DNA of 64,000 nucleotides from Parcubacteria bacterium C7867-004 (lineage in GTDB: Bacteria; Patescibacteriota; Minisyncoccia; Phycocordibacterales; Phycocordibacteraceae): NCBI GenBank assembly GCA_001189075.1, contig LFCN01000006.1:588866-652865 (forward strand). Reading direction: 5' to 3'. The notes under the pieces were generated by a model. It was not told the DNA's origin and made no database searches. It saw only the letters and a program-made list of their open reading frames with translations. The position numbers and the translations under genes are program-made. This document shows positions 1 to 64,000 of this stretch, in pieces. Numbering within the stretch: position 1 is the first letter of the stretch; every line of letters begins with the position of its first letter.

Positions 1-2171
1 AGGAGGTCGGGTACAACGCCCGTGCCCAGATACACATCATTGTATGTATGAAGGTAGCCGCCCTCATTCATCACGCCCGATACGATGACATCCATGGTGC
101 CGTCACCGTCGACCTCTACTGTGCGGGAACCGACCTCGACGGAGTTAGCAGAGAAAGGAGCATCGAGTTCTCTTCCAGGAGCTATAACCCATTCGGTTCC
201 GGTATTAAGATAAACGTCATTCTCAACCCAATGTGAAGATGGGGTGTTGTCTTCAAGCCAAGCTGCGAGGCCGATATCCACAAGGCCGTCGTTATTCAAA
301 TCTGCAAGACGTACCGAGGTGTCTCTACCGGGTGGTATAGGGACAGTCCACGTTGTGCTCGTCGCCCAGGTGCTTCCGGTGTTCATGTACACGATGTCAG
401 CCGGACCGTAAGACGAGTCGTGGCCACTGATTATGTCATCGAGCCCATCGGCATTCACATCGGCAATGCGTGCGCCCGTGTCGCTCTTTATCGCACTCGT
501 GAAGATGGTTGGAATTGTCCAGCCTGTATCGAGCGTCCATCCATGCCCATTGTTTATATAAACCTGCTTGGTAATTGTTACTGGCGGAGAATTTGGATTT
601 GTCTCATACGAGCGCACTATGTCGATCAGTCCGTCTCCGTTCAGGTCAGCGAATCGAGTACCGACATCCTTATAGCTATCGATGATGGTCACTGGATTAG
701 TCCATGCAGAACTTGTTGCCCAACCATTCCCTGTATTCAAAAGAACCGTTGAATTACAAATAAAGTCGGGCAAGGAGTCTCCGTTAACGTCTGTGACTCG
801 CGTACCCAGATCTCGTTGTGAGGAGGCGAATAATTCGGTAACGACGCACGGAGGAGCCCAGGTAGCGTTTTGGGTCCAACCGGAGCCGTTGTTGATGTAG
901 CCTATTTTTGTTGTACCCGAAACGTCCTTAAACGAACGTAGAATGTCAGTGAGAGCATCACCATTTACGTCTGCTAGCGTGATCCCGTAGTAATCGTATT
1001 CGTCATTAACAAACGGGGTCGGTGCGGTAACGGCCGACTCGGTCCATTCAGACGTCGAAGTTGCGTAGCTGAACGTGGTCGGAAGGAATGCAGCCGTCGT
1101 GCTCGCTTCATCGCGGCCGGATTCCGTCACCGACGCAAGCATGAGACGGGAGCCGTTATCGCCATGCGTATACGAGAAGTCATAGCTGCGAACCCAGCCC
1201 CCGTTAACGCTCGTCTTGACCTGGCTTATCTTGTAGCGCGTCTTCACGCCGAACCCAGACTTGGTGGTCGTAGCCGTTGAGGTAGCCCGTAGGTCTTTTG
1301 TGAAATCGACTGCGAAGATGCCGCCAGTGCCGTTGGTGCCGGTGTAGTTGATGGAAGCTGGATAAACCTGCCCTAGATCCTTTGAATAGGTGTAATTAAC
1401 GGTATTGCCGTTCGTATCCTTCGTTTCCTCGAGGTACCACCGATACGCTTTCGAGGAGTCAGACGGATTATCCTGCCGGGACCCTGCCGCAGTCCCATAC
1501 TTATAGGTCATCCCGTTCTTATCGGTAACGATCCACGCATTGCTTGCAAACGCGTATTCCATATAGGAACCGTCGTCGCTTCGGGAGTAAAAGACAGCCG
1601 CGTTCGAGGTCGTCGCGAGCTCGCCCGAAAGCGAGGAATAGAAATGCGGAGAGGTTGTGCTGTATAGATCCTCGAGGCCTTCGACGTTATACCGCTCGAT
1701 ATAGGGGATGGAGATGTCCCAACCGTACCCGAAAGGACTTCCCTCATCCTTGGACTGGCTAGAGTATGAGAGCTTCAGGTTCGGTTCCATCCCGTTCCTT
1801 CCTGGGGGTACGGTGATCGGGTAGTCATAGGTGAAGGCCCCTGAAGCTGACGATTTGTCACTTCGTCCTTCATCTGCGCCCGAATCGCGCAGATAGTACG
1901 GAAGTTGCTCGTCTACCACTGCCGATAGGCTCATTGGACCCGATGGAACGATAGTCGGGGCCTTCATGCCGCCAGACGCATCCTGCTTCTCTCCTTTCTG
2001 CGGAGCCGGGACCTTGGTTGGCGACTGCGTTTTTACTTCCGGAGCGGCCTTCTGTGGAGAATCAGCTTTAGCAAAACTTGCGGTCGGAGATAGGACGAAT
2101 GAAAAAAGCAGCAAAGATGCTGCTCCTCTCCGCAGGATTTTATCTACACCTTTTAGCCGTCTCAACTTCAT
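1..2171 (-). CDS. Secreted SpvB/TcB-N-terminal-domain + FG-GAP (integrin-alpha/VCBS-like) repeat protein; N-terminus present, C-terminus runs off the window edge (Tc-toxin/Rhs-like architecture)
   Basis: Open minus-strand frame with no stop inside the window, so the six-frame track misses it. ATG at 2171-2169, then a signal peptide MKLRRLKGVDKILRRGAASLLLFSFVL. The segment SGAFTYDYPITVPPGRNGMEPNLKLSYSSQ...GYGWDISIPYIER matches the conserved SpvB/TcB N-terminal signature (SYSIPIxVxPGRGGxxPxLxLSY...GxGWxLSxP). It is followed by repeated DxNGDGLxDI / VDGDGTMDV FG-GAP-like units. Confidence 0.7.
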   Translation of the reverse strand, partial: MKLRRLKGVDKILRRGAASLLLFSFVLSPTASFAKADSPQKAAPEVKTQSPTKVPAPQKGEKQDASGGMKAPTIVPSGPMSLSAVVDEQLPYYLRDSGADEGRSDKSSASGAFTYDYPITVPPGRNGMEPNLKLSYSSQSKDEGSPFGYGWDISIPYIERYNVEGLEDLYSTTSPHFYSSLSGELATTSNAAVFYSRSDDGSYMEYAFASNAWIVTDKNGMTYKYGTAAGSRQDNPSDSSKAYRWYLEETKDTNGNTVNYTYSKDLGQVYPASINYTGTNGTGGIFAVDFTKDLRATSTATTTKSGFGVKTRYKISQVKTSVNGGWVRSYDFSYTHGDNGSRLMLASVTESGRDEASTTAAFLPTTFSYATSTSEWTESAVTAPTPFVNDEYDYYGITLADVNGDALTDILRSFKDVSGTTKIGYINNGSGWTQNATWAPPCVVTELFASSQRDLGTRVTDVNGDSLPDFICNSTVLLNTGNGWATSSAWTNPVTIIDSYKDVGTRFADLNGDGLIDIVRSYETNPNSPPVTITKQVYINNGHGWTLDTGWTIPTIFTSAIKSDTGARIADVNADGLDDIISGHDSSYGPADIVYMNTGSTWATSTTWTVPIPPGRDTSVRLADLNNDGLVDIGLAAWLEDNTPSSHWVENDVYLNTGTEWVIAPGRELDAPFSANSVEVGSRTVEVDGDGTMDVIVSGVMNEGGYLHTYNDVYLGTGVVPDL

Positions 2172-2226
2172 GAAACTACCCTCAACCTAGCACCTTGCGT
2201 ATAGATCCCCTTCCATGGCCTGTTGA

Positions 2227-2253
2227 TAACCCTAGAAAACCGCCCTCTGGCGG
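2227..2253 (-). terminator. Rho-independent terminator for the 2278-2562 gene (hairpin CCGCC-n4-GGCGG followed by a T-tract on the minus strand)
   Basis: Reverse complement reads ccgccagagggcgg ttttctagggtt, 24 nt after the stop at 2278. Confidence 0.4.
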
Positions 2254-2277
2254 CTTCTGCGTTTATTTGTTGCGGCT

Positions 2278-2562
2278 CTAAGTCTTGCCAAGGGCACTAA
2301 ATCTGATTTTTCCAGCAAGAATACCCTCTCCACTAGGCCTGTTTGTTGGTCCTGGAAGTTCTTGCTCTACGGGAGGCGGCAAGATAATGATGATAAAAAT
2401 AGGAGTTGCCAACAGGAACGACACGTAAACCCACTTGAGAAGCTTCCTTTTGTGTGGTCCTGCGCTCATGGGTCTAGTGTAGCCTAATACTTTCTCTGCG
2501 AAAATGAGCTTGGCTGTTTTGGGAATAACCTCTTCTGTTTTGAAGAAGCCGTCTAACCACAT
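2278..2562 (-). CDS. Hypothetical small membrane protein (94 aa)
   Basis: ORF with a hydrophobic stretch (VYVSFLLATPIFIIIIL). It has its own downstream terminator but no recognisable domain. Confidence 0.35.
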   Translation of the reverse strand: MWLDGFFKTEEVIPKTAKLIFAEKVLGYTRPMSAGPHKRKLLKWVYVSFLLATPIFIIIILPPPVEQELPGPTNRPSGEGILAGKIRFSALGKT

Positions 2563-2812
2563 CTACCGCTCTATGCTCTTCCGTTCTGAATGAGAACATC
2601 CGGAAATAGACCGAGGATGCCACTGAACTGCAATTCGCTCTTAATGAGTGGCCAGTTTGCTACTCTAAACTTCTCTAGCAAGAGTTCTGAACTTGTCCAC
2701 GAGGGGGAGCAAATGAAAACGGCGCCTTTCTGGCGCCGCACTCTTGGCCACAAGACCGACACTTTTTGAAAATGTGCTATGTTGTCCTCGAACCTGAACT
2801 GGGAGCAGTACG

Positions 2813-3109
2813 ATGAAAGTACGGTCTGTCCGAATCTTCAACCAAGACGGGACTGAGAGCATACCTGCTCTTCTCATTCCCGCTGAGGAATACGCGATCG
2901 TCGTGGAAGCCCACCCGAATGATCACGGTCGGCGTTTCCCCCTGAATGGCCGGAGTCGCCTGTACTTCTTGGGCGGACTGAAGACCGAACCGCTTGAGGA
3001 ATTCGATCTTTCCGACGAAATGGCCCAGTGCGCGGCGGAATACGTTCGCGCCGTGCAAGCGCTCGAGTTCCTCGCGAGCCCTATGAATGGCTGGTTGCCC
3101 GAGCCTTGA
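2813..3109 (+). CDS. Hypothetical protein (98 aa)
   Basis: ORF with protein-like composition; no recognisable motif. Confidence 0.35.
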   Translation: MKVRSVRIFNQDGTESIPALLIPAEEYAIVVEAHPNDHGRRFPLNGRSRLYFLGGLKTEPLEEFDLSDEMAQCAAEYVRAVQALEFLASPMNGWLPEP

Positions 3110-3138
3110 ACCGTCTCTAACTATGAGACGGTTTTCTT

Positions 3139-3468
3139 TTACGCCTTCCCACTCAGCTTCTCTAGAGCCCTCGCCTTGTACCCCTCGGCCACGCGACGTA
3201 CAATCTCGCTCCTGACCTCCGTATTCACGAGCGCCTGCGGGTACCCTGCAGGGATATCAGTTTCCGAGGCCGTAAGAGCGTCCAGCCTCTTCTCAACCAT
3301 CGACTCAATGCTTTCTCCGCTGAATGCGGGATCCTCGAATATGCGGTCGTCACTGAGCCGGCCAGCGAAATAGTTCAGCATCGGCTGCATTCCAGGATCG
3401 TTTAGAACGCTCCCTTCCCCTGCCTCTGAAACTCCTTCCACTGCAGCTCGTCGTTCAGGATTTCCCAT
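3139..3468 (-). CDS. Hypothetical protein (109 aa)
   Basis: ORF with an ATG start; no recognisable motif. Confidence 0.35.
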   Translation of the reverse strand: MGNPERRAAVEGVSEAGEGSVLNDPGMQPMLNYFAGRLSDDRIFEDPAFSGESIESMVEKRLDALTASETDIPAGYPQALVNTEVRSEIVRRVAEGYKARALEKLSGKA

Positions 3469-3580
3469 ACATAGTCATTTAGGTCTATGCCTGAAGTATG
3501 ACACCTTCATAAACCCTATCTGGGGATAAGCACCATAAGTGGCCGTATATTGACAAATTCAATATATTGTGCGACTTTTG

Positions 3581-3611
3581 AACAGCGCCTACATTCGGCG
3601 CTGTTCTTTTA
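3581..3611 (+). terminator. Hairpin (aacagcgcc-n7-ggcgctgtt) followed by CTTTTAA; terminator-like
   Basis: Perfect 9-bp inverted repeat with a downstream T-run on the + strand. A strong SD (AAGGAGG) and a 7-codon ORF (MTICQRIR) follow directly. Confidence 0.35.
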
Positions 3612-3769
3612 AGGAGGAAGTCACATGACTATCTGTCAACGTATAAGGTAGCCGCTCATTGCGCGCTGCATTCAGATTGAGAACAACTCTCTGGTGATGG
3701 GCGCGCACGCGTCTATCACAGTTGCAACCCCGACGAGCAAGGATTCGTCGACCCAACACGGAGAGTGTC

Positions 3770-4714
3770 ATGACCTACAACCAACGTTCCAACGTCCGTC
3801 CCCTGCCCTCGAGCATGCCGGAATTCATCCTGGTCAACATCGCTCGGTCGGCCTTCAAAGGCCAACTGCAGTGGAAAGCGACCTACCGGCTGTACGACAA
3901 CGGACGCGCCAGCGACGACATCGACGTCGTCGTGAACTTCAATTCCTACGTCTGGCCCCAGTCCGACCATGATGTCTGGTGGTGGGTGAAGCCTGTGAGC
4001 ATGGCGCCTCAACAGCGCCTGGTCTTCGCCGAAGCGGTTCAGCGCTTGGACACGCACGATGCACCGCTCACGGTGCGCACGCATGACCAACTCGTTCTCG
4101 ACTTCGTTTGGTCGGAGGATGAGAAGCGCTATGTCGCTCACCTTGATGGCTGGAAGGTCGTCTTCTCGAGTGATCACGTCGCGCGCGCCGAATCCTGGCG
4201 CGTCGAGGTGACTGACATCCGTCTTGCGACCGGGATTATCCTCACCCGGCCCATCGGACCCAGTCCGAAGGCCGTGTACCGGCCGCCGGCGAACGTCGGC
4301 TACCTCTCGCTGACCCCGCTCTACGAACCGGGCGGGACCATCGAGACTGATGCGCTCACGTACTCGAGCTGGTGCAACGATCGTCAAGGCGCAAGTCTTA
4401 CGGTCCATGTCGAGCATGAGGGCAAGATTCTCAGGCTCGAATGCACGCAGCTCAGGCTCCGGGGGAAACAACTCCTCGGATTCGTCAGCCATCCCGGCCG
4501 GTACCCATACCTCGCGGAGCTCGTGCTCCTTGAGGGCCAGCCGGTCGGACTTCCTGAGGCTCCATACTGTCCTCCTGCCACTCCCCCGCGGTTCAGGAGC
4601 AGGATGAGCTTCCGTGAGCAGAGCTTCTATGAAGCTGATGCGGAAGAGGACTACCGGGACTACCTCGCGGAGATCCGAGAAAACGAGGAGTGGCCCGTCT
4701 ACGATTGGGACTGA
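3770..4714 (+). CDS. Hypothetical protein (~314 aa; the track ORF begins at 3722, the ATG at 3770 has a GGAGAG SD)
   Basis: Long ORF with diverse, protein-like composition in a locally high-GC (~64%) segment. The overlapping minus-strand ORF 3716-4492 is Arg-rich and shadow-like. No motif recognised. Confidence 0.5.
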   Translation: MTYNQRSNVRPLPSSMPEFILVNIARSAFKGQLQWKATYRLYDNGRASDDIDVVVNFNSYVWPQSDHDVWWWVKPVSMAPQQRLVFAEAVQRLDTHDAPLTVRTHDQLVLDFVWSEDEKRYVAHLDGWKVVFSSDHVARAESWRVEVTDIRLATGIILTRPIGPSPKAVYRPPANVGYLSLTPLYEPGGTIETDALTYSSWCNDRQGASLTVHVEHEGKILRLECTQLRLRGKQLLGFVSHPGRYPYLAELVLLEGQPVGLPEAPYCPPATPPRFRSRMSFREQSFYEADAEEDYRDYLAEIRENEEWPVYDWD

Positions 4715-4920
4715 GAACAGTCCCTCGACACCACTGCGCCTGGCGGCAACGCCGGGCGCTTTCTTTTATCCATTGACCTCACAAAGCAGCTTCATGAAGC
4801 TCTGGAAGTAAGCTATTGAAAGCCTTTTAGTGCTCCGTAGATTGACTTATGCTAGATACTGTAATATGAATATGCCCATGCGGGGGGACTAATTCCGCCA
4901 CGCTAAACAGAGGGTTTGAA

Positions 4921-5121
4921 ATGACCAAGTTCTTAAAGATCGCCAAGAACGGCCTCGTGGCTGGCGCCCTGGCGCTGAGCATGACCGCCGTCCCGGCCGC
5001 CGCCGACCCGTTCACGCTCGACCCGCTGCCGGGCGACACGACCTGCTGGGTCCTGCAGCCCGACGGCACCGTCGCGCACGAGCAGTGCCCGCCGGAGGAG
5101 TTCCCGTTCGGCCCGTTCTAA
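4921..5121 (+). CDS. Small secreted peptide precursor (66 aa; signal peptide, ~38-aa mature part with 2 Cys)
   Basis: SD GAGGG 8 nt upstream of the ATG. N-terminus MTKFLKIAKNGLVAGALALSMTAVPAAA is signal-peptide-like (AxA cleavage site). Mature part DPFTLDPLPGDTTCWVLQPDGTVAHEQCPPEEFPFGPF. Confidence 0.5.
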   Translation: MTKFLKIAKNGLVAGALALSMTAVPAAADPFTLDPLPGDTTCWVLQPDGTVAHEQCPPEEFPFGPF

Positions 5122-5211
5122 GGACTGACGGCGACAACACAAACGAGCATGCATGCCATGCTCACGAGGGGTCCCGGAGCAATTCGGGGCCCTTTTGCGT
5201 TTTCTCTACGG

Positions 5212-7602
5212 TTACCCGAAGACCGCTTGTACGATGCTCGAGAAGAATCCGCAGATAGCTGCGAGTATTCCCATGATCCAATCCCCTATAGATCCCGCTG
5301 TTTCTCCAACCGCTGCTACGAGCGAGTTCGGATTAAGTGCGAGCTTTTTCTCATTTTCTGCTGCACTTGTTTTGGTTGTAGGGTAAGCACCTGCTCCGGA
5401 CCCATCGATCGCCGAACCCGACTTCGGATGAAGATCGTATTTCTGATTCACTCGGTCGAAGAGCTTGAAAGCAGCTACCGGATCCGTGACCGTTTGGTTG
5501 TTTTCATAGGTGACGTCTCCCGCTCGTATGTAGCCGACAGCGATATTATTCGAAACCTTTACGCGGACCGGAAGCGGAGTACCTCCCTTAGCTGCTGGTA
5601 TGGAGATCCATGTCGCTCGCCCATTCGTAGTGCTGTTAACCACGGTGTTGTGGTCGACGAGTCCGTCCGCGATACCGTAGAGCGAGATGCCGTGCCAGTG
5701 CGAGGTTATCACGACATTGCCCGTAACCTTCATGTTCGTCACCAATCCGTCGAAGAGCGCGATTCCTTGCATCGCGGAATCGAACGGACGATTAACGTCC
5801 GTGCTCTCCTGGAACCAGTTGTCCTCGATGCGGATATTGTTGAAGACTGCCCCACCAAGCGCGAATATCTGCAGGCCGTCGTCATGGTTCGCGTCCCCGT
5901 CTTCCTGTCCCGCGTACTGATCGAAGAGCTTGTTATCCCGGACCGTGATATCGGAGCCGAGTGTCACGAATCCGTCCGCGGAGAAATTGCGAATGACGTT
6001 ACCTTCTACCAGTACCTTCGTCGAATTCGCCGAGGGAGTGAGGCCCTGCTTAATGACGCCGATCCCGCCGCGCATGTTCGTGAGCGAGTTATCAACGATC
6101 GCGACGCAGGTCGAGTTATGCGCCTGCATTCCCGAGGTTGCGGTCGATATCCAATCGGTTACCGTCCATCCCGCCGTGCTCTTGGTGGTGTACAGGTTCC
6201 CGTCACCTACCACCACGTTACTAACCTGATCCATCCACATCAGCAGCGATGTAACCGACTGTTTAGCCGTAAGCTCCGGTCCGGTAACGATGATCCTCGA
6301 GACCTTTTGCAGCGGCATGCTCTCGCCGATGGCACCTGATCGGAACTCGAACCACGTCCACGCGCTTCCGCTCGTGAGAAGCGGTGCGGTGCGGTCGGTT
6401 ACGGCGATCTTGCCGTGATATCCCGGAAGCAGGATGACGTGATCTCCTGGCTGGATCTTCTTGGTGAGGAGCGCGGTAGCGATTGACTTGTACGGCGCGT
6501 TACTCGCTCCGGTACCGGTATCCGATCCGTTAACCGGGTCTATGTATACTTCGCGCGCGTAGGTAGATGCCGGGGACTCGCAGCCAGTATAGACGGCATA
6601 GCGAGGAGGACCACCCGAACTTGGCGCAGGGTCCGGAGTCGGAGGAACAGGATCCGGGACGGGTACTGGAGTCGGATCAGGTACAGGAACAGGCGGTACT
6701 GGCAAAGGGACGGGATCCGGTACGGTAGGAACCGGATCGGGAGTCGGCACCGGCGCATCATCCGCAACCTCCGGCGGAACCTCTTGCGCAGAATCAACCG
6801 AAAGTCGTACGGTGTCGGTTATGGTCCCGAGCGCATTGCTACAGGTAAGCGAATATTTAACGCTTTCCGGTGACGTGACGTTAACCGAGCCGGAAAGCGC
6901 TCCACCGGTATCAAATCCTTTCGAGGTACAGGTATCGCTCAGTTCTGTCTTCCAGCTGAGCTTAACTGCGACATTCGGTTTCGTGTTGGATGGGGCGAGC
7001 TCTAGTTCTACTCTCGGCTTTCCGGATGTGGTGGGACGAGTGGGTGCCGCTGGGGTAGCGGGAGCCGATGCGGGAGTACTTGGCGTAGTGGGTGCGGTAA
7101 CAACAGTTGTCGGCTTCGACACGCTTCCCGATCCCCCTCCCGACGCACCGCTACCTGATCCCGAGGATGCTTTAGGCGCAGTAGCGACCGCAGGAGAGGT
7201 CGTCGCGAATGTATAGGTATAGGTGCGATCCTTGGGGGACACCTGCGGAATCAAGAGATCAATCGGCGAACTGCTAGCGGTGCGCATGCTCGCGAAGAAG
7301 CCGTTACCTCCTGCTTCCTCGACGTACAGTCCGACACCCGCAAGGACAATAATCGCGGTATAGAACGCTATGGAGAGCTTGAAGCCGGAGTTCCCTTTGC
7401 TTGCAGCCGATGACGATGCGCTCAATACCGAGTCAGTGATGCCGAACGCTGATTTGGAGGTCTTGAGTTTCTGGATGGCGAGCGCGCCATGGATGTCTTC
7501 AACCGTCCATTCGCTTCCCGAAAGTGCTTGGACAACCGCGTCATCCCCGGAGCCCTTCTTGAGTTCCTCTTGCACGCGTTCGATCAATTTCTGGTCAGCC
7601 AT
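5212..7602 (-). CDS. Membrane-anchored surface protein with an Ig-like domain, Pro/Thr-rich PVPxPDP linker and right-handed parallel beta-helix (pectate-lyase-like PbH1) repeats
   Basis: 796-aa ORF. One TM helix after a short cytoplasmic N-terminus (LSIAFYTAIIVLAGVGLYV). Linker PVPTPDPVPTVPDPVPLPVPPVPVPDPTPVPVPDPVPPTPDP. Recurrent NxxIxxN / GNVIRNFSADGFV / NNIRIEDNWF beta-helix repeat motifs. Hydrophobic C-terminus. The + ORF 5149-6339 is its antisense shadow. Confidence 0.7.
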   Translation of the reverse strand: MADQKLIERVQEELKKGSGDDAVVQALSGSEWTVEDIHGALAIQKLKTSKSAFGITDSVLSASSSAASKGNSGFKLSIAFYTAIIVLAGVGLYVEEAGGNGFFASMRTASSSPIDLLIPQVSPKDRTYTYTFATTSPAVATAPKASSGSGSGASGGGSGSVSKPTTVVTAPTTPSTPASAPATPAAPTRPTTSGKPRVELELAPSNTKPNVAVKLSWKTELSDTCTSKGFDTGGALSGSVNVTSPESVKYSLTCSNALGTITDTVRLSVDSAQEVPPEVADDAPVPTPDPVPTVPDPVPLPVPPVPVPDPTPVPVPDPVPPTPDPAPSSGGPPRYAVYTGCESPASTYAREVYIDPVNGSDTGTGASNAPYKSIATALLTKKIQPGDHVILLPGYHGKIAVTDRTAPLLTSGSAWTWFEFRSGAIGESMPLQKVSRIIVTGPELTAKQSVTSLLMWMDQVSNVVVGDGNLYTTKSTAGWTVTDWISTATSGMQAHNSTCVAIVDNSLTNMRGGIGVIKQGLTPSANSTKVLVEGNVIRNFSADGFVTLGSDITVRDNKLFDQYAGQEDGDANHDDGLQIFALGGAVFNNIRIEDNWFQESTDVNRPFDSAMQGIALFDGLVTNMKVTGNVVITSHWHGISLYGIADGLVDHNTVVNSTTNGRATWISIPAAKGGTPLPVRVKVSNNIAVGYIRAGDVTYENNQTVTDPVAAFKLFDRVNQKYDLHPKSGSAIDGSGAGAYPTTKTSAAENEKKLALNPNSLVAAVGETAGSIGDWIMGILAAICGFFSSIVQAVFG

Positions 7603-7934
7603 GGATACGGGATTAGGGTATTCAAACTATACCAGTAGTTTCGGGCCAAGAATTTGATACCCCCTCCCCTCGAGACTAATCCCACGGGCATATTCCCGAG
7701 CCAGATTGGCGGTTCTGTAGTATCGTTAGCACAATCACTAATAAATCGAACACGGTATGGGAAAGAACAGCCACGGCGTAAGCCCGAAGAAGATACGCAA
7801 ATCGCCTCCGAAGACCAAGAAGCGTCTTGCGATAAAGGCGGCGAGGAGGATCGCGGATAAGTAGCAGCACGAAAAGAAAGATCGCCCGGCTGTAGAGCTG
7901 GGCGATTTTGTTGGTTGTGGGAAGAGCGAATCGC

Positions 7935-8633
7935 TCAGACGAGGGCCAGGGCCCTTTGCCTCGAACGGATCATCCCACCAACGATGCCGAAGCCGACGAT
8001 CATCAGGGCCCAGGTGGCGGGCTCCGGGACCGTGGCCTCGCCGATCTGGAGACCGACGATGCCGTTCGGACCGACATCATCGCCGCCGACCACCGAGAAC
8101 GAGCTGAACTGGGCCATCCACAGGTTGGTGACGCCGCCCAGCTTCGTGAACTCCACGCCCGGGCCGTAGGTGATACCGGGGATCGGGCCGGTGAAGTAGC
8201 TCCACGGCAGCGCCACCTCGATGGTCCGGGGACCGTAGGCGATCTCGAAGCCGAGCGGCCCCGAGAAGCCGGGCCGGCCGAAGGACACGGCGTGGTTGTT
8301 GGTCAGGATGAACCCGAGATCAACCCCGTTGTCGTTCAGAGGATCGAGGTCGAAGTACACGTTCGCGAAGAGCGTGTCGACGGGCCCGCGCGACCTGAGC
8401 AGCAGATCCACGAAGCCTTCGCCACTGTAGGCGTAGACGTCGAAGACCGGGCCGTTGGTGTCGGCCGTGGGTGCACCGAAGTTGTGGACCGGGGCGAGCT
8501 CATTGAAGTGCGCCGTTACGGCCGGGAAGCCGTAAACGGGATCAATGGTGGCGTCGATGACGACCGCGCTCGCGGGAACCGCGAAGAGGAAGCCAGCGGA
8601 AAGCACGGCACTAACAAAGTGGGAGAAAGACAC
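7935..8633 (-). CDS. PEP-CTERM sorting-domain secreted protein (232 aa)
   Basis: GTG start with a GGAGG SD. Signal peptide SFSHFVSAVLSAGFLFAVPASA. C-terminal VPEPATWALMIVGFGIVGGMIRSRQRA is a canonical PEP-CTERM motif (PEP, TM helix, Arg cluster). Confidence 0.8.
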   Translation of the reverse strand: MSFSHFVSAVLSAGFLFAVPASAVVIDATIDPVYGFPAVTAHFNELAPVHNFGAPTADTNGPVFDVYAYSGEGFVDLLLRSRGPVDTLFANVYFDLDPLNDNGVDLGFILTNNHAVSFGRPGFSGPLGFEIAYGPRTIEVALPWSYFTGPIPGITYGPGVEFTKLGGVTNLWMAQFSSFSVVGGDDVGPNGIVGLQIGEATVPEPATWALMIVGFGIVGGMIRSRQRALALV

Positions 8634-8752
8634 TGCAGGCCTCCATGTTCTATGGGCTATCCGCGGAATGCGGACAGATCGATACTATCGAAGATCAGCG
8701 AGTACGGCTTATTTATATCGTAATTCACGGTTTTTTCAATAGTTCAAAACGT

Positions 8753-8790
8753 ATAAAGAAAAAGACGCACCCCGGAGGATACGTCTTGTG
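8753..8790 (-). terminator. Rho-independent terminator after the second PEP-CTERM gene
   Basis: Reverse complement reads agacgtatcctccggggtgcgtct followed by TTTTCTTTATACG. Confidence 0.45.
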
Positions 8791-8815
8791 TCGTGGTGTC
8801 CGGCGAATGCCGGAC

Positions 8816-9610
8816 TTAGGCTGCGAGCGCCAGACGGCGCCTGCGGACCACGGAGCCGGCGAAGCCGAAGCCCACGATCATCAGGGCCCAGGACGCGGGT
8901 TCGGGGACCGCGCCGCCCGACGGCGCCAGCGACGTCGACAGGTTGTCGTAGTAGACATCCAGGTTGGCGCCAGTGTTGTGGCTGTTCGCGATGAAGTTGG
9001 TGAAGGACATCGTCCCGAAGGCGCTGGACAGCATGGACAGGTTGCCGATGGTGTACTTCAGCTGGTCGCTGCTGGTCAGCAGATCGATAGTCAGCGTCTG
9101 CCAGGTGCCCGCAGCGAAGCCGGCAGGCAGGCCCATGTTGACGTAGCCCGTCGCGTTGTCCCAGCCACTGAAGAAGTTGCTGCCGGCAGCGGCGTCGAAG
9201 AGGGTGAGGATCCCGTAGGAACTCACGTCGCCGTTGACGTCGATGCCGGTGACCCAAGGGCCGGTGATGCGGCGATCGGACGCGCCGTCGAACGCCGGGT
9301 CGATGAACAGATCGATGCTCACCGACTGCGTGCCGGCTTCGAGATCGATCTTGCGACCCTGCGTGTTGTAGAAGCTGCCGGTGCCCTGGAAGTCGGAGCC
9401 CGCGAGCCCGATGTGGAGCGTCGACGAGTGGCCGCCATGGGCGATCCCCGATTCGAAGGTGGCAGGCGCGAACCGGTCAGTGTACCAGACGCCAGGCGCC
9501 TGGGTCGGACCGGTCGTGACGGGACCGTCGAAGTTATAGAAGGTGTCGGCGCTGGCCACGCCAGCGACGAGGAAACCGGCCAGGATGGCCGGAGCAAAGA
9601 AACGATTCAT
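8816..9610 (-). CDS. PEP-CTERM sorting-domain secreted protein (264 aa), paralog of 7935-8633
   Basis: Signal peptide MNRFFAPAILAGFLVAGVASA. C-terminal VPEPASWALMIVGFGFAGSVVRRRRLALAA is a PEP-CTERM motif. Shares a Gly/Thr/Phe-rich body with its neighbour. Confidence 0.8.
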   Translation of the reverse strand: MNRFFAPAILAGFLVAGVASADTFYNFDGPVTTGPTQAPGVWYTDRFAPATFESGIAHGGHSSTLHIGLAGSDFQGTGSFYNTQGRKIDLEAGTQSVSIDLFIDPAFDGASDRRITGPWVTGIDVNGDVSSYGILTLFDAAAGSNFFSGWDNATGYVNMGLPAGFAAGTWQTLTIDLLTSSDQLKYTIGNLSMLSSAFGTMSFTNFIANSHNTGANLDVYYDNLSTSLAPSGGAVPEPASWALMIVGFGFAGSVVRRRRLALAA

Positions 9611-9820
9611 CTAGAGACCCCTAAAGGATTAAAGTTGAAGTTCGCCCAACAAACCGACCGGACTTGCGTCCGTCCCCGTTTACTATGGCCAGGAACGCTC
9701 CTGAGAGACCCAGAAGAGCTTTTGGCCGTAGTAAACGGCACCTCGAATTGAAAGAACGCTCTGTATTTTATAACCTAATTACTTATATTTTGCAATATCT
9801 GGGCTAAAATCAGAGCCTAG

Positions 9821-10183
9821 ATGCGCTATACTTTCTTCATGAAGCTCATCATTCCCTTCGTGCTCATCGCGCTCGGCCTTGTCGGTCTCTACATCAGCTA
9901 CCAGAGCCAGCGACCTCTTCCGCCTGAACCCGTGGTTACCGAGGAAGCACCAGTAGCTCGGTACATGGACATCGAGTCCTATGTCAGGAATTCAATCTCA
10001 GAACTCTCCCCTATCAAGGAGCAGCTCGGCGGAACGTTCTATGTCACGAAGATTGAAATGAGCGAAGGCATGGGCCTAGTTGAATACGAAGACGGCCACA
10101 ATGCGTATGTGGCCGACTTCACCTATTCAGTAGCAGAAGATGGTAAACCGACCATCCTCACCTTTACGATCCGCCCGGAATAA
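9821..10183 (+). CDS. Hypothetical membrane-anchored protein (120 aa)
   Basis: N-terminal TM helix (LIIPFVLIALGLVGLYISY); no known motif. Confidence 0.45.
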   Translation: MRYTFFMKLIIPFVLIALGLVGLYISYQSQRPLPPEPVVTEEAPVARYMDIESYVRNSISELSPIKEQLGGTFYVTKIEMSEGMGLVEYEDGHNAYVADFTYSVAEDGKPTILTFTIRPE

Positions 10184-10537
10184 CTAGTCCTTCGCTTCGA
10201 GCTTCGCTGCCGCCTGCGGCGTTGAGACCGCGCGACTCATCACGAGCGCTTTAAGGATGCCGAGCGCAACAAGCCAGTACACCACCATCGCAAGCAGCGT
10301 AGTCCACTCAAGCACGCTTCCGGATACCTGCGTTATCCGGAACACGCTCAGGAAGGGAGCGACAAACGGATAGGTAACGGAGTAGATGAGGTTCGTGAAC
10401 CCCGCACCCGGGTTCGCACCCAGAAGCTTGAGTACGAATCGGAACGCGAGCAGTGCCTCGATGAGGCCGAGAATATACCAGACTATCTGAGTACCGCGGT
10501 AGAGCGGCTTTGTGCTTGGGGCGACATAGGAATCCAT
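10184..10537 (-). CDS. YggT-family (Ycf19-like) small integral membrane protein
   Basis: 117 aa with two TM helices. IVWYILGLIEALLAFRFVLKLL resembles the YGGT repeat (LxxRxxL pattern). Confidence 0.5.
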   Translation of the reverse strand: MDSYVAPSTKPLYRGTQIVWYILGLIEALLAFRFVLKLLGANPGAGFTNLIYSVTYPFVAPFLSVFRITQVSGSVLEWTTLLAMVVYWLVALGILKALVMSRAVSTPQAAAKLEAKD

Positions 10538-10606
10538 AGGAAAGAAAGTTAGCGGGAAGTACCCGCTAACAATCCCATGCGCCCTATGAAGCGTTCATGA
10601 TGAAGA

Positions 10607-11023
10607 CTACTTCTTCGCGCATTTCTCGCACCGGCAACCGAAGGGCTTTATGAATTCGTCCACGTATTCCTTTCCGTAGTCGTAGGTTAGCTCGTCACCG
10701 GCCTTGATAGCGCGCGTCGAGAATATGAATACTCGGCCCTTATGAATCTTGCTCTCGCAGTTCCAGCGGCAGGAGTGATTGATGTAGCCTGCCTTATTGA
10801 TCTTCGGCTTCCCGTCGATAGTCTTCGTCTTGCTGATCTCGAAGAGGTAGCGACTCTTGCTCTTGTCGGTCTCTTCCTGCGTGAGTGTTTTACCAACATA
10901 CTCGATGACGCAGACGCCTTTCGGAATCGCTTCCCCGGCGAACAGACCAAGCCCCGCGCTGGAGCGCTTCACGGTAAGTTTCCAATCTCCCGGCACATAC
11001 TTCCCTTTCTTAGCTGGTGACAT
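10607..11023 (-). CDS. SET-domain protein (lysine methyltransferase-like), 138 aa
   Basis: NHSCRWNCE matches the SET NHSCxPNC motif, ELTYDYG matches the ELTxDYG motif, and the C-terminal CRCEKC is a post-SET-like Cys cluster. Confidence 0.75.
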   Translation of the reverse strand: MSPAKKGKYVPGDWKLTVKRSSAGLGLFAGEAIPKGVCVIEYVGKTLTQEETDKSKSRYLFEISKTKTIDGKPKINKAGYINHSCRWNCESKIHKGRVFIFSTRAIKAGDELTYDYGKEYVDEFIKPFGCRCEKCAKK

Positions 11024-11159
11024 AGTACGCGCATACTACGGGCCAATACGTACAAAGACAAGCAGAATTCATGGAGGCTTCATTAATTTGCCGTATGGTA
11101 CTACCTATAGAATCGCTTTGAGCGATTCGACTCTCTTGCTACCGTTCACCTAACCCCTC

Positions 11160-13205
11160 ATGTCCGCATACCTTACTCATCGGAATCTTTTCTGGAATGC
11201 CGTGCTTTTTGCCGCGGTATTCGCGGCCGCTGAGATCTTCTCGCATCTGTACTTCGCGGGCGGTACCTCTCCGGCGCTCATACTGCCCGCTTCTGGCATA
11301 GCGCTAGCCGGCGTCATTATCGGCGGCCCATTGCTGTGGCCGGGAGTTTTTCTTGGCATATTCCTCCACCAACTCCTAAGCGGAAGCTCTCTCGTAATAG
11401 GCATTGGTATCGCACTGGCCAACACGCTTCAGGCGCTGGTTGGCGCATGGCTCCTGCGCAAGCTCGGGTTCAATTCCTTCTTCTCGCGGGTCCCCGACAC
11501 CATCGCATTCACTGTAGTTGCGGTCTTCGCGACCATGATCGTACCGACGGTCGGTTCGCTCGCGCTCGCGGTTGCCGGCTACCCGTTCCCGCGCGGGTAT
11601 GTGGGCACCTGGATGCCATGGTGGATAGGTCAGGTGCTTTCCGCCCTTATCGTCACCGCGCTTCTAGTGCGCTGGCTTCCGAAGCTTTCAGTACAGCGCA
11701 CGAAAGTGGAATGGTTCGAAGCCTCCGCAGCACTCACCTCCCTGGTGCTCGTCGATCTCCTCCTGTTCTGGACGCCGTACCGGGAGCTCGGAGGACTTCC
11801 GCTAATCTATCTCATCCTCGGGCCGTTGCTCTGGATTGCGCTTCGAGTGGGTCCTCGCTTCATGACACTCGCACTCTTCCTGAACGCGGTTCTTGCGCTT
11901 ACGGGAACTGCGGTTATGGCGCTCTCGGGAGGAAACGCGACTGAGCTCGGAGAACTCTTATTCCAGACAGAGATCTTTATCATCATGATCTCCTTCATCT
12001 TCCTGATACTCGTCTCGATAGCCGAGGAGCGGAAAGACACCGCGAATGATCTCCGGCATAACGTTCGCGATCTCGAGCATGCGCTCGAGCGCATCCAGCG
12101 TGAAGACGAGGCGAAGAGCCGCTTCATCGCAACGCTCGCGCATGAGCTCCGCAATCCACTCGCGCCCCTCATGACCTCGCTCGAGCTGCTCTCGCTCGAG
12201 AAATCGCCGACCAGCGACACGCAGAAGGTAGCGGGCGAGATGATCGAGCATGTGAAGACCATGCGGCATCTGCTTGATGATCTTCTGGATATCTCCCGCA
12301 TCTCCCGCGAGAAGCTCACGCTCTCCTTGGAGCATGTCGAACTGCACGGGATAATCGCAAAGAGCGCCCGCACGGTAGAGCCCCTCATGCTCGAGCGCCG
12401 GCACACCCTCACTGTCTCACTTCCAGAAGGCGCGGTTAGTTTCGAGGCCGATCCAATACGGCTCGAGCAGATAATCGTGAACTTACTTAACAACGCCGCG
12501 AAGTACACCGAACCGGGAGGAACCATTACCCTCGCCGCAAGTATCGAGGAGCGCACACTCGTTATACGGGTGCGGGATTCCGGCATCGGCATGGATCAGG
12601 CGATGCTTGAGCGCGTCTTCGAGCCGTTCTTCCAAATCGAACACGGGGGGCGCACGATATCGGGCCTCGGCATCGGACTCTCGCTCACGAAGAACCTCGT
12701 GCAGATGCACGGCGGTCGCATCTCAGCACTCAGCGAAGGAACAGGACTCGGCAGCGAGTTCGTCGTCCGGATCCCGCTCAAGGAGTTTGCAGAGAAGCGG
12801 ACTGCTGCGATCTCTCCGACCACGGCGATGGAATCGGACGAGCATCGGTTCCGCATACTGGTTATCGATGACAACCGAGCGGCTGCGGACGGACTCGTTA
12901 AGCTGCTGAAGCTTCGTGGTCATGAGGCAAGCGCGGTCTACACTGGCGAGGAGGGACTTGCAAAGGCCCCAGAGTATAAGCCCGAAGTTGTACTGCTCGA
13001 CATCGGCCTGCCGGATATGGAGGGCTACGACGTAGCAAAGGGACTCAAGGCGGACGAGCGTGTCTCAGCAGTCCTCATCGCGCTAACCGGATACGGACAA
13101 GATGCGGATATCCGGAAAGCGGAGAAAGCCGGCTTCGACTACCACCTCACGAAGCCCGCAGGATTGGCTGAGATCGAGGAGCTTCTCGCGAAAATCGCAC
13201 GCTAG
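11160..13205 (+). CDS. Hybrid sensor histidine kinase with MASE1-like multi-TM sensor, HisKA, HATPase_c and C-terminal receiver domains
   Basis: ~8 N-terminal TM helices. H-box ATLAHELRNPLAPL. N/G boxes (LLNNAAKYT, DSGIGM, GLGIGLSL). C-terminal receiver with ILVIDDN...LLDIGLPDMEGY... Confidence 0.85.
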   Translation: MSAYLTHRNLFWNAVLFAAVFAAAEIFSHLYFAGGTSPALILPASGIALAGVIIGGPLLWPGVFLGIFLHQLLSGSSLVIGIGIALANTLQALVGAWLLRKLGFNSFFSRVPDTIAFTVVAVFATMIVPTVGSLALAVAGYPFPRGYVGTWMPWWIGQVLSALIVTALLVRWLPKLSVQRTKVEWFEASAALTSLVLVDLLLFWTPYRELGGLPLIYLILGPLLWIALRVGPRFMTLALFLNAVLALTGTAVMALSGGNATELGELLFQTEIFIIMISFIFLILVSIAEERKDTANDLRHNVRDLEHALERIQREDEAKSRFIATLAHELRNPLAPLMTSLELLSLEKSPTSDTQKVAGEMIEHVKTMRHLLDDLLDISRISREKLTLSLEHVELHGIIAKSARTVEPLMLERRHTLTVSLPEGAVSFEADPIRLEQIIVNLLNNAAKYTEPGGTITLAASIEERTLVIRVRDSGIGMDQAMLERVFEPFFQIEHGGRTISGLGIGLSLTKNLVQMHGGRISALSEGTGLGSEFVVRIPLKEFAEKRTAAISPTTAMESDEHRFRILVIDDNRAAADGLVKLLKLRGHEASAVYTGEEGLAKAPEYKPEVVLLDIGLPDMEGYDVAKGLKADERVSAVLIALTGYGQDADIRKAEKAGFDYHLTKPAGLAEIEELLAKIAR

Positions 13206-13211
13206 CGCCGG

Positions 13212-14117
13212 ATGTGGGACAATGGTCCTATGGAACGTACAACGCTCTACGTATCGATCGGCATAGCCGTAGTTGCGGTCCTTGCGCTTATCTCTGGTGG
13301 ATACGGGCTCTATTCCCTTTCGAACGAGCTGAAGGCCACACGCTCTGAGCTCGCCTCGACAACCGAAAGCAAAGACACCCGCATCAAGGAGCTTGAGACC
13401 AACCTGGTTGCACGGACGGACGAGGGCGTGGCGCTCGCGGCGAGACTTCGTGCCGAGCAGATGAAGAACGGCACCTTTGAGACCCAACTCTCAACCCTTT
13501 CCGGTACCATCGGAACACTCGAGAAGCTGGCGAAGACCGACAGCGAACTGCTCGCGAAATATTCAAAGGTCTATTTCCTTAACGAGAACTACCTGCCGCC
13601 GAAGCTTTCGGCAATCGATGAGGCATTTGTATCCCAGAAAGGCCGTGCGCTCGAGATGAACGCGGAAGTAGAACCATTCCTCAGCGACTTACTCAAAGAA
13701 GCGAAGGATGACGGTGTCGATCTACTTGTTGCCTCTGCGTACCGCTCCTTCGGGGCTCAGGGGGCGCTTAAGTCCTCATACAAAGTGACGTTCGGCGCAG
13801 GAGCAAACAGCTTCTCCGCGGACCAGGGATACTCGGAGCATCAGCTCGGGACTACCGTTGATTTCACAACCGCCAAGATCGGCGGAGGACTCGCCGGATT
13901 CGACGGCACTCCCGCATTCGCCTGGCTCAATGAGAATGCCTACAAGTACGGGTTCATCCTCTCCTACCCCAAAGGCAACACGTACTATCAGTACGAGCCT
14001 TGGCACTGGCGCTTCGTCGGCCGGGATCTTGCGAAGGACCTGCGCGAGGACAAGAAGCGGTTCTATGACCTCGATCAGCGCGAGATTGATGAGTATCTCG
14101 TCTCCCTGTTCGATTAG
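13212..14117 (+). CDS. VanY-like D-Ala-D-Ala carboxypeptidase (peptidase M15B / LAS family) with N-terminal membrane anchor and coiled coil
   Basis: SAYRSF, SEHQLGTTVDF and EPWHWRFVG are the VanY/M15 zinc-ligand motifs. TM helix LYVSIGIAVVAVLALISGG. Confidence 0.8.
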   Translation: MWDNGPMERTTLYVSIGIAVVAVLALISGGYGLYSLSNELKATRSELASTTESKDTRIKELETNLVARTDEGVALAARLRAEQMKNGTFETQLSTLSGTIGTLEKLAKTDSELLAKYSKVYFLNENYLPPKLSAIDEAFVSQKGRALEMNAEVEPFLSDLLKEAKDDGVDLLVASAYRSFGAQGALKSSYKVTFGAGANSFSADQGYSEHQLGTTVDFTTAKIGGGLAGFDGTPAFAWLNENAYKYGFILSYPKGNTYYQYEPWHWRFVGRDLAKDLREDKKRFYDLDQREIDEYLVSLFD

Positions 14118-14140
14118 GGGGTGAATGGTATCCTTTTGGT

Positions 14141-14434
14141 ATGGGAAGGATGAGTCATGAGTTTTTCGAGCGTAAGGATCCGGGCGGAGACGGGACCAAA
14201 GCCATTGAAGCGGCTCTGCAAGTTGGGCAGGCTCCGATTCGCGAGACGCCTGTATCAGATCTTCGTGCAGGCATGCAAGTACAGGCGTATGATGGAATGT
14301 ACACGGTTGAAAGTGTCCGAGACGGCGACGCAGGCCAGAAGAGAGTCATACGATTCCTTGAGCCGGGTGTCGAACCATTACGTGTTGATCCGGATGAGAC
14401 CGTGAGCACGCTCGCTGCAGATAGAAAAGAATAA
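14141..14434 (+). CDS. Hypothetical protein (97 aa)
   Basis: ORF ending directly at a strong bidirectional terminator. Confidence 0.4.
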   Translation: MGRMSHEFFERKDPGGDGTKAIEAALQVGQAPIRETPVSDLRAGMQVQAYDGMYTVESVRDGDAGQKRVIRFLEPGVEPLRVDPDETVSTLAADRKE

Positions 14435-14466
14435 ACCCCGCGGACAGTCCGCGGGGTTTATTCTTT
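14434..14466. terminator. Bidirectional Rho-independent terminator (aaccccgcgg-acagt-ccgcggggtt) between convergent genes
   Basis: Perfect 10-bp stem with an A-tract upstream and a T-tract downstream. Confidence 0.7.
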
Positions 14467-14475
14467 GAGCGTTTC

Positions 14476-15756
14476 TTATTTAAGATAATCCCACATCTTA
14501 GGGTCCGATCCCCCATCGAACTTGAAGACCGATACGCCCGCTACCTTGAGCTTCTTCGCGAGCGCGACCTTATCGCCTATAGCCTTCGCGTCGCTCCACC
14601 ACAGAAGCTGCACCGGTGCCTGCTTTTTGTCCTTCTTTGCAAGCGCAAGCGCGCCGGCGGCAGCGAGATTGCCTGAGGTGGTTCCCCGGGGTGCAAGCGC
14701 CGCGAGGAATCCCTGGTTAGGGAGTGCCGACACCTGCTCCTTTGGGACATAGGTGAAGGAGAGCTCGCCTGCGCGATTACGCGTCGGGGTTATGCCGTAC
14801 TTGGCCGCGATGTCGGTTGCGTAGGCAGGATTGAAGGCTTCGGTCTTTATGTAGTTGAAGCCACTGCCATCGGTGTATGGCATGAGCTGATAGATATAGC
14901 CGTAGGTGGCGATACCGATGGACATCTTCTTCTTATCGATATCCTTCGCCATGTAGTTGATAACCTTCTCCACCCATTTCACGTCCGCTACCGGCGCATA
15001 GGCTTCATTTGCCGCACGAGCGGCAGCGTTCAGCTGGAGGTCGGCAGTCTGCTGGTCGTAGGTCATGACGCGCACGCGGTCGCAGTACGTATTGATCTCC
15101 TTGAAATCGTTCGCGTATTCAATATTTGCGGGCGGCGTACCACTGAAGCGGGCCTCGAGCGGCATCCTTGCTTCTATAGTGCACATGAGCCACTTGTTCG
15201 ATTTCTTCTTGCCGAACTCGGCGGCGAGCTCCTTGAGGAAGGCGGAGTAGTAGGTGCGAGTCTCCGCTTTCTTACCCTCGTAGTCGATGTCGATACCATC
15301 GAAGCCGTTATCATTAACTGCCTTCACGATGGACTGTATGTGTGCGGCGCGCTTCTTCGGGTCCGACAGGACCTTGTGTATGGCATCCGTATCACTCCAC
15401 ATGACGGTCGGGATGACGCGGACCTTCTTTGCCTTTGCGGCCTTGAAGAGATCCTGCCAGGCGCGGCTCTGAATGTTTGCCGCATCATTAAGAGTGCCGT
15501 CCGCCTTCACGGTGTAGCCGAACGGATTCACTTCCGTGAGCTGGGAGAGATGCGCCGATGCGTCGCGAGTTCCGGCATCGGTTCGCCAGTATGGAATCCA
15601 ACCGGAGACCTCGAGCTTCCCGCTTGCTTCCTTAGTGCTCTTCGTTTCGCCTTTCTTGCTTGATGATGCAGCAGATGCAGAAAGTGGCGCCGCACTCGTC
15701 AGTATGACAGCGGCGAGCAGCGAAAGGGTCGCGAGTTTGAAGAAAAGTACGTGCAT
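14476..15756 (-). CDS. Secreted glycoside hydrolase family 18 (chitinase/peptidoglycan-hydrolase-like)
   Basis: Signal peptide MHVLFFKLATLSLLAAVILTSAAPLSASA. FDGIDIDYE matches the GH18 catalytic DGxDxDxE motif. The track ORF extends to a TTG at 15777. Confidence 0.75.
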   Translation of the reverse strand: MHVLFFKLATLSLLAAVILTSAAPLSASAASSSKKGETKSTKEASGKLEVSGWIPYWRTDAGTRDASAHLSQLTEVNPFGYTVKADGTLNDAANIQSRAWQDLFKAAKAKKVRVIPTVMWSDTDAIHKVLSDPKKRAAHIQSIVKAVNDNGFDGIDIDYEGKKAETRTYYSAFLKELAAEFGKKKSNKWLMCTIEARMPLEARFSGTPPANIEYANDFKEINTYCDRVRVMTYDQQTADLQLNAAARAANEAYAPVADVKWVEKVINYMAKDIDKKKMSIGIATYGYIYQLMPYTDGSGFNYIKTEAFNPAYATDIAAKYGITPTRNRAGELSFTYVPKEQVSALPNQGFLAALAPRGTTSGNLAAAGALALAKKDKKQAPVQLLWWSDAKAIGDKVALAKKLKVAGVSVFKFDGGSDPKMWDYLK

Positions 15757-15834
15757 ATGGTGTTCAGTATATAACAAGACGCAGAAAGAGCCGCGCCCTT
15801 ACGGACACGGCTCTTCATGAAGGAGATTCATTTA

Positions 15835-16446
15835 TTACTTCAGCGCGAGCGACGGCTCAGCGAACATCGCAGCGAGCTCTTCCTGGGTAGTCGGAGCATG
15901 CTTCATGTCCACGTGACCGACGACCGTGGCGGTAACGCCACTACAGACACCGAGTGCGACTGCCGGGTTAAGCTCGCGTCCGTTCACCTTGACCGTGTCG
16001 GTCTGGTCGAACTGGATGTCGATCTTGTCGGTCCAGCGCTGATGCATGGTGTCGGCGATGATGCGATAACCGATAAGGTGATCAACCTCGCTGAAGCGGC
16101 AGGATGGGGTGTCCTTACCCGATCGCTCGAGAAGGATAACCGTTCCGAATGGAAGCTCGCTCGCAAGGTCGCGAGAGCGGGCAGCCACGACTTCGGGATT
16201 CGAAGTCATACCGCTGGCCGTGGTAGTCGGATCGAAGTCCGTCTGCCCCGGCACAGCGTTGTAGGCGGTCATAGTCACCTGGTAGCTGGCGGCCACTTCC
16301 TTTGAAGTGGCCAGGCGTTTGGAAGGCTCGTCGAGCTCTCCAGCTGCCACGACCGGCGCGGAAATCGTCTCCGCATGTGCCGGCGCCGTTGCGCTACCTG
16401 GCAAAAACAGGAAGCCCATAAGGGCTACTACTGCGATAACAGGCAT
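15835..16446 (-). CDS. Secreted 3D-domain protein (MltA/YocH-like cell-wall-binding, lytic-transglycosylase-like)
   Basis: Signal peptide. The pattern TAYN...TTASGM...VVAA...LPFGT...ADTM...RW..KIDI resembles the 3D domain. Confidence 0.5.
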   Translation of the reverse strand: MPVIAVVALMGFLFLPGSATAPAHAETISAPVVAAGELDEPSKRLATSKEVAASYQVTMTAYNAVPGQTDFDPTTTASGMTSNPEVVAARSRDLASELPFGTVILLERSGKDTPSCRFSEVDHLIGYRIIADTMHQRWTDKIDIQFDQTDTVKVNGRELNPAVALGVCSGVTATVVGHVDMKHAPTTQEELAAMFAEPSLALK

Positions 16447-16494
16447 AAATGAAAACCGCCCTTACGGACGGCTTAACAAGCCCATAGTAGCACC

Positions 16495-16513
16495 CTTGAC
16501 AATGCTTGTCAAG
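16495..16513. promoter_or_regulatory. Perfect palindrome cTTGACAA-tgc-TTGTCAAg in a divergent intergenic region (candidate operator)
   Basis: 8-bp arms with a 3-bp spacer, between the divergent 3D-domain gene and the 16614 gene. Confidence 0.3.
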
Positions 16514-16613
16514 AGCTGTGAAGCGATTTCTTCATGTTCACGGGGGTCTCAGTATAGGAAGTCAAGAGGGTCTAGAACTGGCCAAAACGGCCTAGATACT
16601 ATATAATCAGGCC

Positions 16614-16925
16614 ATGTCGAAGCGTAAAAAGGAAGCTCGAAAGCTCTGGTTCAGGGCCAAGGAATACGGCTGGGGCTGGTACCCGGCTTCCTGGCAGGGC
16701 TGGACTATTACCTTCCTCTATACCCTTCTCTTTGCGGTTTCCATCATATTCTTCGTGGTGTGGGTAGGAGCGGCGAATGAGGCGCATTCGGGCTTTAGGA
16801 ACGTGGTTTTAGGCATCTTCGAGTTCGTCGCCTGGATGACCTTTCTGGTGTATTCCATGCTCCGTATCTGTTATAAGACCGGCGAGGAACCTCATTGGAG
16901 CTGGGGTCACAAGGAAAAGAAGTAG
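16614..16925 (+). CDS. Hypothetical small membrane protein (103 aa)
   Basis: Two hydrophobic helices; Lys-rich N-terminus. Confidence 0.45.
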   Translation: MSKRKKEARKLWFRAKEYGWGWYPASWQGWTITFLYTLLFAVSIIFFVVWVGAANEAHSGFRNVVLGIFEFVAWMTFLVYSMLRICYKTGEEPHWSWGHKEKK

Positions 16926-17507
16926 CCTCGCGTTGCCGCGAGGCTTTCTTGTTAATCGGGCCCGGTTGCTATTCCTTCCCAGCCACTGACTGCCCGAACT
17001 CTGAGGGCGGCCAGGGGTTGTCGCAGGGCGGCGCATCAGGATCGTAGTGATAGACGTCGCCTGCCTTACCCAAAGCCTCGTACTGCTTTCCGGCGGCAGT
17101 GTGGTTGCTTGTATGCTCCATCCGCTGGCCACGTGTCCAGCTGGGTCGATCGGTAGCAGCGGTACCCATACTCTTCCTCCCAAGTGAATGTGCTCACGGA
17201 AACCACAGAAGATTTCCTTGTCAATATCGTACCGTCTATCTACATAAAGTCAAGTTGTTCTTATCCTCATCTTTCTCCTATCTCTTCTCCAGGTTTGCAT
17301 GAAGACCCCGTACCTATGATCTATCCACATGACGGAGGCGATTCTGGAACCGAAACCACTCAACCTGATCGAGGAAAGTGATCGCAACGTCATAGGCATT
17401 ATCGATAGGATTATCCATGAAGCATACGAAGCCAGCGCCTCTGATATTCACGTACATCCGAGTGAGTCAGAGATCGTCGTCCCCTACGGGATGAGAGGCT
17501 TTCCTCA

Positions 17508-18542
17508 TTACCAGCTCAGCTGGCCGCCGGTCTTGTACTCGGTAACGCGGGTCTCAAAGAAGTTCTTCTCCTTGTTGAGGTCCACAGCCTCGCCCATCCA
17601 AGGGAACGGATTCTCCACGTTGTACTGGGTCGGCAGACCTACCGTGACGAGACGGCGGTCGGCGATATGCTCGATGTACTGCTTGAATCCGTCGGCGTTC
17701 ATACCGAATATGCCGCGCGGGAACACTTCCGTCGCGAACGTGTACTCGAGAACAACTGCGCGCTTCACCAGGTCGATGATGCGCTGCTGAAATTCCGGTG
17801 TCCACAATTCCGGCTGCTCCTCCTTGATCGCATTGATCATGTTGATGCCGAAGTTCAGGTGCTGCGACTCGTCACGCATGATGTACTGTATCTGCTCGGC
17901 GGAACCCGTAAGCTTGTTCTGGCGCTGGAAGCCAAACATAACGGCGAACGACGAATAGAAGAAGATGCCTTCGAGGATGAGCGAGAAAACGCAGAGGTTC
18001 TCAAGAAAGAGCTGATCGTTCTCGAAGGTGCCGGTCTTGAAGCCGTCGGCGAAGATTCCCTCGTTCAAGCGAAGAATCATGTTGTCCTTGTTGTAGATGC
18101 TCTCCACCTCGCGATACATGTTGAAGATCTTGCTCTCGTCCATCTGGAGGCTCTCGACGATGTACTGGTACGCGTGCGTATGGATAGCCTCCTCGTATCC
18201 CTGACGAAGGAGGTACATGCGGCACTCAGGGCTCGTGATGTGCTTGTAGAGCGCGAGCACGACGTTGTTTGCCGCGATGGAGTCCGCGGTTGTGAAGAAA
18301 CCGAGCACGGTCTCAAAGGCCTTACGCTCATCAGCGGTCAAGGCCGTCGGACTCTTCCACTGCTCGATGTCGCGCTGCATCGATATCTCGGTCGGGAGCC
18401 AGTGGTTCGCGTTCCCCGTCATGTATGCCTCCCATGCGAAGGTGTGCCGCATCGGATAGAGCTGCATCACGTCGGCATCGCCGCCGTTGATGATCTTCCG
18501 GTTGTTAATGTTCACGGGCGCGGCTCCTTTGTTGATGGGCAT
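17508..18542 (-). CDS. nrdB: Ribonucleotide reductase class Ia small subunit R2
   Basis: Di-iron ligand motifs EEAIHTHAY and MRDESQHLNF. The C-terminal FGF..YKTGGQLSW tail fits an R2 subunit. Confidence 0.9.
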   Translation of the reverse strand: MPINKGAAPVNINNRKIINGGDADVMQLYPMRHTFAWEAYMTGNANHWLPTEISMQRDIEQWKSPTALTADERKAFETVLGFFTTADSIAANNVVLALYKHITSPECRMYLLRQGYEEAIHTHAYQYIVESLQMDESKIFNMYREVESIYNKDNMILRLNEGIFADGFKTGTFENDQLFLENLCVFSLILEGIFFYSSFAVMFGFQRQNKLTGSAEQIQYIMRDESQHLNFGINMINAIKEEQPELWTPEFQQRIIDLVKRAVVLEYTFATEVFPRGIFGMNADGFKQYIEHIADRRLVTVGLPTQYNVENPFPWMGEAVDLNKEKNFFETRVTEYKTGGQLSW

Positions 18543-18668
18543 ACGAGGGATTGTTTATCAATAATTCGAGATCGTATATCTCGCGGTTAGACGTTCATTG
18601 TCGCGCGCAAATGCTTCCCAGGCAACCTGGGGAGAAGTGACTTTCTATGCAGAAAATCGTTAGAAACA

Positions 18669-19013
18669 CTAGGTTTCTGACCAGATAGCGAGCTCGTTGC
18701 CAGCTGGATCGAGGAAATGGAAGCGCCTGCCTCCCGGAAAGGCATAGATAGGTTTTGCAATCGTTCCTCCGGCATTCTGAACGTCTGAAACTGACCCTTC
18801 AAGCTGGCTCGAGTAGAGGATAACGAGCGGACCGGATTCCTTAGCAACCTCCCCTTTCGTAAAGCCACCTTCGAGCGAGCCGTCGGTGAATGCGGTGTAA
18901 TCCGGACCGTAGTCGGTAAAGGTCCAGCCGAACGCACCAGCATAGAACTTCTTTATCGCCTCGAGATCATCGGCCGGAAGCTCGATGTAATTAATTCGGT
19001 GATGCGCATTCAT
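18669..19013 (-). CDS. VOC-family (glyoxalase/bleomycin-resistance fold) protein
   Basis: INYIELPADDLEAIKKFYAGAFGW...HFLDPAGNELAI is the typical VOC beta-alpha-beta pattern. Confidence 0.7.
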   Translation of the reverse strand: MNAHHRINYIELPADDLEAIKKFYAGAFGWTFTDYGPDYTAFTDGSLEGGFTKGEVAKESGPLVILYSSQLEGSVSDVQNAGGTIAKPIYAFPGGRRFHFLDPAGNELAIWSET

Positions 19014-19025
19014 GCGTAATTATCT

Positions 19026-19616
19026 CTAATACTCGACAGTAATCGGGATTGAGAGCGACGCGTCGTTCTCGGGAAGCCCGGACGGATTGTCTTTGTGCAG
19101 AACGAGAGTTGCAGGACCGATGTACGACTGCGGAGCAGTGATCTGAACGGAGAACGGCACGAAATTCTCGGTCATCCAATCTCCCTGCGCCTGTACGGGC
19201 ATCGATGCAAGCACTTTCCCGTCCTTATCGAGGAGCTCTATCGGAAACGACGCTTCAAAGTACCAGTAACCGCGCGCCTTCCCTTTCACCGTGAACGACT
19301 TCCCGGTAACTGCTCCCGGTGTAGGGGTCTCAACCACGATCTTGTCAGCCGACGCATTCATGTAGGTCGCCTTCTCAGGGATCTCTTCCGCGTACGTACG
19401 ACCGTCGGGAACCTTACACTGCCGTGGATAGCTTTCCATGATCGGATACCCTGCAGCTTCACAGTCCGAAAAGCTCATGATGGAAGACGAATCGGTCGGT
19501 TGCTCGCGATTAGCGGGATCTCCCTGCTTCTCGTTACAGATGTAGGCGTTCAGACCGAAGAACGCGACGACGAGTACGGTTATGACTATTCCGAGGGTGA
19601 TGGCAATATTTTTCAT
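19026..19616 (-). CDS. Membrane-anchored protein with Gmad2-type Ig-like domain
   Basis: N-terminal TM helix. The C-terminal half KARGYWYFEASFPIELLDKDGKVLA...GDWMTENFVPFSVQI...NPSGLPEND resembles the Gmad2 Ig-like domain. Confidence 0.5.
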   Translation of the reverse strand: MKNIAITLGIVITVLVVAFFGLNAYICNEKQGDPANREQPTDSSSIMSFSDCEAAGYPIMESYPRQCKVPDGRTYAEEIPEKATYMNASADKIVVETPTPGAVTGKSFTVKGKARGYWYFEASFPIELLDKDGKVLASMPVQAQGDWMTENFVPFSVQITAPQSYIGPATLVLHKDNPSGLPENDASLSIPITVEY

Positions 19617-19697
19617 AGGTATATGGTACTACATTCGATTTCGACGAAGAAAGCCGCCCTTCTGGAGCGGCTTTCTTCTGCTACTTAGGTCTGAATC

Positions 19698-22598
19698 TTA
19701 TGATTCGCAACTCTCACAAATACCCGCCTCCTCTCCAGCTGCGACGCGCGCCATCTTCGCCTTCCATTCGTCAGGCGTGAAGCCGGATGGGACGCTCGGT
19801 GCTGCTACCGGTGCGATGGGTGTCATCTCGACTTCCGCTTCGATAGCGGCGATAACCGCTTCGGTAGCTACCGCGGCCGTCATCGGGCCGCTCGCGGTGC
19901 GCGTGTGGGTCGCGCCGTACTCGCTCGTCGAGACGGTCGCCTTCTCTACCTGACTCGCCCCGAGCGTGCGGAGGTAGTAGGTGGTCTTGAGGCCCATCTT
20001 CCACGCGAGGAAGTAGATATCCGAGAGATCGCGTCCGCTCGTTCCGTTGTAGAAGATGTTGAGCGACTGGGACTGGTCAATCCACTTGCCGCGCCGCGCA
20101 GCTGCTTCAACCAGCCACTTCCCGTCTATCTCGAACACTTCCTTGTACTTCTCCTTCAGGTTGAGCGGGATCTCCGCGATGTCCTGCACGCTACCGTCCG
20201 CGTACTTGATGCGGTTCAGCATCGCCGGACTCCAGAGTCCGAGCTGCTTCAAGTCCTCGACGAGATACTTGTTCACCACGACGAACTCGCCCTCCTTGTT
20301 GCTCTTCACGTAGATGTTCTTGTATATCGGCTCGACGCATGGGATGCAGCCGACGAGGTTCGCGGTTGAGGCGGTCGGCGCGATAGCCATGAGGTTCGAG
20401 TTACGCATGCCGTACTTACGGACCTGTTCGCGGACTGGGGTCCAGTCGAGCTTGCCGCCGCGCTTCACCATGACTTCTTCGCCGCGCTCAGCTTCCAGAA
20501 GATCGATAGTGTCCTGCGGGAAGATGCCGCGATCCCACTTCGATCCCTTGTATGAGGAGTACGTGCCACGTTCAGAAGCAAGTTCGGAAGAGCCGAGAAT
20601 GGCGTAGTACGCGACAACCTCCATGCTCTCGTCCGCGAAGGCGAGAGCCTCCGGAGAATCAAACTGGATGTTGAGCATGTAGAGCGCGTCGTGATATCCG
20701 CGAACGCCGAGACCGACCGGACGATGACGGGTGTTGCCGTTCTCCGCGTCCTTGGTCGGGTAGTAGTTGAGATCGATGACGTTGTCGAGCATCCGAATGG
20801 CGGTCTTCGTCACGCTAGCGACGAGCTCGTGATCGAAGCGAGGATTCCCACTCTCATCCTTGGTCACAAACTTCGCGAAGTTGAGCGAGCCAAGCGTACA
20901 GACCGCGGTCTCGTCATCGCTCGTGTTGAGCGTGATCTCAGTGCAAAGGTTCGAGTTATGCACGACGCCGGCGTGATCCTGCGGAGAGCGGACGTTTGAA
21001 GGATCCTTCCACGTGATCCACGGGTGTCCAGTCTCGAACAGCATGCCGATCATCTTCTTCCAGAGGTCAGCGGCTGGAATGCGCTTATAGAGTTCTATCT
21101 CGCCGCGATCTGCCTTCGCCTCGTACTCGATGTATGCGGCTTCGAACTTGGCGCCGTAGATCTCGTGGAGATCAGGGACATCGTTCGGCGAGAAGAGCGT
21201 CCAGTCTCCCCCGTCGCGCACGCGCTTCATGAACAGGTCGGGGATCCAGTTGGCGGTATTGATGTCGTGCGTACGGCGACGCTCATCACCCGTGTTCTTA
21301 CGGAGCTCGAGGAAGTCCTCGACATCAAGGTGCCAGGTCTCGAGGTAGACGCAGCCTGCGCCACGGCGCTTTCCGGAGCGGTTGATCGCGAGGTTCACGT
21401 CGTTCGCTACCTTGAGGAACGGAACGATACCCTGGCTGCCTACGCCCGTGCCCTTGATGAAGGAGCCGGTAGCGCGGACCTTGGTCCAGTCGGTTCCGGT
21501 CCCGCCCGACCACTTGAGATACTGCGCGTTATCCGCGAGCGACTTGAAGATGCCATCGAGGGAATCCGGCACGCTGTTGAGGAAGCAGTTACTCATCTGG
21601 GCTTTCTTGAAGCCAGACTGGAAGAGCGTACGGCCGCCCGGGGTGTAGAGGAAGTTCGAGAGCACGTCATAGAACTCGAGCGCGACGCGCTCGCGGTCTT
21701 CCGGCTTCTCAGCGATCGCAAGACCCATCGCGATGCGCATCCAGAGCATCTGCGGGGTCTCAAGCTGCTTGTGCGCCTTGGGGTCCTCCATGCAGTAGCG
21801 GCTACTCATGATCTCGAGGCCCATGTACTCGAAGAGGAAATCGTTCTCGACCTTCATGGCGCGCGCCATCTTGGCAAGATCGTATTCGCCCATGCGGGGA
21901 TCGAGATCGCCATCAGCGACCAGCTTCGACATGTTGCGCACGAAGACGCGCTCGTGTGCCGCGAGCGGATCCTTGCTGTCGAACTCAGGACCGAACACTT
22001 CCGCGTACATGCGCTGAAGGAGGAGCTTCACCGCGAGCTTCGAGTATGCCGGGTCGAGCTCGATCATCGAGCGCACGACCATGATGAGCGCCTTGCCCAC
22101 TTCCGCGGTCGTCATACCCTCGTACAATTCGTACTTGAGCTGCGTGAGGATGTGCTCGATATCGAATGCGACTCCTTCCACATCCTTCGAGAAGTGCTCG
22201 AGCGTCTGACGGAGCTTCGTCTCGTTGAACCGCTCCTGCTTGCCGGACGCGGTCGTGATCATGAGCGCGTTGTCCTCGATCTTCTCGAGGGTCTCCTGCT
22301 TCCGCTCCTCGCGGATCTTGGTGTGCTGGTAGCGGTAGACGATGTAGTGCTTCGCGACCGGATGGTAGCCGGCTTCCATGAGCGCGAGCTCGACCAGGTC
22401 CTGGACGTTCTCGACCGATGGCGTCTGCTCGCCCCCGAACTTCATCTCGAGATCGGTGAGCACCCCGTTGGTAAGGCTCTCGAGGATTGTTTCCTCGACG
22501 GTGACGTCGCAGTAGGCGAACGCCTTCCTCATCGCTTCAGTAATCTTCGCCTCCTCGAAGTCGACGATGCTCCCGTTCCTCTTTTTGACCTGCTTCAT
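19698..22598 (-). CDS. nrdA: Ribonucleotide reductase class Ia large subunit with N-terminal ATP-cone(s)
   Basis: ATP-cone KRNGSIVDFEEAKITEAM plus a second degenerate cone. Catalytic-core motifs (NLCTEI, PTASTANLVGCIPCVEPI), a C-terminal TTYYLRT, and a terminal Cys pair. The track ORF starts at 22712; the likely start is MKQVKK at 22598. Confidence 0.9.
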   Translation of the reverse strand: MKQVKKRNGSIVDFEEAKITEAMRKAFAYCDVTVEETILESLTNGVLTDLEMKFGGEQTPSVENVQDLVELALMEAGYHPVAKHYIVYRYQHTKIREERKQETLEKIEDNALMITTASGKQERFNETKLRQTLEHFSKDVEGVAFDIEHILTQLKYELYEGMTTAEVGKALIMVVRSMIELDPAYSKLAVKLLLQRMYAEVFGPEFDSKDPLAAHERVFVRNMSKLVADGDLDPRMGEYDLAKMARAMKVENDFLFEYMGLEIMSSRYCMEDPKAHKQLETPQMLWMRIAMGLAIAEKPEDRERVALEFYDVLSNFLYTPGGRTLFQSGFKKAQMSNCFLNSVPDSLDGIFKSLADNAQYLKWSGGTGTDWTKVRATGSFIKGTGVGSQGIVPFLKVANDVNLAINRSGKRRGAGCVYLETWHLDVEDFLELRKNTGDERRRTHDINTANWIPDLFMKRVRDGGDWTLFSPNDVPDLHEIYGAKFEAAYIEYEAKADRGEIELYKRIPAADLWKKMIGMLFETGHPWITWKDPSNVRSPQDHAGVVHNSNLCTEITLNTSDDETAVCTLGSLNFAKFVTKDESGNPRFDHELVASVTKTAIRMLDNVIDLNYYPTKDAENGNTRHRPVGLGVRGYHDALYMLNIQFDSPEALAFADESMEVVAYYAILGSSELASERGTYSSYKGSKWDRGIFPQDTIDLLEAERGEEVMVKRGGKLDWTPVREQVRKYGMRNSNLMAIAPTASTANLVGCIPCVEPIYKNIYVKSNKEGEFVVVNKYLVEDLKQLGLWSPAMLNRIKYADGSVQDIAEIPLNLKEKYKEVFEIDGKWLVEAAARRGKWIDQSQSLNIFYNGTSGRDLSDIYFLAWKMGLKTTYYLRTLGASQVEKATVSTSEYGATHTRTASGPMTAAVATEAVIAAIEAEVEMTPIAPVAAPSVPSGFTPDEWKAKMARVAAGEEAGICESCES

Positions 22599-22904
22599 AA
22601 GGTAATCCCGTAGGTTACGCGGCACAGTGATAAAGTCAGCCTTGGCTCTCGCGCCAGCAGGGAGATTCTCTCCACTTCGGGACGCGCCGTGGCGCATATG
22701 TCCCGACTGCATTCGGCTTCGTGACCCCCTTATCGTACCCCCTCTTCATCCAATTCTTATGTGCATAAAGCACTAGGAAACGTTCCAGACGACCCGCAAG
22801 ACACTCGTTCGTATAGTGAAGCAAATACTGCCTGAAAATTGCCTATAGTACGACGGAAAAGCGCCTCCTAAAATGAGGTTTGACGCTATACTCAAGCGAC
22901 ACTC

Positions 22905-23597
22905 ATGGCTACGCGAATATCTTCCCGAGTTGCTATAACTATCACGCTTTCCCTAGTGATCGTGGGGGCGCTGTATGTCATCGAGCAGTTCATCGGGGCA
23001 AGTTACGTCGTAAAGACAGCGCTTAAGGTGCTGCTATTTCTCATTCTTCCGCTCGGATTGGCGTTTGCGTATGAACAGAAACGGATCTCAAAGATCCTTG
23101 GACTAGAGAACTTCACTGTCCAGAGCCTCCTGCCTGGATTGCTTCTGGGCGTCGGTTCCTTCCTCATTATCCTTGGAGCATATGCGATCCTCGGCAGCTT
23201 CATAGACATGGAGGCCATTGCAGATAACCTCGAGAGCAAGCTGGGTATCAACTCCGGTAATTTCCTGTTCGTCGGACTTTACGTCATCTTCGTGAACTCG
23301 CTGCTCGAGGAATTCTTCTTCAGGGGCTTCCTGTTCTTGAACCTGAAGGGTCATGCTTCGCGAGTCTTTGCATACGTATTCTCCGCAGGACTATTCGCCG
23401 TATATCACCTCGCGATAATCAAGGGATGGTTCAACCCTGTACTGATGGCGCTTGCGCTTATATCGCTATTCGTAATTGGCTTAGTATTTAATTACCTTAA
23501 CAGCCGCTCAGGCCACTTCCTTAATTCATGGCTCGCCCACGGGATTGCAGACAGCGCAATCATCCTCATAGGTATGCATATGTTCGGCATCCTTTAA
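22905..23597 (+). CDS. CPBP-family intramembrane metalloprotease (CAAX protease / Abi)
   Basis: Motif 1 EEFFFRG, motif 2 FAVYH and motif 3 HGIAD, in a 6-7 TM protein. Confidence 0.75.
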   Translation: MATRISSRVAITITLSLVIVGALYVIEQFIGASYVVKTALKVLLFLILPLGLAFAYEQKRISKILGLENFTVQSLLPGLLLGVGSFLIILGAYAILGSFIDMEAIADNLESKLGINSGNFLFVGLYVIFVNSLLEEFFFRGFLFLNLKGHASRVFAYVFSAGLFAVYHLAIIKGWFNPVLMALALISLFVIGLVFNYLNSRSGHFLNSWLAHGIADSAIILIGMHMFGIL

Positions 23598-23683
23598 AAT
23601 AAAAGTTAGGTGCTTCATGAAGGCTTCATGCGATAACCTATAGTCTACGCATATAACGATATTTAGCCCTAAGGACCCTACCT

Positions 23684-24358
23684 ATGCGTATCCTCATCGT
23701 AGAAGACGAAGCGAAGCTCGCCGAAGCCTTGAAGCGCGGCCTTGAGAGCAAAGGCTTTGCGGTCGACTGGATCGACGACAGCGAGAAGGCGCGCACGCGC
23801 ATTATGCTCTATCGCGATGAGTACGACCTCATCCTGCTCGACCTCATGCTCCCCGGCATTGACGGCGCGACCATCACGCGCGACGCGCGCGCCGAGGGCG
23901 TGACGACCCCGATCATTGTGCTCACCGCCCGCGACGAGACCGAATACAAGGTCGAGCTGCTCAATATCGGTGCGGACGACTATCTCGCGAAACCTTTCTC
24001 CTTCGAGGAGCTCGTCGCCCGCATCAACGCAGTGCTCCGCCGTCCCGAACAGACCATCCAGACCACGCTCTCGGTCCGCGACATCGAGCTCGATCCTTCG
24101 AGCCGCACCGTGACCAAGGGCGGCAAGCCGCTGGCGCTCACGCTCAAGGAGTATTCCCTCCTCGAGTACTTCATGCGGCATCCGGATGAAGCGATGACGC
24201 GCGAGAGCATCCTCGATCATGTCTGGAGCTTCGACTTCCCTGGCTTTTCGAACGTTCTTGACGTACACATGAAGAATCTTCGTAAGAAGCTCGACACCTA
24301 TGCAGATGCACCCCTCTTTGAAACCGTCCGTGGCGTGGGTTACCGACTTAACCGATAA
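23684..24358 (+). CDS. OmpR-family response regulator
   Basis: Receiver domain ILIVEDE...LILLDLMLPGIDG. Winged-helix C-terminus VRGVGYRL. Confidence 0.9.
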   Translation: MRILIVEDEAKLAEALKRGLESKGFAVDWIDDSEKARTRIMLYRDEYDLILLDLMLPGIDGATITRDARAEGVTTPIIVLTARDETEYKVELLNIGADDYLAKPFSFEELVARINAVLRRPEQTIQTTLSVRDIELDPSSRTVTKGGKPLALTLKEYSLLEYFMRHPDEAMTRESILDHVWSFDFPGFSNVLDVHMKNLRKKLDTYADAPLFETVRGVGYRLNR

Positions 24359-25436
24359 GTACCGCTTCAACCCGTTCATCCGGGCAGCGGTGCATGTCAT
24401 CCTGTTGCAGCTCGCGCTCGGGTTGGTCTCCGTCGTACTCTTCCTCGTTGGTATCCAATACGCACAAGACCAGACTATCGAGTCGATAAGCGTCGGAATA
24501 CAAGAGGCGATGGTCACGGGCGCAACGACGACGCCCACCAACTTTGAGACCATTATAGACGGCATCCGCGCACAGACGGTGACGCTTGCGTTTGTCGGCA
24601 TCGTGCTCCTGAACCTCCTCTTCGGCTTCCTTATCGCCCGTTTTGCGCTCTGGCCGACACGCAATTCCCTCCAGTTCCAGAAGCGCTTCATCGGGAACAT
24701 TGCTCATGAGATACGGACACCGCTCGCCATCATAAAGACAAATACGGAGGTGGCGCTCTTCGATCCGAAGATACCGAAAGATGTGCGCGACACTTTCGAA
24801 GGCACGGTTACCGAACTCGACCGCATCTCGGAGACCATCAACAACCTCCTCTCCTTCGATACCCTTACCCGCCCGCGACGCATGCCGTTCGAACCGACCG
24901 ACCTCGGCGCTATCGTCGAACTCGTTGCGGAGCGGCATCAGGCACTCGCGGATTCCCGGGCAGTGCGACTTGAGACCCGCGTCGGGAAGAGCCGGATGGT
25001 CGAAGGCAACCAGACTGCGCTCGATCAGGTGGTTACCAACCTGGTTAAGAACGCCATTAACTACACGCCGGCGGATAAGGACGGAGTCGTCACTGTCACC
25101 GTCGGTCATGACGGACCGGGGAAGATCCTCCTCTCGGTCGCTGACACCGGCATAGGCATTGGCCAGAAGGATCTCTTCCATATCTTCGAACCCTTCTATC
25201 GCGGAGACACGTCGAGAGCACGCGGTATCGGCACGGGAACCTCGGGACTCGGACTCGCTATCGTGAACGAGATCGTGCGCCTGCATAAAGGCTCCATAAA
25301 CATACGCAGCACGCCGGGCATCGGTACCGAGATACGCATAACGCTTCCCGGCGCCAAAGGGGCGGGACTCAATGATCCGCTCGATAAGAACGAGTCGGAT
25401 ACGACGAACGAAGTATCGCTCGACTTCTCTTCCTAG
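24300..25436 (+). CDS. Sensor histidine kinase, partner of the OmpR regulator
   Basis: Two TM helices. H-box IAHEIRTPLAII. N/G boxes (LVKNAINYT, DTGIGI, GTGLGLAIV). Start codon uncertain; the 5' end overlaps the RR stop. Confidence 0.85.
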   Translation: MQMHPSLKPSVAWVTDLTDKYRFNPFIRAAVHVILLQLALGLVSVVLFLVGIQYAQDQTIESISVGIQEAMVTGATTTPTNFETIIDGIRAQTVTLAFVGIVLLNLLFGFLIARFALWPTRNSLQFQKRFIGNIAHEIRTPLAIIKTNTEVALFDPKIPKDVRDTFEGTVTELDRISETINNLLSFDTLTRPRRMPFEPTDLGAIVELVAERHQALADSRAVRLETRVGKSRMVEGNQTALDQVVTNLVKNAINYTPADKDGVVTVTVGHDGPGKILLSVADTGIGIGQKDLFHIFEPFYRGDTSRARGIGTGTSGLGLAIVNEIVRLHKGSINIRSTPGIGTEIRITLPGAKGAGLNDPLDKNESDTTNEVSLDFSS

Positions 25437-25642
25437 CGTTCATCTTCGGTTCACAGTAGTTCGCGTATCCTGATCGTTCGGGGAACGGAAGCAGGATGCA
25501 CGTGTGCGGCCTCTTCCGAAGCCTCGTGTTCCTTCATTTTCGGCCGGGTGTCCCGGGAAGGATGCACGGCATACGGTGAAGACCGTTACAAGCGCGCCTA
25601 ACAGAGACGCAACGGTATGATACAGAAACTGCGAGACTAGCA

Positions 25643-25679
25643 GCCGGGGCGCTGAAGGTAAAACCTTCAGCGCCCCGGC
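25643..25679. repeat. Perfect 16-bp-stem hairpin (gccggggcgctgaagg-taaaa-ccttcagcgccccggc) downstream of the HK
   Basis: Perfect inverted repeat with no flanking U-tract on either strand. Possible terminator or protein-binding site. Confidence 0.4.
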
Positions 25680-25699
25680 GCATTTCTCAGTATCTATTC

Positions 25700-25727
25700 T
25701 TGACTGCATCCCTGACAGGGGTATACT
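25700..25727 (+). promoter_or_regulatory. Near-consensus sigma70-type promoter TTGACT-16-TATACT, directed antisense into the 3' end of the MazF-like gene
   Basis: -35 at 25700-25705 and -10 at 25722-25727. The core TATACTTTcAGTACA recurs at the paralogous toxin locus (45089-45103). Confidence 0.45.
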
Positions 25728-25774
25728 TTCAGTACAAGTGCCTCCGGGCTCGCCTCCTAATGGGGGAGAAAAAG

Positions 25775-25807
25775 AAAAACCGTCAAAGCAAGTCTTTGGC
25801 GGTTTTT
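25775..25807. terminator. Bidirectional Rho-independent terminator (14-bp stem aaaaaccgtcaaag/ctttggcggttttt)
   Basis: The stem includes an A-tract and a T-tract and overlaps the last 9 codons and stop of the minus-strand toxin gene. Confidence 0.6.
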
Positions 25808-26169
25808 CTAACTCTTATAAAGCATTCTTGGTCCAAGAATCCGATTTTGTTTACGAGCCTTTTAGTATCAATTATTCGAATTTGAGACATAAGCGCCACA
25901 GCCTTCTTGCCCTCAACGTGACCTATCGGCAAACGATACCTATGCCGCTTGATAGACGTGGTTAGCGGTATGACGTAGCAAGTCTCGCGACTAATTCCTT
26001 TCAAAATAAGGACCGGACGCTGTTTTCCCTCACCCGTTCCATCCTGTTCAAAACCTATGTTAGTTCCAAGCGAACACCACCACAGTTCTCGCTCATGATA
26101 GAGCTTATTGCGCTCTTCCGAGTGAATTCTTTCTTTCAGGGAGTACCAGGTGGAAAAATCCTTCTCCAT
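25783..26169 (-). CDS. PemK/MazF-family toxin (mRNA-interferase-like) with ~30-aa N-terminal extension; no adjacent antitoxin ORF
   Basis: GFEQDGTG..RPVLIL, IPLTTS and SQIRIIDTKRLVNKIGFLD align to MazF/EndoA (GSEQ.G.RPvlvi...EQIRTIDKQRL). Local GC is ~45%. Confidence 0.75.
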   Translation of the reverse strand: MEKDFSTWYSLKERIHSEERNKLYHERELWWCSLGTNIGFEQDGTGEGKQRPVLILKGISRETCYVIPLTTSIKRHRYRLPIGHVEGKKAVALMSQIRIIDTKRLVNKIGFLDQECFIRVRKTAKDLL

Positions 26170-26231
26170 TTGCCGAGGATACGGTCCTGGTCCTCAAGGG
26201 AAGATGAAATTTAGATAATTAAATTCTAAAG

Positions 26232-27023
26232 CTACTGCTTCAGTCCCGCTCCGCGCTTAAAGAGGATGATGGTCACTATGAACGCAAGCAGCGTGAGTCC
26301 GCCCATAACTTCGAAGGCAAGCGAAAGTGGCACGTCCGAGATGCCGAGAAATCCGTAGCGGAACGCGTTAACCATGTAGAGGATCGGGTTGAACAGGGAG
26401 ACCGTCTGGAACAGAGGCGGGAGCTGGTCGATCGAATAGAAGACACCTCCCAGGTACGTGAGCGGAGTGAGCACGAACGTCGGTACGATGTTTATCGCAT
26501 CAAAGGACTTCGCGAAGATCGCGTTAATAAGACCCAGCAGCGAGAACAAAAGGGCCGTAAGGAACGCTGCGGCGAATATGACACCAACGGAGAAGAGCGT
26601 GAGATGCGTGAAGAAGAGCGAGACGCCGATCACGATAAGACCGACGAGGAACGCGCGGATGAGGCCGCCCGAGACGAAGCCTGCGATAACCACCCAGCTC
26701 GGCATCGGAGACACGAGGATTTCATCGATGGTGCGAATCCACTTCGCGAAATAGAAGGTGGAGACGGTGTTCATGTACGAGCTCGTGATCACTGACATCA
26801 TGATGAGTCCAGGCACGATGAACTGGATATAGGGGAATCCGTGGATAGCGTCGACCTGGCTGCCAATGAACGTGCCGAAGATTGCGAAGTAGAGCGCCAT
26901 CGTTATAGCTGGCGGAAGCAGGGTCTGACTCCATATGCGCACGATGCGCCGGAAGTCCTTGCGGACCATGGTGTAGAACCCGATGAGTATTGGTGAGCGG
27001 GTCATATTAGGTATCCTTCTCAA
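26232..27023 (-). CDS. ABC-2-type transporter permease
   Basis: 6 TM helices; overlaps the upstream ATPase gene by 17 nt. Confidence 0.75.
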   Translation of the reverse strand: MRRIPNMTRSPILIGFYTMVRKDFRRIVRIWSQTLLPPAITMALYFAIFGTFIGSQVDAIHGFPYIQFIVPGLIMMSVITSSYMNTVSTFYFAKWIRTIDEILVSPMPSWVVIAGFVSGGLIRAFLVGLIVIGVSLFFTHLTLFSVGVIFAAAFLTALLFSLLGLINAIFAKSFDAINIVPTFVLTPLTYLGGVFYSIDQLPPLFQTVSLFNPILYMVNAFRYGFLGISDVPLSLAFEVMGGLTLLAFIVTIILFKRGAGLKQ

Positions 27024-27954
27024 TTAGGTTTACGAATACTTCCTCCAGTCGGCTACCACTGTTGCGCACATTCGCGATCTGGATGCCGGTTGCGGCGATC
27101 TTCCTGATCGCATCGTTCACGGTCTCTCCGGGCTTGAGCGTGAGTTTGAGAGTCGTCTCGTCGATTCGCTCAAGCTTAAGCTCGCGAAGCAGATGCATGG
27201 TCGCGTCCTTAACGGGTTCGGTGGTATCGAGCAGCAGGGTGACGAAGTTCAGCTTCGTGAGCAGCTCCTTTACGCTTCCCTCCTCGATAATCTGACCCTT
27301 ATTAATGATGGCGACACGGCTCGCGAGCATCTCCGCTTCCTCGAGGTAATGCGTGGTGAGCACGATAGTTGTGCCGCTCTCGTTAAGTTCCCGGAGGAAA
27401 TCCCACATCCCGCGACGGAGCTCGACGTCGACGCCGGCAGTCGGCTCGTCCAGAAGGAGGATCGCCGGCTCATGCACGAGCGCACGAGCGATCATGAGGC
27501 GGCGCTTCATCCCACCGGAGAGCGCCTGCGCAGTCGAGTCCTTCTTCTCCCAGAGGCCGAGGTCCTTGAGAACCTTCTCCGCACGCGGAAGCGCCTCAGC
27601 TCGCGGAATACCGTAATAGCCGGCCTGATTGAGGACGATGTTGATCACCTTCTCGAAGATATCGAAATTGAATTCCTGCGGCACGAGTCCGATAAAGGAT
27701 TTAGCCTTTTCTGGATACGTATCTATCGAGAGGCCGTTCACCTCAGCGAGTCCTTCGGTCTTAGTGACAAGTCCCGAGAGGATACCGATGATAGTCGACT
27801 TTCCCGCGCCATTTGGACCGAGCAGAGCGAAGAATTCACCGGAACGGATAGTAAGCGAAACACCCTTGAGTGCTTCGGTTCCCGCCTTCTTCCCGTCCTT
27901 TGCATACACCTTTCGGAGATTCTCAACCTTAAGCGCCGCGTCCGTTTTCTCCAT
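27007..27954 (-). CDS. ABC transporter ATP-binding protein
   Basis: Walker A GPNGAGKST, signature LSGGMKRRL, Walker B LLLDEPTAGVD. Confidence 0.9.
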   Translation of the reverse strand: MEKTDAALKVENLRKVYAKDGKKAGTEALKGVSLTIRSGEFFALLGPNGAGKSTIIGILSGLVTKTEGLAEVNGLSIDTYPEKAKSFIGLVPQEFNFDIFEKVINIVLNQAGYYGIPRAEALPRAEKVLKDLGLWEKKDSTAQALSGGMKRRLMIARALVHEPAILLLDEPTAGVDVELRRGMWDFLRELNESGTTIVLTTHYLEEAEMLASRVAIINKGQIIEEGSVKELLTKLNFVTLLLDTTEPVKDATMHLLRELKLERIDETTLKLTLKPGETVNDAIRKIAATGIQIANVRNSGSRLEEVFVNLIEKDT

Positions 27955-28188
27955 AATAATCGCAGTATATCACTGATGGCTTTTCGCGTGAAAATGAGGA
28001 TAACGAGAGAGCCCCGCATGGCTGCAGGGCTCTCTCAAATGGGAGTATTCCTCGGTTGAGGCAGGCTTTTTTACGGCTTAGTGATCGATCTTGCGAGCGA
28101 CACGTTGTAAAAAGTAAGCCGTAAAAAAGCGTGTCTAACCTGGTGGAGGCTGTACTCTTATAAGGAACAATACACGACGCAACCCTGT

Positions 28189-28647
28189 TTGTCAATGGCG
28201 CTGGGGATAGCGTATGACGAGCTATCATCTAAGGTAATGCGCCTTACGCCAGCACTCCGCCGCTTTCTTCGCTACGCGGTAGTCGGGGTTTCGACGCTGG
28301 CGTTCGATCTGGTACTCCTCTATCTGATAACGGAGTATGCCGGGGTTCCCTATTACATAGCCACCCCGCTCGCCTTCCTGGTAGCCGTCTCGATCAATTA
28401 CCTGATTTCGAGGCGACATGTCTTTCATGGCACCGAGCGTACGGTCCACCACGGATACGCGTACTTCATCAGCATCGCGCTCGCCGGCGCATTCGTGACG
28501 ACCATGGGTGTTGCGTTCTTCGTGCAAGCGCTAGGCTTCTATTATCTGTTCGCCCGCGTGCTTATCGCAGGCCTGGTCGGCATCGCCAATTACCTCCTCA
28601 ATCTCCATTTCAACTTCAGAGTTGTTGGTCACCATCCCGGAACATGA
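28189..28647 (+). CDS. GtrA-family membrane protein
   Basis: RFLRYAVVGVSTLAFDLVLLYLIT....INYLISRRHVF; 4 TM helices; GtrA-like. Confidence 0.65.
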   Translation: MSMALGIAYDELSSKVMRLTPALRRFLRYAVVGVSTLAFDLVLLYLITEYAGVPYYIATPLAFLVAVSINYLISRRHVFHGTERTVHHGYAYFISIALAGAFVTTMGVAFFVQALGFYYLFARVLIAGLVGIANYLLNLHFNFRVVGHHPGT

Positions 28648-28664
28648 AATGCTAGAATGTTCGG

Positions 28665-29666
28665 ATGAAATTCTTCTTGCTTCCGACCGTCGTTTCCGTA
28701 CTCATCCTCGCCGCAATCCTCTACACGCTCGGATGGGCCGCATTCGTGACAGCAGCATTGCTCGTGGTGCTTGAAGTCACGCTCTCCTTTGATAACGCGG
28801 TCGTGAACGCGCGGGTGCTCACGAACATGACTCACGTTTGGCGTAACCGATTCCTCACTTGGGGCATGCTCATCGCGGTCGTAGGCACCCGTCTCATCCT
28901 CCCGATACTCATCGTCTCGGCGAGCGTGCTCCTCTCCCCGCTCGCGGTTGCGAAACTCGCCGCATTCGCTCCAGAAGAATATGCGCACCTGCTCGAGGGC
29001 GCCCGCTATGGCATCTATGCGTTCGGCGGCGCGTTTCTCCTCATGGTCTCGCTCAAGTACTTCCTTGATGACAACAAGGACATCCACTGGATAAAGGTTA
29101 TCGAGCGGCACATCTCGCGCTGGGGCCGCATCGAAGCGATTGAGATTGCTATAGCGCTCGCCTTCCTCAGCGGCATCTCGTTCCTCGTGCCGGATATCGC
29201 GCAGGCAACCGTGCTCGTTGCCGGTATCATCGGTATCGTTCTCTTCATACTTATGCAGGGACTTGCAAGCTCCTTCTCGATAGAGACTGACAATGCGACT
29301 GCAGTTGCAGCGCAGTCGGGGCTCGCGCTCTTCATCTACCTCAACGTCCTTGATTCCGCGTTCTCGCTCGATAGCGTGGTCGGTGCCTTCGCGTTGACCA
29401 CGTCGATCCCGATCATCGTTGCAGGTCTCGGCATCGGCGCCTGGTTCGTCCGGTCTCTCACAATCTACCTCGTCGAGAAGAAGACTCTTGATTCGCTCAC
29501 CTATCTCGAGCACGGCGCGCACTGGGCAATCTTCGGTCTCGCCATTTCCATGTTTGCGGATCTTCTATTCCATGTGCCTGAAGTGATAACCGGCCTCATC
29601 GGGCTCGCGTTCGTGCTTGCCGCGTACGCATCGTCGATACTGTCCCGGAAAAAAATTGCGGCGTAA
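28665..29666 (+). CDS. TerC/DUF475-family integral membrane protein
   Basis: EVTLSFDNAVVNA is the TerC/DUF475 ExxLSxDN motif; 8+ TM helices. Confidence 0.55.
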   Translation: MKFFLLPTVVSVLILAAILYTLGWAAFVTAALLVVLEVTLSFDNAVVNARVLTNMTHVWRNRFLTWGMLIAVVGTRLILPILIVSASVLLSPLAVAKLAAFAPEEYAHLLEGARYGIYAFGGAFLLMVSLKYFLDDNKDIHWIKVIERHISRWGRIEAIEIAIALAFLSGISFLVPDIAQATVLVAGIIGIVLFILMQGLASSFSIETDNATAVAAQSGLALFIYLNVLDSAFSLDSVVGAFALTTSIPIIVAGLGIGAWFVRSLTIYLVEKKTLDSLTYLEHGAHWAIFGLAISMFADLLFHVPEVITGLIGLAFVLAAYASSILSRKKIAA

Positions 29667-29708
29667 GAAACCTCAGACCAGAATCGGTTGTTGTCTTAGA
29701 CGAATACC

Positions 29709-30458
29709 ATGACCCCACGAGCCGTCTTGTTTGACCTCGATGAAACGCTTGCCGAAAGCAAGCAGCCTATAACTGACTCGATGGCGAATCTTCTCGTTCG
29801 CTTGCTCGACGCGACGAATGTCGCGGTTACCTCGGGCCAGAAATACGAGCTCGTGCATGCGCATACCGCAGGCCGGTTGCCCAGTCACGCCAATCTCGAA
29901 CGACTGCATCTTCTCCCTAACTGCGGTGCGGGATTGTTCCTGTATACGGACGGTAGTTGGTCTGCAGGATACAAGAATGACTTTAGTGAGGAGGAATTCG
30001 ATTCGATCAAAGCCATAATAGAAGCGGCGATGGATGAGACCGGCATTATCGACCGACATTCTCCATCATATGGCGACCGCATCGAGCATCGCGGGCCGTC
30101 AGTAGCACTTTCTGCACTCGGACAGACTGCTCCACTTGAAGAGAAGCTCGCATGGGATCCTTCGCACGAGAAACGTTCCCTTCTTCGTGAGGCAATTGCC
30201 GCGAAGCTTGAAGGCTTCGACGTACGAACGGGAGGCTCGACCTCTTTCGACGTTACTCGACCCGGTATCGATAAAGCATATGGCGTTCGAAAACTTTCCG
30301 AGCATCTTTCGATACCAATCTCTGACATGCTCTACATAGGCGACGCGCTCTTCCCGGGTGGCAACGACGAGGTCGTAAAGACGACCGGTATCGAGACGAG
30401 GGCGACGAGCGGACCCTTCGAGACCGCCCGCATCATCGAAGAACTCCTCGAGCGATAA
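29709..30458 (+). CDS. HAD-superfamily eukaryote-type phosphomannomutase (PMM family)
   Basis: N-terminal LFDLDETL. GGSTSFDVTRPGIDKAY and YIGDALFPGGNDE parallel PMM's GGxISFDVFPxGWDK and GDxxxxGGNDxE. Confidence 0.65.
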   Translation: MTPRAVLFDLDETLAESKQPITDSMANLLVRLLDATNVAVTSGQKYELVHAHTAGRLPSHANLERLHLLPNCGAGLFLYTDGSWSAGYKNDFSEEEFDSIKAIIEAAMDETGIIDRHSPSYGDRIEHRGPSVALSALGQTAPLEEKLAWDPSHEKRSLLREAIAAKLEGFDVRTGGSTSFDVTRPGIDKAYGVRKLSEHLSIPISDMLYIGDALFPGGNDEVVKTTGIETRATSGPFETARIIEELLER

Positions 30459-30482
30459 CCGCGGCGCGGTATACTGCTTGGA

Positions 30483-32141
30483 ATGAGTGACACCCAGCTG
30501 TTCGATCGCATCAAGGCGACCGTGAAGGGCGAGGTCGTGAACGATGACGCCTCCCGTAAATTGTTCTCGCGCGACACGAGCGTGTTCTCGCGCACGCCTT
30601 CTATCGTGGTCTATCCGAAAGACGCAGACGACGTTGCTTCATTAGTTCGCACTATGAATGGCGCGCGCAAAGAAGGCATTCCGGGATCCGTAACCGCGCG
30701 CTCGGCGGGAACTGACATGTCCGGCGGTCCGCTCACCGACTCGGTGGTAGCCGTGTTCACGAAATATATGAACACGGTCGAAGAAGTCGGCGACGGATAC
30801 GCGGTAACCGAGCCAGGGGCGTTCTATCGCGACTTCGAGAAAGCAACGCTCGCTCGTGGCCGCCAGCTCATGCCCTCCTACCCCGCGTCCCGCGAAATAG
30901 CCGCGATGGGAGGCATCGTGAATAACGATTCGGGCGGTGAACGCACACTGGAGTACGGCAAAACCCGCGATTATATCGAAGAAATCGATGTCGTGCTTTC
31001 CGATGGGACGAAGACCACATTCAAGGAGCTTTCTCCCGAAGAAGTAGCGCGCAAGACGCAGCTCGAGACGCTCGAAGGACGCATCTATCGTGACATGAAG
31101 AAGCTGCTCGAGGATAACAAGCAGATGATCACAGACGCGAAGCCGAAGGTCTCCAAGAACTCGGCCGGATATGCGCTCTGGGACGTTATAGATGAGAAGA
31201 CCGGGAAGATGAATCTTGCGAAGCTTATCTGCGGCGCGCAGGGCACCCTCGCACTTACGACGAAGTTCAAACTCCGCCTCGTGCGCGAGCAGGGATACCG
31301 CGCGATGCTCATCGTCTTCCTGTCGGATATCAATGTCCTCCCGGAGATCGTACGGAAAGTGCTTCCCTACAACCCCGAGTCATTCGAGTCGTACGACGAC
31401 AACACCTTCAAGCTCGCCATAAAGTTCCTGCCGCAGATGCTTTCCCAGATGGGACTCGCTCGCGCAACCCGCCTCGGCTTCTCGTTCCTTCCGGAACTCG
31501 GGCTTGCTATCCGAGGTGGCGTACCGAAGTTAGTTCTCATGGCGGAGTTCTCCGAGGACACGCATCAGGAGGCGCTCTTCAAGGCGGGACAAGCGAGGGC
31601 AGCGCTCGCGCCTCTGGGGCTCCCGATGCGCATCGCACGAGATGAACGCGCCGCCGAGAAATACTGGATCGTGCGCCGCGAGAGCTTCGCGCTTCTCCGG
31701 AAGAACTCGCATGGCCTCTATGCCGCTCCCTTTATCGACGACTTCGTGGTTCCTACGGATACCTATCCGAAGTTCCTTCCCGAACTGAACGCGCTTCTTG
31801 CCGAGTACAAGCTCCTCTACACCATCGCGGGACATATCGGGAACGGGAATTTCCATATCATCCCGCTCATGGACCTCAACGACCCTAAGGTACGCGGCGT
31901 CATTCTCGAGCTCGCACCGCGTGTATACGACCTCGTCATCAAATATGGTGGCACCACTACCGGCGAGCACAACGACGGCATCATCCGTACGCCGTACCTA
32001 GGCCAGCTCTTCGGGGACAAGATGGTAGCGCTCTTCGCGGAGACCAAGCGCATCTTCGACCCGCTCAATATCTTCAACCCCGGGAAAAAAGTGGGCGGCA
32101 CCTTCGCCGACATTGAGCGCGACATGCTCAAGAGCATCTGA
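30483..32141 (+). CDS. FAD-linked oxidase (GlcD/D-lactate-dehydrogenase-like, FAD_binding_4 + FAD-oxidase C-terminal)
   Basis: 552 aa. SAGTDMSGGPL is the FAD-binding PCMH-type pattern. Overall GlcD-like. Confidence 0.7.
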   Translation: MSDTQLFDRIKATVKGEVVNDDASRKLFSRDTSVFSRTPSIVVYPKDADDVASLVRTMNGARKEGIPGSVTARSAGTDMSGGPLTDSVVAVFTKYMNTVEEVGDGYAVTEPGAFYRDFEKATLARGRQLMPSYPASREIAAMGGIVNNDSGGERTLEYGKTRDYIEEIDVVLSDGTKTTFKELSPEEVARKTQLETLEGRIYRDMKKLLEDNKQMITDAKPKVSKNSAGYALWDVIDEKTGKMNLAKLICGAQGTLALTTKFKLRLVREQGYRAMLIVFLSDINVLPEIVRKVLPYNPESFESYDDNTFKLAIKFLPQMLSQMGLARATRLGFSFLPELGLAIRGGVPKLVLMAEFSEDTHQEALFKAGQARAALAPLGLPMRIARDERAAEKYWIVRRESFALLRKNSHGLYAAPFIDDFVVPTDTYPKFLPELNALLAEYKLLYTIAGHIGNGNFHIIPLMDLNDPKVRGVILELAPRVYDLVIKYGGTTTGEHNDGIIRTPYLGQLFGDKMVALFAETKRIFDPLNIFNPGKKVGGTFADIERDMLKSI

Positions 32142-32199
32142 TTGACAGCTCGCGGACTTCGGCGCAGTGTGTCGGCAGGTGTTCATAGGAGAGCCAGTC

Positions 32200-32847
32200 A
32201 TGGCACCAAGATTACTCGTCTTCGCCGACGGAACCGAGACCGGAGGCGGCTCGGGCTTCGCCAATCTAGTCAGGCGCGCAAGATCTGGCAGCCTCGATGC
32301 CACTATCGTGGGGGTCGTTTCAAGCCATGAGAACGGTGGGGTCAGGGGCTACGCCGACGAATTCAACATTCCTTTCCGGCACATGCCGAAATGGGATCGA
32401 ACCGAGGACGGCTATCGCTTCCTTGTGCGCTTCTTCAGCTCCGACTTCGTGGCGCTATCCGGATACACGAAACTTGCCCGCGGTCTCGACCCCCGCACAA
32501 CGTTCAACATCCACCCAGGCCCTCTCCCGCAGTTCGGCGGCAAGGGCATGCACGGCGATCATGTGCACGAGGCAGTGCTCGCCGCCTACCAGCGCGGCGA
32601 GCTCACGCACACCGAGGTGTGCATGCACTTCGTGACGGAGAAGTACGACGAAGGGCCGGTGTTCCTTAGGGTGCGGATCCCTATTCACGAGGACGACACC
32701 GTCGAAACGCTTCGTACTCGAGTTAACAGAGCCGAACACGAGTGGCAACCAAAGTTCACGCGATTCGTCATGTTGGGTTTGATTGCCTGGGATGGCATAA
32801 ACCCCAATACGCTCGTGGGTTCGCTCGAATTCAAGCTGGCGACGTAG
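32200..32847 (+). CDS. Phosphoribosylglycinamide formyltransferase-like (PurN / formyl_trans_N)
   Basis: NIHPGPLPQFGG, HFVTEKYDEGPV and DTVETL..RV..AEHE match the PurN catalytic motifs. Confidence 0.65.
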   Translation: MAPRLLVFADGTETGGGSGFANLVRRARSGSLDATIVGVVSSHENGGVRGYADEFNIPFRHMPKWDRTEDGYRFLVRFFSSDFVALSGYTKLARGLDPRTTFNIHPGPLPQFGGKGMHGDHVHEAVLAAYQRGELTHTEVCMHFVTEKYDEGPVFLRVRIPIHEDDTVETLRTRVNRAEHEWQPKFTRFVMLGLIAWDGINPNTLVGSLEFKLAT

Positions 32848-32897
32848 GAAGCTCCACAGCTTCCTTTTTCTTTTATAGGTCGTGATACAGTATCGCC

Positions 32898-33593
32898 ATG
32901 AACGAAGATTGCTCGGCGCACGAAGCACTGGTAAAGGAATTGAATGACCCGACTATGCGCGCCGACTACGCGCGGCCGTATGACGGCTACAAAGTCGGGC
33001 CGATTGCTGCCGTGCTCGGTTGGCTGCTCGTGACCTCCGGCACGATTGTGTACGGAAAGAAGCCCTCGTATGGGAAATTCAAAGCGGTAGAGGTTATTGC
33101 CCGTATCCCCTATCAGTCCTGGGAAGTCGCAACCTATACGCTCCTTACTGGCTTCTATGGAAATGAGAAGCGCGCCATCGAGCTCACGAAGACGAGCGCC
33201 TTCTCCCGCCAGGCTCAAGACAACGAGACCATGCACGTCGTGGTGATAACCCAGATATGCAAGCGCTTGCGCTGCGTCGGATGGTTCCGGCACATGTTCA
33301 TACCGCTTGTCTTCGCGTTCTTCTATTTTTGGACTATCTATCTCCTCTACATGGTCTCGCGCAAGTCAGCACTCGAGCTGAACTATCTCTTCGAGACTCA
33401 TGCATACCATCAGTACAGTGAGTTCCTCGCACTGTACGGAGAACAATTGCGCGATACCCCGGTCATGTCCGATTTCCTCGTGCTGTACGGCCGCAATGTG
33501 CGCAGCGAATACGAACTCTTCGAATCGATACGCAACGACGAGCTCATCCACCGCAATCGCAGTATCAAAGAGATCGAGCTTCGGAGGAAATAA
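32898..33593 (+). CDS. Alternative-oxidase-like di-iron carboxylate membrane protein
   Basis: Four AOX iron-binding motifs in order: VEVIARIPYQSW (LETVAxVPGMV), NETMHV (NERMHL), ETHAYHQYSEFL (EEAIHSYTEFL), RNDELIHRN (RADEAHHRD). The 3' 228 nt overlap the antisense ORF 33366-34298. Confidence 0.6.
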   Translation: MNEDCSAHEALVKELNDPTMRADYARPYDGYKVGPIAAVLGWLLVTSGTIVYGKKPSYGKFKAVEVIARIPYQSWEVATYTLLTGFYGNEKRAIELTKTSAFSRQAQDNETMHVVVITQICKRLRCVGWFRHMFIPLVFAFFYFWTIYLLYMVSRKSALELNYLFETHAYHQYSEFLALYGEQLRDTPVMSDFLVLYGRNVRSEYELFESIRNDELIHRNRSIKEIELRRK

Positions 33594-34298
33594 GAAAAGG
33601 CCGCCCGCGTGTGCGAACGACCCTTGGTCATTGCTTGGGAGCCCACCCGATGAGCACGTAGTACTTCTCATTGAGCTCACGTCCGGTCGGACATACAGCC
33701 TTCGGTGACCCTCGTAGGCGACAATCGGGATCTCATCCGAGTTGCCCGTATGATCCGGATCGTACCGTTCGCCGAGGCACGCGAAGCTAATGTCGCTACG
33801 GCCTTCGATGATCTTCGTCACCGGACCGATGAGCCACGGCATGCTGGCCATATCGAGGAAGAACTCGCCCTCGTCGAGCGTGTCGTACCCGTCCGCGCCG
33901 TACTGCACGGCGCGGAATGGAAAGACCAGTAGTTCTGCCGAAGAGGCCTTTTCCAGCTCATCGAGCTTCTGGACCGTTCGCGGCACCCGGACATAGCGCT
34001 CGACGCGAGAACCGGCGAAAGAACCGGCTTGAACGCCGGGAAGCTTCATCACCAGTTTCAGGTCCGAAAATTTGTCCCAGAGCTGGATTGCTACGAGCGC
34101 GTTGAAGTACGTGAATCGAGTCGGTTTCGGAATCACGACCATGCCGGCATAGCCGGCGGACACGTAATTCCGCAACAGCGAAGCGTCCACGGAAGGCGGA
34201 TGCGAGCTTTGCAGGCTCGGGAGCCCGCGCTTATACCACCGGAACTGAACGTCGACCGCAAGCGCTGGAATCGGCGAAACCGACCCGTTTCTCGTCAT
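33366..34298 (-). CDS. Hypothetical protein (310 aa) whose 3' end overlaps the AOX-like gene antisense
   Basis: Long ORF with protein-like composition and no + strand gene to shadow across 33594-34298. No motif recognised. The overlap is unusual. Confidence 0.45.
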   Translation of the reverse strand: MTRNGSVSPIPALAVDVQFRWYKRGLPSLQSSHPPSVDASLLRNYVSAGYAGMVVIPKPTRFTYFNALVAIQLWDKFSDLKLVMKLPGVQAGSFAGSRVERYVRVPRTVQKLDELEKASSAELLVFPFRAVQYGADGYDTLDEGEFFLDMASMPWLIGPVTKIIEGRSDISFACLGERYDPDHTGNSDEIPIVAYEGHRRLYVRPDVSSMRSTTCSSGGLPSNDQGSFAHAGGLFLFPPKLDLFDTAIAVDELVVAYRFEEFVFAAHIAAVQHEEIGHDRGIAQLFSVQCEELTVLMVCMSLEEIVQLEC

Positions 34299-34407
34299 GT
34301 GCGTAACCCTTCACGTAATCGCATCCTGATGATGCTCTGTTATTATAACACATATTGTTATACAGCCAAACGCGATTCATCTTATCCCCATACAAGGCGT
34401 TCTGACT

Positions 34408-34436
34408 TGCGATTAGGCCGTCTCTGTAGCATAATG
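34408..34436 (+). promoter_or_regulatory. sigma70-type promoter TTGCGA-17-CATAAT upstream of the RRM gene
   Basis: -35 at 34408-34413, -10 at 34431-34436; ~70-nt leader before the ATG at 34509. Confidence 0.45.
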
Positions 34437-34508
34437 CCCATAACTCGCAGAACTCCAAATTGCCCCAAGCGTTCGGCATCGGCGAGGTTATCACGTATCA
34501 CAAGCCAC

Positions 34509-34898
34509 ATGGCAACATGCAAACTATATGTCGGCGGTATCCCCTACCGCACGACCGAGGATGAACTCCGCACCGCTTTCGAGGAAGCCGGTTCGGTAAC
34601 ATCCGCAAGCATTATCAGCGATCGCATGACCGGCCGCTCACGCGGATTCGGTTTCGTCGAGATGGCATCCGAGGCTGAAGGCCAGGCTGCTATCGACCGT
34701 TGGGATGGCAAGGAGATGGACGGGCGTATGCTCTCCGTTTCCATGGCTCGCCCTCAGGGCGACCGTCCTCCTCGCGAAGGCGGTGATCGCGGTGGCTTCG
34801 GCGGCGGTAATCGCGGCGGAGGTTTCGGCGGCGGCAACGGCGGTAATCGCGGCGGCTTCGGCGGCGGCGACCGCGGAGGCTACCAGGGCGGATACTAA
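34509..34898 (+). CDS. RRM-domain RNA-binding protein with Gly/Arg-rich (RGG) C-terminal tail
   Basis: RNP2 KLYVGGI. RNP1 RGFGFVEM. Tail GGDRGGFGGGNRGGGFGGGNGGNRGGFGGGDRGGYQGGY. The track ORF from 34029 is an upstream extension. Confidence 0.85.
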   Translation: MATCKLYVGGIPYRTTEDELRTAFEEAGSVTSASIISDRMTGRSRGFGFVEMASEAEGQAAIDRWDGKEMDGRMLSVSMARPQGDRPPREGGDRGGFGGGNRGGGFGGGNGGNRGGFGGGDRGGYQGGY

Positions 34899-34910
34899 TC
34901 CGACCAGGAA

Positions 34911-34946
34911 AGAAGAACGGCCCCTCTCTGAGGGGCCGTTCTTCTT
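34911..34946. terminator. Bidirectional Rho-independent terminator (agaagaacggcccctc-tctg-gaggggccgttcttct)
   Basis: Perfect 16-bp stem between convergent genes. Confidence 0.7.
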
Positions 34947-35402
34947 TTATTCAGTGAGGGGGTCTTCCTTCTTCGCCACCTTCACCTCATGCTTCTCCCC
35001 TTCCGCGTACCAGCCGACGAGGTTCGCGAATATCTGGAGGAATGAGCCTACGGCGGCCAATGCGAGGATGAGGATAACGGGCCACGAGAACGGGGTCGCG
35101 TAATACGCGAATACGACGATCGCGGAAGCCCAGAGTCCGCTGCACCACGGACACTCGATGAGCGACTTCAGGGTCGAACCGATAGTGCCCTCGCCTGAAG
35201 CCGCGAACGAATCGCGCAGAATATCAGTGACGTGATCGTAAGTTACGAGACGGATGAGTCTCCAGATAGCGAGCGACATCAGCACGAGATCGAGTACAGG
35301 AGCGTCGTGCTCGAACCGTCCGGTAGCATACAGCCACCAGAGACCGAGACCTATGAGTACGGAGAACGTGACCGAGAAGATGATGTCCCATAGGTATTTC
35401 AT
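34947..35402 (-). CDS. DUF1360-family membrane protein
   Basis: Conserved ECPWCSGLW motif; 4 TM helices. Confidence 0.55.
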   Translation of the reverse strand: MKYLWDIIFSVTFSVLIGLGLWWLYATGRFEHDAPVLDLVLMSLAIWRLIRLVTYDHVTDILRDSFAASGEGTIGSTLKSLIECPWCSGLWASAIVVFAYYATPFSWPVILILALAAVGSFLQIFANLVGWYAEGEKHEVKVAKKEDPLTE

Positions 35403-35476
35403 GTTGATGTGGGTAATGGGAAGAGCATATCAGGTCCGCATTACGATTTGATGAAGAACGCTCCTACCTATACTGT

Positions 35477-36238
35477 GTGCCTATGTACGAAATATCCGAT
35501 AACGAGCGGGCGCTGCTTATCCGCGACAAGTACGCCGGCGACCCGGACGCTGACCTTTCCGCTGATATCGAGCGCCTTAGCCGGGGCGAGCCGCTTGCCT
35601 ATGTGATCGGCTGGATCCCCTTCATTGGATTGAACGTCCGCCTCGACTCCCGTCCGCTCATCCCCCGCCCCGAGACCGAATGGTGGACGGAGGCCCTCAT
35701 CGCACATCTGAAAGAAACGTTCGAGGATGCACCGTTCCGCCTGCTCGATCTCTGTGCCGGTTCAGGCGCCATCGGCCTTGCGGTGCTTTCGCACCTTCCG
35801 AACGCAAGCGTCGCATTCGGCGAGCTCGAACCCGCGCACGCGGACCTCATCCTCACGAACCTCGCGGAGAACAACATCGACGCCTCGCGCGCCGATATTC
35901 GTTCGGGAGACCTCTTCATACCTTTTGAGGATGAGGAATTTGATATCATCGCGACGAACCCGCCCTACGTCCCCCAGACCCGGGAGCTCGAAGCCGGCGT
36001 CACCGACTACGAGCCGGGCGCGGCGCTCTTTGCAGGTGCCGACGGTCTCGACATAATTAGGCGCATAGCTGAGGAAGCTCCGGGACACCTATCGGCTGCC
36101 GGAGAGCTCTGGATCGAATGCGACATCGCGAACGCCGAGAAAGCGAAGGAGCTGCTTGAGATGAACGCGGCGCTCTGGAGCGAGATACGCAACGACCCGT
36201 ATGGGCGGCCCCGTCTCGTCGTGGGATACTATTCCTGA
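35477..36238 (+). CDS. prmC: HemK/PrmC-family protein-(glutamine-N5) methyltransferase
   Basis: SAM motif LDLCAGSGAIG and catalytic NPPY (IIATNPPYVP). Start GTG at 35477 or ATG at 35483. Confidence 0.7.
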   Translation: MPMYEISDNERALLIRDKYAGDPDADLSADIERLSRGEPLAYVIGWIPFIGLNVRLDSRPLIPRPETEWWTEALIAHLKETFEDAPFRLLDLCAGSGAIGLAVLSHLPNASVAFGELEPAHADLILTNLAENNIDASRADIRSGDLFIPFEDEEFDIIATNPPYVPQTRELEAGVTDYEPGAALFAGADGLDIIRRIAEEAPGHLSAAGELWIECDIANAEKAKELLEMNAALWSEIRNDPYGRPRLVVGYYS

Positions 36239-36492
36239 TGCAGGAAGAACAAGCGGCCCTCGTCGCGCCTTTCCCCTCTCCGACGGTGCTTTTTACGGGC
36301 CTTGATCCCGTACAGGTGATCTCCGTGCTCTTTACAGTGTTGTTCATCATCTGGGCGATCTATACGATCGTTACCGCGTACCACTGGCTCCGCTACGGGC
36401 ATCGCTCAGCGGTAGCAATTCCAGCACTCATCACGCACGTGGCGGTCTCGGGCTTCCTCGCGCTGTTCGCGGTAAGCGGCATCCGTCCGTAA
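36238..36492 (+). CDS. Hypothetical small membrane protein (84 aa)
   Basis: Two TM helices; shares ATGA start/stop overlap with the upstream gene. Confidence 0.4.
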   Translation: MQEEQAALVAPFPSPTVLFTGLDPVQVISVLFTVLFIIWAIYTIVTAYHWLRYGHRSAVAIPALITHVAVSGFLALFAVSGIRP

Positions 36493-36495
36493 CGT

Positions 36496-37053
36496 ATGGA
36501 GGAATTCGAACTTGAAGAAGGAGAGCGCGTAACGCTCACGGTGCGCAAGCACTGGTTCGTGCTTCTGCTCAGTATGCTCCCGTTCCTGCTTCTGGCGTAT
36601 CTCCCTACGGTGCTTCCCGGACTCTTTGCCGGATTCGCGAAGCAGAGCCCTGAACTTCTTGAGCTGCTTAGTACGCTCACGCTCGACAACATGTACGTTC
36701 GCCTCTTTCTCGGACTGTGGTGGCTCATGCTTTGGATCGGCGCGTTCAATACCTTTACGCAGTACTACCTCAATCACTGGGTGATCACCTCGCACCGCAT
36801 CGTGCGCATCGAGCAGCACGGGTTCTTCAATCGTGAAGTCTCAAGCTTCCTGCTTCTCAAGGTGCAGGATGTCTCGACCACCGTCGACGGCATCTTTGCC
36901 GACCTGCTCGGGTACGGCACCATCCAGGTAGAGACCGCCGGGACCTCCGCGAAGCACTTCGTGATGGACGGCGTTTCAGACCCTCAAGGCATGCGCGACC
37001 TCATCATGCGCGAGATAGGCCAGCTGCATACACCGACAAATACGGGCGTATAG
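36496..37053 (+). CDS. Bacterial PH-domain (bPH_2 / YdbS-YdbT-like) membrane protein
   Basis: Two TM helices followed by VITSHRIVRIEQHGFFNREVSSFLLLKVQDV....TIQVETAG (bPH_2-like). Confidence 0.55.
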   Translation: MEEFELEEGERVTLTVRKHWFVLLLSMLPFLLLAYLPTVLPGLFAGFAKQSPELLELLSTLTLDNMYVRLFLGLWWLMLWIGAFNTFTQYYLNHWVITSHRIVRIEQHGFFNREVSSFLLLKVQDVSTTVDGIFADLLGYGTIQVETAGTSAKHFVMDGVSDPQGMRDLIMREIGQLHTPTNTGV

Positions 37054-37087
37054 AAAACTCCAGCGGGTCTGCTAAAATCAACCTATA

Positions 37088-38356
37088 ATGAGCAACAAAG
37101 ACGGCCTCTCCACCGATTCCTATAAGGGCGTGCGCGATTTCTACCCTGCTGACTGGGGCCGTCTTCAGGCCGCCTTCGGACGCGTCCGCGAGACCCTCTC
37201 CTCTTGGGGTTATGAGGAATACCAGGCCTCCCCACTCGAGCGTTCCGAGCTCTATGAGAGCAAGGGCAACGAAGAGATCATCCGCGACCAGACCTACAGC
37301 TTCGAGGACCGCGGCGGCCGCCGCGTGACGCTTCGTCCTGAAATGACGCCCACGCTCGCGCGTATGGTCTCCGGCAAGCGCCGCGAGCTTGCATTCCCGC
37401 TTCGCTGGTTCTCCATCGGCAATCGCTTTCGGTATGAGCGTCCGCAGAAGGGACGTCTCCGTGAGTTCTTCCAGACCGACGTCGATCTCATCGGACTTCC
37501 CGAGGGCGAGGCTGATCTCGAGATACTCACGCTTGCAAGCGCCGTCTTCCGCGCGTTTGGCGCCTCCGACTCGGACTTCACCATCCGCATCAATTCCCGC
37601 CCGCTCCTTTCCGCTGCCTGCCGCGCAGCCGGCGTAACGGACGCTGAAGGCGTGAAGGAATACTGGCTGCTCCTCGACCGCAAGGCGAAGATGTCCCCTG
37701 AGGAATTCGATGCCGCCCGCGGTACCACTATCGATCCGCTGCGCGCTATTGAGGACGCTACCGACCCTCTCGTAAAGGCGGAGAAGGACAAAGTTCTCGC
37801 GATGATCGAGGAGCTCAAGAAGCGCGGCATCGAGAACGTGGTCTTCGAGCCCGAGATCGTGCGCGGCTTCGATTACTACACCGGGATCGTGTACGAAGTA
37901 CAGGACACCAGCCCCGAGAACCCGCGCGCCTTGCTTGGCGGCGGGCGCTACGACGGACTCGTTGCCATGTTCGGCGGCGATCCTATACCCGCTATCGGTT
38001 TTGCGTTCGGAGACGTCGGCCTCATGGACTTCCTCGCGACCCACGACCTCCTTCCGGCAGCACTTTCCGCACCCGAGCTCTACATCGGTACGCCTTCTCC
38101 CTCAGATATTCCTCTCGCCCAAGCATTCGCAGAAAGCGTGCGCGAACGAGGTATCCGCACCTTCGTTAACCTCGGAGAGAAGCAACTCGGCGATCAGATC
38201 CGCGACGCCGTTAAGCGCGGCATCCCGTACTTCGTCGCATACGGCACCGAAGAAGACAATCGCAAGAGCGTGAAGGTCAAGACCCTCGCGACAAGCGAAG
38301 AGGAGGAGGTCAACGTCACCGTCGTCGCGCAGCATATACACGCAAAGAAGAACTAG
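37088..38356 (+). CDS. hisS: Histidine--tRNA ligase
   Basis: Class II motifs: motif 1 region RPEMTPTLAR, motif 2 RWFSIGNRFRYERPQKGRLREFFQ, motif 3 GGGRYDGL. Confidence 0.9.
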   Translation: MSNKDGLSTDSYKGVRDFYPADWGRLQAAFGRVRETLSSWGYEEYQASPLERSELYESKGNEEIIRDQTYSFEDRGGRRVTLRPEMTPTLARMVSGKRRELAFPLRWFSIGNRFRYERPQKGRLREFFQTDVDLIGLPEGEADLEILTLASAVFRAFGASDSDFTIRINSRPLLSAACRAAGVTDAEGVKEYWLLLDRKAKMSPEEFDAARGTTIDPLRAIEDATDPLVKAEKDKVLAMIEELKKRGIENVVFEPEIVRGFDYYTGIVYEVQDTSPENPRALLGGGRYDGLVAMFGGDPIPAIGFAFGDVGLMDFLATHDLLPAALSAPELYIGTPSPSDIPLAQAFAESVRERGIRTFVNLGEKQLGDQIRDAVKRGIPYFVAYGTEEDNRKSVKVKTLATSEEEEVNVTVVAQHIHAKKN

Positions 38357-38360
38357 CGGT

Positions 38361-38939
38361 ATGCGAGAGATAACGTTCGATATCGAAACCGCCAATATCC
38401 TTCCGTCGCTCGCGCGCCAAGACGTCACCCGCCTCGAGCTCGCCGTCGTGGCTATCCATGACTCTCTGACCGGAGAGTTCTCCTCGTACGATAAGAGTGA
38501 GCTACCGAAGCTCTGGCCCATCCTTGAGGCTGCTGACACCCTCATCGGCTACAACTCCGACTCCTTCGATATTCCCCTCCTCAACCACTACTACCCCGGC
38601 GACCTCACGCGCATCAAGTCCGTCGACCTCATGATCGAGGTCCAGAACGTGCTCGGCCGCCGTCTCAGGCTTCAGTCCATCGCCGAAGCCACACTCAAGG
38701 TTGGGAAGTCTGGCAACGGCCTCGACTCGGTGCGTTGGTGGCAGGAAGGGCTCTACGACAAGGTCCGTAAGTACTGCATCCAGGATGTGAAGATAACGCG
38801 CGATCTCTTCGACTATGCGCTCGAGCACGGAACGCTCAAATACAAGGATCTCAAGGATATCCGTGACGTGAAGATAAACACGCGTTCCTGGCGGGAACCC
38901 AAAGCGCCCGACGCATTCACGCATACTCTCGGACTCTAG
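38361..38939 (+). CDS. DEDDy-type 3'-5' exonuclease (RNase H-like fold)
   Basis: Exo I FDIET, Exo II GYNSDSFDIPLL, Exo III YCIQDVKITRDLF. Confidence 0.65.
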   Translation: MREITFDIETANILPSLARQDVTRLELAVVAIHDSLTGEFSSYDKSELPKLWPILEAADTLIGYNSDSFDIPLLNHYYPGDLTRIKSVDLMIEVQNVLGRRLRLQSIAEATLKVGKSGNGLDSVRWWQEGLYDKVRKYCIQDVKITRDLFDYALEHGTLKYKDLKDIRDVKINTRSWREPKAPDAFTHTLGL

Positions 38940-39001
38940 ATTTAATTCGAATTCGTGCTATTGTTTTTCAGGACTACCAACCGCAAAAGGAGAGATGCGC
39001 G

Positions 39002-39301
39002 GTGCAGATTCAAATTTCGATCCCGGCAATGCCGGACCCCGAAAAGAACAAGCGGCTCGCCACAGAGCTACGCGGTCTCGGGTTCGAGATCACCCCCAGC
39101 CAAATGAGCATGCCCCAGGGGACCACGGACGCGATGTGCTTTGTCAGTGGCCTGACCGCGGAGCAGGAATCCGAGGAGATGCGGAAGGCCGCATTCATCC
39201 TCTTCGAGGTCTGCGGCGGACTCAAGAATGTCGTCATGGTGCACAAGGGAAAGAGCCACCTGTTCACACCAGACACCGCTCAACCGGCCTGCGCCGCCTG
39301 A
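39002..39301 (+). CDS. Hypothetical protein (99 aa, GTG start)
   Basis: SD AAGGAGAG upstream, own terminator downstream, local GC ~62%. The alternative ATG frame at 38995 is Arg-rich junk. Confidence 0.35.
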   Translation: MQIQISIPAMPDPEKNKRLATELRGLGFEITPSQMSMPQGTTDAMCFVSGLTAEQESEEMRKAAFILFEVCGGLKNVVMVHKGKSHLFTPDTAQPACAA

Positions 39302-39309
39302 CGCCCATC

Positions 39310-39342
39310 AGCCCCCGTCATTGCGCCGGGGCTTTTATTTTT
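39310..39342 (+). terminator. Rho-independent terminator (agcccc-n12-ggggct TTTTATTTTT)
   Basis: 6-bp GC stem followed by a long T-tract. Confidence 0.5.
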
Positions 39343-39362
39343 ACGCGTGCTATCATTTTTTC

Positions 39363-40061
39363 ATGATTCCAGCCTCGAAGCTCAAGCATGACTACTTCCT
39401 CCCTGGCGCTATTGTGCTTGCCGGCCTCATCCTTTCTATCGCGATATTCGTCTTTCGGACCGACTCCTCTCCGGCGCTCGGGCACGGAGACCCGGCCCTC
39501 GTAGCTGCTATCGGCATACAAGATCACATCATCGGCAACCCGGAGGCCAAGGTGCTCCTCATCGAGTACGCCGATATCGACTCCGAATACAGCAAGCAGT
39601 TCCAGGCTACTCTCCAGCAGCTCATGAGCGAGTACGCTGCCGGTGGAGAAGTGGCCTGGGTGTACCGTCACTTCCCGCTTCTTGATCAGCATGTGGACGC
39701 GGGTTCCCACGCTGAAGCTGCGGAATGCGCCGCGCTCCTCGGGGATTCGGACGCGTTCTGGCGCTTCATCGATGCCATACAGTCGGCAGCTCCCGGAGAG
39801 AACCAGTTCCCGCGCACCGGCTACGCGAGCATCGTCGCCAAACTCGGACTTCCTGCTCCTGAATTCCAGACCTGCCTCACCAACAGCCGCTTCACGAAGA
39901 AAGTGTATGAGGACAGCAAGAACGCTATAGCGGCAGGTGCGGATGGTACGCCCTACACCGTGCTCATGGTTGCGGGACAGAACCCCGTCGGTATCAGCGG
40001 CGCACTCGACTATACCGATCTCAAGCGGGTGGTGGATGAGGCTATCGCGAAGACGAAATAG
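39363..40061 (+). CDS. Membrane-anchored DsbA-like thioredoxin-fold protein with SxxS in place of the CxxC active site
   Basis: TM helix LPGAIVLAGLILSIAIFVF. LLIEYADIDSEYSKQF aligns to DsbA vEFfDyxCPyCkxf with both Cys replaced by Ser. Downstream HFPL..H resembles the DsbA cis-Pro region. Confidence 0.55.
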   Translation: MIPASKLKHDYFLPGAIVLAGLILSIAIFVFRTDSSPALGHGDPALVAAIGIQDHIIGNPEAKVLLIEYADIDSEYSKQFQATLQQLMSEYAAGGEVAWVYRHFPLLDQHVDAGSHAEAAECAALLGDSDAFWRFIDAIQSAAPGENQFPRTGYASIVAKLGLPAPEFQTCLTNSRFTKKVYEDSKNAIAAGADGTPYTVLMVAGQNPVGISGALDYTDLKRVVDEAIAKTK

Positions 40062-40064
40062 ACC

Positions 40065-40937
40065 TTAACGGAAGGTATCCAGCTGCTCGAGTATTTCTAG
40101 GTGGACCTTGTCCGCAAGCATTTCCCGAACTGATTCAGAGGAAACGGTAAGTCCTTTTTCTCCCGAGATGCCGTTAACGATTGCAAGAGCTTCGTCATAG
40201 GACCTCCGGGACTCATGCCTGCCGCGCATACGAGCGTAATGCGCGAACACAGTAAGCTGGCTTCGCGCCTGCTTAAGGAGAAGCTCCTGTACAGGATGGA
40301 CCGCAAGCTCTCCCTTGCGACCCTCGGTCCAAGCACGCGCAAGAGAGAGTACGGTCCCGCGCTCAACACCGAGCACGATGCGCGGGACCTGAGTGAGTCG
40401 TCCTTTGATCCTGCCGTCGCCTGATTCGAAATATTTTATTGTCGCGAGCCGGTCCTGATCGATATCTCTCTTGATCCGGCCGAACTTCTTCGAAATCGTA
40501 TCGGCACCGTAGGTAGCATCAACGCCGAGCGCCAGATGCGCCTTCCTGCTCTCGGGCTCATCAAATTCGACGATGAGGTCAACGCCGTTCACGATGTCAT
40601 CAAATTCGCTCGTTTTGAGAGTGTGAGCGTGCGAACCGAACCAATTTGAAAGCTCGATCTGGTCGAATACTATGCCTTCGAGGATATCCGCCGCGATCTT
40701 TCCGCTCCCGGTCTCGAATACGTTACTCTTGAGATGATCGACCTTAGCCAAATCTGCCTGTATTGCCTTCTGGTCATACAGGTCGCCGAAATTCTTCGGC
40801 TGTATGGCATGCTCGCGAAACAGCTTCTGAGCCTTCTCGTACGCAAGCCGTACGGTGGGATTCGTCTCGAACGTTCCGCCCGAATCGATCTGGCGTGCCA
40901 TCCTGTTCTCCATCGGATTGTACCCGTTGTATCCCAT
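40065..40937 (-). CDS. Hypothetical protein (~290 aa)
   Basis: Long ORF; start chosen at MGYNGYNP to avoid overlap with the upstream helicase gene. No motif recognised. Confidence 0.45.
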   Translation of the reverse strand: MGYNGYNPMENRMARQIDSGGTFETNPTVRLAYEKAQKLFREHAIQPKNFGDLYDQKAIQADLAKVDHLKSNVFETGSGKIAADILEGIVFDQIELSNWFGSHAHTLKTSEFDDIVNGVDLIVEFDEPESRKAHLALGVDATYGADTISKKFGRIKRDIDQDRLATIKYFESGDGRIKGRLTQVPRIVLGVERGTVLSLARAWTEGRKGELAVHPVQELLLKQARSQLTVFAHYARMRGRHESRRSYDEALAIVNGISGEKGLTVSSESVREMLADKVHLEILEQLDTFR

Positions 40938-40957
40938 GCAAAGACGATAGCATGGCG

Positions 40958-43810
40958 CTACGTACCGAAAAGTTTGAGTAGATCGTCGTACTCGGACGGC
41001 TCGCCTTTGCGCCACTTGCCGCTTATGAGCTCTCGCAGGACCTCATCAAGTGTCCCGGCGAGCTCTGCTCGCGTCTCATCCGTGAGCGCTACCGGGTGCT
41101 CCGTCACTTCTTCCTCGCCAACCTGGATGATGAGAGCGCTATCCGTTTCGTGACCGTTCTCCCGGAGCAGAAGATCGTAGAACGCGAGCTGGCGCTCAAA
41201 CTTCTGCGCATCTTTCTTATCAATAGTCGACGACGTCTTGAAGTCCACGATGCATTCTCCCCGGTCTCCCTTGAAGACCGCATCCACCTTCCCTTTGAGA
41301 ACTATCTCTTTCCCATCGATCGTGCGCTTCACGCTGAACGCCTCCTCGATGGCAATTGCTTCGCGCGTGAGCAATTCGCTACCTAAGTAGGAATCGAGCG
41401 ACGCATGGGCATGGCGTGTGAGCTCATCAAACGTATCGCCTCGCTGGAGCAAGGAACGGGAGAGGGAGCGGGATAGCTCCGCATGCGCCGCGGCAGCGCG
41501 TTCGTCCTCGGCAGCGTCCTTCCGCTTGAGATACGCCGCTATGGCCGCATGCACCGCGTTTCCTACCGCTATCGCCCGGCTCTCCGGCTCACTGAGTCGC
41601 AGTACGCGCTTAGCGAAGAAGGTCGGCGGCGAAGCGAGATATTCGTTATACGCCGACGGCGAGAGGCCGTCATGCTCCAGATAACGGCAGGTAAGCTCGC
41701 GGGCAAGCTCGGGTGCATCAATAACCGTATGCATGAGTGGAATTGGATCAGACTCGACTTCAGCAACACTGAGTCCGGACGGAAGTAATGAGAGCGGCGC
41801 CTGCTCTTTCCCTGCCATGTCGGAGGCGGCATAGGAAAGGACGAGCTCGTTCTTGGCGCGCGTGAGCGCAACATAGAACAGACGGACGAGCTCTTCCTTC
41901 TCGCGCGTCGAGTCGAACATGGACGGCACGAGCGCGCTCTTGCCGCGACCTTCCCATTCGCGGGCGGTGAGCGCGGTTACGAACACGCGTTCGAATTCCA
42001 TACCTTTCGCCTTGTGCGCCGTTATAACCGTCACCTGCCCTTCCCGCTGCGTGAGCGAGGTCTTGATGCTGCCAATCTCGTGCTCACGCGCTTTTGCTAA
42101 GCTGTCCATAATCTCGCCGAAGGTTGCGTTGGGGTCCCGGCGCGTCAGATCCTCGACATGCGCGATAATCTGGCGCACAAGCGGGATGTCTTCGGAAACC
42201 TGTTCGCCTCCTGAAAGGAAGAACGCACGTGCGCCCGAATCCTTGAGAAGATACGAGAGTACGTTAAGCGGTGGAAGGCTTACCACCTGCTCCCGCAGAT
42301 GCGCTATCGTTCCAGCGATACCAGGAAAGGAGACGGCGAGCGCATCCGTAAGCTCGTAGTCCCGATGCTGTCTGAGGAATGTTGCGCGCTCGGCGAGGCT
42401 CGGTTCCCACCACGGCGCAAGCAGCGCTTCCCGCAGGAGCGCGTTCTCGTTCGGATTCGCAATCGCCTGCATGAGCGCGAGCAGGAAGCGGATGCTCGGT
42501 CGCCCGTCGAGGTCGATGTCGCCGGCACGGAGTGTCGGTATCCCGCGAGCACGCAGATGGAGCGCGAAGAGGTCGGCAGTCTTATTCTTGAGCGTTATGA
42601 TCGCTATCTCGTGCGGTGCAACGCCCTCATCTATCGCTTCTTGAACTAGAGTCGCTACCTGGTCCCGCTCAGCGAGTGGGTCCTCGGACTGGAGCAGGTG
42701 CATCTTCCCGCCCGCGCCTCTGAAACCTGAGAGCCTGACATGCTCGCCGCTCGACGAGGGGAGATCCGCCAGCAGTGTATGCGAAAGGTCGAGGATGTCC
42801 TGGTACGAGCGATAGTTTTCGGTGAGCGCTATCACCGTTGTCCGAGGATAGAGTGTAAGGAAGGTCTTGAAATGCGTCGTGTCCGCGCCCTGGAATCCGA
42901 AGACCGCCTGCTTCTCATCACCCACGATGAAGAGGTTCGGGTGCTCGTCGAACGCGAGTGCATCGAGCAAGGCGTGCTGAAGCGCGTTTGCATCCTGGTG
43001 CTCATCGGCGAGCACGTACTGATACTTCTCTTGGAGATCCGCTCGGAGCGCTTCATCCTCCGCGAGTGCGTCGGTCGCAATCCGGAGTACATCGGTATAG
43101 CCGTAGAGTCCTCTCGCCTCCTTCTCTGCGCGATACGTTTCGATAAGCCCTGCCGCTTCCCGTCCTTTCTCCAGACGCTCAATCTTCTTCACGCCTGTCG
43201 GATTAAGCTCCCCGGCAGCGCCTCCTTTCCCGCCACGCACGTAGCGAAGCTTGGGATCGTCTTTCATGCGCTCCTCTTCCTCGTCGAGCCAGCCTTGATA
43301 CTGTTCGATGCTCACGCACTCGCGCGTAAGGGTATCCTCGAGCGATTTCAAATCCTTCAGGTAATGGAAGGGTGACTTCGGTGTACGCAGTTTCGATTGC
43401 TTCAGATTCTCAAGCACGTCCCGCCAGAGCAGCACCTGCTCAACCTCGCCCATAAGCCTGCGATCCGTGTATTCGGAGAACGCTTCGGGATACTCCTTCA
43501 TGATGTGCTCGGCGAAACTGTGGAAGGTGTACGTTCCGACCTTCCTCGCAGCCTCCTCGCCGATGAGTCCTCCGAGACGCTTCGCCACCGTGCGTGCGGC
43601 GGAATCAGTGAACGTGAGTACGAGAATATTCTCAGGAGCCGTGTCCTGCGTCGTCTTTAGAATGTTGGCAATGCGCAGCGTAAGGATGTGGGTCTTTCCG
43701 GTACCCGGGCCCGCGATAACCAAGACCGGACCCTCCACCGTATCCACCGCCTGCTTCTGGGCGGGGTTAAGCTTTGCGTAGGCCTCGTCGAACGCCTTCG
43801 TATCCTTCAT
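40958..43810 (-). CDS. UvrD/PcrA/AddA-type SF1 helicase with C-terminal RecB-family PD-(D/E)xK nuclease domain
   Basis: Walker A AGPGTGKTH. UvrD motifs (TFH, DE..Q, VGDEKQAV.F.GA). C-terminal GECIVDFKTSS nuclease motif. Confidence 0.85.
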   Translation of the reverse strand: MKDTKAFDEAYAKLNPAQKQAVDTVEGPVLVIAGPGTGKTHILTLRIANILKTTQDTAPENILVLTFTDSAARTVAKRLGGLIGEEAARKVGTYTFHSFAEHIMKEYPEAFSEYTDRRLMGEVEQVLLWRDVLENLKQSKLRTPKSPFHYLKDLKSLEDTLTRECVSIEQYQGWLDEEEERMKDDPKLRYVRGGKGGAAGELNPTGVKKIERLEKGREAAGLIETYRAEKEARGLYGYTDVLRIATDALAEDEALRADLQEKYQYVLADEHQDANALQHALLDALAFDEHPNLFIVGDEKQAVFGFQGADTTHFKTFLTLYPRTTVIALTENYRSYQDILDLSHTLLADLPSSSGEHVRLSGFRGAGGKMHLLQSEDPLAERDQVATLVQEAIDEGVAPHEIAIITLKNKTADLFALHLRARGIPTLRAGDIDLDGRPSIRFLLALMQAIANPNENALLREALLAPWWEPSLAERATFLRQHRDYELTDALAVSFPGIAGTIAHLREQVVSLPPLNVLSYLLKDSGARAFFLSGGEQVSEDIPLVRQIIAHVEDLTRRDPNATFGEIMDSLAKAREHEIGSIKTSLTQREGQVTVITAHKAKGMEFERVFVTALTAREWEGRGKSALVPSMFDSTREKEELVRLFYVALTRAKNELVLSYAASDMAGKEQAPLSLLPSGLSVAEVESDPIPLMHTVIDAPELARELTCRYLEHDGLSPSAYNEYLASPPTFFAKRVLRLSEPESRAIAVGNAVHAAIAAYLKRKDAAEDERAAAAHAELSRSLSRSLLQRGDTFDELTRHAHASLDSYLGSELLTREAIAIEEAFSVKRTIDGKEIVLKGKVDAVFKGDRGECIVDFKTSSTIDKKDAQKFERQLAFYDLLLRENGHETDSALIIQVGEEEVTEHPVALTDETRAELAGTLDEVLRELISGKWRKGEPSEYDDLLKLFGT

Positions 43811-43879
43811 AGGGCTATTCTACCTGATTCAAAAAGAAAAGAGTCCGGACGCGGTTATGCGTACGGACCCTGAATCGAA

Positions 43880-44398
43880 CTATCCCAGCGGCTCCTCGAA
43901 CGCGAAGAGCGTTCGATCGAGGAAGTGAAAGCCGTTCCCCGATACACCGGCCCTCCGCTCACCCGTCTTCTTCGAATGATAGACGCCGCAGACATTCGGA
44001 TAGCTCTCGAACATCTGCTGCTCCGTTGCGACCAGTCCCACGCCGCCCCCACAGGAGAACAATTCGTGGAGCGGGCGGGCGAGAGCGGAGACCGCGAAGA
44101 CGGTGTACGGATTCGTACTGAGAAGGCCGTTCCGGCGACCCCATGAAGAAGCATCGATCGGCGAGGTCTTGCTATCCGGACCCGCCCACATGAGGATGAG
44201 GCGGACGTGCGGTCTCGCTTCTGGTATCGCGAATTGATTCCCGATGCGATGGATCTTGAGTTGCGGTTGAGGCCTGGTGTCGGGCGTTCCCGCCATGATG
44301 GCAGCATCCCACGAATCGAAACGCGGGACAGCAACCGTAAGCCGGATAATCCTTCCGTCGAGCGGAGGGCAGATCGTATCAAGCAGCGACTGTGACAT
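43880..44398 (-). CDS. Hypothetical protein (172 aa)
   Basis: ORF with more protein-like composition than the overlapping Arg/Ser-rich frame 43855-44382. Confidence 0.35.
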   Translation of the reverse strand: MSQSLLDTICPPLDGRIIRLTVAVPRFDSWDAAIMAGTPDTRPQPQLKIHRIGNQFAIPEARPHVRLILMWAGPDSKTSPIDASSWGRRNGLLSTNPYTVFAVSALARPLHELFSCGGGVGLVATEQQMFESYPNVCGVYHSKKTGERRAGVSGNGFHFLDRTLFAFEEPLG

Positions 44399-44462
44399 GC
44401 GCTCTCCCGAATCGCAGTGTTGGAGTCAAAGAACGTGGATACGATATACCACGAAAAACAAA

Positions 44463-45026
44463 CTACGTCGAGTACCTCGTTCGGATGATTCTTCTCGCTT
44501 CCTTATGCTTAGGAACGGTCCGGGCGACCAGGTCCCAGAACCTCGCCGAGTGGTTGTGCTCCTTGGTATGGCAGAGCTCATGCACGATGATGTAGTCGGC
44601 GAGCTCGTGCGGAAGGAATGCGATGCGGTAGTTGAAAGAGAGATTGTTCTCCATGGAGCAGCTTCCCCAACGCGTTTTCTGATTCCGTATTGATATCCGT
44701 CCGTACGAGAATCCGTATGCCGTATTGAAATGCGGGAGCCTCTCCGTCACCAGCACCCTTGCTGCTTCCACCGCATCCTTGTACGCCTTCGATCCCCTTC
44801 TCGGTTTCGGAAGCGGTTCGGGAGCGACGCCCTTGTTCCGCTTCTCGAAATACGCTCTCGCCTTCTCAATCCACTCCGATTTGGTCGCCATCCACCGCTC
44901 GACTTCCCGTAGCGAAACGCGCTTCGGTTTCGTTACCACCACCCGCCCATCTGGTTCTACCGTAAGCCGCAGATTCTTCGCCCGCACTGATTCCCGTATC
45001 TCATATTCGATCCCCGACATTCCCAC
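44463..45026 (-). CDS. YgjP/DUF45-family metal-dependent hydrolase (WLM/SprT-like HExxH)
   Basis: HExxH in IIVHELCHTKEHNHSARFW. Size and layout typical of COG1451. Confidence 0.7.
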   Translation of the reverse strand: MGMSGIEYEIRESVRAKNLRLTVEPDGRVVVTKPKRVSLREVERWMATKSEWIEKARAYFEKRNKGVAPEPLPKPRRGSKAYKDAVEAARVLVTERLPHFNTAYGFSYGRISIRNQKTRWGSCSMENNLSFNYRIAFLPHELADYIIVHELCHTKEHNHSARFWDLVARTVPKHKEARRIIRTRYST

Positions 45027-45065
45027 AGTCTACAGTGAGGCTGAAAACAATGCAGATATGATGGA

Positions 45066-45094
45066 TTGATTTCTTATACTTAGACTTATATACT
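45066..45094 (+). promoter_or_regulatory. sigma70-type promoter TTGATT-17-TATACT facing the second MazF-like gene antisense
   Basis: -35 at 45066-45071, -10 at 45089-45094. Followed by TTaAGTACA...CTAATG, conserved with locus 1 (25722-25765). Confidence 0.45.
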
Positions 45095-45170
45095 TTAAGT
45101 ACATTAGGGTGAGAGCTCTAATGACTATGGCTTCGGCCCCGCCCCGCTCGCAAGAGTGGGGCAAACTAGT

Positions 45171-45563
45171 TTACGCAAATAGAATTTGCTTCAGGCGCTT
45201 ACGTAAGCATTCGAAGGTTTCGATATCAAGAATATCGATTCTTCGTATGAGTCGCTTTGCATCTATTAAACGCACTTGCGATAGGTTTGCACATGCTTCC
45301 CGCTTTCCAACCATTCCGAGTGGTAAATAATATTCCCCTTTCTTCATTTTTCCTGTTAGAGCAACTCCAAAAAAGGTATTCCGATTAAATGCTCGAATCA
45401 CTACAATGGGCCTGTCGAAGTTCTTTCCAGTCCCATCTTGTTCGAATCCTATGTTCACGCCGAGAGCACATGACCATATCTCACGCTCTCGATAATGAGG
45501 ATACGTTCCGCGAACGTTCCTGAATTTCTTGCTCTTATTCCACTCATCGAAGTCCTTTTCCAT
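45171..45563 (-). CDS. PemK/MazF-family toxin paralog (130 aa) with the same N-terminal extension; no adjacent antitoxin ORF
   Basis: MEKDF..W...K...........Y.ERE.W.C.LG.NIGFEQDGTG shared with 25783-26169. SQVRLIDAKRLIRRIDILD matches the MazF C-terminal motif. Local GC ~42%. Confidence 0.75.
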   Translation of the reverse strand: MEKDFDEWNKSKKFRNVRGTYPHYREREIWSCALGVNIGFEQDGTGKNFDRPIVVIRAFNRNTFFGVALTGKMKKGEYYLPLGMVGKREACANLSQVRLIDAKRLIRRIDILDIETFECLRKRLKQILFA

Positions 45564-45633
45564 CTCACAAGCTTACAAAAAGGCACATAAAATAAACCTG
45601 GAGAAATCAGCACTATTTCCCTATACTTTAGAT

Positions 45634-46107
45634 ATGAAAACGGAGACCCGCTACTGGCTCATGAAATCCGAGCCGGAGAGCTACAGCATCGGGCACCTGA
45701 AGAAGGACAGGAAGACCGCTTGGAATGGCGTGCGCAACTATCAGGCCCGCAACTTCATGCGCGATATGAAGATAGGCGATCAGATCCTCTTCTATCATTC
45801 CAACTGTAAGGTCATGGGCGTATACGGCGTTGCCAAAGTCGCATCAGCCCCCTACCCCGACCCGACCCAGTTCGATCCCAAGAGTCACTATTTCGATACT
45901 AAAGCGACGAAGGCGAAACCCATTTGGGACCTCGTTGATATTGCCTACGTTTCTATGTTCAAAGAGCCGGTCACCCTCATCGACATCCGCGCGACCCCAT
46001 CGCTCAAATCGATGATTATCCTCCAGACAGGCTCCCGCCTTTCCGTCACTCCTGTCGACCCTGCGCATTTCAATACCATCCTCGCCCTCGCCAAAAGATA
46101 CATGTAA
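45634..46107 (+). CDS. EVE-domain (PUA-like) protein
   Basis: YWLMKSEPESYS...WNGVRNYQARNFMRDMKIGDQILFYHSN is the EVE signature. The track ORF from 45529 is an upstream extension. Confidence 0.8.
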   Translation: MKTETRYWLMKSEPESYSIGHLKKDRKTAWNGVRNYQARNFMRDMKIGDQILFYHSNCKVMGVYGVAKVASAPYPDPTQFDPKSHYFDTKATKAKPIWDLVDIAYVSMFKEPVTLIDIRATPSLKSMIILQTGSRLSVTPVDPAHFNTILALAKRYM

Positions 46108-46130
46108 AAGGCCCGCTCTGCGGGCCTTTT
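46106..46130. terminator. Bidirectional Rho-independent terminator (aaaaggcccgc-tct-gcgggcctttt)
   Basis: Perfect 11-bp stem flanked by A and T tracts, between convergent genes. Confidence 0.7.
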
Positions 46131-46148
46131 ACATACGAGTGTTCGTTG

Positions 46149-46733
46149 CTACTTCTTTTCTCCCTGAAGCTTCTTGATCTTCTCCATGAGTTCCTTGATC
46201 TTCATCTGTGCATTTTCGAGCATCGGACGATCCGTCTTCATAGTAGTAGACGCATTGACCGTAGCGGTTGTGGTTGCGTTTCCGCTCATCTTCGGCTTTT
46301 CGGTGGTAAAGCTGCGGACTTCGGTCGCAGTGATGACACCGGTGGTCTCGTCGATCTTTCCCTTGATCCAGACGCGGGAGCCGACGGTCGGAGTCGCGCT
46401 CCATGCGCCGTTGTTAGTCTTTGCTCCTTCGGTCTTCACGGTAAACGTGTGACCAAAGAGGGACACGGTGAGGGTCGAACCTGAGATCGCCGTTACTTTG
46501 GCGGCATCGAGATCGGCGCGTCCGCCCATGCCGATCATGATGCTCGGTGCACGCTTCTTCATGAGGAGGTCGAACTCCTTGCGAGCCTTCTCCTCGACTT
46601 TCGTACCGCTGCCGTCGGTGGTTAGGGTGATGGTGCCGCTCGTTGAGCCCTGCTCAGCGTAGGCGACTGATCCTGCTCCGAGCGCGACAACAGACGCGAG
46701 GAGGAGCGGGATGATTAGATATCGTGATTTCAT
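46149..46733 (-). CDS. Secreted hypothetical protein (194 aa, Thr/Gly/Lys-rich)
   Basis: Signal peptide MKSRYLIIPLLLASVVALGAGSVAYA; no known motif. Confidence 0.5.
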   Translation of the reverse strand: MKSRYLIIPLLLASVVALGAGSVAYAEQGSTSGTITLTTDGSGTKVEEKARKEFDLLMKKRAPSIMIGMGGRADLDAAKVTAISGSTLTVSLFGHTFTVKTEGAKTNNGAWSATPTVGSRVWIKGKIDETTGVITATEVRSFTTEKPKMSGNATTTATVNASTTMKTDRPMLENAQMKIKELMEKIKKLQGEKK

Positions 46734-46878
46734 ATGCGTAAATAATGAACTACTGAGTAACGGTAGTAGTATACCCCGCGCAAGATGAGGTTTTTCGGAA
46801 AGGAAACATTGGACTTAGCTCATTAAATATGCTATAGAATAGATACCATCCACCTGAAACTTTTGGAGTATTCAGACC

Positions 46879-47160
46879 TTGGACGTTCATTCTGCCAACG
46901 ACGCGCGCGGATCCTTCAGCTGGATCCTTCCCGAGGCGGCCGCAGCGAGGCTTTCCGAGCTTCCCGCAGAGCAGCGCGACTCCTTCCTGAGGGCCGTCAC
47001 GGGCCTTTTTGAATCGAGGATTTCGCTTCTCGTCATGGCGACAGGCTTCGACGAGCCGATGGCCGGCATCGACATCCTTGCCGCGAGCGATGAAGAGCTC
47101 ATCGAAGTGCTCGAAGCGATCATTGTGCCCAAAGCACCTTCCGATCGACCGCCCTCCTAG
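46879..47160 (+). CDS. Small hypothetical protein A (93 aa, TTG start), paralog of 47310-47537
   Basis: SD GGAG 10 nt upstream. LPEAAAARLSELPAEQRDSFLRAVTGLFESRISLL aligns with LSEGIARNIENLPEDRRAFVRRSINGLLEAELSLI of the next gene. The stop TAG sits inside the terminator hairpin loop. Confidence 0.45.
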   Translation: MDVHSANDARGSFSWILPEAAAARLSELPAEQRDSFLRAVTGLFESRISLLVMATGFDEPMAGIDILAASDEELIEVLEAIIVPKAPSDRPPS

Positions 47161-47179
47161 GCCGGTCGATTTTCTTTTT
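47144..47179 (+). terminator. Terminator element copy 1 (atcgaccg-ccctcctaggc-cggtcgat TTTTCTTTTT); hairpin contains the gene's stop codon
   Basis: 8-bp perfect stem; nearly identical element at 47541-47575. Confidence 0.6.
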
Positions 47180-47309
47180 AACGCTTAGGTGATGCCTAGA
47201 CAATAACCCGATATTGTTATATAAAGCAGATACTAGTTCTTACAACGTTTGGGGAATGTGCGTGCCAATAGACTTCTATGAAATCCATGGGGACGGGGGC
47301 TGCATCAGC

Positions 47310-47537
47310 ATGACCCTTTCTGAAGGAATCGCGAGGAACATTGAGAATCTTCCCGAAGACCGGCGAGCCTTCGTTAGAAGGAGCATTAACGGCCTCCTGG
47401 AAGCTGAGCTCAGCCTTATCGCGGCTTCTCTTCTGGCTAATGAGGGGCGCGACAGCACGGAATGCCTCCAGTTCATGAGCAACAATAAGGCTCATCTCGC
47501 GGTGGAAATAGCCGTGATGCTCTTTGAGCCGAAATGA
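47310..47537 (+). CDS. Small hypothetical protein B (75 aa from the ATG at 47310; the track ORF starts at a TTG at 47214), paralog of A
   Basis: Alignable to protein A over ~45 aa; followed by a homologous terminator element. Confidence 0.45.
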   Translation: MTLSEGIARNIENLPEDRRAFVRRSINGLLEAELSLIAASLLANEGRDSTECLQFMSNNKAHLAVEIAVMLFEPK

Positions 47538-47540
47538 CGC

Positions 47541-47575
47541 AATCGACTGCCCTCCCCGGCGGTCGATTTTCTTTT
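47541..47575 (+). terminator. Terminator element copy 2 (atcgactgcc-ctcccc-ggcggtcgat TTTTCTTTTAT)
   Basis: 10-bp stem with one wobble; homologous to copy 1. Confidence 0.6.
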
Positions 47576-47583
47576 ATAGAAAA

Positions 47584-47608
47584 GCCCCGCGCAGCAAGCT
47601 GCGCGGGG
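47584..47608 (-). terminator. Rho-independent terminator of the ATP-grasp-like gene (gccccgcgcag-caa-ctgcgcggggc)
   Basis: Perfect 11-bp stem; the minus strand shows TTTTCTATAAAAG after the hairpin. Confidence 0.65.
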
Positions 47609-47624
47609 CCATAGTCCTCATACC

Positions 47625-48881
47625 CTATCCGAGCAAGACCGGGATCTGGATGCAGTCGGGAGCGCCGTGGACCTTCCGGTCCGGGCGCCCCGTCACTTCT
47701 GCATCCACCACACCGTCCTTGCCGATATAGGCGGTCACTCGGAGGTAGTAGTCCTTCGTCACCCGTTTCCCATCGTCACCAAAGACAACGATGGGAATGG
47801 GCACCTGCGGAACCTGTTCCTGAAGAATCCAGGAAGAGCCGTCGGATTTCGCCGACTGCGCCAACTGCTGTTCGAACTCCTTCGGATCGAGATCCGAGAA
47901 CAGCACCCGCTTCAGTCCCGAGGAGACGCACGCCTTGATGATGCGGGGCTTTCCCGCATCAGTCCGGTCGCGCCATCCCCAGTGCTTCTTGCCGACCAGC
48001 GTCGTCGCCGGGATGAATTCCTCCATCCCAGAGAACGCGCGCAGTTCAGGCAAAAACGCCTTCGAGCCCAGGTATGCGAGCGGCGGAAAGAAGGTCGCGA
48101 GACTCCCTTCCAGGTACCGCTTGATGAGCCGATCACGCACCGACGGATAGGTGTCGAGCGTGTCCGGGATCACGAGCACGCCGACGTCCGGGTCCGAGAA
48201 CAACGGGTGCTCGGTGTCGTTCGCGAGATCCGCTTCACTCACGGGAATCACGCGCATGCCGTACGCGCGAAGCGCATCGGCAAACACGTACGCCGAGGGT
48301 CCGTAATAGCGCTCGAACTCCGAGTAGAGCAGGTACCACCTCCGGATTTGAGGGTTGGTGTTCCGGATCTGAGCTTCGATACCGGCGAGGCCCGGGAACC
48401 GCGGCTTCCGGAAATCCTCCGGCAGCGAGAGCTCGAGCAGCGCCGCGTAGCCGAAGCCGCGCGGGTTGTAGCAGTCCACTTCCGCGATCTGGAAGGTGCC
48501 CTGCGGGTTCTGAACCAGATCCACCTTGATCACGGGCGGAATGGCCGGGACACCGTCTTCGGGAGCGAGCAGACCACGCTTGGCCAGCCGCGCGCACTTG
48601 AGCAACTTCGCTTCCGCGTGCGTGAGGTGCCGACCGGGAGCGGTGTACGAGCAGAGCCTGCCGCTCAGTTCCTCCACGGCCGCATAAGTCGTGGTCGCGA
48701 GGCGGTTCAGGTACTCCTGCTGTCCCGGCGAGAGCACGTAGGCTGCCGGCGAGAGCTGGTATCCGTGACGGATACGGCGCTCGGGGGTCCCCCAGAGGCC
48801 GCACTGAACGAGATAGGACTCGATAGCGTCGCGGTCGAAGCCCATATCGATAGTCGACGCGGGCGGGCTGTAGTCGTTCAT
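47625..48881 (-). CDS. Hypothetical enzyme with ATP-grasp-like motifs in apparently permuted order (candidate circularly permuted ATP-grasp amidoligase)
   Basis: 418 aa. GTFQIAEVDCYNPRGFGY resembles the ATP-grasp C-domain metal-binding strand (dG..y..EvN..PG) but lies near residue 135. A Lys-containing YLGSKAFLPEL and a Q-E hinge-like WILQEQVPQ lie C-terminal to it. Local GC ~62%. Fold call is inferred, not proven. Confidence 0.4.
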   Translation of the reverse strand: MNDYSPPASTIDMGFDRDAIESYLVQCGLWGTPERRIRHGYQLSPAAYVLSPGQQEYLNRLATTTYAAVEELSGRLCSYTAPGRHLTHAEAKLLKCARLAKRGLLAPEDGVPAIPPVIKVDLVQNPQGTFQIAEVDCYNPRGFGYAALLELSLPEDFRKPRFPGLAGIEAQIRNTNPQIRRWYLLYSEFERYYGPSAYVFADALRAYGMRVIPVSEADLANDTEHPLFSDPDVGVLVIPDTLDTYPSVRDRLIKRYLEGSLATFFPPLAYLGSKAFLPELRAFSGMEEFIPATTLVGKKHWGWRDRTDAGKPRIIKACVSSGLKRVLFSDLDPKEFEQQLAQSAKSDGSSWILQEQVPQVPIPIVVFGDDGKRVTKDYYLRVTAYIGKDGVVDAEVTGRPDRKVHGAPDCIQIPVLLG

Positions 48882-48979
48882 GACTTCCTCCGATGAACAT
48901 ATAACGATTGAGAAGATCAGTGACGCCCCGAACGGGCGTCCTGTTGGCGGTTTCTAGACTCCGCCAACAGGACGACAAC

Positions 48980-49402
48980 TTAGGGAATGATCTCGATCAG
49001 CTCCTGCATATGCTTGATCGTTGCCCAGGGGACATCGGTCCCATATGTGGGCGCATGTCCCGCAAAGAGCCCGCGCTTAAGCCATATGGTCTTAGCTCCT
49101 GCCTTATTCCCCGCTCGTATCTCGCTCTGGAGATAATCCCCGACGACGTATACCGTGCCCGAACTTCCTGAAACCAGCTCCTGAATAACCGGACCCTTAT
49201 CCCCCACGAACGCTACCGAAGCGAAGAAATCGCGTACCCCGAGCGTATCGAGCACATCATCACGCCCTCCCTCACGCCTCGAGACGAGATGGAGTGTCAT
49301 CCCGCGCTCCGCAAAATGCGTAAGCGCTTCAAGGGCGCCCGGCACAGCCGTGTCGGTCTCAGGGTCGTATATTGTTCTGTTGAAGTCGAAGATAATGGTC
49401 AT
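48980..49402 (-). CDS. HAD-superfamily hydrolase (small, ~140 aa)
   Basis: Motif I IIFDFNRTIY, motif II LVSR, motif IV VGDYLQSEIRAGNKAG. The track ORF extends to 49486; the likely start is MTIIFDF. Confidence 0.6.
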   Translation of the reverse strand: MTIIFDFNRTIYDPETDTAVPGALEALTHFAERGMTLHLVSRREGGRDDVLDTLGVRDFFASVAFVGDKGPVIQELVSGSSGTVYVVGDYLQSEIRAGNKAGAKTIWLKRGLFAGHAPTYGTDVPWATIKHMQELIEIIP

Positions 49403-49672
49403 ATGAATAGTGTTTAGAAGAGAAAAACCCGCCATCGAGGATGGCGGGTTTTTCCGTGCATTGATGCTGGTGAGTATCCTATGCAACGACGAAATCCGCC
49501 CCTCGGAAGAGGTGCCATACCTTGCCCATACGGCGGAAGGAATTGCTTGCGGTTGTCATGTGTACGGATAGTAGCATGGTATTTCTCATCTGCAAATTCA
49601 GTATGAATAACTCAGCGGTCGATTTCTTTTGGAGTTTGACGTATCGGTCCCCGGCGGTACCATCCAGGGGAA

Positions 49673-50182
49673 TTGTCAGGAGATTCTCTCCCCTTTCATT
49701 CCGTGAGGTACGCGATGCCGCATACGCTCGATACCGCTCAAGCCGCACTCAGCCTGCTCCGCTATGCTCAAGCGAGAACGACATTTGCAGCGGCGATGCT
49801 CAACATCGGAGAGTGCGCTGCAGCTCGTTCAGATATTGAAGCGCTTCTAAGCCTCCTTGAATCGTTCCTCGAGCTAGACCGGCCGTTCGATCGTCCGCTC
49901 TACCTGAAGCTGCTTCAGGACCTCGGCAAGCCGATTGTGTTGATGGAGGTGATCGAGGCGGAACAGTCGCACGTGCTGTGGATGAGCCAGCTCGAACATG
50001 AGCTACGCCGCTCGGCCGCATTTGCCGCCTGCCTCCTCGGCGCGATCGAGGTGACTAACGGCGACATGGAAGCTGCTGTTGGCGCGTTCGAAAAGGCCCT
50101 CAAGTTCAAGCCCGGCTACCACGACGCCAAGGTGGGCCTGGCCCACACCCAAGCTCGCCTCAAAGCCGCCGGCCGTCCCTAG
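49673..50182 (+). CDS. Hypothetical protein with C-terminal TPR-like helices (169 aa)
   Basis: GDMEAAVGAFEKALKFKPGYHDAKVGLAHTQARL is TPR-like. The stop TAG sits in the loop of a terminator hairpin related to copies 1 and 2. Confidence 0.4.
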   Translation: MSGDSLPFHSVRYAMPHTLDTAQAALSLLRYAQARTTFAAAMLNIGECAAARSDIEALLSLLESFLELDRPFDRPLYLKLLQDLGKPIVLMEVIEAEQSHVLWMSQLEHELRRSAAFAACLLGAIEVTNGDMEAAVGAFEKALKFKPGYHDAKVGLAHTQARLKAAGRP

Positions 50183-50417
50183 GGGCGGCCGCTTTTCTTT
50201 TACCGGTTCTGCGCAGCTGCGAGACTAAACTGGAAGCAGCCGAAGACTGGGGAGCCGATGAGCGGTATGACCGACCGTGTCCTCGAGTGGCGGCTCTCCG
50301 CGAGAGGAGGCGACCTTTAGTCTTCGTGTCGCCCTGGAATGCCGTAGCTGTCTCGCGGATCGCAGAATCGAGCGGAAGTGCCGGTATCAAGAAAGCGCCC
50401 CTGAGGGCGCCTTTCTT

Positions 50418-51725
50418 TTAGTATGACTTGAGCCTCCGACTCTTCTCATGCGTCCTAATCTTCTCGAGCGCCTTAGCCTCGATCTGCCTGATGCGCTCAC
50501 GCGTCACCCCAAACTCCTTCCCCACTTCCTCAAGCGTGTGATACACGCCATCGAGGAGACCATGACGCATCTCGAGAATCTTGCGCTCCTTCGGGGAGAG
50601 GTCTTCGAGAATGTCGCGGACCTGCTCGCCGAGGATGCGCTCGGAAGATTCCTGGACCGGGGACGGGATCTTGTCGTCAGCGATGAAGTCGCCCAGCGTC
50701 GAGTTCTGGTCATCATCGGAACCGATCGGGTTCTCGAGCGAGAGGGTGTCCTGATTGATCTTCTCGATCTGGTAGATCTTGTCTACTTCGACACCCATCT
50801 CAACCGCAATCTCTTCCGGCTGCGGATCGCGGCCAAGCACCTGTGCAAGCCTGCGGGAGACCTGCTTGTACTTGGCGATAGTCTCCACCATGTGCACCGG
50901 AATGCGGATGGTGCGGGACTGGTCGGCGAGCGCGCGGGTTATGGCCTGGCGGATCCACCACGTCGCATACGTCGAGAACTTGTAGCCCTTCTTCCAGTCG
51001 AACTTGTCGACGGCCTTGAAGAGGCCGAGGTTCCCTTCCTGGATGAGGTCGAGGAGGGTGAGGTCGGGAGAGCGTCCGACGTACTTCTTCGCGATGGATA
51101 CCACGAGGCGGAGGTTCGAGCGAGCAAGGATGTTGCGGGCCTCGTCGTCGCCGGCGTCGATCCTTTGAGCCAGCTCGCGCTCTTCGGACGCGGTCAAAAG
51201 CGGGTACTGTCCGATCTCACGGAGATAGATCTGGATGGAGTCGTAGGTAGAAGAATCACGCCCCTTGATGTTGCGAGTCGCCAGGTACTGGTCCGTAGTG
51301 TCCTCGAGCATGCCGCCTTCGAGGATGTCGATGCCGCTCGTGGTGAAGCGCTCATAGAGCTCGTCGAGGAAGTTCACGTCGTCTTCGACATGCGGGAACT
51401 CCTTGAGGATCTCGCTGTAGGTGATGTAGCCACGCTCCTTTCCCTTCTTGATGAGCATCTCTGCCTTATCAAGCTTCTGGGCAGCAGCCTTTGCCTTCGC
51501 TCCCGTCGCAGCCGCACGGACGACTGCCTTCAGCTTCTCCTTCTTTGCAGGAGATTTCTTTGCGGCGACTTTCTTCGCTACCTTCTTTACGGCTTTCTTC
51601 ACCGCTTTCTTAGCAACCTTTTTTACCGGCTTTTTAGCCGCTGGCTTCTTAGCCACGGTCTTCTTCTTCGCTACTGCTTTCTTAGCCGGTTTCGCAACCT
51701 TTTTCACGGGCTTCTTTGTGGGCAT
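50418..51725 (-). CDS. rpoD: Primary (group 1) sigma-70 factor with Lys/Ala-rich histone-H1-like N-terminal extension
   Basis: N-terminal ~90 aa of AKKAVKK/PAKK repeats. Region 2 [41 protein letters not shown]. Regions 3 and 4 conserved (ILEMRHGL...TLEEVG). Lies directly downstream of dnaG. Confidence 0.9.
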
Positions 51726-51756
51726 AGGCTATGCAATCAAATGAGTAATGAGAATG

Positions 51757-53463
51757 CTATGAAAATGATGAGAGACGCTTGGCGAGTTCTCGCACGCTAT
51801 CCAACGCTTCGGATATGGCTTCCGGATTCCGGGAAGTCTCTGCACGGCTCAATCGAGCGGTCGCTTCAGCGTACCGCTCGTTAAGAACTTCTTTCTCCAA
51901 TGCCTCTATGAGTTCGTCCGCTGCCGATTCTTCCGGGGCCTCGCCATAAGCGATACCTTCCTCGAATATAGATTGTTCGGGAGGAGGCGTTTCCGGAAAC
52001 GGTGCGCCGATAAGCCTAGTATGCTCACTTTCGAGCCTTTTTGCAAGAGCGGTATCGGGGTATGCGGCCCATATCGCGTGGAGCTTCCGAGTCCTGCGAA
52101 GGCTTCCCTTTTCCGCTACTTTCGCAGGCTGTGCGGGTGTCGCCATCGCCTGGAGGGGTCCGCCGACCTGGGGACGATCTTCTTTCGGCAGACGATTAAG
52201 CGCTTCGCGAATAGCCTCAGGGGTGGAGTTCAAGGAACGGGCGGCAACACCCACGAAGTGCTCCCGTTCCATCGGGCTCTGGATGGCGGCGATAAGGGGA
52301 AGAACCGTCTTCTCCGCGGCAACAATGAGGCGGTGCGCATCCGGCTCGCTTTCGGCGAGTACGGAGAGGAAGAACTCCACGATGGGCTCGCTCTCGGCTA
52401 TACGCTTCGTCATGTCCTTTGGATCCTCTTTCGCAATGTCGGCCGGGTCCTTTCCTTTCGGGAGACGGACGGCTTTGACGCGCATGCCGGCCCTGAGCGC
52501 CGCGATAGCGTTCTTCATCGACGCCGCAAGACCTGCTCGATCAGAGTCGAGCGCGAGCATGAGGTTGTCGGCGTACCGCTTGATGAGCGAAAGATGCTGT
52601 GGCGTGAGCGCGGTACCCGAAAGCGCGACAGTATTTGTGAATCCGATCTGGTGCAGAAGGAGCAGATCCATCTGACCTTCTACCAGGAGCGCGAAGCCGC
52701 GGGTACGTATCGCGTCCTTCGCCTTATCCATACCGAAGAGGATCTCTGACTTCTTGTAGAGCTCGGTCTCGGGCGAGTTGAGGTACTTGGCTTGATCATT
52801 CGGGTCAAGTGCGCGGCCCGTGAACGCTACCGTGCGGCCTGCGGAATCACGTATCGGGAACATGAGGCGATTGCGGAAGCGGTCATACCACGTTCCCTTC
52901 TTCTCGTCGGCTTCCTTGATGAGGCCCGCGGACACAAGGTCATTGTTCGTGTATCCATGCGTAGCCAGAGCTTCGAGGACACCGCGCCATCCTTCCTGCG
53001 CAAAGCCTAAGTTCCAATGCTTGATAGATTCAGGCGTGAGTCCGCGCGAGAGCGCATAGGCATACGCGCTTCCGGGAACTTCGCGACCGGTCTCAAGCTG
53101 CTCCGCAAACAGCGCTTCCGCCCGCGCCACCATCTCATAGAGCTTATCCTTCTTTCCCTTGTCTTCTTTCGAAGCTCCTCCGGTGTAGACGATCTCCACG
53201 CCCGCCTTCTCGGCAAGGATCTTCATAGCGCCCTTGAAATCGACGCCCTCCATCTTCTCAACAAAGGTGAACATATCGCCGCCCGTGCTCGAGGAGAAGC
53301 AATAGAAGGAATTGCGCTCGACGTTCACGAAGAAGGACGGACTCTTCTCCTTATTGAACGGCGAAAGGCCCTTCCAGTACTTCCCGGACTTGGTGAGCTT
53401 CACGTACGGCGATATGACGTCGACAATGGAAAGCTTCCCCTTTATCTGCTCGACGGTATCCAT
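51757..53463 (-). CDS. dnaG: DNA primase with TOPRIM domain and degenerate N-terminal zinc ribbon
   Basis: GLSPFNKEKSPSFFVN...FYCFSSSTGGD aligns to CPFHNEKTPSF...HCFGCGAHG, with 3 of 4 Zn ligands substituted (C->S, H->N, C->S). TOPRIM LVEGQMDLLLLHQ...LALDSDRAG. Confidence 0.9.
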   Translation of the reverse strand: MDTVEQIKGKLSIVDVISPYVKLTKSGKYWKGLSPFNKEKSPSFFVNVERNSFYCFSSSTGGDMFTFVEKMEGVDFKGAMKILAEKAGVEIVYTGGASKEDKGKKDKLYEMVARAEALFAEQLETGREVPGSAYAYALSRGLTPESIKHWNLGFAQEGWRGVLEALATHGYTNNDLVSAGLIKEADEKKGTWYDRFRNRLMFPIRDSAGRTVAFTGRALDPNDQAKYLNSPETELYKKSEILFGMDKAKDAIRTRGFALLVEGQMDLLLLHQIGFTNTVALSGTALTPQHLSLIKRYADNLMLALDSDRAGLAASMKNAIAALRAGMRVKAVRLPKGKDPADIAKEDPKDMTKRIAESEPIVEFFLSVLAESEPDAHRLIVAAEKTVLPLIAAIQSPMEREHFVGVAARSLNSTPEAIREALNRLPKEDRPQVGGPLQAMATPAQPAKVAEKGSLRRTRKLHAIWAAYPDTALAKRLESEHTRLIGAPFPETPPPEQSIFEEGIAYGEAPEESAADELIEALEKEVLNERYAEATARLSRAETSRNPEAISEALDSVRELAKRLSSFS

Positions 53464-53516
53464 GACTTCCCTTCAGTTTACCGCTTATTAGGAGGTTGCG
53501 CTGTGTTGCAGACATT

Positions 53517-53544
53517 TTGACAAAGTAGATTAAATACGTAATAT
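53517..53544 (+). promoter_or_regulatory. sigma70-type promoter TTGACA-16-TAATAT for the 53599 gene
   Basis: Consensus -35 and good -10, ~50 nt upstream of the ATG. Confidence 0.45.
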
Positions 53545-53598
53545 GTTATTGAACGTTCCGCTGCTAACTGCAGCATTTCAAATCGAAAGGTTCTTCCA

Positions 53599-54069
53599 AT
53601 GGCTGGAACGCCTCAAGACTATCCGTACCGCATCTGCGGACTTAGCGTGATCCTCGTCGGCTTCACGGGAATGCATGAGGACGGCGACGTGACGATCCAC
53701 AGGATCAATCGTCTCCACAGCCTCATCGCCCGGGATGTAGCACTCAGGAACGGCTGGCTGCGTGGTGAGGAGGTGGAATTCCTTCGGCACTATCTCGGCC
53801 TGACGTATACCGAGTTCTATCAGCTCCTATCCAGGGGCTCGGTCGACAATCCCGAAATCTTCGACAAGAGCCACGGACGCAGCGAACTCCTGGAGACCAG
53901 CGAGGTCCTTCTTCGCCGGCGTGTCCTCATGCAGGTGCAGTTGGACTCCATTCCTACGAAGGAAGAGACCTTTGCAATGATCAGGGGTTTTCGGGGGAAT
54001 CCACCGACGCTTCAGATCGACGCCTCGCACCCTGAGAACTACCGCGTCATCGAGGCCGTTGCCGCATGA
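53599..54069 (+). CDS. Hypothetical protein with possible HTH (156 aa)
   Basis: EEVEFLRHYLGLTYTEFYQLL is XRE-type HTH-like. Local GC ~62%. Confidence 0.4.
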   Translation: MAGTPQDYPYRICGLSVILVGFTGMHEDGDVTIHRINRLHSLIARDVALRNGWLRGEEVEFLRHYLGLTYTEFYQLLSRGSVDNPEIFDKSHGRSELLETSEVLLRRRVLMQVQLDSIPTKEETFAMIRGFRGNPPTLQIDASHPENYRVIEAVAA

Positions 54070-54290
54070 CCAAGATTGAGCTGTACTGGGGACTTCGGCG
54101 ACTGAGCGACTGGTTCCTGATCGACGGCGCCGTATACATCGGCATCTCTGTCGCCTGTTCGCTTCTTGTCGTGCCGCCGGAAATCACCTGGGCCTTCGGC
54201 TCCGGGGGGCGGGCATGCGTGTTCCTCGCACTCTACGTCCGGTTCGCCACATACCTGATGCGCCGTCTGTTTGGGAATCCCCCCAACTGA
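54066..54290 (+). CDS. Hypothetical small membrane protein (74 aa)
   Basis: Overlaps the previous stop by 4 nt (ATGA). Two hydrophobic helices. Terminator at ~54293-54325. Confidence 0.35.
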   Translation: MTKIELYWGLRRLSDWFLIDGAVYIGISVACSLLVVPPEITWAFGSGGRACVFLALYVRFATYLMRRLFGNPPN

Positions 54291-54402
54291 ACCACCGACT
54301 CACCTCGGTGGTTTTTCTTTTTTGCGGCATTCATTGACCTGTGTGGCGTTCGATAGTATCAATCTATTGAAGGTAAAAGTTCATCTTGTGCGAGGATTGT
54401 GC

Positions 54403-54699
54403 ATGTTGGTACAAGTTCTGGGTTATCTGCTTGCGGCCGGCGATGTCGCACTCGCCCTCTTTGTCTACTGGAGGCTCTGCGTGTACGCCACGAAATCTGA
54501 TGGGATGGAAATGGGTGAGGCAATCGTCCTCGGTCTGGTGCATGTCGCTTTCGTGCTCGTCATCGGCAGTTTCGCCGTCTATGGCCTGCAGCGGAAGCAC
54601 ATCGACTTCATCGAGATCTTCACCGGCGTCGCAGGTGTGGCATATGCCGCCCTCTCGATTATCATCATCGTGAGAAGCTACCGAGATCCCTGCGCCTAA
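54403..54699 (+). CDS. Hypothetical small membrane protein (98 aa from the ATG at 54403)
   Basis: Three hydrophobic helices; terminator at 54726-54757. Confidence 0.4.
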   Translation: MLVQVLGYLLAAGDVALALFVYWRLCVYATKSDGMEMGEAIVLGLVHVAFVLVIGSFAVYGLQRKHIDFIEIFTGVAGVAYAALSIIIIVRSYRDPCA

Positions 54700-54725
54700 C
54701 GGCACACACGCTGTCTATCCACTCG

Positions 54726-54757
54726 CCGCTTCGGTTCCCCCGGAGCGGTTTTTCTTT
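54726..54757 (+). terminator. Rho-independent terminator (ccgcttcgg-ttccc-ccggagcgg TTTTTCTTTATA)
   Basis: 9-bp stem with one wobble plus a T-tract. Confidence 0.55.
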
Positions 54758-54763
54758 ATACGA

Positions 54764-54793
54764 ACACAGCCCGCTCTTTCGAGCGGGCTGTGT
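54764..54793. terminator. Perfect 13-bp hairpin (acacagcccgctc-tttc-gagcgggctgtgt) 20 nt downstream of the rpoC stop
   Basis: Likely rpoC transcription terminator; the U-tract is weak on the minus strand. Confidence 0.45.
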
Positions 54794-54812
54794 GTATTTT
54801 CAGAACGGAGCG

Positions 54813-57800
54813 CTACTGAACCGAGCTCTGTACGGTCTCTTCGGCAAGCGCAGCGCGCTCAACCTCGAGTGCACGCTGCTCAACCGCACGGCGAGCCTGC
54901 ATCTCGTCGATAGCATCGTGCTTCATGGAGCCCTTGAAGCCGGTACCAGCCGGGATGAGGCGACCGAGGATGACGTTCTCCTTGAGACCGCGGAGCGTAT
55001 CAACGGAACCCTTGAGGGATGCGTTGATGAGGATCTTCGTGGTCTGCTCGAAGGAAGCGGCCGAGAGGAACGAGCGGCGGGAAAGCGCCGACTCCTTGAT
55101 GCCGAGCACCATCTCGCGAGCCTTCGGCGCGATCTTCCCTTCCGACTCCATGAGCTTGTTCTCTTCCTCGAGCTCCCAGTGCTCGACCACGTCGCCCACT
55201 GACCAATCGGAATCTCCGGTGTCGGTGACCTTCGCGCGAGAGAACATCTGGCGGACGATAACCTCGAGGTGCTTGCGGGACACGGATGCACCCTGCAGCT
55301 CGTAGATCTTGCTCGTCTCCGCGATGATGTACTCCTGCACGAGTGCGCGGCCTGCGTTCTCGAAGAGCTCGTCGAGGTCGGCGGAACCATCAGAAAGGAG
55401 CTGGCCCTTCTTAACGACGTCGCCTTCCTTCACGAGCGCCTGGCGAGGATAGGTCAGGAGGTACTCGATGTTCGAGCCTTCCTTCTTCTTGCCCTTGCCC
55501 TTGGTCTTGTACTCAGCACCTGCTTCAGGGGTAACCACGACAACCTTGTCGCGACCCTCGTCGCGGACTTCGAGCACGAATCCTTCGGTCTTCGAGACGG
55601 CTGCCGAGTTCTTCGGCGAACGCTTCTCGAACACTTCCTCGATGCGAGGAAGACCGGATGTGATGTCTCCGCCGACGGAGGCGGTACCTCCAGCGTGGAA
55701 GGTACGCATCGTGAGCTGGGTTCCTGGCTCGCCGATAGCCTGTGCAGCGATGGTTCCCACTGCTTCTCCGAGATCAATCGGAAGCTGCGTCGTGAGGTCC
55801 ATTCCGTAGCAGGTAACGCAGATGCCGTAGCGGGTCTCGCAAGACATAGGCGAACGAACGGAGACGGTCGTAACCGCTTCATCCGCCGCGATGGTGAGCG
55901 AGTCTTCCGCGGTGACATAGCGACCCTTCTTGAGGCCGGCTGCGTCTGCAGCGAGAGTACGTCCGCGAACGGCTTCAGCGAAGTCGATCTTGATGCCGGA
56001 CGCTGAGATGCGGTTGATCGCGACGCCACGCTTCGTACCGCAATCAGCTTCCGTGATTATGGAGTCCTGGGCGGTGTCGAAGAGGCGGCGCGTGAGGTAT
56101 CCCGCGCGTGCGGTACCGAGCGCGGTGTCGGTGAGACCCTTACGCGCGCCGTGAGTGGACATGAAGTACTCAACCGGGTTGAGACCTTCGGTCATCGAGG
56201 ACACGATAGGCACCTCGATGGTCTCGCCAGCCGTGTTCTGGATGAGTCCCTTCATACCGGCCATCTGCGTGAGGTTTCCGATGGAACCGCGAGCGCCGGA
56301 GCGCACCATGTCATGGACGGAACCGGTCGGATCGAGCGCGTCTTCGACGAGCACCTCGACTTTCGTCTTTGCGCCGTGCCAGACCTCGATAACCATGCGG
56401 CGCTTCTCGTCAGCCGAGAGGAGACCGTCCTTGAAGTCGCCTTCGATCTTTCCGACCTTTGCGCGAGCTTCAGCGATGACTGCTCCCTTGCCTTCCGGCA
56501 CGGACACGTCGTCGAGCGACCACGAGACGCCGGACTTGGTGGCGTACTCGAAGCCGAAGCGCTTGACCTTGTTCACTATCCCTGGGATCGAGTCGATGCC
56601 GTACTTCACGATGCAGTCGCTCATGATGCCGGTGATGACCTTCTTCGAGATCGCGTCGTTCACGTACGGATAGTCCGCAGGAAGGACGGTGTTGAAGAGG
56701 AGGCGTCCGACGGTGGTCTCGAAGATGCCGTCGCCCATTGCTGAATACTTCGGCTTGCCGGCTACCGGAAGCACGTGGATCTTCGCCCTTAGATCTATAG
56801 CGCCGTACTCATGCGCGAGGATGGCTGCGTTCGGAGACTGGAAGTACGTGTCCTCACCCTTCGCGCCTGGCATGAGCTTGGTGAGCCAGTAGGTACCGAG
56901 CACGATGTCGAGCGGCTTCTGCGTCATGACGATCATCTCGCCGGATCCCGGCTTGAGGATGTTCTTGTTCGCAGACATGATGTTCGCCGCTTCCCACTGC
57001 GCCTCTTCGGAAAGGGGCACGTGGATGGCCATCTGGTCGCCGTCGAAGTCAGCGTTGAACGCCGGACACACGAGCGGGTGCAGCTGGATAGCGTCGCCCT
57101 CGATGAGGCGGGGGCGGAACGCCTGGATACCCTGGCGGTGGAGCGTCGGAGCGCGGTTGAGCAATACGTGCTTGCCCATAATCGCTTCTTCGAGGATCTC
57201 CCACACCTCAGCGACGCCGTCCTCGATGAGGCGACCCGCACCACGGATGTTGAAGGCGAGCTCGCGCTCGAGGAGTCCTGCGATAACGAACGGGCGGAAG
57301 AGCTCGAGCGCCATGTGCTTTGGAAGACCGCACTCGTCGAGCTCAAGGTCAGGACCGACGACGATCACCGAACGGCCGGAGTAGTCGACGCGCTTTCCGA
57401 GCAGGTTCTGGCGGAAGTAGCCCTGCTTACCCTTGAGGTAATCTGCGAGCGACTTGAGCGGACGGCGCTGTGCTGGGGTGAGCGCTCCTGCGGATGCTCC
57501 TCCCTTGCGGATGGAGTTATCGAGGAGTGCGTCTACTGCTTCCTGAAGGATGCGCTTCTCGTTGCGGAGGATAACCTCCGGTGCGTGGATATCGAGGAGC
57601 TTCTTCAAGCGGTTGTTGCGGTTGATGACGCGACGATAGAGGTCGTTCACGTCAGACGTTGCATGGCGGCCACCTTCGAGGGCTACCATCGGACGGAGTG
57701 CTGGCGGGATAACCGGGATCTTTGTGAGGAACATCCACTCAGGGCGGATATTCGCGGCGGTCATGCTCGTGATGAGCGAGATGCGCTTGGCAAGCTTCTC

Positions 57801-58577
57801 ACGCTCAGCGGCTGCAGCCTTAGGGTAGCGCTCTTCGAGCGTGTCCTTGAGCTTCACGAGATCGAGGTTCTTGAAGAGGTCGTAAATAGCCTCTGCACCG
57901 ATCTTGGCCTCGAACAGGGTTCCGTAACGGACTGAGAAGCGGTGGTACGCGACCTCGTCGAAGACGCGGCCGACAACCACGGAGTCGATCTCCTGCTTGG
58001 CGAGCGTCATGCGCTCCTTGAGCGCGTCGCGCTCCTTGTCGTCATTGATGCTCTTGTGCTTCGCCTTGTACTCAGCCTCGAGCTCCGAGAGGAGGCGCTT
58101 CTTCACGTCTTCTGCGACCTTGGTTACGATGTAGCCCGCGAAGTACACGACCTTCTCGAGATCGCCCGACGGGATGCCGAGGATAAGCGCCATGCGGCTC
58201 GGCATGGAGCGGAGGAACCAGATGTGCGCTACCGGAGTAACGAGCTCGATGTGGCCCATGCGCTCACGACGGACGATGGAGCGAGTGATCTCGACACCAC
58301 ACTTGTCGCAGATGATCCCCTTATAGCGGATACCCTTGTACTTGCCGCAGTAACACTCGTAGTCGCGCTCAGGACCGAAGATCTTCTCGTCGAAGAGTCC
58401 GTGCTTTTCAGAGCGCTGGGTGCGGTAGTTGATGGTCTCCGGCTTGGTGATCTCGCCGCGGGACCAAGAGAGAATGCGCTCAGGCGACGCGAGCGAAAGA
58501 CGCAGTGCGTCCCACTCGTTCGCGCGAGGCATCGGCGGTCGCTTTCCTGAATTCGAGCCCATAGAGAAATTAGCCAT
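54813..58577 (-). CDS. rpoC: DNA-directed RNA polymerase subunit beta'
   Basis: 1254 aa with the NADFDGD catalytic motif and zinc-binding Cys motifs, directly downstream of rpoB. Confidence 0.95.
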   Translation of the reverse strand: MANFSMGSNSGKRPPMPRANEWDALRLSLASPERILSWSRGEITKPETINYRTQRSEKHGLFDEKIFGPERDYECYCGKYKGIRYKGIICDKCGVEITRSIVRRERMGHIELVTPVAHIWFLRSMPSRMALILGIPSGDLEKVVYFAGYIVTKVAEDVKKRLLSELEAEYKAKHKSINDDKERDALKERMTLAKQEIDSVVVGRVFDEVAYHRFSVRYGTLFEAKIGAEAIYDLFKNLDLVKLKDTLEERYPKAAAAEREKLAKRISLITSMTAANIRPEWMFLTKIPVIPPALRPMVALEGGRHATSDVNDLYRRVINRNNRLKKLLDIHAPEVILRNEKRILQEAVDALLDNSIRKGGASAGALTPAQRRPLKSLADYLKGKQGYFRQNLLGKRVDYSGRSVIVVGPDLELDECGLPKHMALELFRPFVIAGLLERELAFNIRGAGRLIEDGVAEVWEILEEAIMGKHVLLNRAPTLHRQGIQAFRPRLIEGDAIQLHPLVCPAFNADFDGDQMAIHVPLSEEAQWEAANIMSANKNILKPGSGEMIVMTQKPLDIVLGTYWLTKLMPGAKGEDTYFQSPNAAILAHEYGAIDLRAKIHVLPVAGKPKYSAMGDGIFETTVGRLLFNTVLPADYPYVNDAISKKVITGIMSDCIVKYGIDSIPGIVNKVKRFGFEYATKSGVSWSLDDVSVPEGKGAVIAEARAKVGKIEGDFKDGLLSADEKRRMVIEVWHGAKTKVEVLVEDALDPTGSVHDMVRSGARGSIGNLTQMAGMKGLIQNTAGETIEVPIVSSMTEGLNPVEYFMSTHGARKGLTDTALGTARAGYLTRRLFDTAQDSIITEADCGTKRGVAINRISASGIKIDFAEAVRGRTLAADAAGLKKGRYVTAEDSLTIAADEAVTTVSVRSPMSCETRYGICVTCYGMDLTTQLPIDLGEAVGTIAAQAIGEPGTQLTMRTFHAGGTASVGGDITSGLPRIEEVFEKRSPKNSAAVSKTEGFVLEVRDEGRDKVVVVTPEAGAEYKTKGKGKKKEGSNIEYLLTYPRQALVKEGDVVKKGQLLSDGSADLDELFENAGRALVQEYIIAETSKIYELQGASVSRKHLEVIVRQMFSRAKVTDTGDSDWSVGDVVEHWELEEENKLMESEGKIAPKAREMVLGIKESALSRRSFLSAASFEQTTKILINASLKGSVDTLRGLKENVILGRLIPAGTGFKGSMKHDAIDEMQARRAVEQRALEVERAALAEETVQSSVQ

Positions 58578-58587
58578 ATATCAGGAG

Positions 58588-61500
58588 TTACGCGGACGCG
58601 TCGGTGTAGCCCTCCATCGGTTCGATGTCGAGCGCGAGACCGCGGATCTGGTTAGTAAGGACAGCGAAGGATGCCGGAGTGCCTGAGTGACTTACCGGCT
58701 CGCCCTTCACGATCGCATCGAAGGTCGCGGAGCGGCCCTGGATATCGTCGGACTTAATCGTGAGCATCTCCCGGAGCGTGTATGCCGCGCCGTAACCCAA
58801 GAGTGCCCACACTTCCATCTCGCCGAAGCGCTGACCGCCGTTCTGCGCCTTTCCGCCGAGCGGCTGCTGGGTGATGAGGCTGTACGGACCAATGGAGCGC
58901 ATGTGGATCTTGTCCTCCACCATGTGATGGAGTTTGAGAACATACATATATCCGACGGATACCGGCTGCGCGAACGCTTCTCCGGAACGTCCGTCGAAGA
59001 GCTGCATCTTTCCGGACGCGTCGAAGCCTGCCTTGACGAGTTCCTCGCGGATCTCGGCATGGGTCGCTCCTGCGAACGGAGGCACGATTGCCTGGTAATC
59101 AAGAGTGTGTGCGGCGAGTCCGAGGTGAAGCTCGAGAATCTGTCCCAGGTTCATACGGGACGGGACGCCGAGCGGAGTGAGGATGATGTCGACCGGATTG
59201 CCGTCCTTGTCGTATGGCATGTCCTCAACCGGAAGCACGCGGGAGATAACTCCCTTGTTTCCGTGGCGACCGGCGAGCTTGTCTCCGACCGATACGTTAC
59301 GAACCTGCGCTACGGTTACGACGATCTTCTTAATGATGCCGCTCTCGAGCTGGTCGCCGCGCTCGCGGGAGAAGATCTTCACGCCGATGACACGGCCGCG
59401 CTTTCCGCCGTCCATGCGCAAGCTCGTATCCTTCACGTCCTTGGCCTTGTCGCCGAAGATCGAACGAAGGAGACGCTCCTCAGGCGTGAGCTGGGTCTCG
59501 CCCTTTGGCGTTACTTTTCCGACGAGGATGTCGCCCGGACGCACTTCAGCGCCGATGCGGACGATTCCCTCTTCGTCGAGGTTCTTCAATCGAAGTTCAC
59601 CGACGTTTGGAATATCGTGGGTCGTAACCTCGGCACCAAGCTTGGTGTCGCGGACTGCGGCCTCGAACTCCTCGATGTGCACCGTGGTGAACTTCGATTC
59701 CTCAACGAGGCGCTCCGAGACGATGATGGCGTCCTCGTAGTTAGCACCATTCCAGCTCATGAAGGCGACGCGGACGTTCTGTCCGAGTGCCATCTGGCCC
59801 TGGTCCGACGAGGATGCGTCAGCGAGGACATCGCCCTTCTTAACCTTGTCGCCGGTTGCGACGATAGGGCGCTGACTGAATGCCGAGTTCTGGTTGGTCT
59901 GAGTGAGGCCCTGGAGCTTGTACTCATGATCCTTTCCTGTAGTCGGGGTAACCACGATGCGGCGCGCGTCAGCGTACGACACGACACCTGATTCCTGAGC
60001 CAGAATGAGACGTCCGGTGTTGCGGGCTGCATGGCCCTCGATACCGGTAGCAACCAGTGGAGCCTCAGGGATCAAGACCGGGGTCGCCTGCTTCTGCATG
60101 TTCGAGCCCATGAGCGCACGGTTCGCGTCGTCGTGATCAACGAACGGAATCATCGCGGTAGCAGCCGAAAACATCTGATAGGTGGATGCGTCGATGTACT
60201 GGATCTCCTCGCGAGTAACGACGGCCGGCTCGCCACCACGGCGAGCTTCAATAGAGTCAGGAACGATGCGCAGCTTCTCGTCGACAGGGGTCGCGCCGTG
60301 GGCGATGACATAGTCCTCCTCTTCAAGTGCGTTGAGGTACTCGACCTCTTCGGTAACGACGCCGTTTTTGACAACTGCGTACGGAGTCTCGATTACGCCG
60401 AACTCGTTCGTGCGCGCGTGAAGCGCGAGACGAAGGATGAGTCCGATGTTCTGTCCTTCAGGAGTGTGGATCGGACAAAGGCGTCCGTAGTGCGAAGGGT
60501 GCACGTCGCGGACCTCGAAGCCGGCACGCTCGCGGGTAAGACCTCCGGGACCAAGAGCGGATAGGGTGCGCATGTTCTCGAGCTCAGCAAGGATGTTCTG
60601 CTGGTCCATGAACTGCGAGAGCTGGTTTGCAGTGAAGAACTCGCGGACCGAAGCTGAAAGCGGGCGCGGGTTCACGAAGGCCATTGGAAGCGAGGTCTCG
60701 CTCTCAATCGTCGACATGCGGTCCTGGATGTTGCGCTTCATGCGGGACATACCGACGCGCATGCGGGCCTGGAGGAGCTCGCCAACGAAACGGACACGGC
60801 GGAAGCCGAGGTGATCGATATCGTCCGGAACCGCGTTTGCGTCCTGGTTCATGCGAGCGATCTCTCCGACGATGCGGATGAGGTCCTCAAGCGATAGTGC
60901 GCGGTTCTCGAGCGACTTCTTGTCAGTTGGGAGGCCGAAGCGGGCGTTCAAGCGGTGACGGCCGACCTTGGAAAGGTCGTAGCGGTCAGCGGCGAAGAGC
61001 GCGTTCACGTACTGCTTCGCGTTCTCCGGGGTCGCGAGATCACCGTCGCGCATGCGGCGGTGGATCTCGACGTATGCGTCCTCGATGGAAGCGGCGGTGT
61101 CGTGCGCGAGAGTGGTGGTGAGTGCGGCAGTCGCGATGTCGTCGCCCTTGAACTTCGCGAGGACTTCGTCGCGGGTACCTGCACCGAACACGGTGAGGAG
61201 GTTCGTTACCGGGAACTTGCGCTTGCGGTCGATCTTAACGTAAATAGCGCCGTCGGAATCGGACTCGATCTCGATCCATACGCCGCGTGCAGGGATGAGC
61301 TTCGCACCGAACCACTGCTTACCCTTTACCTCATCAGACACGAAGAACGCGCCGAAGGAGCGGGCGAGCTGCGGCACGATAGCGCGCTCGACGCCGGATA
61401 CGATGAAGCTGCCGTGCGGCGTCATCATCGGAATATCGGTGAGGAAGATCTCCTGCGTCTTCTCGCTGCCGAAGGTCTTATTAACGAGAGTAACGGACGC

Positions 61501-61821
61501 CTTGATAGGTGCCTCGTAGGTGCGCATGTTCTCACGCGCCTCCTCTTCGGTTCCCTTCGGTTCCCCTATCTCGAACCCGTCGAAGCGGAGCTCGAACTTC
61601 TTGCCGGAATAATCCTGGATCGGCGAGAACTCCTTGAAGAGCTCCTTGAGCCCGTCGGCAAGGAGCCAGTTGAACGATTCCCGCTGGTGGCCTACCAGGT
61701 CCGGGAACTCGACGCGCGGAGCGCGGTACGCGCCGAAGGTCTTTGGCACGAGCTTTTTCTGCTGCATGTCAGTCTGTATGTTACTGCCCCCATATACGGG
61801 AAAGGGGCTCATGTACGCCAT
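58588..61821 (-). CDS. rpoB: DNA-directed RNA polymerase subunit beta
   Basis: 1077 aa with conserved beta-subunit blocks (GRHGNKGVISR, rifampicin-cluster region). The true start may be an internal Met. Confidence 0.95.
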   Translation of the reverse strand: MAYMSPFPVYGGSNIQTDMQQKKLVPKTFGAYRAPRVEFPDLVGHQRESFNWLLADGLKELFKEFSPIQDYSGKKFELRFDGFEIGEPKGTEEEARENMRTYEAPIKASVTLVNKTFGSEKTQEIFLTDIPMMTPHGSFIVSGVERAIVPQLARSFGAFFVSDEVKGKQWFGAKLIPARGVWIEIESDSDGAIYVKIDRKRKFPVTNLLTVFGAGTRDEVLAKFKGDDIATAALTTTLAHDTAASIEDAYVEIHRRMRDGDLATPENAKQYVNALFAADRYDLSKVGRHRLNARFGLPTDKKSLENRALSLEDLIRIVGEIARMNQDANAVPDDIDHLGFRRVRFVGELLQARMRVGMSRMKRNIQDRMSTIESETSLPMAFVNPRPLSASVREFFTANQLSQFMDQQNILAELENMRTLSALGPGGLTRERAGFEVRDVHPSHYGRLCPIHTPEGQNIGLILRLALHARTNEFGVIETPYAVVKNGVVTEEVEYLNALEEEDYVIAHGATPVDEKLRIVPDSIEARRGGEPAVVTREEIQYIDASTYQMFSAATAMIPFVDHDDANRALMGSNMQKQATPVLIPEAPLVATGIEGHAARNTGRLILAQESGVVSYADARRIVVTPTTGKDHEYKLQGLTQTNQNSAFSQRPIVATGDKVKKGDVLADASSSDQGQMALGQNVRVAFMSWNGANYEDAIIVSERLVEESKFTTVHIEEFEAAVRDTKLGAEVTTHDIPNVGELRLKNLDEEGIVRIGAEVRPGDILVGKVTPKGETQLTPEERLLRSIFGDKAKDVKDTSLRMDGGKRGRVIGVKIFSRERGDQLESGIIKKIVVTVAQVRNVSVGDKLAGRHGNKGVISRVLPVEDMPYDKDGNPVDIILTPLGVPSRMNLGQILELHLGLAAHTLDYQAIVPPFAGATHAEIREELVKAGFDASGKMQLFDGRSGEAFAQPVSVGYMYVLKLHHMVEDKIHMRSIGPYSLITQQPLGGKAQNGGQRFGEMEVWALLGYGAAYTLREMLTIKSDDIQGRSATFDAIVKGEPVSHSGTPASFAVLTNQIRGLALDIEPMEGYTDASA

Positions 61822-61956
61822 GAGCCGCGTCCTCGTTCCTGGAAGACGCTTTTTTAAAATCGCACCTGTGTTCTACCCCGCACCCGAGTATCAGCCGTTA
61901 CTCAATCTCGTTCCCTAAATATACCGTGAAGGCTTGGGCGGGGTCAAGGGAGGAAC

Positions 61957-61995
61957 GGGATAAAGAAAAGGCCCGCCGTCCGGTTAAGGAGGCGG
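61957..61995 (-). terminator. Rho-independent terminator of the 62005-62634 gene
   Basis: Reverse complement reads gggcccgcc-n13-ggcgggcc TTTTCTTTATCCC. Confidence 0.5.
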
Positions 61996-62004
61996 GCCCG
62001 AGGA

Positions 62005-62634
62005 TTAGCCTTGAAGGCGATCCGGGAAGTCCGGGAAAGGCGGCTTGGACTTATGATCGTCTGCGTCGAGATGGTACAGCGGGCTAGCCCCGGTAGTGGC
62101 AGGCCTTGGGGCCAGCTTCATCGGGCCCCGCTGTCCGAATCCGTCGCGATTGAGGAAGGCGGTAGTCGCGATCCATGCAAACGCGACACCAGCGGCATCG
62201 AGCATATAGCTCACCAGCCGCCAGCCCTCGGTATCCAACCTGATGCTCCATGCGCAAGCCATGATGGCAAGTACAAGTGGCACTGGAGCGAACTCGAAGG
62301 GCCGATGGTTCGGCTCGTGCATGATCTGCCGGATGCCGAACACGATGAGCGCGAGCAGGACGAGCGCGGCGAGCGGTGCGTACCAGACCGGAACCGACGC
62401 CACAGCGGCGAGCAGGACCATCATGGAGAAGCCGGCCAGGTCCTCCCGACGCTTGCGGCACGCGACCGCAAAGAAGCCGACATTGAAGCAGACCGCGGCG
62501 AAGCCGAGGGTCGCCGAACCGAGCTCGAGGTTCTTGGACGAGCCGGCGCTGTTCATGTAGAACAGGATCATCTGTACCATGAGCGGCACGATGCTCGCGA
62601 TAACCAGGTAGTTAACCAAGCGTTTGGACGACAT
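62005..62634 (-). CDS. Hypothetical polytopic membrane protein (209 aa, ~5 TM helices)
   Basis: Hydrophobic helices throughout; no conserved motif recognised. Confidence 0.5.
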   Translation of the reverse strand: MSSKRLVNYLVIASIVPLMVQMILFYMNSAGSSKNLELGSATLGFAAVCFNVGFFAVACRKRREDLAGFSMMVLLAAVASVPVWYAPLAALVLLALIVFGIRQIMHEPNHRPFEFAPVPLVLAIMACAWSIRLDTEGWRLVSYMLDAAGVAFAWIATTAFLNRDGFGQRGPMKLAPRPATTGASPLYHLDADDHKSKPPFPDFPDRLQG

Positions 62635-62801
62635 GTTCTATTCCCTCAAAGAAGCAAGACTTCGCTGCCGAGTTCGGCAGGCTCGATAAAACTATAACAC
62701 TATATATCTAAATAAGCAATATCTACTTCCCCTCCATTCCCAAATGAAAAGGGCCCGCACAGGAAGTGGCGGGCCCTTGATTGTTGCTTGGCGCGGGTGT
62801 T

Positions 62802-63035
62802 CTACCCGGCCAAGCGGCGGCCGATGATCCGGATGCCTGGCAGGCGGATCTCGCTGGTCGAGCCGCGGGGGGTCGGCTTGATTGCCGCGGCGGGTTCCGG
62901 CGAAGGACCCATCATTTCCTTGACGGTCTTGAGGTCGGTCTTATAGACCGGGCCCCTCTTCCGACGGTAGTGCTTGTAGACGACCATTGCCAGGACCACC
63001 GCCCCGGACAGCAGCGCAATAATCAAGTTCGACAT
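62802..63035 (-). CDS. Hypothetical small membrane protein (77 aa from the internal ATG with a GGAGG SD)
   Basis: TM helix NLIIALLSGAVVLAMVVY then a basic stretch. Terminator ~62745-62780. The track ORF extends to 63113. Confidence 0.4.
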   Translation of the reverse strand: MSNLIIALLSGAVVLAMVVYKHYRRKRGPVYKTDLKTVKEMMGPSPEPAAAIKPTPRGSTSEIRLPGIRIIGRRLAG

Positions 63036-63162
63036 GACAGACGCCTCCCAACAGCGTTGTGCCCCTATGAAAAGGAGACCGGAATGGCACGAGATCCGGG
63101 TCCAGACATTCACTAAAATCGTACGCCTTTAGGGCGATATTGTCAAGGTATAAAAATGTGGT

Positions 63163-63834
63163 CTATTTTGAGATCTGCTTCTTTGCTTTCTTCGACCGGA
63201 ACGCATCAATCTTCTTATGGTCACCGGTCTGAAGCACTTTCGGGACGCGATACGACTTCCCCTCCCACTCGATGCTCTCAGGACGCGTGTATACGTCGGG
63301 AGCAGCGATACGGCGTTCCTCTACTGATTCGTCTTTGCCGAGTACGCCCGGAAGCCTGCGTGTTATGGCGTCCACCATCGCGAGCGCCGGGACCTCCCCA
63401 CCGGTGTAGACCGCTTCGCCAACGGCAAACGTCTTCACGGGCGCCATGGTCTTCAGAATCTTGAGCGCGCGCTCGTCGATGCCTTCATAGCGGCCGCAGA
63501 CGAACACGACCTCGTCGAGCTTCCCGAGCGCGTCAGCGTCCTTGTTCGTGAACTGCTTGCCTGACGGACTGAACCAGATGATCGCTTTCTTCCCGGTCCG
63601 GCGTCCGAGCGACTTCTTCACTGCCTTCACTACCGGCAGCGCCGTCATAACCATGCCGGGACCTCCGCCATACGGACGCTCGTCCACCTTACCCCAGCGG
63701 TTCGTGACATAGGTGCGCGGGGACTGATACTCCACTTTTACCTTCTTGTTCTCGCGGGCGCGTCCCAATATCGATGCGCTCAGGTACGCATCACAGGCTT
63801 CCGGAAAAAGAGTTATGAGATGGAATCGAATCAT
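63163..63834 (-). CDS. trmD: tRNA (guanine37-N1)-methyltransferase
   Basis: MIRFHLITLFPE....RPYGGGPGMVM and AdoMet-binding knot motifs. The track ORF extends upstream without a stop. Confidence 0.85.
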   Translation of the reverse strand: MIRFHLITLFPEACDAYLSASILGRARENKKVKVEYQSPRTYVTNRWGKVDERPYGGGPGMVMTALPVVKAVKKSLGRRTGKKAIIWFSPSGKQFTNKDADALGKLDEVVFVCGRYEGIDERALKILKTMAPVKTFAVGEAVYTGGEVPALAMVDAITRRLPGVLGKDESVEERRIAAPDVYTRPESIEWEGKSYRVPKVLQTGDHKKIDAFRSKKAKKQISK

Positions 63835-63838
63835 GTCT

Positions 63839-64000
63839 CTAGAGAGTGTAGAGGACCTTGAAATTGCCCCTGAAGAACGGGTGCGTAGGGTCCCCCTCAC
63901 CAAGTTCGCCAAGTCGAATAGCCGCTCCGGCACTCGTGCTAAAAACTCCAACCTCGTCGCCTGCTCCACCGAACCAACACTGCGCAGCTGCTACTTCACC
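63839..64000 (-). CDS. Partial CDS (C-terminal ~54 codons) of an unidentified gene ending 4 nt before the trmD ATG
   Basis: Open frame ...GEVAAAQCWFGGAGDEVGVFSTSAGAAIRLGELGEGDPTHPFFRGNFKVLYTL*. Its position fits a rimM/KH-type neighbour, but the sequence does not establish identity. Confidence 0.25.
   Translation of the reverse strand, partial: GEVAAAQCWFGGAGDEVGVFSTSAGAAIRLGELGEGDPTHPFFRGNFKVLYTL

Follow-up and report, generated by a model that had tools for sequence, protein, structure and literature searches.

A conserved structured RNA gene facing a MazF-family toxin gene in Parcubacteria: a candidate RNA antitoxin

Introduction

Few bacterial toxins have been studied as closely as MazF, which, to our knowledge, has always been described with a protein antitoxin. 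In this paper, we will examine a gene of Parcubacteria bacterium C7867-004 whose product shares the toxin family, the fold and the catalytic Arg and Thr with the toxins of MazEF, PemIK and EndoA-EndoAI, but which differs from these systems in its extra N-terminal helix and in its surroundings: a MazE/PemI-type gene lies beside the toxin in 0 of 80 loci, and a convergent RNA gene is found instead. Toxin-antitoxin systems with an RNA antitoxin are a known kind; it is the pairing of this toxin with an RNA, and the RNA family itself, that appear to be new.

The SymE protein of Escherichia coli has the AbrB/MazE fold and not the MazF fold, and its RNA, SymR, overlaps the 5' end and the ribosome-binding site of symE. 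This type I pair resembles the present one in that an antisense RNA encoded in cis restrains a protein toxin linked to RNA cleavage (PMC1891008). Type I systems of the convergent kind have a 3' overlap and rely on RNase III (PMC6562991), and in the par locus a bidirectional terminator is common to the toxin mRNA and the antitoxin RNA (PMC7472228); the phyla in which type I systems have been reported are few (PMC12390103). The layout that we will describe is like that of txpA/RatA, bsrG/SR4, bsrE/SR5 and yonT/SR6 of Bacillus subtilis and of RNA I/RNA II of the Enterococcus faecalis par locus, in which the toxin and RNA genes converge, their RNAs are complementary in 3', the antitoxin promoter is strong and there is no protein antitoxin; par also has one shared bidirectional terminator. 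The differences are that the toxin here is a 128-aa RNase of the MazF fold whereas theirs is a small membrane peptide, that the overlap is the terminator only (~40 nt) and the RNA has a conserved, non-complementary 5' module, and that the host belongs to the Parcubacteria. Unlike in par, no second complementary region comparable to DRa/DRb was found.

The other relevant group is that of the type III systems (ToxIN, CptIN, TenpIN, AbiQ), in which an RNase toxin of the wider MazF/Kid/CcdB-like fold likewise has a non-coding RNA as its partner and a protein antitoxin is absent (PMC5086642). Their antitoxins are tandem repeats located upstream on the same strand as the toxin, which cuts them into pseudoknotted monomers. 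In contrast, the RNA described here is single-copy and convergent and consists of hairpins with no repeats, and the toxin is MazF proper (PF02452) rather than ToxN, CptN or TenpN. A type III repeat array was ruled out at this locus, as Tandem Repeats Finder returned 0 rows at 25300-26500.

Our literature searches turned up no RNA antitoxin for a MazF/PemK toxin, no description of the small RNA and no RNA antitoxin reported for the Candidate Phyla Radiation. The main text of a 224-motif survey contains neither pemK nor MazF nor Parcubacteria, and the word toxin occurs in it only in a remark on plasmid toxin/anti-toxin and in the title of a reference.

The toxin gene and its surroundings

The window, that is, the whole 64-kb stretch of DNA that was analysed, carries the following gene.

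25783 to 26169, minus strand: toxin gene, an ORF of 128 aa; predicted endoribonuclease of the MazF/PemK fold with an extra N-terminal helix (residues 5-18)

The original prediction had recognised a PemK/MazF protein here from its motifs, and Pfam, fold and catalytic residues all agree that this is a genuine protein of the MazF/PemK fold, in which the catalytic Arg and Thr are present. Indeed, the 128-aa sequence matches the Pfam family PF02452 (PemK_toxin) with E=1.3e-13 and 51.5 bits, for a cutoff of 23.1, and its AF2 model (pLDDT 80.3) finds MoxT, YdcE and MazF as best matches when compared to the PDB with Foldseek (E about 5e-7), the top 50 matches being all MazF/MoxT/YdcE with query-normalised TM scores of 0.60-0.69. 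R51 does not vary among 20 relatives, in which T70 has a conservation of at least 90%; these residues align to the catalytic R25 and T48 of B. subtilis MazF, and to the motifs RP and IT(A)Q that Bacillus MazF/MoxT contain. The N-terminal helix, in which or next to which K3, F5, W8 and K12 are invariant among relatives, is absent from classical MazF. Sequence-specific RNase activity and toxicity are predicted from membership of the family, which is a large one, with more than 1,300 protein clusters and at least 576 matching loci in species-representative genomes. PADLOC gave no match of the toxin to a known defence-system protein.

The GC content of the toxin gene is 44.4% and that of a paralog in the same window, described below, is 42.5%, while the window stands at 56.9%, so that the module is a low-GC one in a GC-rich genome. 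The initial figures were ~45% for the toxin, which holds, and ~60% for the genome, which is slightly high.

It had also been proposed that no antitoxin ORF could be placed upstream, and this is borne out both at the locus, where only 62 nt separate the toxin gene from the stop of an ABC permease gene, and by comparison. The comparison set is made of 80 of the at least 576 loci that match the toxin in species-representative genomes, nearly all from Patescibacteria/Parcubacteria. We clustered every stop-to-stop frame of 30 aa or more located within 450 nt on either side of the toxin in these 80 loci, and no conserved ORF was found outside the toxin footprint. The largest ORF family outside this footprint is common to at most 4 of the 80 loci, and the flanks up- and downstream of the toxin module are unrelated between loci. 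A hidden protein antitoxin beside the toxin is ruled out by this clustering within 450 nt. Judged by sequence, the locus thus does not have the adjacent, co-transcribed protein antitoxin gene by which a type II MazEF system is recognised.

The toxin mRNA was also considered as a possible leaderless one. In about 20 of 59 loci, a -10-like box precedes the ATG by 5-12 nt, and only 1 of 59 has a Shine-Dalgarno-like motif, but this trait is not distinctive because, with crude start calls, such a motif precedes only 7.5% of long control ORFs.

A small RNA gene converges on the toxin gene

On the strand opposite to the toxin, a promoter and a short RNA gene can be delineated as follows.

25700 to 25727, plus strand: predicted promoter of the small RNA; -35 box TTGACT (25700-25705), 16-nt spacer, -10 box TATACT (25722-25727), 10 of 12 consensus matches
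25734 to 25810, plus strand: predicted small RNA of ~77 nt; 5' single strand ACAAGUG, P1, P2, A-rich linker, terminator P3 and U-tract
25740 to 25749, plus strand: P1, a 3-bp stem with a UCCG loop in the RNA of the window
25753 to 25766, plus strand: P2, a 5-bp GC stem with a UAAU loop in the RNA of the window
25775 to 25807, both strands: P3, the hairpin of a bidirectional intrinsic terminator; loop 25789-25793; encloses the toxin stop (25783-25785)

The promoter TTGACT-16-TATACT facing the toxin and the 14-bp bidirectional terminator around its stop codon are where the original prediction had placed them, and the + strand RNA of ~75-80 nt that it derived from the two becomes one of ~77 nt, which the covariation described below supports. 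Its ends (25734 and ~25810) are set by the spacing of the promoter and by the terminator, and so they remain predicted positions.

The promoter is conserved across loci. Hexamers with at least 9 of 12 consensus matches are found at the expected place in 67 of 79 loci, compared to 21 of 400 random 50-mers. In 62 of 79, exactly 6 nt separate the end of the -10 box from the conserved A of ACAAGUG, and a TG extended -10 is present in 37 of 79. On the strand opposite to the toxin, the consensus layout reads TTGACW, a spacer of 16-17 nt, TATAMT, 6 nt, then ACAARUG. We thus predict a near-consensus sigma-70 promoter at a fixed distance from the RNA gene.

The transcribed block follows a consensus as well. 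It starts with ACAARUG, G[C/G]C-UUCG-G[G/C]C, CUCGCC and a variable GC hairpin, and continues with an A-rich linker of variable length ending in AGAAAAG, the terminator CCGUCAGAG-loop-CUUUGACGG and UUUUCKUAU. Nucleotides 1-22 of the RNA are 86% identical across loci, compared to 60% for the toxin DNA and 38% for the third codon positions of the toxin. The RNA of the window has a minimum free energy of -36.2 kcal/mol (z=-5.6).

All three helices are supported by compensatory changes. The loop of P1 is UUCG in 64 of 65 relatives, and its middle pair switches from C-G to G-C in 30 of 81 sequences with zero broken pairs; the 5 pairs of P2 all have compensatory changes, and its loop belongs to the GNRA type in 49 of 76 relatives and to the UNCG type in 5 of 76. 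Over the whole RNA, RNAalifold reports compensatory changes in 17 of 20 pairs. In a MAFFT alignment of 65 trimmed sequences, which was not fitted to any model and from which the covariance model R1 was built, 91.4% of the three-helix structure is paired compared to 82.0% in shuffles (reached in 0 of 500), with 129 double-change cells against 36.5 in shuffles, and slid controls are 38-56% paired. An alignment fitted to the model, which leans toward the structure, gives 96.8% of cells paired (84.1% in shuffles, 41-56% in slid controls), 204 double-change cells (52.7 in shuffles) and compensatory changes in 15 of 18 pairs, again with support for each of the three helices. R1 matches the RNA of the window with 86.8 bits (E=2e-21).

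This fold does not correspond to a catalogued one. A scan of the whole window at the Rfam 15 gathering scores gave 0 matches, and a permissive scan of 25650-25900 gave a best score of 24.6 bits for a cutoff of 59 bits, which is noise; a known RNA family is therefore ruled out. We also considered that the RNA could code for a peptide. From a conserved RUG at nt 5-7, frames of 6-117 codons extend in three registers; in the subfamily of the paralog, this RUG is often AGG. This reading was rejected because the frame opened by the RUG is not conserved and because of these AGG variants.

The fold belongs to the RNA strand opposite to the toxin

The conservation of a duplex is, by itself, symmetrical between its strands. 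One could thus imagine that there is no independent RNA at all, and that the block is the 3' UTR and terminator of the toxin mRNA, or a DNA element such as a recombination or protein-binding site, with a promoter that is there by chance. We regard this as very improbable, first in view of the fixed spacing of the promoter hexamers just described, and then because several features tell the two strands apart. On the anti-toxin strand, the loop of P2 is a GNRA or UNCG one in 54 of 76 sequences, compared to 1 on the toxin strand. The terminator has 59 G.U pairs for 12 A.C mismatches, and its pairing reaches 96.2% when it is read as small RNA compared to 88.9% as toxin mRNA; the excess of G.U over A.C means that the hairpin pairs better in the + strand RNA. 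For the 5' domain, the anti-toxin strand gives the more stable fold in 73 of 80 loci. Lastly, compensatory changes in helices point to pairing within an RNA rather than to a DNA site. Loop identities, G.U pairs and folding energies all assign the fold to the strand opposite to the toxin.

A terminator shared by the RNA and the toxin mRNA

The two genes meet at P3, whose 14-bp arms are AAAAACCGTCAAAG (25775-25788) and CTTTGGCGGTTTTT (25794-25807). A terminator scanner missed this hairpin only because the A and T runs pair with each other and use up the T tail. At the level of sequence, the small RNA gene is antisense to the toxin gene and overlaps its last 8 codons and stop, as is the case in type I systems. 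The 3' arm and the U-tract of the terminator are the reverse complement of the toxin codons R-K-T-A-K, which means that the same nucleotides have to serve a protein on one strand and a terminator on the other.

This double use has left a trace in the choice of codons. For Lys in the last 8 codons of the toxin, AAA is found 138 times and AAG 11 times, compared to 578:316 elsewhere in the gene; at codon -8, AGA or CGA encodes 69 of 70 Arg, compared to 235 of 672 elsewhere; and Ile at codon -9 is mostly ATA. This bias at the end of the toxin is what gives the RNA its U-tract. In addition, third-position identity is 63.5% over the last 10 codons, compared to 38.5% in the rest of the gene, and among the 10 pairs of the terminator compensatory changes are found in 8 of 9 of the main stem and in the pair that closes the loop. 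Thus, codon choice and third-position identity indicate that the C-terminal codons of the toxin are shaped by the RNA and biased to supply the U-tract of its terminator.

In the other direction, a run of A before the hairpin supplies the U-tract of the toxin mRNA, so that the terminator looks truly bidirectional. From this arrangement, we infer that both RNAs end at the shared hairpin and would hence be complementary over ~40 nt. The complementary overlap is limited to the terminator hairpin and its flanks, and both RNAs form stable hairpins there.

Conservation and behaviour of the module

The original prediction had made its proposal hinge on whether related toxin loci keep the element, and they do. 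Among the 80 loci, 78 are assessable (the other two are interrupted by a run of N and by a contig end), and R1 matches the anti-toxin strand in 78 of 78, with 59-96 bits in 77 of them and 27 bits in the last one (L073). Every assessable locus has one conserved promoter and RNA block downstream of the toxin, with a single RNA gene that always converges on the toxin gene, so that the presence of this block opposite to the toxin is more than chance. Among the relatives of the paralog, 23 of 24 loci keep the promoter and the 5' module of the RNA. About 100 related genomes have the conserved small-RNA gene facing the toxin.

The module also appears to behave like a mobile toxin-antitoxin element, as suggested by its several copies per genome, its tandem arrays (in L015, L028, L041, L067 and L071), its variable neighbours and its low GC. 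The RNA gene is still present in L053, where the toxin is an internally deleted remnant, and in L079 an RNA copy follows an unrelated gene of 586 aa at a site with no toxin. A phage-borne module was ruled out, as the viral contigs of IMG/VR contain zero exact matches to the RNA motif and zero relatives of the toxin.

These observations bear on the possibility that the RNA is real and is not an antitoxin. It could merely tune the toxin, or be a substrate or partner of a MazF-like enzyme with a housekeeping or defence role, the toxin being neutralised by a protein encoded elsewhere or harmless at its natural levels. Such tuning by an antisense RNA is known for a type II mazEF locus (PMC8749433), and the DNA of C7867-004 that was examined for a MazE-like gene amounts to 64 kb, on a contig whose length is 686 kb or more. 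We nevertheless find this explanation unlikely, given that the RNA strictly co-occurs with the toxin in the 78 loci, that the two genes of the module travel together between neighbourhoods that are unrelated, that the RNA gene is kept beside a decayed toxin and that no conserved protein partner accompanies them in the 80 loci.

The paralog and its subfamily

The window contains a second toxin gene, which is arranged as follows.

45171 to 45563, minus strand: paralogous toxin gene, 130 aa, 44% identical to the 128-aa toxin; PF02452 with E=5e-9 and 36.8 bits (cutoff 23.1)
45066 to 45094, plus strand: promoter-like site facing the paralog, TTGATT-17-TATACT, 9 of 12 consensus matches
45101 to 45178, plus strand: predicted variant of the small RNA, with an extra 5' hairpin (45102-45123) followed by the conserved module

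The paralog had been said to be faced by the same promoter core. A promoter-like site does face it, and its geometry is that of the first locus, with a -10 box that ends 6 nt before an A at 45101, but the string shared by the two loci, TATACTTTnAGTACA, is only the -10 box and the start region. The truly conserved element is the RNA that lies downstream. In the paralog, this RNA carries an additional hairpin of 23 nt, placed after the start site and before the module, and the module itself comprises ACUAUG, P1 (45129-45138) and P2 (45142-45161, with a GCAA loop). R1 gives a partial match at 45124-45178, with 14.5 bits and E=0.25, and an in-ORF terminator is not recognisable in the paralog RNA (45101-45178). 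An exact-sequence look-up of the paralog protein returned no record.

The 55 metagenome relatives of the paralog that were analysed include 24 distinct loci with at least 50% identity to it. ACAAAUG-GCUUCGGC-CUCGCC-P2 is found in the 23 loci mentioned above, 39-57 nt from the toxin stop, and a strong promoter accompanies it in 26 of the 28 module-bearing loci of these relatives. They do not have the long in-ORF terminator, and P2 with the U-rich stretch that comes after it reaches approximately to the stop codon. In tandem paralogs that are more distant, the RNAs are different and the layout is the same: the promoter is a consensus one, the RNA starts at ACA and the GC hairpins are small. The 5' module is kept in the subfamily of the paralog and the in-ORF terminator is not, so the constant features are the 5' module and the convergent position; the long 3' overlap, on the other hand, is not universal.

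How the RNA could control the toxin

Our main reading, to which we give a probability of roughly 45%, is that of a self-contained toxin-antitoxin module of ~470 bp, in which a MazF-family gene and a convergent, structured RNA of ~77 nt are toxin and antitoxin, and in which antisense pairing at the shared terminator would be the primary mode of action. The role of the RNA as antitoxin is probable, with a layout like that of type I systems. The RNA would be abundant and would pair with the 3' end of the toxin mRNA, contacts being made loop to loop first. The duplex would then be cut by RNase III, or the mRNA would lose its protective hairpin, and in both cases the toxin mRNA would decay, a step that we model on RatA/txpA, SR4/bsrG and RNA II/fst. 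If transcription of the module stopped, the RNA would decay first and the toxin would be made. The invariant 5' module (ACAARUG-P1-CUCGCC-P2) probably has a second function, such as binding the toxin protein or a host factor, because antisense pairing leaves this near-invariant part unexplained.

Indeed, a toxin mRNA that terminates normally has no complementarity to the 5' module. RNAduplex finds that the 5' domain pairs with the toxin mRNA no better than shuffles do (mean z +0.14), cognate and non-cognate pairs of RNA and mRNA are alike (-14.9 vs -14.2 kcal/mol), and no perfect 9-mer match between the RNA and the toxin mRNA recurs in more than 3 of 45 loci. These three comparisons did not reveal a second complementary site in the toxin mRNA. 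An action by antisense pairing alone seems doubtful to us, considering the short overlap, the conserved 5' part outside of it and the paralogs with no in-ORF terminator; besides, an antidote that acts on the mRNA would leave uninhibited the MazF protein that has already been made.

The position of the 5' module outside the complementarity hints at direct binding to protein, as in type III systems, and this has to be considered as a serious rival to antisense pairing or as a mode added to it. As a rival, it would imply that the RNA binds the MazF protein through ACAARUG, the UUCG hairpin and P2, blocking the RNA groove or acting as an uncleavable pseudo-substrate, and that the overlap is just an economical shared terminator. 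This is less probable than our main reading, and yet it accounts for several observations. The first 22 nt are far better conserved than the toxin DNA, nothing but the 5' module is common to the RNAs of both toxin subfamilies and those of the more distant paralogs, and complementarity does not explain it. ToxN and CptN, relatives of the toxin in fold, are inhibited by RNA (PMC5086642), the conserved extra N-terminal helix, which is basic/aromatic and absent from classical MazF, could offer a binding surface, and an inhibitor at the protein level suits an enzyme toxin better than one at the mRNA level. Against it, the locus has no tandem repeats, the RNA gene does not lie upstream on the same strand as the toxin and signs of processing of the RNA by the toxin are not seen, these three features being the ones by which the known type III systems are defined; in addition, the invariably convergent, 3'-abutting position suggests a relationship in cis. 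The k-mers of the RNA 5' end were also considered as a recognition site that the toxin ORF would avoid, but they are not avoided there, with no depletion relative to synonymous shuffles (|z|<2 for all 12 k-mers).

The same observations can be combined in a bolder proposal, which we hold as tentatively as the type III-like one. The 3' terminator of the RNA would pair with the mRNA while its 5' module would bind the toxin via the N-terminal helix, and the loci would represent a large, unrecognised toxin-antitoxin class of the Candidate Phyla Radiation. If true, this hybrid would be the first case of MazF proper with an RNA antitoxin, and it would mix two toxin-antitoxin types.

Implications

With its conserved RNA partner, this toxin family would widen the range of RNA antitoxins to include MazF proper, and the small-RNA module would do the same for the Candidate Phyla Radiation. 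The locus also provides a new RNA family with strong covariation, together with a protein whose C-terminal codons appear to be shaped so as to encode a terminator on the opposite strand. The module spans 470 bp, and type I and type III action could be separated in it by simple recoding. Its hosts are mostly uncultured, and the module may be among the few regulatory systems found there that are amenable to study in heterologous hosts.

Toxin gene expression

Among the 80 toxin loci obtained from the scan of species-representative genomes (L001-L080), many carry a -10-like box located 5-12 nt ahead of the toxin ATG, as can be seen for instance in L007, L008, L041, L047 and L067. The same toxin genes have a poor -35 box and are devoid of a Shine-Dalgarno motif. 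At the sequence level, this suggests that the toxin mRNA is weakly transcribed and possibly leaderless, which we leave as a suggestion since the Shine-Dalgarno motif is also rare in control ORFs.

Additional hairpins around the small RNA genes

Two further hairpins were found in the window, one upstream of the promoter of the small RNA convergent to the toxin gene, and one within the RNA of the paralogous toxin locus:

25643-25679, + strand: GC-rich hairpin of 16 bp, GCCGGGGCGCTGAAGG / CCTTCAGCGCCCCGGC, with a UAAAA loop, followed by GCAUUUCUC
45102-45123, + strand: 23-nt insertion ACAUUAGGGUGAGAGCUCUAAUG in the paralog RNA, forming an extra 9-bp hairpin

The first, which follows the histidine kinase gene (24300-25436) at a distance of about 200 nt, is separated by 20 nt from the -35 box of the small RNA downstream. 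It falls outside the conserved toxin-RNA module and is probably a terminator that insulates the small RNA promoter from upstream transcription. The second separates the predicted start site from the conserved module formed by ACUAUG and the 5' hairpin P1; the insertion is absent from the relatives of the paralog.

Organization and distribution of the modules

Five loci (L015, L028, L041, L067 and L071) contain arrays of 2 or 3 toxin-RNA modules in tandem, in which the second toxin copy is found 150-700 nt from the first. The toxins of these arrays belong to different subfamilies (35-48% identical), with a separate convergent promoter and a distinct RNA variant for each module.

Complete modules are also found on contigs labelled Chitinophagaceae (L048, contig CBDFFM010000020.1, 330,795 bp), Bacteroidia (L047) and Nanoarchaeota (L010), reflecting either horizontal transfer beyond the Patescibacteria or mis-binned contigs. 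The sole recurring neighbour that we found, in just 3 of the 80 loci (L059, L063 and L066), is a gene directly preceding the toxin (at approximately 2550-2995), whose product ends in ...YKPIYP...V(V/I)RKY.

RNA genes lacking an intact toxin

In L053 (2661-2934), the toxin is reduced by internal deletion to a 72-aa ORF that retains the N- and C-terminal ends, and the RNA gene is still present beside this remnant (51.5 bits with R1, the covariance model of the small RNA). In L079 (2840-2923), an RNA copy scoring 61 bits, with its own terminator, immediately follows an unrelated 586-aa gene. Apparently, the RNA gene outlives the toxin.

What the first reader, a model, noticed from the sequence alone, without database searches (positions are those of the whole stretch)
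45060..45563. Second PemK/MazF-like toxin paralog with the same convergent promoter core (locus 2); the two loci share nucleotide-level conservation outside the coding region
The 45171-45563 protein shares the unusual N-terminal extension (MEKDF.xW...K.....YxERExWxCxLGxNIGFEQDGTG) and the MazF core with the 25783 protein. About 80 nt beyond its stop, on the opposite strand, lies TTGATT-17-TATACT (45066-45094). It is followed by TTaAGTACAtt...CTAATG, matching TATACTTTcAGTACAag...CTAATG at locus 1. Nucleotide conservation of a non-coding promoter between two diverged paralog loci argues that the element is functional and travels with the toxin cassette. There is no intrinsic terminator before the toxin here, so the antisense transcript would traverse the whole toxin gene or serve as a long leader of the downstream EVE-domain gene at 45634. 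Local GC is ~42%, consistent with horizontal acquisition.
Basis: seen in the sequence. Interest (0 to 1): 0.62.

Follow-up and report, generated by a model that had tools for sequence, protein, structure and literature searches.

The report
Conserved small RNA beside MazF-like toxin
The "promoter" beside this toxin gene starts a small hairpin-forming RNA that accompanies this family of MazF-like toxins in well over a hundred genomes and metagenome contigs, with no protein antidote nearby, so the RNA is probably the missing antidote.

Summary
The two MazF/PemK paralogs and the convergent promoter are real. The truly conserved block lies just downstream of it.

The promoter starts a small structured RNA. 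It has the leader ACAAAUG, hairpin P1 (GGC-UUCG-GCC or GCC-UUCG-GGC), a short linker, a variable GC-rich hairpin P2 (mostly with a GCAA loop) and a purine-rich tail that ends at the toxin's stop codon.

- Every one of the 78 toxin-selected genome loci that could be assessed carries this RNA, always on the opposite strand.
- Of 80 metagenome loci selected by the RNA motif alone, 68 carry the toxin. Six of the other 12 are cut by contig ends.
- The helices covary strongly.
- Neighbouring genes are unrelated, and no protein antitoxin is present.
- The same layout, with different helix sequences, occurs in Nitratiruptor, Halarcobacter, Sulfurimonas and Rickettsiaceae.
- Rfam 15 has no match, and I found no published description.

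Best reading: a two-part cassette in which the small RNA is the antitoxin, most likely by binding the toxin protein (type III-like, but single-copy and separately transcribed). A type I-like 3'-end antisense action remains possible. No expression or binding data exist.

The parts
45171..45563 (-). MazF/PemK-family toxin gene, locus 2 (130 aa). It has a roughly 25-residue N-terminal extension and a 5-residue insertion (GTGxNFD) before the catalytic Arg.
   Evidence: Pfam PF02452. 100% identical to the 'PemK-like protein' of Parcubacteria bacterium C7867-004. The closest solved relative is B. subtilis MazF, 4MDX. The Foldseek top hits are all MazF. Arg51 and Thr70, aligned to the RPV and ITA positions of B. 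subtilis MazF, are invariant in the family.
45066..45094 (+). Sigma-70-type promoter of the small RNA: -35 TTGATT at 45066-45071, 17-nt spacer, -10 TATACT at 45089-45094.
   Evidence: Consensus scan. Across 146 homologous loci the -10 box sits in a fixed register before the conserved ACAAAUG: T-12 92%, A-11 92%, T-7 95%, G-14 64%, and TTGAC in 112 of 146.
45101..45170 (+). Predicted small RNA of locus 2. The start at A45101 is inferred from the promoter register. The 3' end is uncertain: at or near the toxin stop codon, or read-through.
   Evidence: It folds into three hairpins: -33.7 kcal/mol, z = -4.0 against shuffles, compared with z = -1.2 for the opposite strand. Homology to the family model.
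45102..45123 (+). Extra 5' hairpin (CAUUAGGGU-GAGA-GCUCUAAUG), part of an insertion of about 22 nt after the leading ACA that is seen only at this locus.
   Evidence: Fold. Absent from all 67 aligned homologues, which read ACA(A/U)AUGGCUUCGG directly.
45124..45167 (+). Conserved RNA core: P1 GGC-UUCG-GCC (45129-45138), linker CC, P2 GCCCCGCUC-GCAA-GAGUGGGGC (45141-45162), tail AAACU.
   Evidence: Covariance model R1, built from 10 other genomes, scores 41 bits, E 2e-11.
45570..45575 (-). Possible -10 box (TAAGCT) 6 nt before the toxin ATG, which would give a leaderless toxin mRNA. Inference only.
   Evidence: Read from the sequence. Many homologous toxin genes have a TAnnnT box 6-9 nt before their ATG.
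25783..26169 (-). MazF/PemK-family toxin gene, locus 1 (128 aa; the subfamily that ends ...KDLL).
25700..25727 (+). Promoter of the locus-1 small RNA (TTGACT-16-TATACT).
25734..25812 (+). Small RNA of locus 1: leader ACAAGUG, P1 GCC-UCCG-GGC (25740-25749), P2 CCUCC-UAAU-GGGGG (25753-25766), an A-rich spacer, then the terminator hairpin.
   Evidence: Fold -36.2 kcal/mol, z = -5.1. Model R1 scores 18.4 bits, E 0.005.
25773..25809 (+). Bidirectional terminator hairpin. Its 5' arm is intergenic. The toxin stop codon (25783-25785) lies within the 5' arm. Its 3' arm is the last toxin codons (K-T-A-K-D).
   Evidence: Fold. In 32 homologues, aligned without gaps, 95.2% of cells pair and 11 of 15 pairs show changes on both sides. 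There are 46 G-U wobble pairs on the small-RNA strand against 8 on the mRNA strand, p = 1.4e-7.

Best explanation
Locus 2, like locus 1, is a self-contained two-part cassette acquired by horizontal transfer. One part is a MazF-fold endoribonuclease toxin with an N-terminal extension. The other is a convergently transcribed small structured RNA driven by its own strong promoter.

The RNA is the antitoxin. It most likely works by binding the toxin protein directly, as a structured decoy whose single-stranded A-rich leader and tail occupy the RNA-binding groove. This is type III-like, but with a single-copy, separately transcribed RNA instead of a repeat array.

Shown here: the RNA gene exists as a conserved promoter-plus-structure unit; it is coupled to the toxin gene in both directions; and no conserved protein partner is present.

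Inferred: transcription, toxicity, the antitoxin role and the binding mechanism.
For: 1. Coupling from toxin to RNA. Of 80 loci fetched by toxin similarity, 69 pass a strict 21-nt fuzzy match and the rest carry variants or are cut off. Model R1 finds a match on the strand opposite the toxin, just 3' of it, in 77 loci (four of them partial or weak). Only L013 (contig end), L053 (run of N) and L068 give none, and L068 carries a compensated variant seen by eye.
2. Coupling from RNA to toxin. Of 80 metagenome loci fetched with the RNA motif alone, 68 encode the toxin on the opposite strand directly downstream. Six are cut by contig ends. The other six are toxin remnants or orphan RNAs that keep promoter and structure. 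Toxin never without the RNA, and RNA sometimes without the toxin, is the pattern expected of an antitoxin.
3. Promoter. It is in a fixed register in 146 loci, which places the start at the A of ACAAAUG.
4. Structure. 95.1% of cells pair, against 73% in shuffles and about 55% when partners are slid. There are 149 cells with changes on both sides, against 38.5 expected. The middle pair of P1 is G-C 49, C-G 27, A-U 1, and never unpaired. It flips at least 8 times on a toxin tree. UUCG and GNRA loops read correctly only on the promoter strand, and wobble pairs favour that strand 29:12 and 46:8.
5. No protein partner. 127 of 149 flanking ORFs are singletons and the largest cluster has 4. In several loci the toxin starts 1-8 nt after an unrelated gene. 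The small ORFs in the window have no Pfam match.
6. Toxin probably active. MazF fold and invariant Arg and Thr at the catalytic positions of B. subtilis MazF.
7. For binding rather than antisense. The first 21 nt are nearly invariant across toxins only 45-60% identical. In the locus-1 class this part lies beyond the toxin mRNA's own terminator, so complementarity to the mRNA cannot explain its conservation. There is no cognate-specific pairing site elsewhere in the toxin mRNA (p = 0.48). Orphan RNAs stay intact.
8. Same layout with unrelated helix sequences in a Nitratiruptor plasmid next to its rep gene, and in Halarcobacter, Sulfurimonas, Rickettsiaceae and Gracilibacteria.
Against: - There are no transcript data, so the RNA's existence, ends and abundance are inferred.
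- There are no binding or toxicity data.
- A plain folding-energy comparison of the two strands over P1-P2 is not significant (40 loci against 25, p = 0.12).
- The RNA gene abuts or overlaps the toxin's 3' end in every locus, so an antisense component cannot be excluded.
- At locus 2 the -35 box is weaker (TTGATT), a 22-nt insertion sits in the leader, the linker is CC rather than UC, and no clear terminator follows P2.
- The N-terminal extension could itself regulate the toxin.
- The pair counts were made on an alignment fitted to the model. The P1 pair and the alignment do not depend on such fitting.
Confidence: 0.45

Rival explanations
1. Type I-like antisense control. The small RNA neutralises the toxin by pairing with the 3' end of the toxin mRNA (convergent overlap), which triggers degradation, as in TxpA/RatA or BsrG/SR4 of B. 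subtilis. P1 and P2 would serve as kissing-loop or stability elements.
For: The arrangement is convergent in every locus. In the locus-1 class the RNA's terminator is complementary to the last 8 or so codons plus the stop. In the locus-2 class the whole RNA would be complementary to the toxin's 3' UTR if the mRNA runs that far. Toxin mRNAs are often leaderless, so control through 3' decay rather than ribosome-site blocking would fit.
Against: Cis-antisense pairs are complementary automatically, so pairing does not explain a near-invariant 21-nt leader and P1 across phylum-level divergence. In the locus-1 class, P1 and P2 lie beyond the toxin mRNA's own terminator. Orphan RNAs without any overlapping target keep promoter and structure. 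Known type I toxins are small hydrophobic peptides, not 130-aa RNases (own knowledge).
Confidence: 0.22
2. The RNA is not an antitoxin but a partner of another kind. It could be a preferred substrate, a cofactor or guide, or a sensor that the MazF-like RNase processes. Alternatively the module works mainly by transcriptional interference from the strong convergent promoter.
For: The tight co-occurrence shows a functional link but not its direction. Several loci sit in defence-island contexts: RadC/HsdM, McrB-like, UvrD-like. The promoter is strong and faces the toxin gene.
Against: An active MazF-fold RNase with no inhibitor at all would be hard to maintain. The asymmetry of orphan RNAs and decayed toxins, with no toxin lacking the RNA, fits an antidote. 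Interference alone needs no conserved RNA structure.
Confidence: 0.17
3. One reading: the promoter drives a long antisense transcript across the whole toxin gene, or a long leader for the EVE-domain gene at 45634.
For: No terminator-like site is found on the + strand between 45170 and 45634. P2 at locus 2 is followed by only three U.
Against: The EVE gene has its own -10 box 6 nt before its ATG. Neighbouring genes differ in nearly all homologous loci. Conservation stops at the toxin stop codon. The locus-1 class has a strong terminator there.
Confidence: 0.08
4. The conserved block is only the toxin gene's own 3' UTR or terminator, or a DNA-level site such as a recombination site of a mobile cassette. 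The promoter match would then be incidental.
For: Hairpins directly after a stop codon are usual terminators. The cassette is mobile, with low GC and varied contexts.
Against: The -35 and -10 boxes are conserved in a fixed register in 146 loci. UUCG and GNRA loops and the excess of wobble pairs are on the strand opposite the toxin. In the locus-1 class the toxin's terminator comes before P2 and P1, yet they are conserved. No arrays or flanking repeats were found.
Confidence: 0.05
5. The transcript encodes a small protein antitoxin that starts at the AUG of ACAAAUG (near-leaderless).
For: AUG or GUG occupies that position in 56 of 67 loci. Both window loci have 67-75-codon ORFs from it.
Against: The position is AGG or ACG in 11 loci. 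ORF lengths range from 2 to 144 codons, the frame relative to the toxin varies, and three loci have a stop after two codons. Nothing is conserved beyond the part fixed by RNA structure. The P1 flips change the residues (MASAS against MPSGS). No Pfam match.
Confidence: 0.03

Closest known systems
Type III toxin-antitoxin systems (ToxIN, CptIN, TenpIN)
   Same: An endoribonuclease toxin with no protein antitoxin, and an adjacent gene for a small structured RNA that is the likely inhibitor. ToxN has a Kid/MazF-like fold (own knowledge; reviews PMC8860590 and PMC12283969 were listed but not read).
   Different: The type III antitoxin is an array of tandem repeats upstream of the toxin, co-transcribed with it and cut into units by the toxin. 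Here the RNA is single-copy, lies downstream, is convergent and has its own promoter. No tandem repeats are present. The toxin matches Pfam PemK/MazF, not ToxN/AbiQ.
Type I systems with convergent 3'-overlapping antisense RNAs (TxpA/RatA, BsrG/SR4; own knowledge; general reviews listed)
   Same: A convergent small RNA gene with its own promoter, overlapping the 3' end of the toxin gene. A bidirectional terminator is shared in the locus-1 class.
   Different: Type I toxins are small membrane peptides, whereas this toxin is a 130-aa MazF-fold RNase. The RNA's non-overlapping 5' domain is the most conserved part, which antisense pairing does not explain.
Canonical type II MazEF / PemIK
   Same: Toxin fold, Pfam family, conserved catalytic Arg and Thr positions, and similar size.
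   Different: No MazE/PemI gene upstream or anywhere adjacent in 80 loci. The toxin also has an extra N-terminal helix (low model confidence) and a longer loop before the catalytic Arg.
pemK RNA motif (an Rfam family, named as such in the paper read). From memory, unverified: a structured RNA found upstream of pemK genes in Firmicutes.
   Same: A structured RNA associated with PemK-family genes.
   Different: No Rfam 15 model, pemK included, matches either window locus or canonical loci, even at E <= 10 on short stretches. The position here (downstream, convergent) and the host phyla also differ from what I recall of that motif.

Membership tests
PemK/MazF toxin family (Pfam PF02452) | Profile match above the curated cut-off | tested here: met
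   36.8 and 51.5 bits against a cut-off of 23.1.
PemK/MazF toxin family (Pfam PF02452) | MazF/Kid fold | tested here: met
   AlphaFold2 model with mean pLDDT 75.6 and a core above 85. The top 50 Foldseek PDB hits listed are all MazF/PemK-family toxin structures, probability 1.00.
PemK/MazF toxin family (Pfam PF02452) | Catalytic Arg and Thr/Ser at the positions of B. subtilis MazF Arg25 and Thr48 (residue roles from own knowledge of Simanshu et al. 2013) | tested here: met
   Arg51 and Thr70 are invariant in 22 family members. They align to RPV and ITA of 4MDX.
Type II MazEF/PemIK system | Adjacent, co-transcribed protein antitoxin gene (MazE/PemI), usually upstream | tested here: not met
   There is no conserved flanking ORF in 80 loci: 127 of 149 neighbours are singletons. 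No Pfam match for small ORFs in the window. Only 70 nt lie between the toxin ATG and the divergent EVE gene.
Type III toxin-antitoxin systems | Antitoxin is an array of tandem RNA repeats upstream of the toxin and co-transcribed with it | tested here: not met
   No tandem repeats flank either toxin gene. The RNA is single-copy, downstream and convergent.
Type III toxin-antitoxin systems | Toxin of the ToxN/AbiQ, CptN or TenpN families | tested here: not met
   Only PemK_toxin is matched in Pfam. No PADLOC model is matched.
Type III toxin-antitoxin systems | The RNA binds and inhibits the toxin protein | not testable with these tools
   Needs gel shift or co-purification and a rescue assay.
Type I toxin-antitoxin systems | Antisense RNA complementary to the toxin mRNA | tested here: inconclusive
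   In the locus-1 class the terminator overlaps the last codons. At locus 2 the overlap depends on unknown transcript ends. No trans pairing site was found.
Type I toxin-antitoxin systems | Small hydrophobic peptide toxin | tested here: not met
   The toxin is a 130-aa soluble MazF-fold protein.
Any Rfam 15 RNA family, including the pemK motif | Covariance-model match | tested here: not met
   No hit at gathering score in the window. No relevant hit at E <= 1 in six loci, nor at E <= 10 on short stretches.

The most novel reading that the evidence does not exclude
This is an undescribed class of toxin-antitoxin or defence module. In it a MazF-fold RNase is held in check not by MazE but by a dedicated, single-copy, independently transcribed two-hairpin small RNA that binds the protein. 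The module is very common in Patescibacteria (CPR). It also occurs in Campylobacterota, including on a plasmid, and in Rickettsiales. The RNA is a new family absent from Rfam.
Probability: 0.45. Interest if true: 0.85.

Novelty: new variant of a known kind. Interest (0 to 1): 0.74.

Why it matters
MazF toxins are the textbook type II toxins, and their antidote is always described as the MazE protein.

- **Blurred boundaries.** A large MazF subfamily has at least 1,757 clusters at 50% identity with E <= 1e-10. If its partner is a small RNA, that blurs the boundary between type I, II and III systems.
- **Reannotation.** It would explain hundreds of apparently solitary "type II toxin" annotations in CPR genomes.
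- **A new RNA family.** It would add a compact, highly conserved RNA family to organisms whose non-coding RNAs are almost unknown.
- **Testability.** The idea can be tested directly in E. coli, or in cultivated Halarcobacter, Sulfurimonas or Nitratiruptor.

Tried and rejected
- **Pairwise MAFFT of the two intergenic regions.** It did not align the promoters, but it pointed to the GGCTTCGGCC block.
- **Rfam at gathering score and at lax E-values.** Nothing relevant.
- **tRNA/tmRNA scan.** None.
- **Peptide-coding reading of the RNA.** Rejected.
- **Strand test by folding energy of P1-P2.** Not significant. Wobble-pair counts and loop types were used instead.
- **My own simple terminator finder.** Too crude, because A/U tracts merge into the stem. 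It did not settle where the locus-2-class RNA ends.
- **Search for a conserved trans pairing site in the toxin mRNA.** None.
- **Viral contigs and phage records.** No relatives.
- **NCBIfam and PADLOC.** No specific family.
- **Model R1 on the Nitratiruptor plasmid.** No hit, although the same layout is visible by eye.
- **Literature searches.** No description was found. The supplement of Weinberg et al. 2017, which describes the pemK motif, is not held.
- Failed because of a malformed search term.

Full report
**What is in the window.** The window comes from Parcubacteria bacterium C7867-004. The locus-2 protein is 100% identical to its "PemK-like protein".

The ORF at 45171-45563(-) has 130 residues and the ORF at 25783-26169(-) has 128. 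They are 44% identical. Both match Pfam PemK_toxin above the cut-off.

A profile of the family finds B. subtilis MazF (4MDX, 1NE8, 4ME7) as the nearest solved relative. An AlphaFold2 model (mean pLDDT 75.6) gives only MazF structures as its top Foldseek hits. Arg51 and Thr70 align with the catalytic Arg and Thr positions of B. subtilis MazF and are invariant in the family. The enzyme is therefore probably active.

The roughly 25-residue N-terminal extension is modelled as a helix, but with low confidence.

Locus 2 lies between a YgjP-like metallopeptidase gene (44463-45026, -) and an EVE-domain gene (45634-46107, +). Only 70 nt separate the toxin ATG from the EVE ATG. No antitoxin-like ORF is present.

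**Check of the observation.** TTGATT-17-TATACT is at 45066-45094(+) and TTGACT-16-TATACT is at 25700-25727(+). TATACTTTNAGTACA occurs at just these two places.

However, TATACTTT also sits 6 nt before the ATG of the EVE gene and of a gene at 9827. Most of the listed identity is therefore this organism's ordinary -10 box, here used for leaderless mRNAs.

The CTAATG match is coincidental. At locus 1 it belongs to the loop and stem of a hairpin. At locus 2 it belongs to the 3' arm of a different hairpin.

GC of the cassette is 43%, against 54-57% in the flanks.

**What the promoter drives.** Both + strand segments fold far better than shuffled controls (z = -4.0 and -5.1). The opposite strands fold less well (z = -1.2 and -2.3).

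I fetched 80 loci from GTDB species genomes by toxin similarity. In nearly every locus, the reverse complement of the DNA just after the toxin stop codon shows the following:
- a near-consensus promoter;
- about 7 nt later, ACAAAUG;
- hairpin P1, either GGC-UUCG-GCC or GCC-UUCG-GGC;
- the linker UC;
- a GC-rich hairpin P2 of 4-11 pairs, mostly with a GCAA loop;
- a purine-rich tail, followed directly by the toxin's stop codon.

A 16-nt degenerate pattern matches exactly once in each of 55 loci. All but two of these matches lie directly 3' of the toxin, on the opposite strand; the other two (L025, L070) lie about 220-250 nt further downstream.

A covariance model built from ten of these loci finds a match at that place in 77 loci, four of them partial or weak. 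It also finds both window loci: 45124-45167, 41 bits, E 2e-11; and 25734-25772, 18.4 bits, E 0.005. There is no third full copy in the window.

The three loci without a hit are a contig end (L013), a run of N (L053), and L068. L068 carries a compensated variant with P1 = UCC-UUCG-GGA.

Locus 2 differs from all the others by an insertion of about 22 nt after the leading ACA, which forms an extra hairpin with 45102-45123.

**Evidence that it is an RNA on that strand.**
- **Promoter register.** Over 146 loci the -10 box is in a fixed register before ACAAAUG: T-12 92%, A-11 92%, T-7 95%. It has an extended-type TG (G-14 64%), and TTGAC is present in 112 of 146.
- **Pairing.** On the model-fitted alignment 95.1% of cells pair, against 73% in shuffles and about 55% with partners slid. 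There are 149 double-sided changes against 38.5 expected.
- **P1 covariation.** The middle pair of P1 does not depend on how the alignment was made. It is G-C in 49 sequences, C-G in 27, A-U in 1, and never unpaired. It flips at least eight times on a toxin tree.
- **Loops and wobble pairs.** The loops are UUCG and GNRA only when read on the promoter strand. Wobble pairs favour that strand 29 to 12.
- **One negative.** A plain energy comparison of the two strands was not significant.

**Two classes of 3' end.** In the 128-residue class (locus 1), an A-rich spacer follows P2. Then comes a 13-16-pair hairpin whose 5' arm is intergenic and contains the stop codon. Its 3' arm is the last toxin codons.

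In a gap-free alignment of 32 loci, 95.2% of cells pair and 11 of 15 pairs show changes on both sides. There are 46 wobble pairs valid on the small-RNA strand against 8 valid on the mRNA strand (p = 1.4e-7). This is a bidirectional terminator tuned to the small RNA.

In the 130-residue class (locus 2), P2 is followed by CAAA, 2-4 further nucleotides, a short U run, and then the stop codon. Where this RNA ends is unresolved.

**Coupling, and the absence of a protein partner.** Flanking genes are unrelated from locus to locus: 127 of 149 are singletons. In several loci the toxin starts within 8 nt of an unrelated upstream gene.

I then searched metagenomes with the RNA motif alone, which gave more than 120 stretches, of which 80 were read. 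Of these, 68 have the toxin on the opposite strand directly downstream, and six are cut by contig ends. The remaining six are:
- truncated toxin remnants (L132, L160);
- orphan RNAs with an intact promoter and helices (L118, L126);
- a remnant next to an unrelated PIN-type pair (L092/L109).

The toxin is never seen without the RNA, while the RNA is sometimes seen without the toxin. This is the asymmetry expected of an antidote.

**Beyond CPR.** A Nitratiruptor plasmid carries a 40%-identical toxin next to its replication gene. Relatives also occur in Halarcobacter, Sulfurimonas, a Rickettsiaceae MAG and a Gracilibacteria MAG.

All five loci show the same layout on the opposite strand. They have TTGnnn-17-TATAAT, a leader A(C/U)AA(A/U)U, two hairpins and a purine-rich tail that ends at the stop codon. 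Their helix sequences are entirely different.

Their contexts are typical of defence islands or plain insertion sites: between RadC and HsdM, between a McrB-like gene and UvrD, and inside a leu operon.

The family has 2,750 clusters at 50% identity with E <= 1e-3 and 1,757 with E <= 1e-10.

**Mechanism.** I favour direct inhibition of the toxin protein by the RNA, for four reasons:
- The most conserved part is the 21-nt leader plus P1. It is nearly invariant among toxins that are only 45-60% identical.
- In the locus-1 class this part lies beyond the toxin mRNA's own terminator, so antisense pairing cannot explain its conservation.
- No cognate-specific pairing site exists elsewhere in the toxin mRNA.
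- Orphan copies remain intact.

A type I-like action through the 3' overlap remains possible and could act alongside binding. The peptide reading is rejected. So are the 3'-UTR-only reading and the EVE-leader reading, for the reasons given under the rival explanations. None of the mechanistic steps has experimental support here.

**Comparison with known systems, and novelty.** The toxin is a member of the MazF/PemK family. The system fails the defining features of each known type:
- **Type II:** no MazE.
- **Type III:** no repeat array and no ToxN-type toxin.
- **Type I:** the toxin is not a small peptide.

No Rfam 15 family, the pemK motif included, matches. Nine literature searches found no description. 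That library is incomplete, so prior description cannot be excluded.

I class the system as a new variant of a known kind: an RNA-antitoxin module built on a MazF toxin.

Noticed in passing
window 45622-45636, 9827-9842 and 45564-45575(-): TATACT (or a TAnnnT box) lies exactly 6 nt before the ATG of the EVE gene, of a small membrane-protein gene and of the toxin gene itself. This suggests that leaderless mRNAs are common in this organism. Many homologous toxin genes show the same feature.
   Followed up: partly
window 44463-45026(-), 45634-46107(+), 40958-43810(-): Locus 2 is flanked by a YgjP-like metallopeptidase gene and an EVE-domain gene, with a 950-aa UvrD-like helicase/nuclease gene 1.3 kb away. 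The cassette also abuts UvrD-like genes in Sulfurimonas and Gracilibacteria, and restriction-type genes in Halarcobacter. This may be a defence-island context or a coincidence.
   Followed up: no
L118, L126, L132, L160, L092/L109 (metagenome loci): L118 and L126 are orphan small-RNA copies with an intact promoter and helices but no toxin. L132 and L160 keep the RNA next to a truncated toxin. L092/L109 holds a remnant next to a PIN/UPF0175-type pair.
   Followed up: partly
L070 3603-3642(-), L076 2009-2048(-), L046 about 200 nt beyond the first copy: These are second small-RNA-like copies near the first one, without a second toxin gene. They may be remains of tandem cassettes or spare antidotes.
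   Followed up: no
window 25643-25679: A strong 15-pair hairpin (CCGGGGCGCUGAAGG / CCUUCAGCGCCCCGG) lies just upstream of the locus-1 small-RNA promoter. It probably terminates the histidine-kinase gene 24300-25436 and insulates the RNA promoter. The terminator scan did not list it.
   Followed up: no
window 8816-9610(-): This ORF ends in VPEPASWALMIVGFGFAGSVVRRRR, which looks like a PEP-CTERM-type sorting signal. That would be unexpected in a Parcubacteria genome. Seen only in the ORF list.
   Followed up: no
window 10607-11023(-): This 138-aa ORF has motifs reminiscent of a SET domain (…NHSC…, …ELTYDY…). Read by eye and not tested.
   Followed up: no
window 46100-46136: A 17-pair hairpin lies between the convergent EVE gene and the gene at 46149-46733. 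It is probably a bidirectional terminator.
   Followed up: no
L202 1-373(+) (Halarcobacter): A second, longer PemK-domain gene (175 aa called) lies two genes upstream of the family member, with a RadC gene between them.
   Followed up: no
small-RNA position +5 to +7 in 67 loci: AUG or GUG occupies this position in 56 of 67 loci, even though the peptide reading fails. The reason for this preference is unexplained.
   Followed up: partly

Follow-up and report, generated by a model that had tools for sequence, protein, structure and literature searches.

The closest described relatives, by predicted fold, of the enzyme considered here are the glutathione and homoglutathione synthetases of the eukaryotic type, which are ATP-dependent carboxylate-amine ligases with a permuted motif order, the Mg-binding strand coming before both Lys loop and hinge. 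YgiC and YjfC of E. coli have DUF1190 and DUF350 proteins as partners, and the characteristic neighbors of the CP_ATPgrasp_2 family (PF14403) are, according to its Pfam description, alpha-E domain, transglutaminase and NTN-hydrolase genes. The enzymes of graspetide synthesis are RimK-like. Among regulatory systems, trpL attenuators place a short ORF over segments 1 and 2 and set a 2:3 antiterminator against a 3:4 intrinsic terminator, whereas the short leader ORFs SpeFL and TnaC, to which an Arg-Arg/His motif or a Trp is essential, control their operons via transcription termination. Self-complementary RNA loops occur in the HIV-1 DIS kissing loop and in the hairpins of the guanidine-II riboswitch. 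In Campylobacter jejuni, the amidoligase Cj1438C uses a phosphorylated amine, and Cj1435, a 25.8-kDa HAD protein and demonstrated phosphatase, then removes the phosphate (PMC11800397). YgiC is without GspS activity (PMC12506659).

We analyzed a 64,000-nt stretch of the genome of Parcubacteria bacterium C7867-004, here called the window. On balance, and with somewhat better than even confidence, we favor the view that its core is a self-contained, conserved and Patescibacteria-specific operon, in which an attenuator gates a HAD gene and a GS-like permuted ATP-grasp ligase, and that two neighboring small ORFs, A and B, are unrelated to it. The order of the proposed operon would be promoter, leader ORF, terminator T1, HAD, P1/P2 RNA and ligase. 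The features, in window coordinates, are as follows.

46879-47160, plus strand: small ORF A, 93 aa with a TTG start; an orphan and a paralog of B, outside the conserved operon
47143-47179, plus strand: terminator of A, a hairpin (47143-47171) followed by a U-run; -16.6 kcal/mol, z -3.8
47310-47537, plus strand: small ORF B, 75 aa from the ATG at 47310, its likeliest start; an orphan
47541-47576, plus strand: terminator of B, a near-identical copy of that of A
47583-47610, minus strand: terminator of the ligase gene, a GC-rich hairpin of 12 pairs followed by a U-run; -27.7 kcal/mol
47625-48881, minus strand: 418-aa GS/GspS-like circularly permuted ATP-grasp ligase, from predicted fold and conserved residues
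48887-48891, minus strand: Shine-Dalgarno GGAGG of the ligase gene, as read from the sequence
About 48904-48921, minus strand: conserved U/C-rich box (GAUCUUCUC in the window) with UUCUUUC, 3' of P1/P2
48922-48976, minus strand: candidate P1/P2 RNA motif in the HAD-ligase spacer, from covariation; covariance model 64 bits, fold z -5.6
48980-49402, minus strand: capless protein of the HAD superfamily, 140 aa, whose motif I reads D-F-N-R-T, adjoining the ligase gene on its upstream side
49420-49457, minus strand: terminator T1 (segments 3:4), a 15-bp perfect stem (49422-49454) with A-tract and U-tract; 18 nt separate its end from the HAD ATG
49479-49559, minus strand: near-leaderless leader ORF of 26 codons, MTTASNSFRRMGKVWHLFRGADFVVA, by translation; counterparts are conserved elsewhere
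49492-49504, minus strand: segment 2 (GAGG-GGCGGAUUU), the 3' arm of a small hairpin, T0; it mimics the 3' arm of T1 and is the predicted antiterminator strand
49515-49517, minus strand: conserved UGG (Trp) codon in the leader ORF, placed 16 nt upstream of segment 2
49568-49596, minus strand: sigma-70-like promoter, with -35 TTTGCA/TTGCAG and extended -10 TGC-TACTAT, ending 8 nt before the leader ATG

The AlphaFold model of the 418-aa protein (pLDDT 93.2, pTM 0.92) was compared with the PDB by Foldseek, and the matches were homoglutathione and glutathione synthetases, YjfC/YgiC, GspS, trypanothione synthetase and 3n6x, all at near-full length with E values of 3.5e-13 to 3.5e-9 and a TM of about 0.6. 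Alignments to 3kal, 8fbz, 7uk6 and 2io9 were sequential (E 1e-13 to 1e-11). RimK or MdnB/C-type chains were absent from the best 50 fold matches, every one of which was a GS, GspS, YgiC or 3n6x/3k1t chain. Along the protein the motifs run from K119/D121 and E134/D136/N139 to K274, then K316/S320/G322/K324, Q354-E355 and finally R381 and R399; across 37 homologs these residues vary little or not at all and, on a weak alignment, would be the equivalents of the catalytic residues of GspS. A sequence-only reading of this DNA had described a 418-aa protein convergent with A and B, with a metal-binding strand near residue 135 ahead of the Lys motif and of a QE hinge, and had suggested a circularly permuted ATP-grasp amidoligase. 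The motif order is as it described, and the predicted fold, with its GS, YgiC and GspS matches, bears out a circularly permuted ATP-grasp protein.

At the level of sequence, there is a weak and recurrent signal for CP_ATPgrasp_2, which was seen in 25 of the 37 family members (best E 3.8e-4) and falls on the Mg-binding strand. The window ligase itself scores 15.7 bits (E 0.0075), below the gathering threshold of 32 bits, and as this is its best Pfam match it belongs to no curated ATP-grasp family by sequence. Pfam returned neither a GSH_synth match nor one to the glutathionylspermidine synthase/YgiC profile, hhalign gave a probability of 0.5% against YgiC, and a PDB profile search was empty. 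On the strength of the structural model, we conclude that the protein is a GS/GspS-type circularly permuted ATP-grasp enzyme. Its family is rare: a search of 1.84 billion proteins (E <= 1e-30) gave about 141 clusters at 50% identity. Going by family chemistry, the enzyme would turn a carboxylate into an activated acyl-phosphate with ATP and Mg2+ and couple it to an amine to form an amide; a small molecule or a short peptide is the most likely substrate.

The HAD gene that the earlier reading had placed upstream of the ligase on the same strand is where it was said to be, and the pairing is widespread. The HAD gene lies directly upstream of the ligase gene in 27 of 29 genome loci, and also in the metagenome loci with enough flanking DNA. 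In one locus (L020) it is downstream, and another (L024) has the ligase, T1 and P1/P2 with no HAD gene, so that HAD is not indispensable in cis. No other gene cluster was common to more than four loci, the neighbors being mixed housekeeping genes; HAD and ligase are the only genes that travel together.

The HAD protein matches Pfam Hydrolase_like at 25.7 bits (cut-off 22) and HAD proteins of the PDB down to E 5e-13, and we call it capless because the PDB profile matches align only from beyond the cap region. D7, R10, T11, K70, G89-D90 and E95 are invariant and S42 is at least 90% conserved, so the Asp nucleophile and the residues of motifs II-IV (S42, K70, G89-D90, E95) are present. Motif I, however, departs from the D-x-D-x-T/V pattern of an Asp nucleophile and a second Asp at +2: the +2 residue is Asn (N9) in 22 of 23 sequences and Met in that of locus L022. 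In HAD enzymology, phosphomonoester hydrolysis needs a general acid/base, which is lost with Asn at this position, and its presence in the motif argues against an ordinary phosphomonoesterase. By analogy with Cj1435 acting after Cj1438C, the HAD protein most likely handles or removes a phosphoryl group on the substrate or product of the ligase. Alternatively, it may act on a phosphate with a good leaving group, such as an acyl-phosphate or a P-N bond.

The region upstream of the HAD gene has the predicted layout of a ribosome-mediated transcription attenuator of the trp-leader type. The promoter layout at other loci is the same as in the window, and in about 35 loci the -10 box is followed, at a distance of 6-9 nt, by the start of a leader ORF of 22-29 codons, whose translation is predicted from sequence. 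Of 30 loci examined, most have a strong T1 hairpin, the end of which falls some 6-45 nt short of the HAD ATG, and the best upstream partner of its 5' arm always lies within the 3' part of the leader ORF. The energy of this 2:3 pairing is often near that of T1 (-26.7 against -27.9, -22.7 against -23.5 and -23.1 against -26.1). None of 200 shuffles was as good in 12 of 27 loci, and only one to three were in several more, with duplex z values down to -7.4; the 2:3 pairing of the window itself is weak (-12.5 against -25.7 kcal/mol, z -1.0). The distance from the Trp codon to segment 2 has a median of 16.5 nt over 22 loci and is exactly 16 nt in nine. The Trp codon is single rather than part of a run, and is missing at that position in about seven of roughly 37 leader ORFs. 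Rfam 15 gave only sub-threshold, terminator-like matches upstream of HAD (Thr_leader and the rnk leader).

We suggest that a ribosome pausing at or near the leader Trp codon would cover segment 1 and leave segment 2 free, and that free segment 2 would pair with the 5' arm of T1, resulting in antitermination. A ribosome that reached the leader stop codon would instead cover segment 2, allowing T1 to form and transcription to stop before HAD. With no ribosome on the leader, T0 would hold segment 2, and again T1 would form and transcription would stop before HAD.

A second layer of control may be provided by the P1/P2 element and the UUCUUUC box before the ligase gene. P1 is a 14-bp hairpin, with the loop AG-UCUAGA-AA in the window, and P2 is a short hairpin overlapping its base. 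Across loci the 14 pairs of P1 are 92% paired, 11 of them with compensatory changes, a result reached by none of 500 shuffles, and P2 is 97.6% paired. The covariance model found one match per locus in 34 loci (33 fetched and the window), with scores of 43-70 bits in the sense orientation against 14-44 bits in antisense, and no off-target match below E 0.3 in 452 kb. Rfam 15 had nothing at 48882-48979, or in the equivalent spacers of nine loci, at E <= 1. The P1 loop consists of purine-purine, a 6-nt palindrome and A-N. The palindrome varies and keeps its self-complementarity (UCUAGA, UCCGGA, UCAUGA and possibly AUGCAU), these being three or four variants from few independent events. Anti-SD:SD pairing, considered as a role for P1/P2, was no better than in shuffles.

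On the other side of the ligase gene, A and B are, as the earlier reading held, paralogs, if weak ones (BLASTP E 0.004, with about 12 of 35 identities in the core that it quoted). Their 3' ends and terminators are closer, at 79% identity over about 80 nt, and the TAG stop of A (47158-47160) does lie in the apical part of its terminator hairpin. Both terminators fold as a hairpin and U-run (B -18.5 kcal/mol; z about -3.9 for the two), and the core GGTCGATTTTCTTTT has exact copies at 47164 and 47561 only, where 0.1 would be expected by chance. The TGA of B aligns with a GCA codon of A, which suggests that the A tail, 'APSDRPPS', is read-through into the duplicated terminator. In the annotated frames codon usage is coding-like, at +0.27 bits per codon for A and +0.20 for the short form of B, compared with a mean of 0.44 +/- 0.22 for pieces of training genes read in frame and of -0.50 for those read out of frame. 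Public gene calls start B at 47256 (93 aa), and its longest ORF starts at 47214, but the 5' extension scores -0.24 and looks non-coding. The predicted model of B is a three-helix protein (pLDDT 79.5) for which a fold search gave no match (best E 1.8).

Several other readings of this locus have to be weighed. Given that A and B adjoin the ligase gene in this genome, are paralogs with a common terminator and have coding-like codon usage, they might be small-protein or peptide substrates of the convergent ligase, in a graspetide-like or peptide-tagging system, as the sequence-only reading had tentatively proposed. However, A and B have no relatives but themselves among 5.8 billion proteins, and no copy was found by tblastn in 30 ligase loci (29 genome loci and the contig of the closest relative, at 61% identity). 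The position 3' of the ligase is taken by unrelated genes at other loci, and co-occurrence of A/B with the enzyme across genomes, whose absence had been named in advance as telling against the proposal, was not found. A and B also lie on the strand opposite to the ligase, each with its own terminator, there is no conserved precursor gene corresponding to them, and the fold of the enzyme is GS-like rather than RimK/graspetide-like. We regard a substrate or partner role for A and B as extremely improbable, and of the earlier interpretation it is the circularly permuted ATP-grasp enzyme that stands. As part of the reading that we favor, and with the same modest confidence, A and B are lineage-specific orphans that arose by tandem duplication of a gene with its terminator, and are unrelated to the operon. 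Another candidate for a substrate would be the leader ORF, which could encode a RiPP-like precursor peptide modified by the ligase and HAD, with a leaky T1 setting the ratio of peptide to enzyme. At nearly every locus a small ORF is conserved directly upstream of the two enzymes and keeps a Trp and basic residues, and one of the fold relatives, YgiC of E. coli, carries the annotation peptide-spermidine ligase. Yet the peptide is poorly conserved, with variable C-termini, and seven of the ORFs are without the Trp. The 'EADF/AGF/SGFF' stretch coincides with RNA segment 2 and its frame differs between groups (GCG-GAU against A-GC-GGG), so that the constraint would be on the RNA and not on the peptide; the mimicry of the T1 3' arm by segment 2, at a fixed position, is specific to attenuators, and the geometry of Trp codon and segment 2 is fixed as well. 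A precursor role is improbable in our judgment, and these features of the leader ORF are more in keeping with a regulatory leader peptide than with a substrate.

Within the attenuator that we favor, the leader need not be a sensor of Trp-tRNA. It could be an arrest peptide like TnaC or SpeFL, in which nascent chain and exit tunnel would bind a small ligand, such as a polyamine or basic amino acid used by the ligase, and so stall the ribosome near the Trp. An Arg/His-rich motif before the Trp ('RRxHxxMW', 'THAYRRW', 'AHRRRGMKW') recalls the ornithine-sensing HIRRXXH motif of SpeFL, the Trp is single, the leader ORFs are 9.7% Arg, 7.2% His and 3.8% Trp, and fold relatives of the ligase use polyamines as the amine substrate. 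The resemblance to SpeFL is short, however, and comes without an alignment statistic, the leader sequence varies greatly between loci, and SpeFL and TnaC work via Rho, with the stall at the stop codon, a position at which a stalled ribosome would here cover segment 2 and favor termination. We therefore consider an arrest peptide unlikely, if still worth bearing in mind. As for the enzymes, some ATP-grasp proteins are kinases, and the 418-aa protein could be a kinase or phosphotransferase, with the D-x-N HAD as phosphoryl acceptor or relay, forming a long-lived aspartyl-phosphate or hydrolyzing an acyl-phosphate. The loss of the general acid/base from HAD and the strict pairing of the two genes would suit this, but the close fold relatives are all carboxylate-amine ligases, the ligase of L024 has no adjacent HAD, and we know of no precedent for a kinase with a HAD phosphoryl relay; this reading is very unlikely. 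It is highly improbable that P1 is instead a DNA-level inverted repeat, such as the operator of a dimeric regulator or a REP-like element. P1 does form a long inverted repeat around a 6-bp palindrome at its center (TCTAGA, TCCGGA or TCATGA), but its stems covary while their sequence changes freely, and there are many G-U pairs on the sense strand only (21-58 UG in 11 sequences, 22-57 GU in 10 and 32-47 UG in nine). Moreover, sense scores always exceed antisense scores, and P1 has one fixed position per operon rather than being dispersed.

A more ambitious version of the operon model, which we think quite unlikely as a whole, joins a nascent-peptide sensor to P1-mediated control. In this circuit the near-leaderless leader ORF, with its Trp, Arg and His in the manner of TnaC and SpeFL, would sense the amine or amino-acid substrate of the ligase; P1 would act through kissing (mRNA dimerization) or a dedicated protein; and the D-x-N HAD would handle an acyl- or N-phosphate alongside the GS-like ligase, the whole controlling a hitherto unknown, Patescibacteria-specific amide-forming pathway.

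Patescibacteria (the candidate phyla radiation) have tiny genomes with little recognizable regulation or biosynthesis, and here a two-enzyme module appears to have been kept together across Paceibacteria-type lineages under unusually elaborate control. We found no report in the literature of leader-peptide attenuation of the trp type in the candidate phyla radiation. If confirmed, the locus would provide a clear case of ribosome-coupled attenuation in this group and, in P1/P2, a cis-regulatory RNA motif that is new and has an unusual, palindromic loop. The signal of the attenuator should then also point to the pathway, giving a handle on the product of the module. The analysis further corrects the inference from gene neighborhood that small ORFs beside an ATP-grasp gene must be its substrates.

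The eukaryotic-type glutathione and homoglutathione synthetases (PDB 3kal, 2hgs, 1m0w, 5oes) are the best structural match of the ligase, at E 3.5e-13 and TM 0.54-0.64 over about 480 aligned columns. The ligase shares their permuted order and, judging from the model, probably their carboxylate-amine ligase activity, but has 9-14% identity to them and no match at sequence level, and its context of HAD partner and attenuator is different. The second-best folds are YgiC/YjfC of E. coli and the synthetase domain of GspS (7uk6, 7uk8, 2io9; TM to target 0.65-0.68), whose motif R/K-x-D ... E-x-N/D-x-(D/N)-(T)P aligns with KVDLV...AEVDCYNPRG of the ligase; unlike GspS, the ligase has no amidase domain, and the DUF1190/DUF350 partners of YgiC/YjfC are absent here. 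CP_ATPgrasp_2 is the only curated family with any sequence signal, and 3n6x (Mfla_0391) matches the fold at E 3.5e-9, but none of the characteristic neighbors of that family is present, the only conserved neighbor being HAD. The control region resembles trpL in its short ORF over segments 1 and 2 and its competing 2:3 antiterminator and 3:4 terminator, and may also resemble it in a Trp codon placed so that a paused ribosome would free segment 2. It differs from trpL in that this codon is single and about 20% of loci are without it, in its near-leaderless ORF, and in that the regulated genes are not amino-acid biosynthesis genes. The likeness to SpeFL and TnaC, which stall at the stop codon and involve Rho, is limited to a short, loosely conserved motif. 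The self-complementary P1 loop recalls the HIV-1 DIS and guanidine-II hairpins, a resemblance that we offer as a lead. In terms of function, the best analogy is with Cj1438C and Cj1435, an ATP-dependent amide-forming ligase and a HAD protein, for which we claim no homology. HAD of the window is a capless 140-aa protein with a D-x-N motif, and the Campylobacter pair belongs to capsule synthesis, whereas the pair described here makes up a two-gene operon.

The 418-aa ATP-grasp protein (the ligase) is 100% identical to AB199_03790 of Parcubacteria bacterium C7867-004, and assembly GCA_002398375.1 carries an identical 11-kb stretch. Its only Pfam match was to CP_ATPgrasp_2, sub-threshold at 15.7 bits (cut-off 32), and the same segment matched weakly in 25 of 37 family members. 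NCBIfam returned nothing, a PDB profile search gave only noise, and an hhalign comparison with YgiC was not significant; membership in either CP_ATPgrasp_2 or GSP_synth fails at the sequence level. An AlphaFold model built from the family alignment (pLDDT 93.2, pTM 0.92) gave 50 Foldseek matches in the PDB at E <= 1e-3, all of one structural family, with top E-values of 3.5e-13 and TM about 0.6.

Fold matches of the ligase model
Eukaryotic homoglutathione/glutathione synthetases: 3kal, 8fbz, 2hgs, 1m0w, 5oes
E. coli YjfC/YgiC: 7uk6, 7uk8
Glutathionylspermidine/trypanothione synthetases: 2io9, 2vpm
Structural-genomics proteins: 3n6x, 3k1t

Because the Foldseek alignments are sequential, the ligase has the permuted order of enzymes of the glutathione synthetase (GS) and glutathionylspermidine synthetase (GspS) type. 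The sequence-only reading had inferred a permuted ATP-grasp enzyme from motif order, and the model and its matches to GS, YgiC and GspS bear this out. On the evidence of the predicted structure, we file the ligase as a new family in the GS/GspS-like branch. The family forms a compact, well-conserved group: its 89 relatives all come from Patescibacteria-type sources, are all unannotated and all lack a Pfam domain, and K119, D121, E134, D136, N139, K274, K316, S320, G322, K324, Q354, R381, R399 and H405-G-A-P-D-C are invariant. It is also rare, since a HMMER profile search of 1.84 billion representatives retrieved no more than 141 clusters at E <= 1e-30, rising to 373 at E <= 1e-3. A distant subfamily (P0187, P0196, P0188 and P0223) has EIEGDKTH for EVDxYNPRG and a C-terminal VHGAKDAIQ, and two of its members, P0187 (619 aa) and P0196 (601 aa), are lengthened at the N-terminus by a basic stretch of about 170-185 aa. 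These two long relatives were the only candidates for a Rosetta-stone fusion of HAD and ligase, and on reading, the extension has no HAD motifs.

The features of the locus discussed here are as follows.

Features of the ligase locus (window positions)
46879-47160 (+), small ORF A
47214-47537 (+), small ORF B, probable start ATG 47310
47625-48881 (-), ligase, 418 aa
48922-48976 (-), P1/P2, covarying two-hairpin RNA between the HAD and ligase genes
48980-49402 (-), HAD, 140 aa, from ATG 49402
49454-49422 (-), terminator T1, a perfect 15-bp hairpin (49420-49457 with its A- and U-tracts), with 18 nt between its end and the HAD start
49559-49479 (-), near-leaderless leader ORF, 26 codons, encoding MTTASNSFRRMGKVWHLFRGADFVVA
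49568-49596, sigma-70-like promoter of the leader ORF

We compared 29 homologous loci from genomes and 28 from metagenomes. The HAD gene, said in the sequence-only reading to precede the ligase on the same strand, was placed immediately upstream by tblastn in 27 of the 29 genome loci, the others being L020, where it lies downstream, and L024, where it is absent. When ORFs were clustered over the loci, only the ligase and the HAD formed widely common clusters, the next best being present in four loci, and a Pfam census of 103 flanking genes found unrelated housekeeping genes. There is no wider conserved neighbourhood; MetK, GlmS and aminoacyl-tRNA synthetase neighbours occur in closely related genomes only. 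The inverted order of L020 is shared by L041 (Moraniibacteriota MKparc2, a complete genome), with the ligase first and a different long hairpin before it. Locus L026, in a record titled Candidatus Azotimanducaceae, has the whole cassette (leader ORF, T1, HAD, P1/P2, ligase, with P1 loop UCAUGA) on a contig of a non-Patescibacteria bin, which reflects either a binning error or horizontal transfer. In the window itself, a small TPR-like protein (49715-50182, +, sub-threshold TPR matches) is encoded divergently from the leader promoter, and this gene is not conserved beside the operon in other loci. The upstream neighbours in the window encode a YgjP-like metallopeptidase (44463-45026, -, E 9e-45), a PemK/MazF-like toxin (45171-45563, -, E 5e-9), for which no obvious antitoxin ORF was noted, and an EVE-domain protein (45529-46107, +, E 3e-57). 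Between the convergent EVE and DUF5666 genes, a perfect 15-nt inverted repeat (ATGTAAAAGGCCCGC / GCGGGCCTTTTACAT, 46102-46134) is probably a bidirectional terminator.

The strict partner of the ligase is a capless HAD with a D-x-N motif. D7, R10, T11, R48, K70, G89-D90 and E95 are invariant, with conservation of 90% or more at N9 and S42; motif I reads D-F-N-R-T in place of the usual D-x-D-x-T, with Asn at the usual general acid/base position. Its PDB profile matches (PH1655, YutF, YfnB, HDHD2, LHPP and others) aligned only beyond the end of their caps, so the protein is a bare capless core. Loss of the +2 Asp is known from HADs that either leave simple phosphomonoesters unhydrolysed or retain a long-lived aspartyl-phosphate, and an HAD without a cap usually relies on a partner or a large substrate to close its active site. 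We infer that this HAD acts on, or together with, the substrate or product of the ligase. The ligase would form an amide via an acyl-phosphate, and the HAD would handle phosphate.

Small ORFs A and B, convergent with the ligase, had been put forward as its possible substrates or partners. They are paralogs, as had been claimed, though weak ones (BLASTP E 0.004), and codon usage is coding-like in the called frames of both but not in the 5' extension of B. Also upheld were the shared terminators, the last codons and terminators being 79% identical, and the stop codon within the hairpin of A, whose TAG lies at the apex. Chance would give 0.1 exact copies of GGTCGATTTTCTTTT in 64 kb, and there are two; both elements fold as a hairpin followed by a U-run (z about -3.9). 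Because the TGA of B aligns with a GCA codon of A, the tail of A is read-through into the duplicated terminator, which points to tandem duplication of a gene with its terminator, after which one stop codon was lost or shifted. The TTTTCTTTTA-type tail of the A and B terminators recurs in other terminators of the region, at 50184-50202 and 50402-50420, GGCGGCCGCTTTTCTTTTA downstream of the TPR gene being one example; this tail is a local terminator style, and the specific likeness of the A and B terminators is limited to their stems. A candidate third copy at 49614 was only 74% similar and had no fold (z 0.0). B is modelled as a three-helix bundle or hairpin (pLDDT 79.5), and its best Foldseek match, at E 1.8, allowed no assignment of A/B to ribbon-helix-helix or any other known fold.

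It is the distribution of A and B that decides against a link to the enzyme. Protein searches found no relatives, nor did tblastn on the homologous loci; PHROGs and PADLOC scans were empty, and tblastn showed no co-occurrence with the enzyme among the 29 genome loci. Even in L032, the closest relative (61% identity), membrane-protein genes take the place of A/B. From the empty tblastn searches and the different genes in that position, we conclude that A and B are orphans and not enzyme partners, and that the substrate idea is to be dropped.

Upstream of the HAD, outside the interval 46879-48881 of the sequence-only reading, 170-270 nt are non-coding in all loci, whichever gene lies beyond, and here the promoter, leader ORF, hairpins T0 and T1 and alternative pairing are conserved. 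The common layout starts with a sigma-70-like promoter with an extended -10 box. A leader ORF of 22-29 codons follows, with counterparts containing a conserved Trp in about 35 related loci; its ATG lies just 6-9 nt past the -10 box, which makes the transcript leaderless or almost leaderless. Within this ORF is a small hairpin, T0 (segments 1:2), and after its stop codon come a variable hairpin and then T1 (segments 3:4), a strong intrinsic terminator with an A-tract, a CCCGC-type stem and a U-tract, ending roughly 6-45 nt before the HAD ATG. The T1-type arrangement is found in most related loci, independent of the upstream gene. In the window, no Shine-Dalgarno sequence (SD) precedes the HAD start codon.

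A box, GGCGG(A/G)YUUU, in the 3' part of the leader ORF mimics the 3' arm of T1 (14 nt are identical in L003), and in each locus the T1 5' arm finds its best upstream partner at this place, usually some 10 nt ahead of the stop codon. The energies of this alternative pairing and of T1 are often close (-26.7/-27.9, -22.7/-23.5, -20.6/-24.5 and -23.1/-26.1 kcal/mol). The alternative pairing was equalled by none of 200 shuffles in 12 of 27 loci and by only 1-3 in several more; that of the window is weaker (-12.5 kcal/mol, z -1.0). A Trp codon is present in about 80% of leader ORFs. The median distance from its first base downstream to segment 2, the predicted antiterminator strand, is 16.5 nt (exactly 16 nt in nine loci). 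The leading edge of a ribosome with UGG in its A site would extend over segment 1 and the T0 loop and leave segment 2 free, a predicted geometry like that of trp-type attenuation. Such a pause would drive antitermination.

The leader ORF might instead encode a substrate peptide. However, apart from the Trp, the peptides are poorly conserved, though Arg (9.7%), His (7.2%) and Trp (3.8%) are abundant in them, and since groups differ in the frame in which the segment 2 box is read, the constraint at segment 2 is on the RNA. Under the attenuator reading, the pause at Trp could reflect either Trp-tRNA supply or a ligand-dependent arrest like that of TnaC or SpeFL; an 'RRxH..MW' stretch in the leader bears a loose likeness to the SpeFL HIRRXXH motif, which we regard as a lead only.

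A second control step may lie between the two genes. The 98-nt HAD-ligase spacers of the window and L032 are nearly identical though the proteins are only 55-61% identical, and their few differences include a compensatory G-C to A-U change. An alignment of 26 spacers defined two covarying helices. P1 is a 14-bp hairpin, 92% paired, with double compensatory changes at 11 pairs; its values were reached by none of 500 shuffles, and slid controls were 27-53% paired. P2 is a short hairpin, 97.6% paired, with compensatory changes in four of five pairs. The four basal pairs of P1 use the same nucleotides as the 5' arm of P2 and both pairings covary, which suggests that P1/P2 may act as a switch. Frequent G-U pairing is confined to the sense strand. 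A covariance model seeded with 22 spacers gave one match per locus in 34 loci (33 fetched plus the window, 12 of them outside the seed set), always just upstream of the ligase start, scoring 43-70 bits on the sense and 14-44 bits on the antisense strand, with no other match below E 0.3 in 452 kb. Rfam 15 gave no match to P1/P2 in the window or nine other loci, and P1 is not a dispersed repeat, being found only at 48940/48961 within the window. In L024:430-700, where the HAD gene is missing, a T1-like terminator directly abuts P1/P2, followed by the ligase gene; P1/P2 therefore belongs to the ligase 5' region and not to the HAD 3' end.

The 10-nt loop of P1 (48951-48960, -) is highly conserved, and every version of the hexamer within it is self-complementary. 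Most loci have UCUAGA, about nine have UCCGGA, a single locus has UCAUGA, and the divergent pair L018/L021 has AUGCAU. As adjacent bases cannot pair in cis, these variants, only 3-4 in number, hint at possible loop-loop pairing between RNAs or a symmetric binding partner. After P2, the box (A/G)UUCUUUCAC (~48904-48921, -) occurs in the spacers of most loci, and it is kept in distant loci with different hairpins, as well as in L050 and L059. A role for this UUCUUUC box as anti-SD for the ligase SD found no support in what is a weak test, as duplex energies did not improve on those of composition-matched shuffles (mean z -0.1).

Set against known systems, the ligase represents a new family within a known kind of enzyme. 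The best precedent for the ligase and HAD pair is Cj1438C/Cj1435 of C. jejuni, in which the ligase takes a phosphorylated amine and the HAD removes the phosphate afterwards (PMC11800397). We found no prior report, in the literature searched, of this regulatory architecture, in which a predicted leaderless Trp-codon attenuator stands together with a non-Rfam RNA motif.
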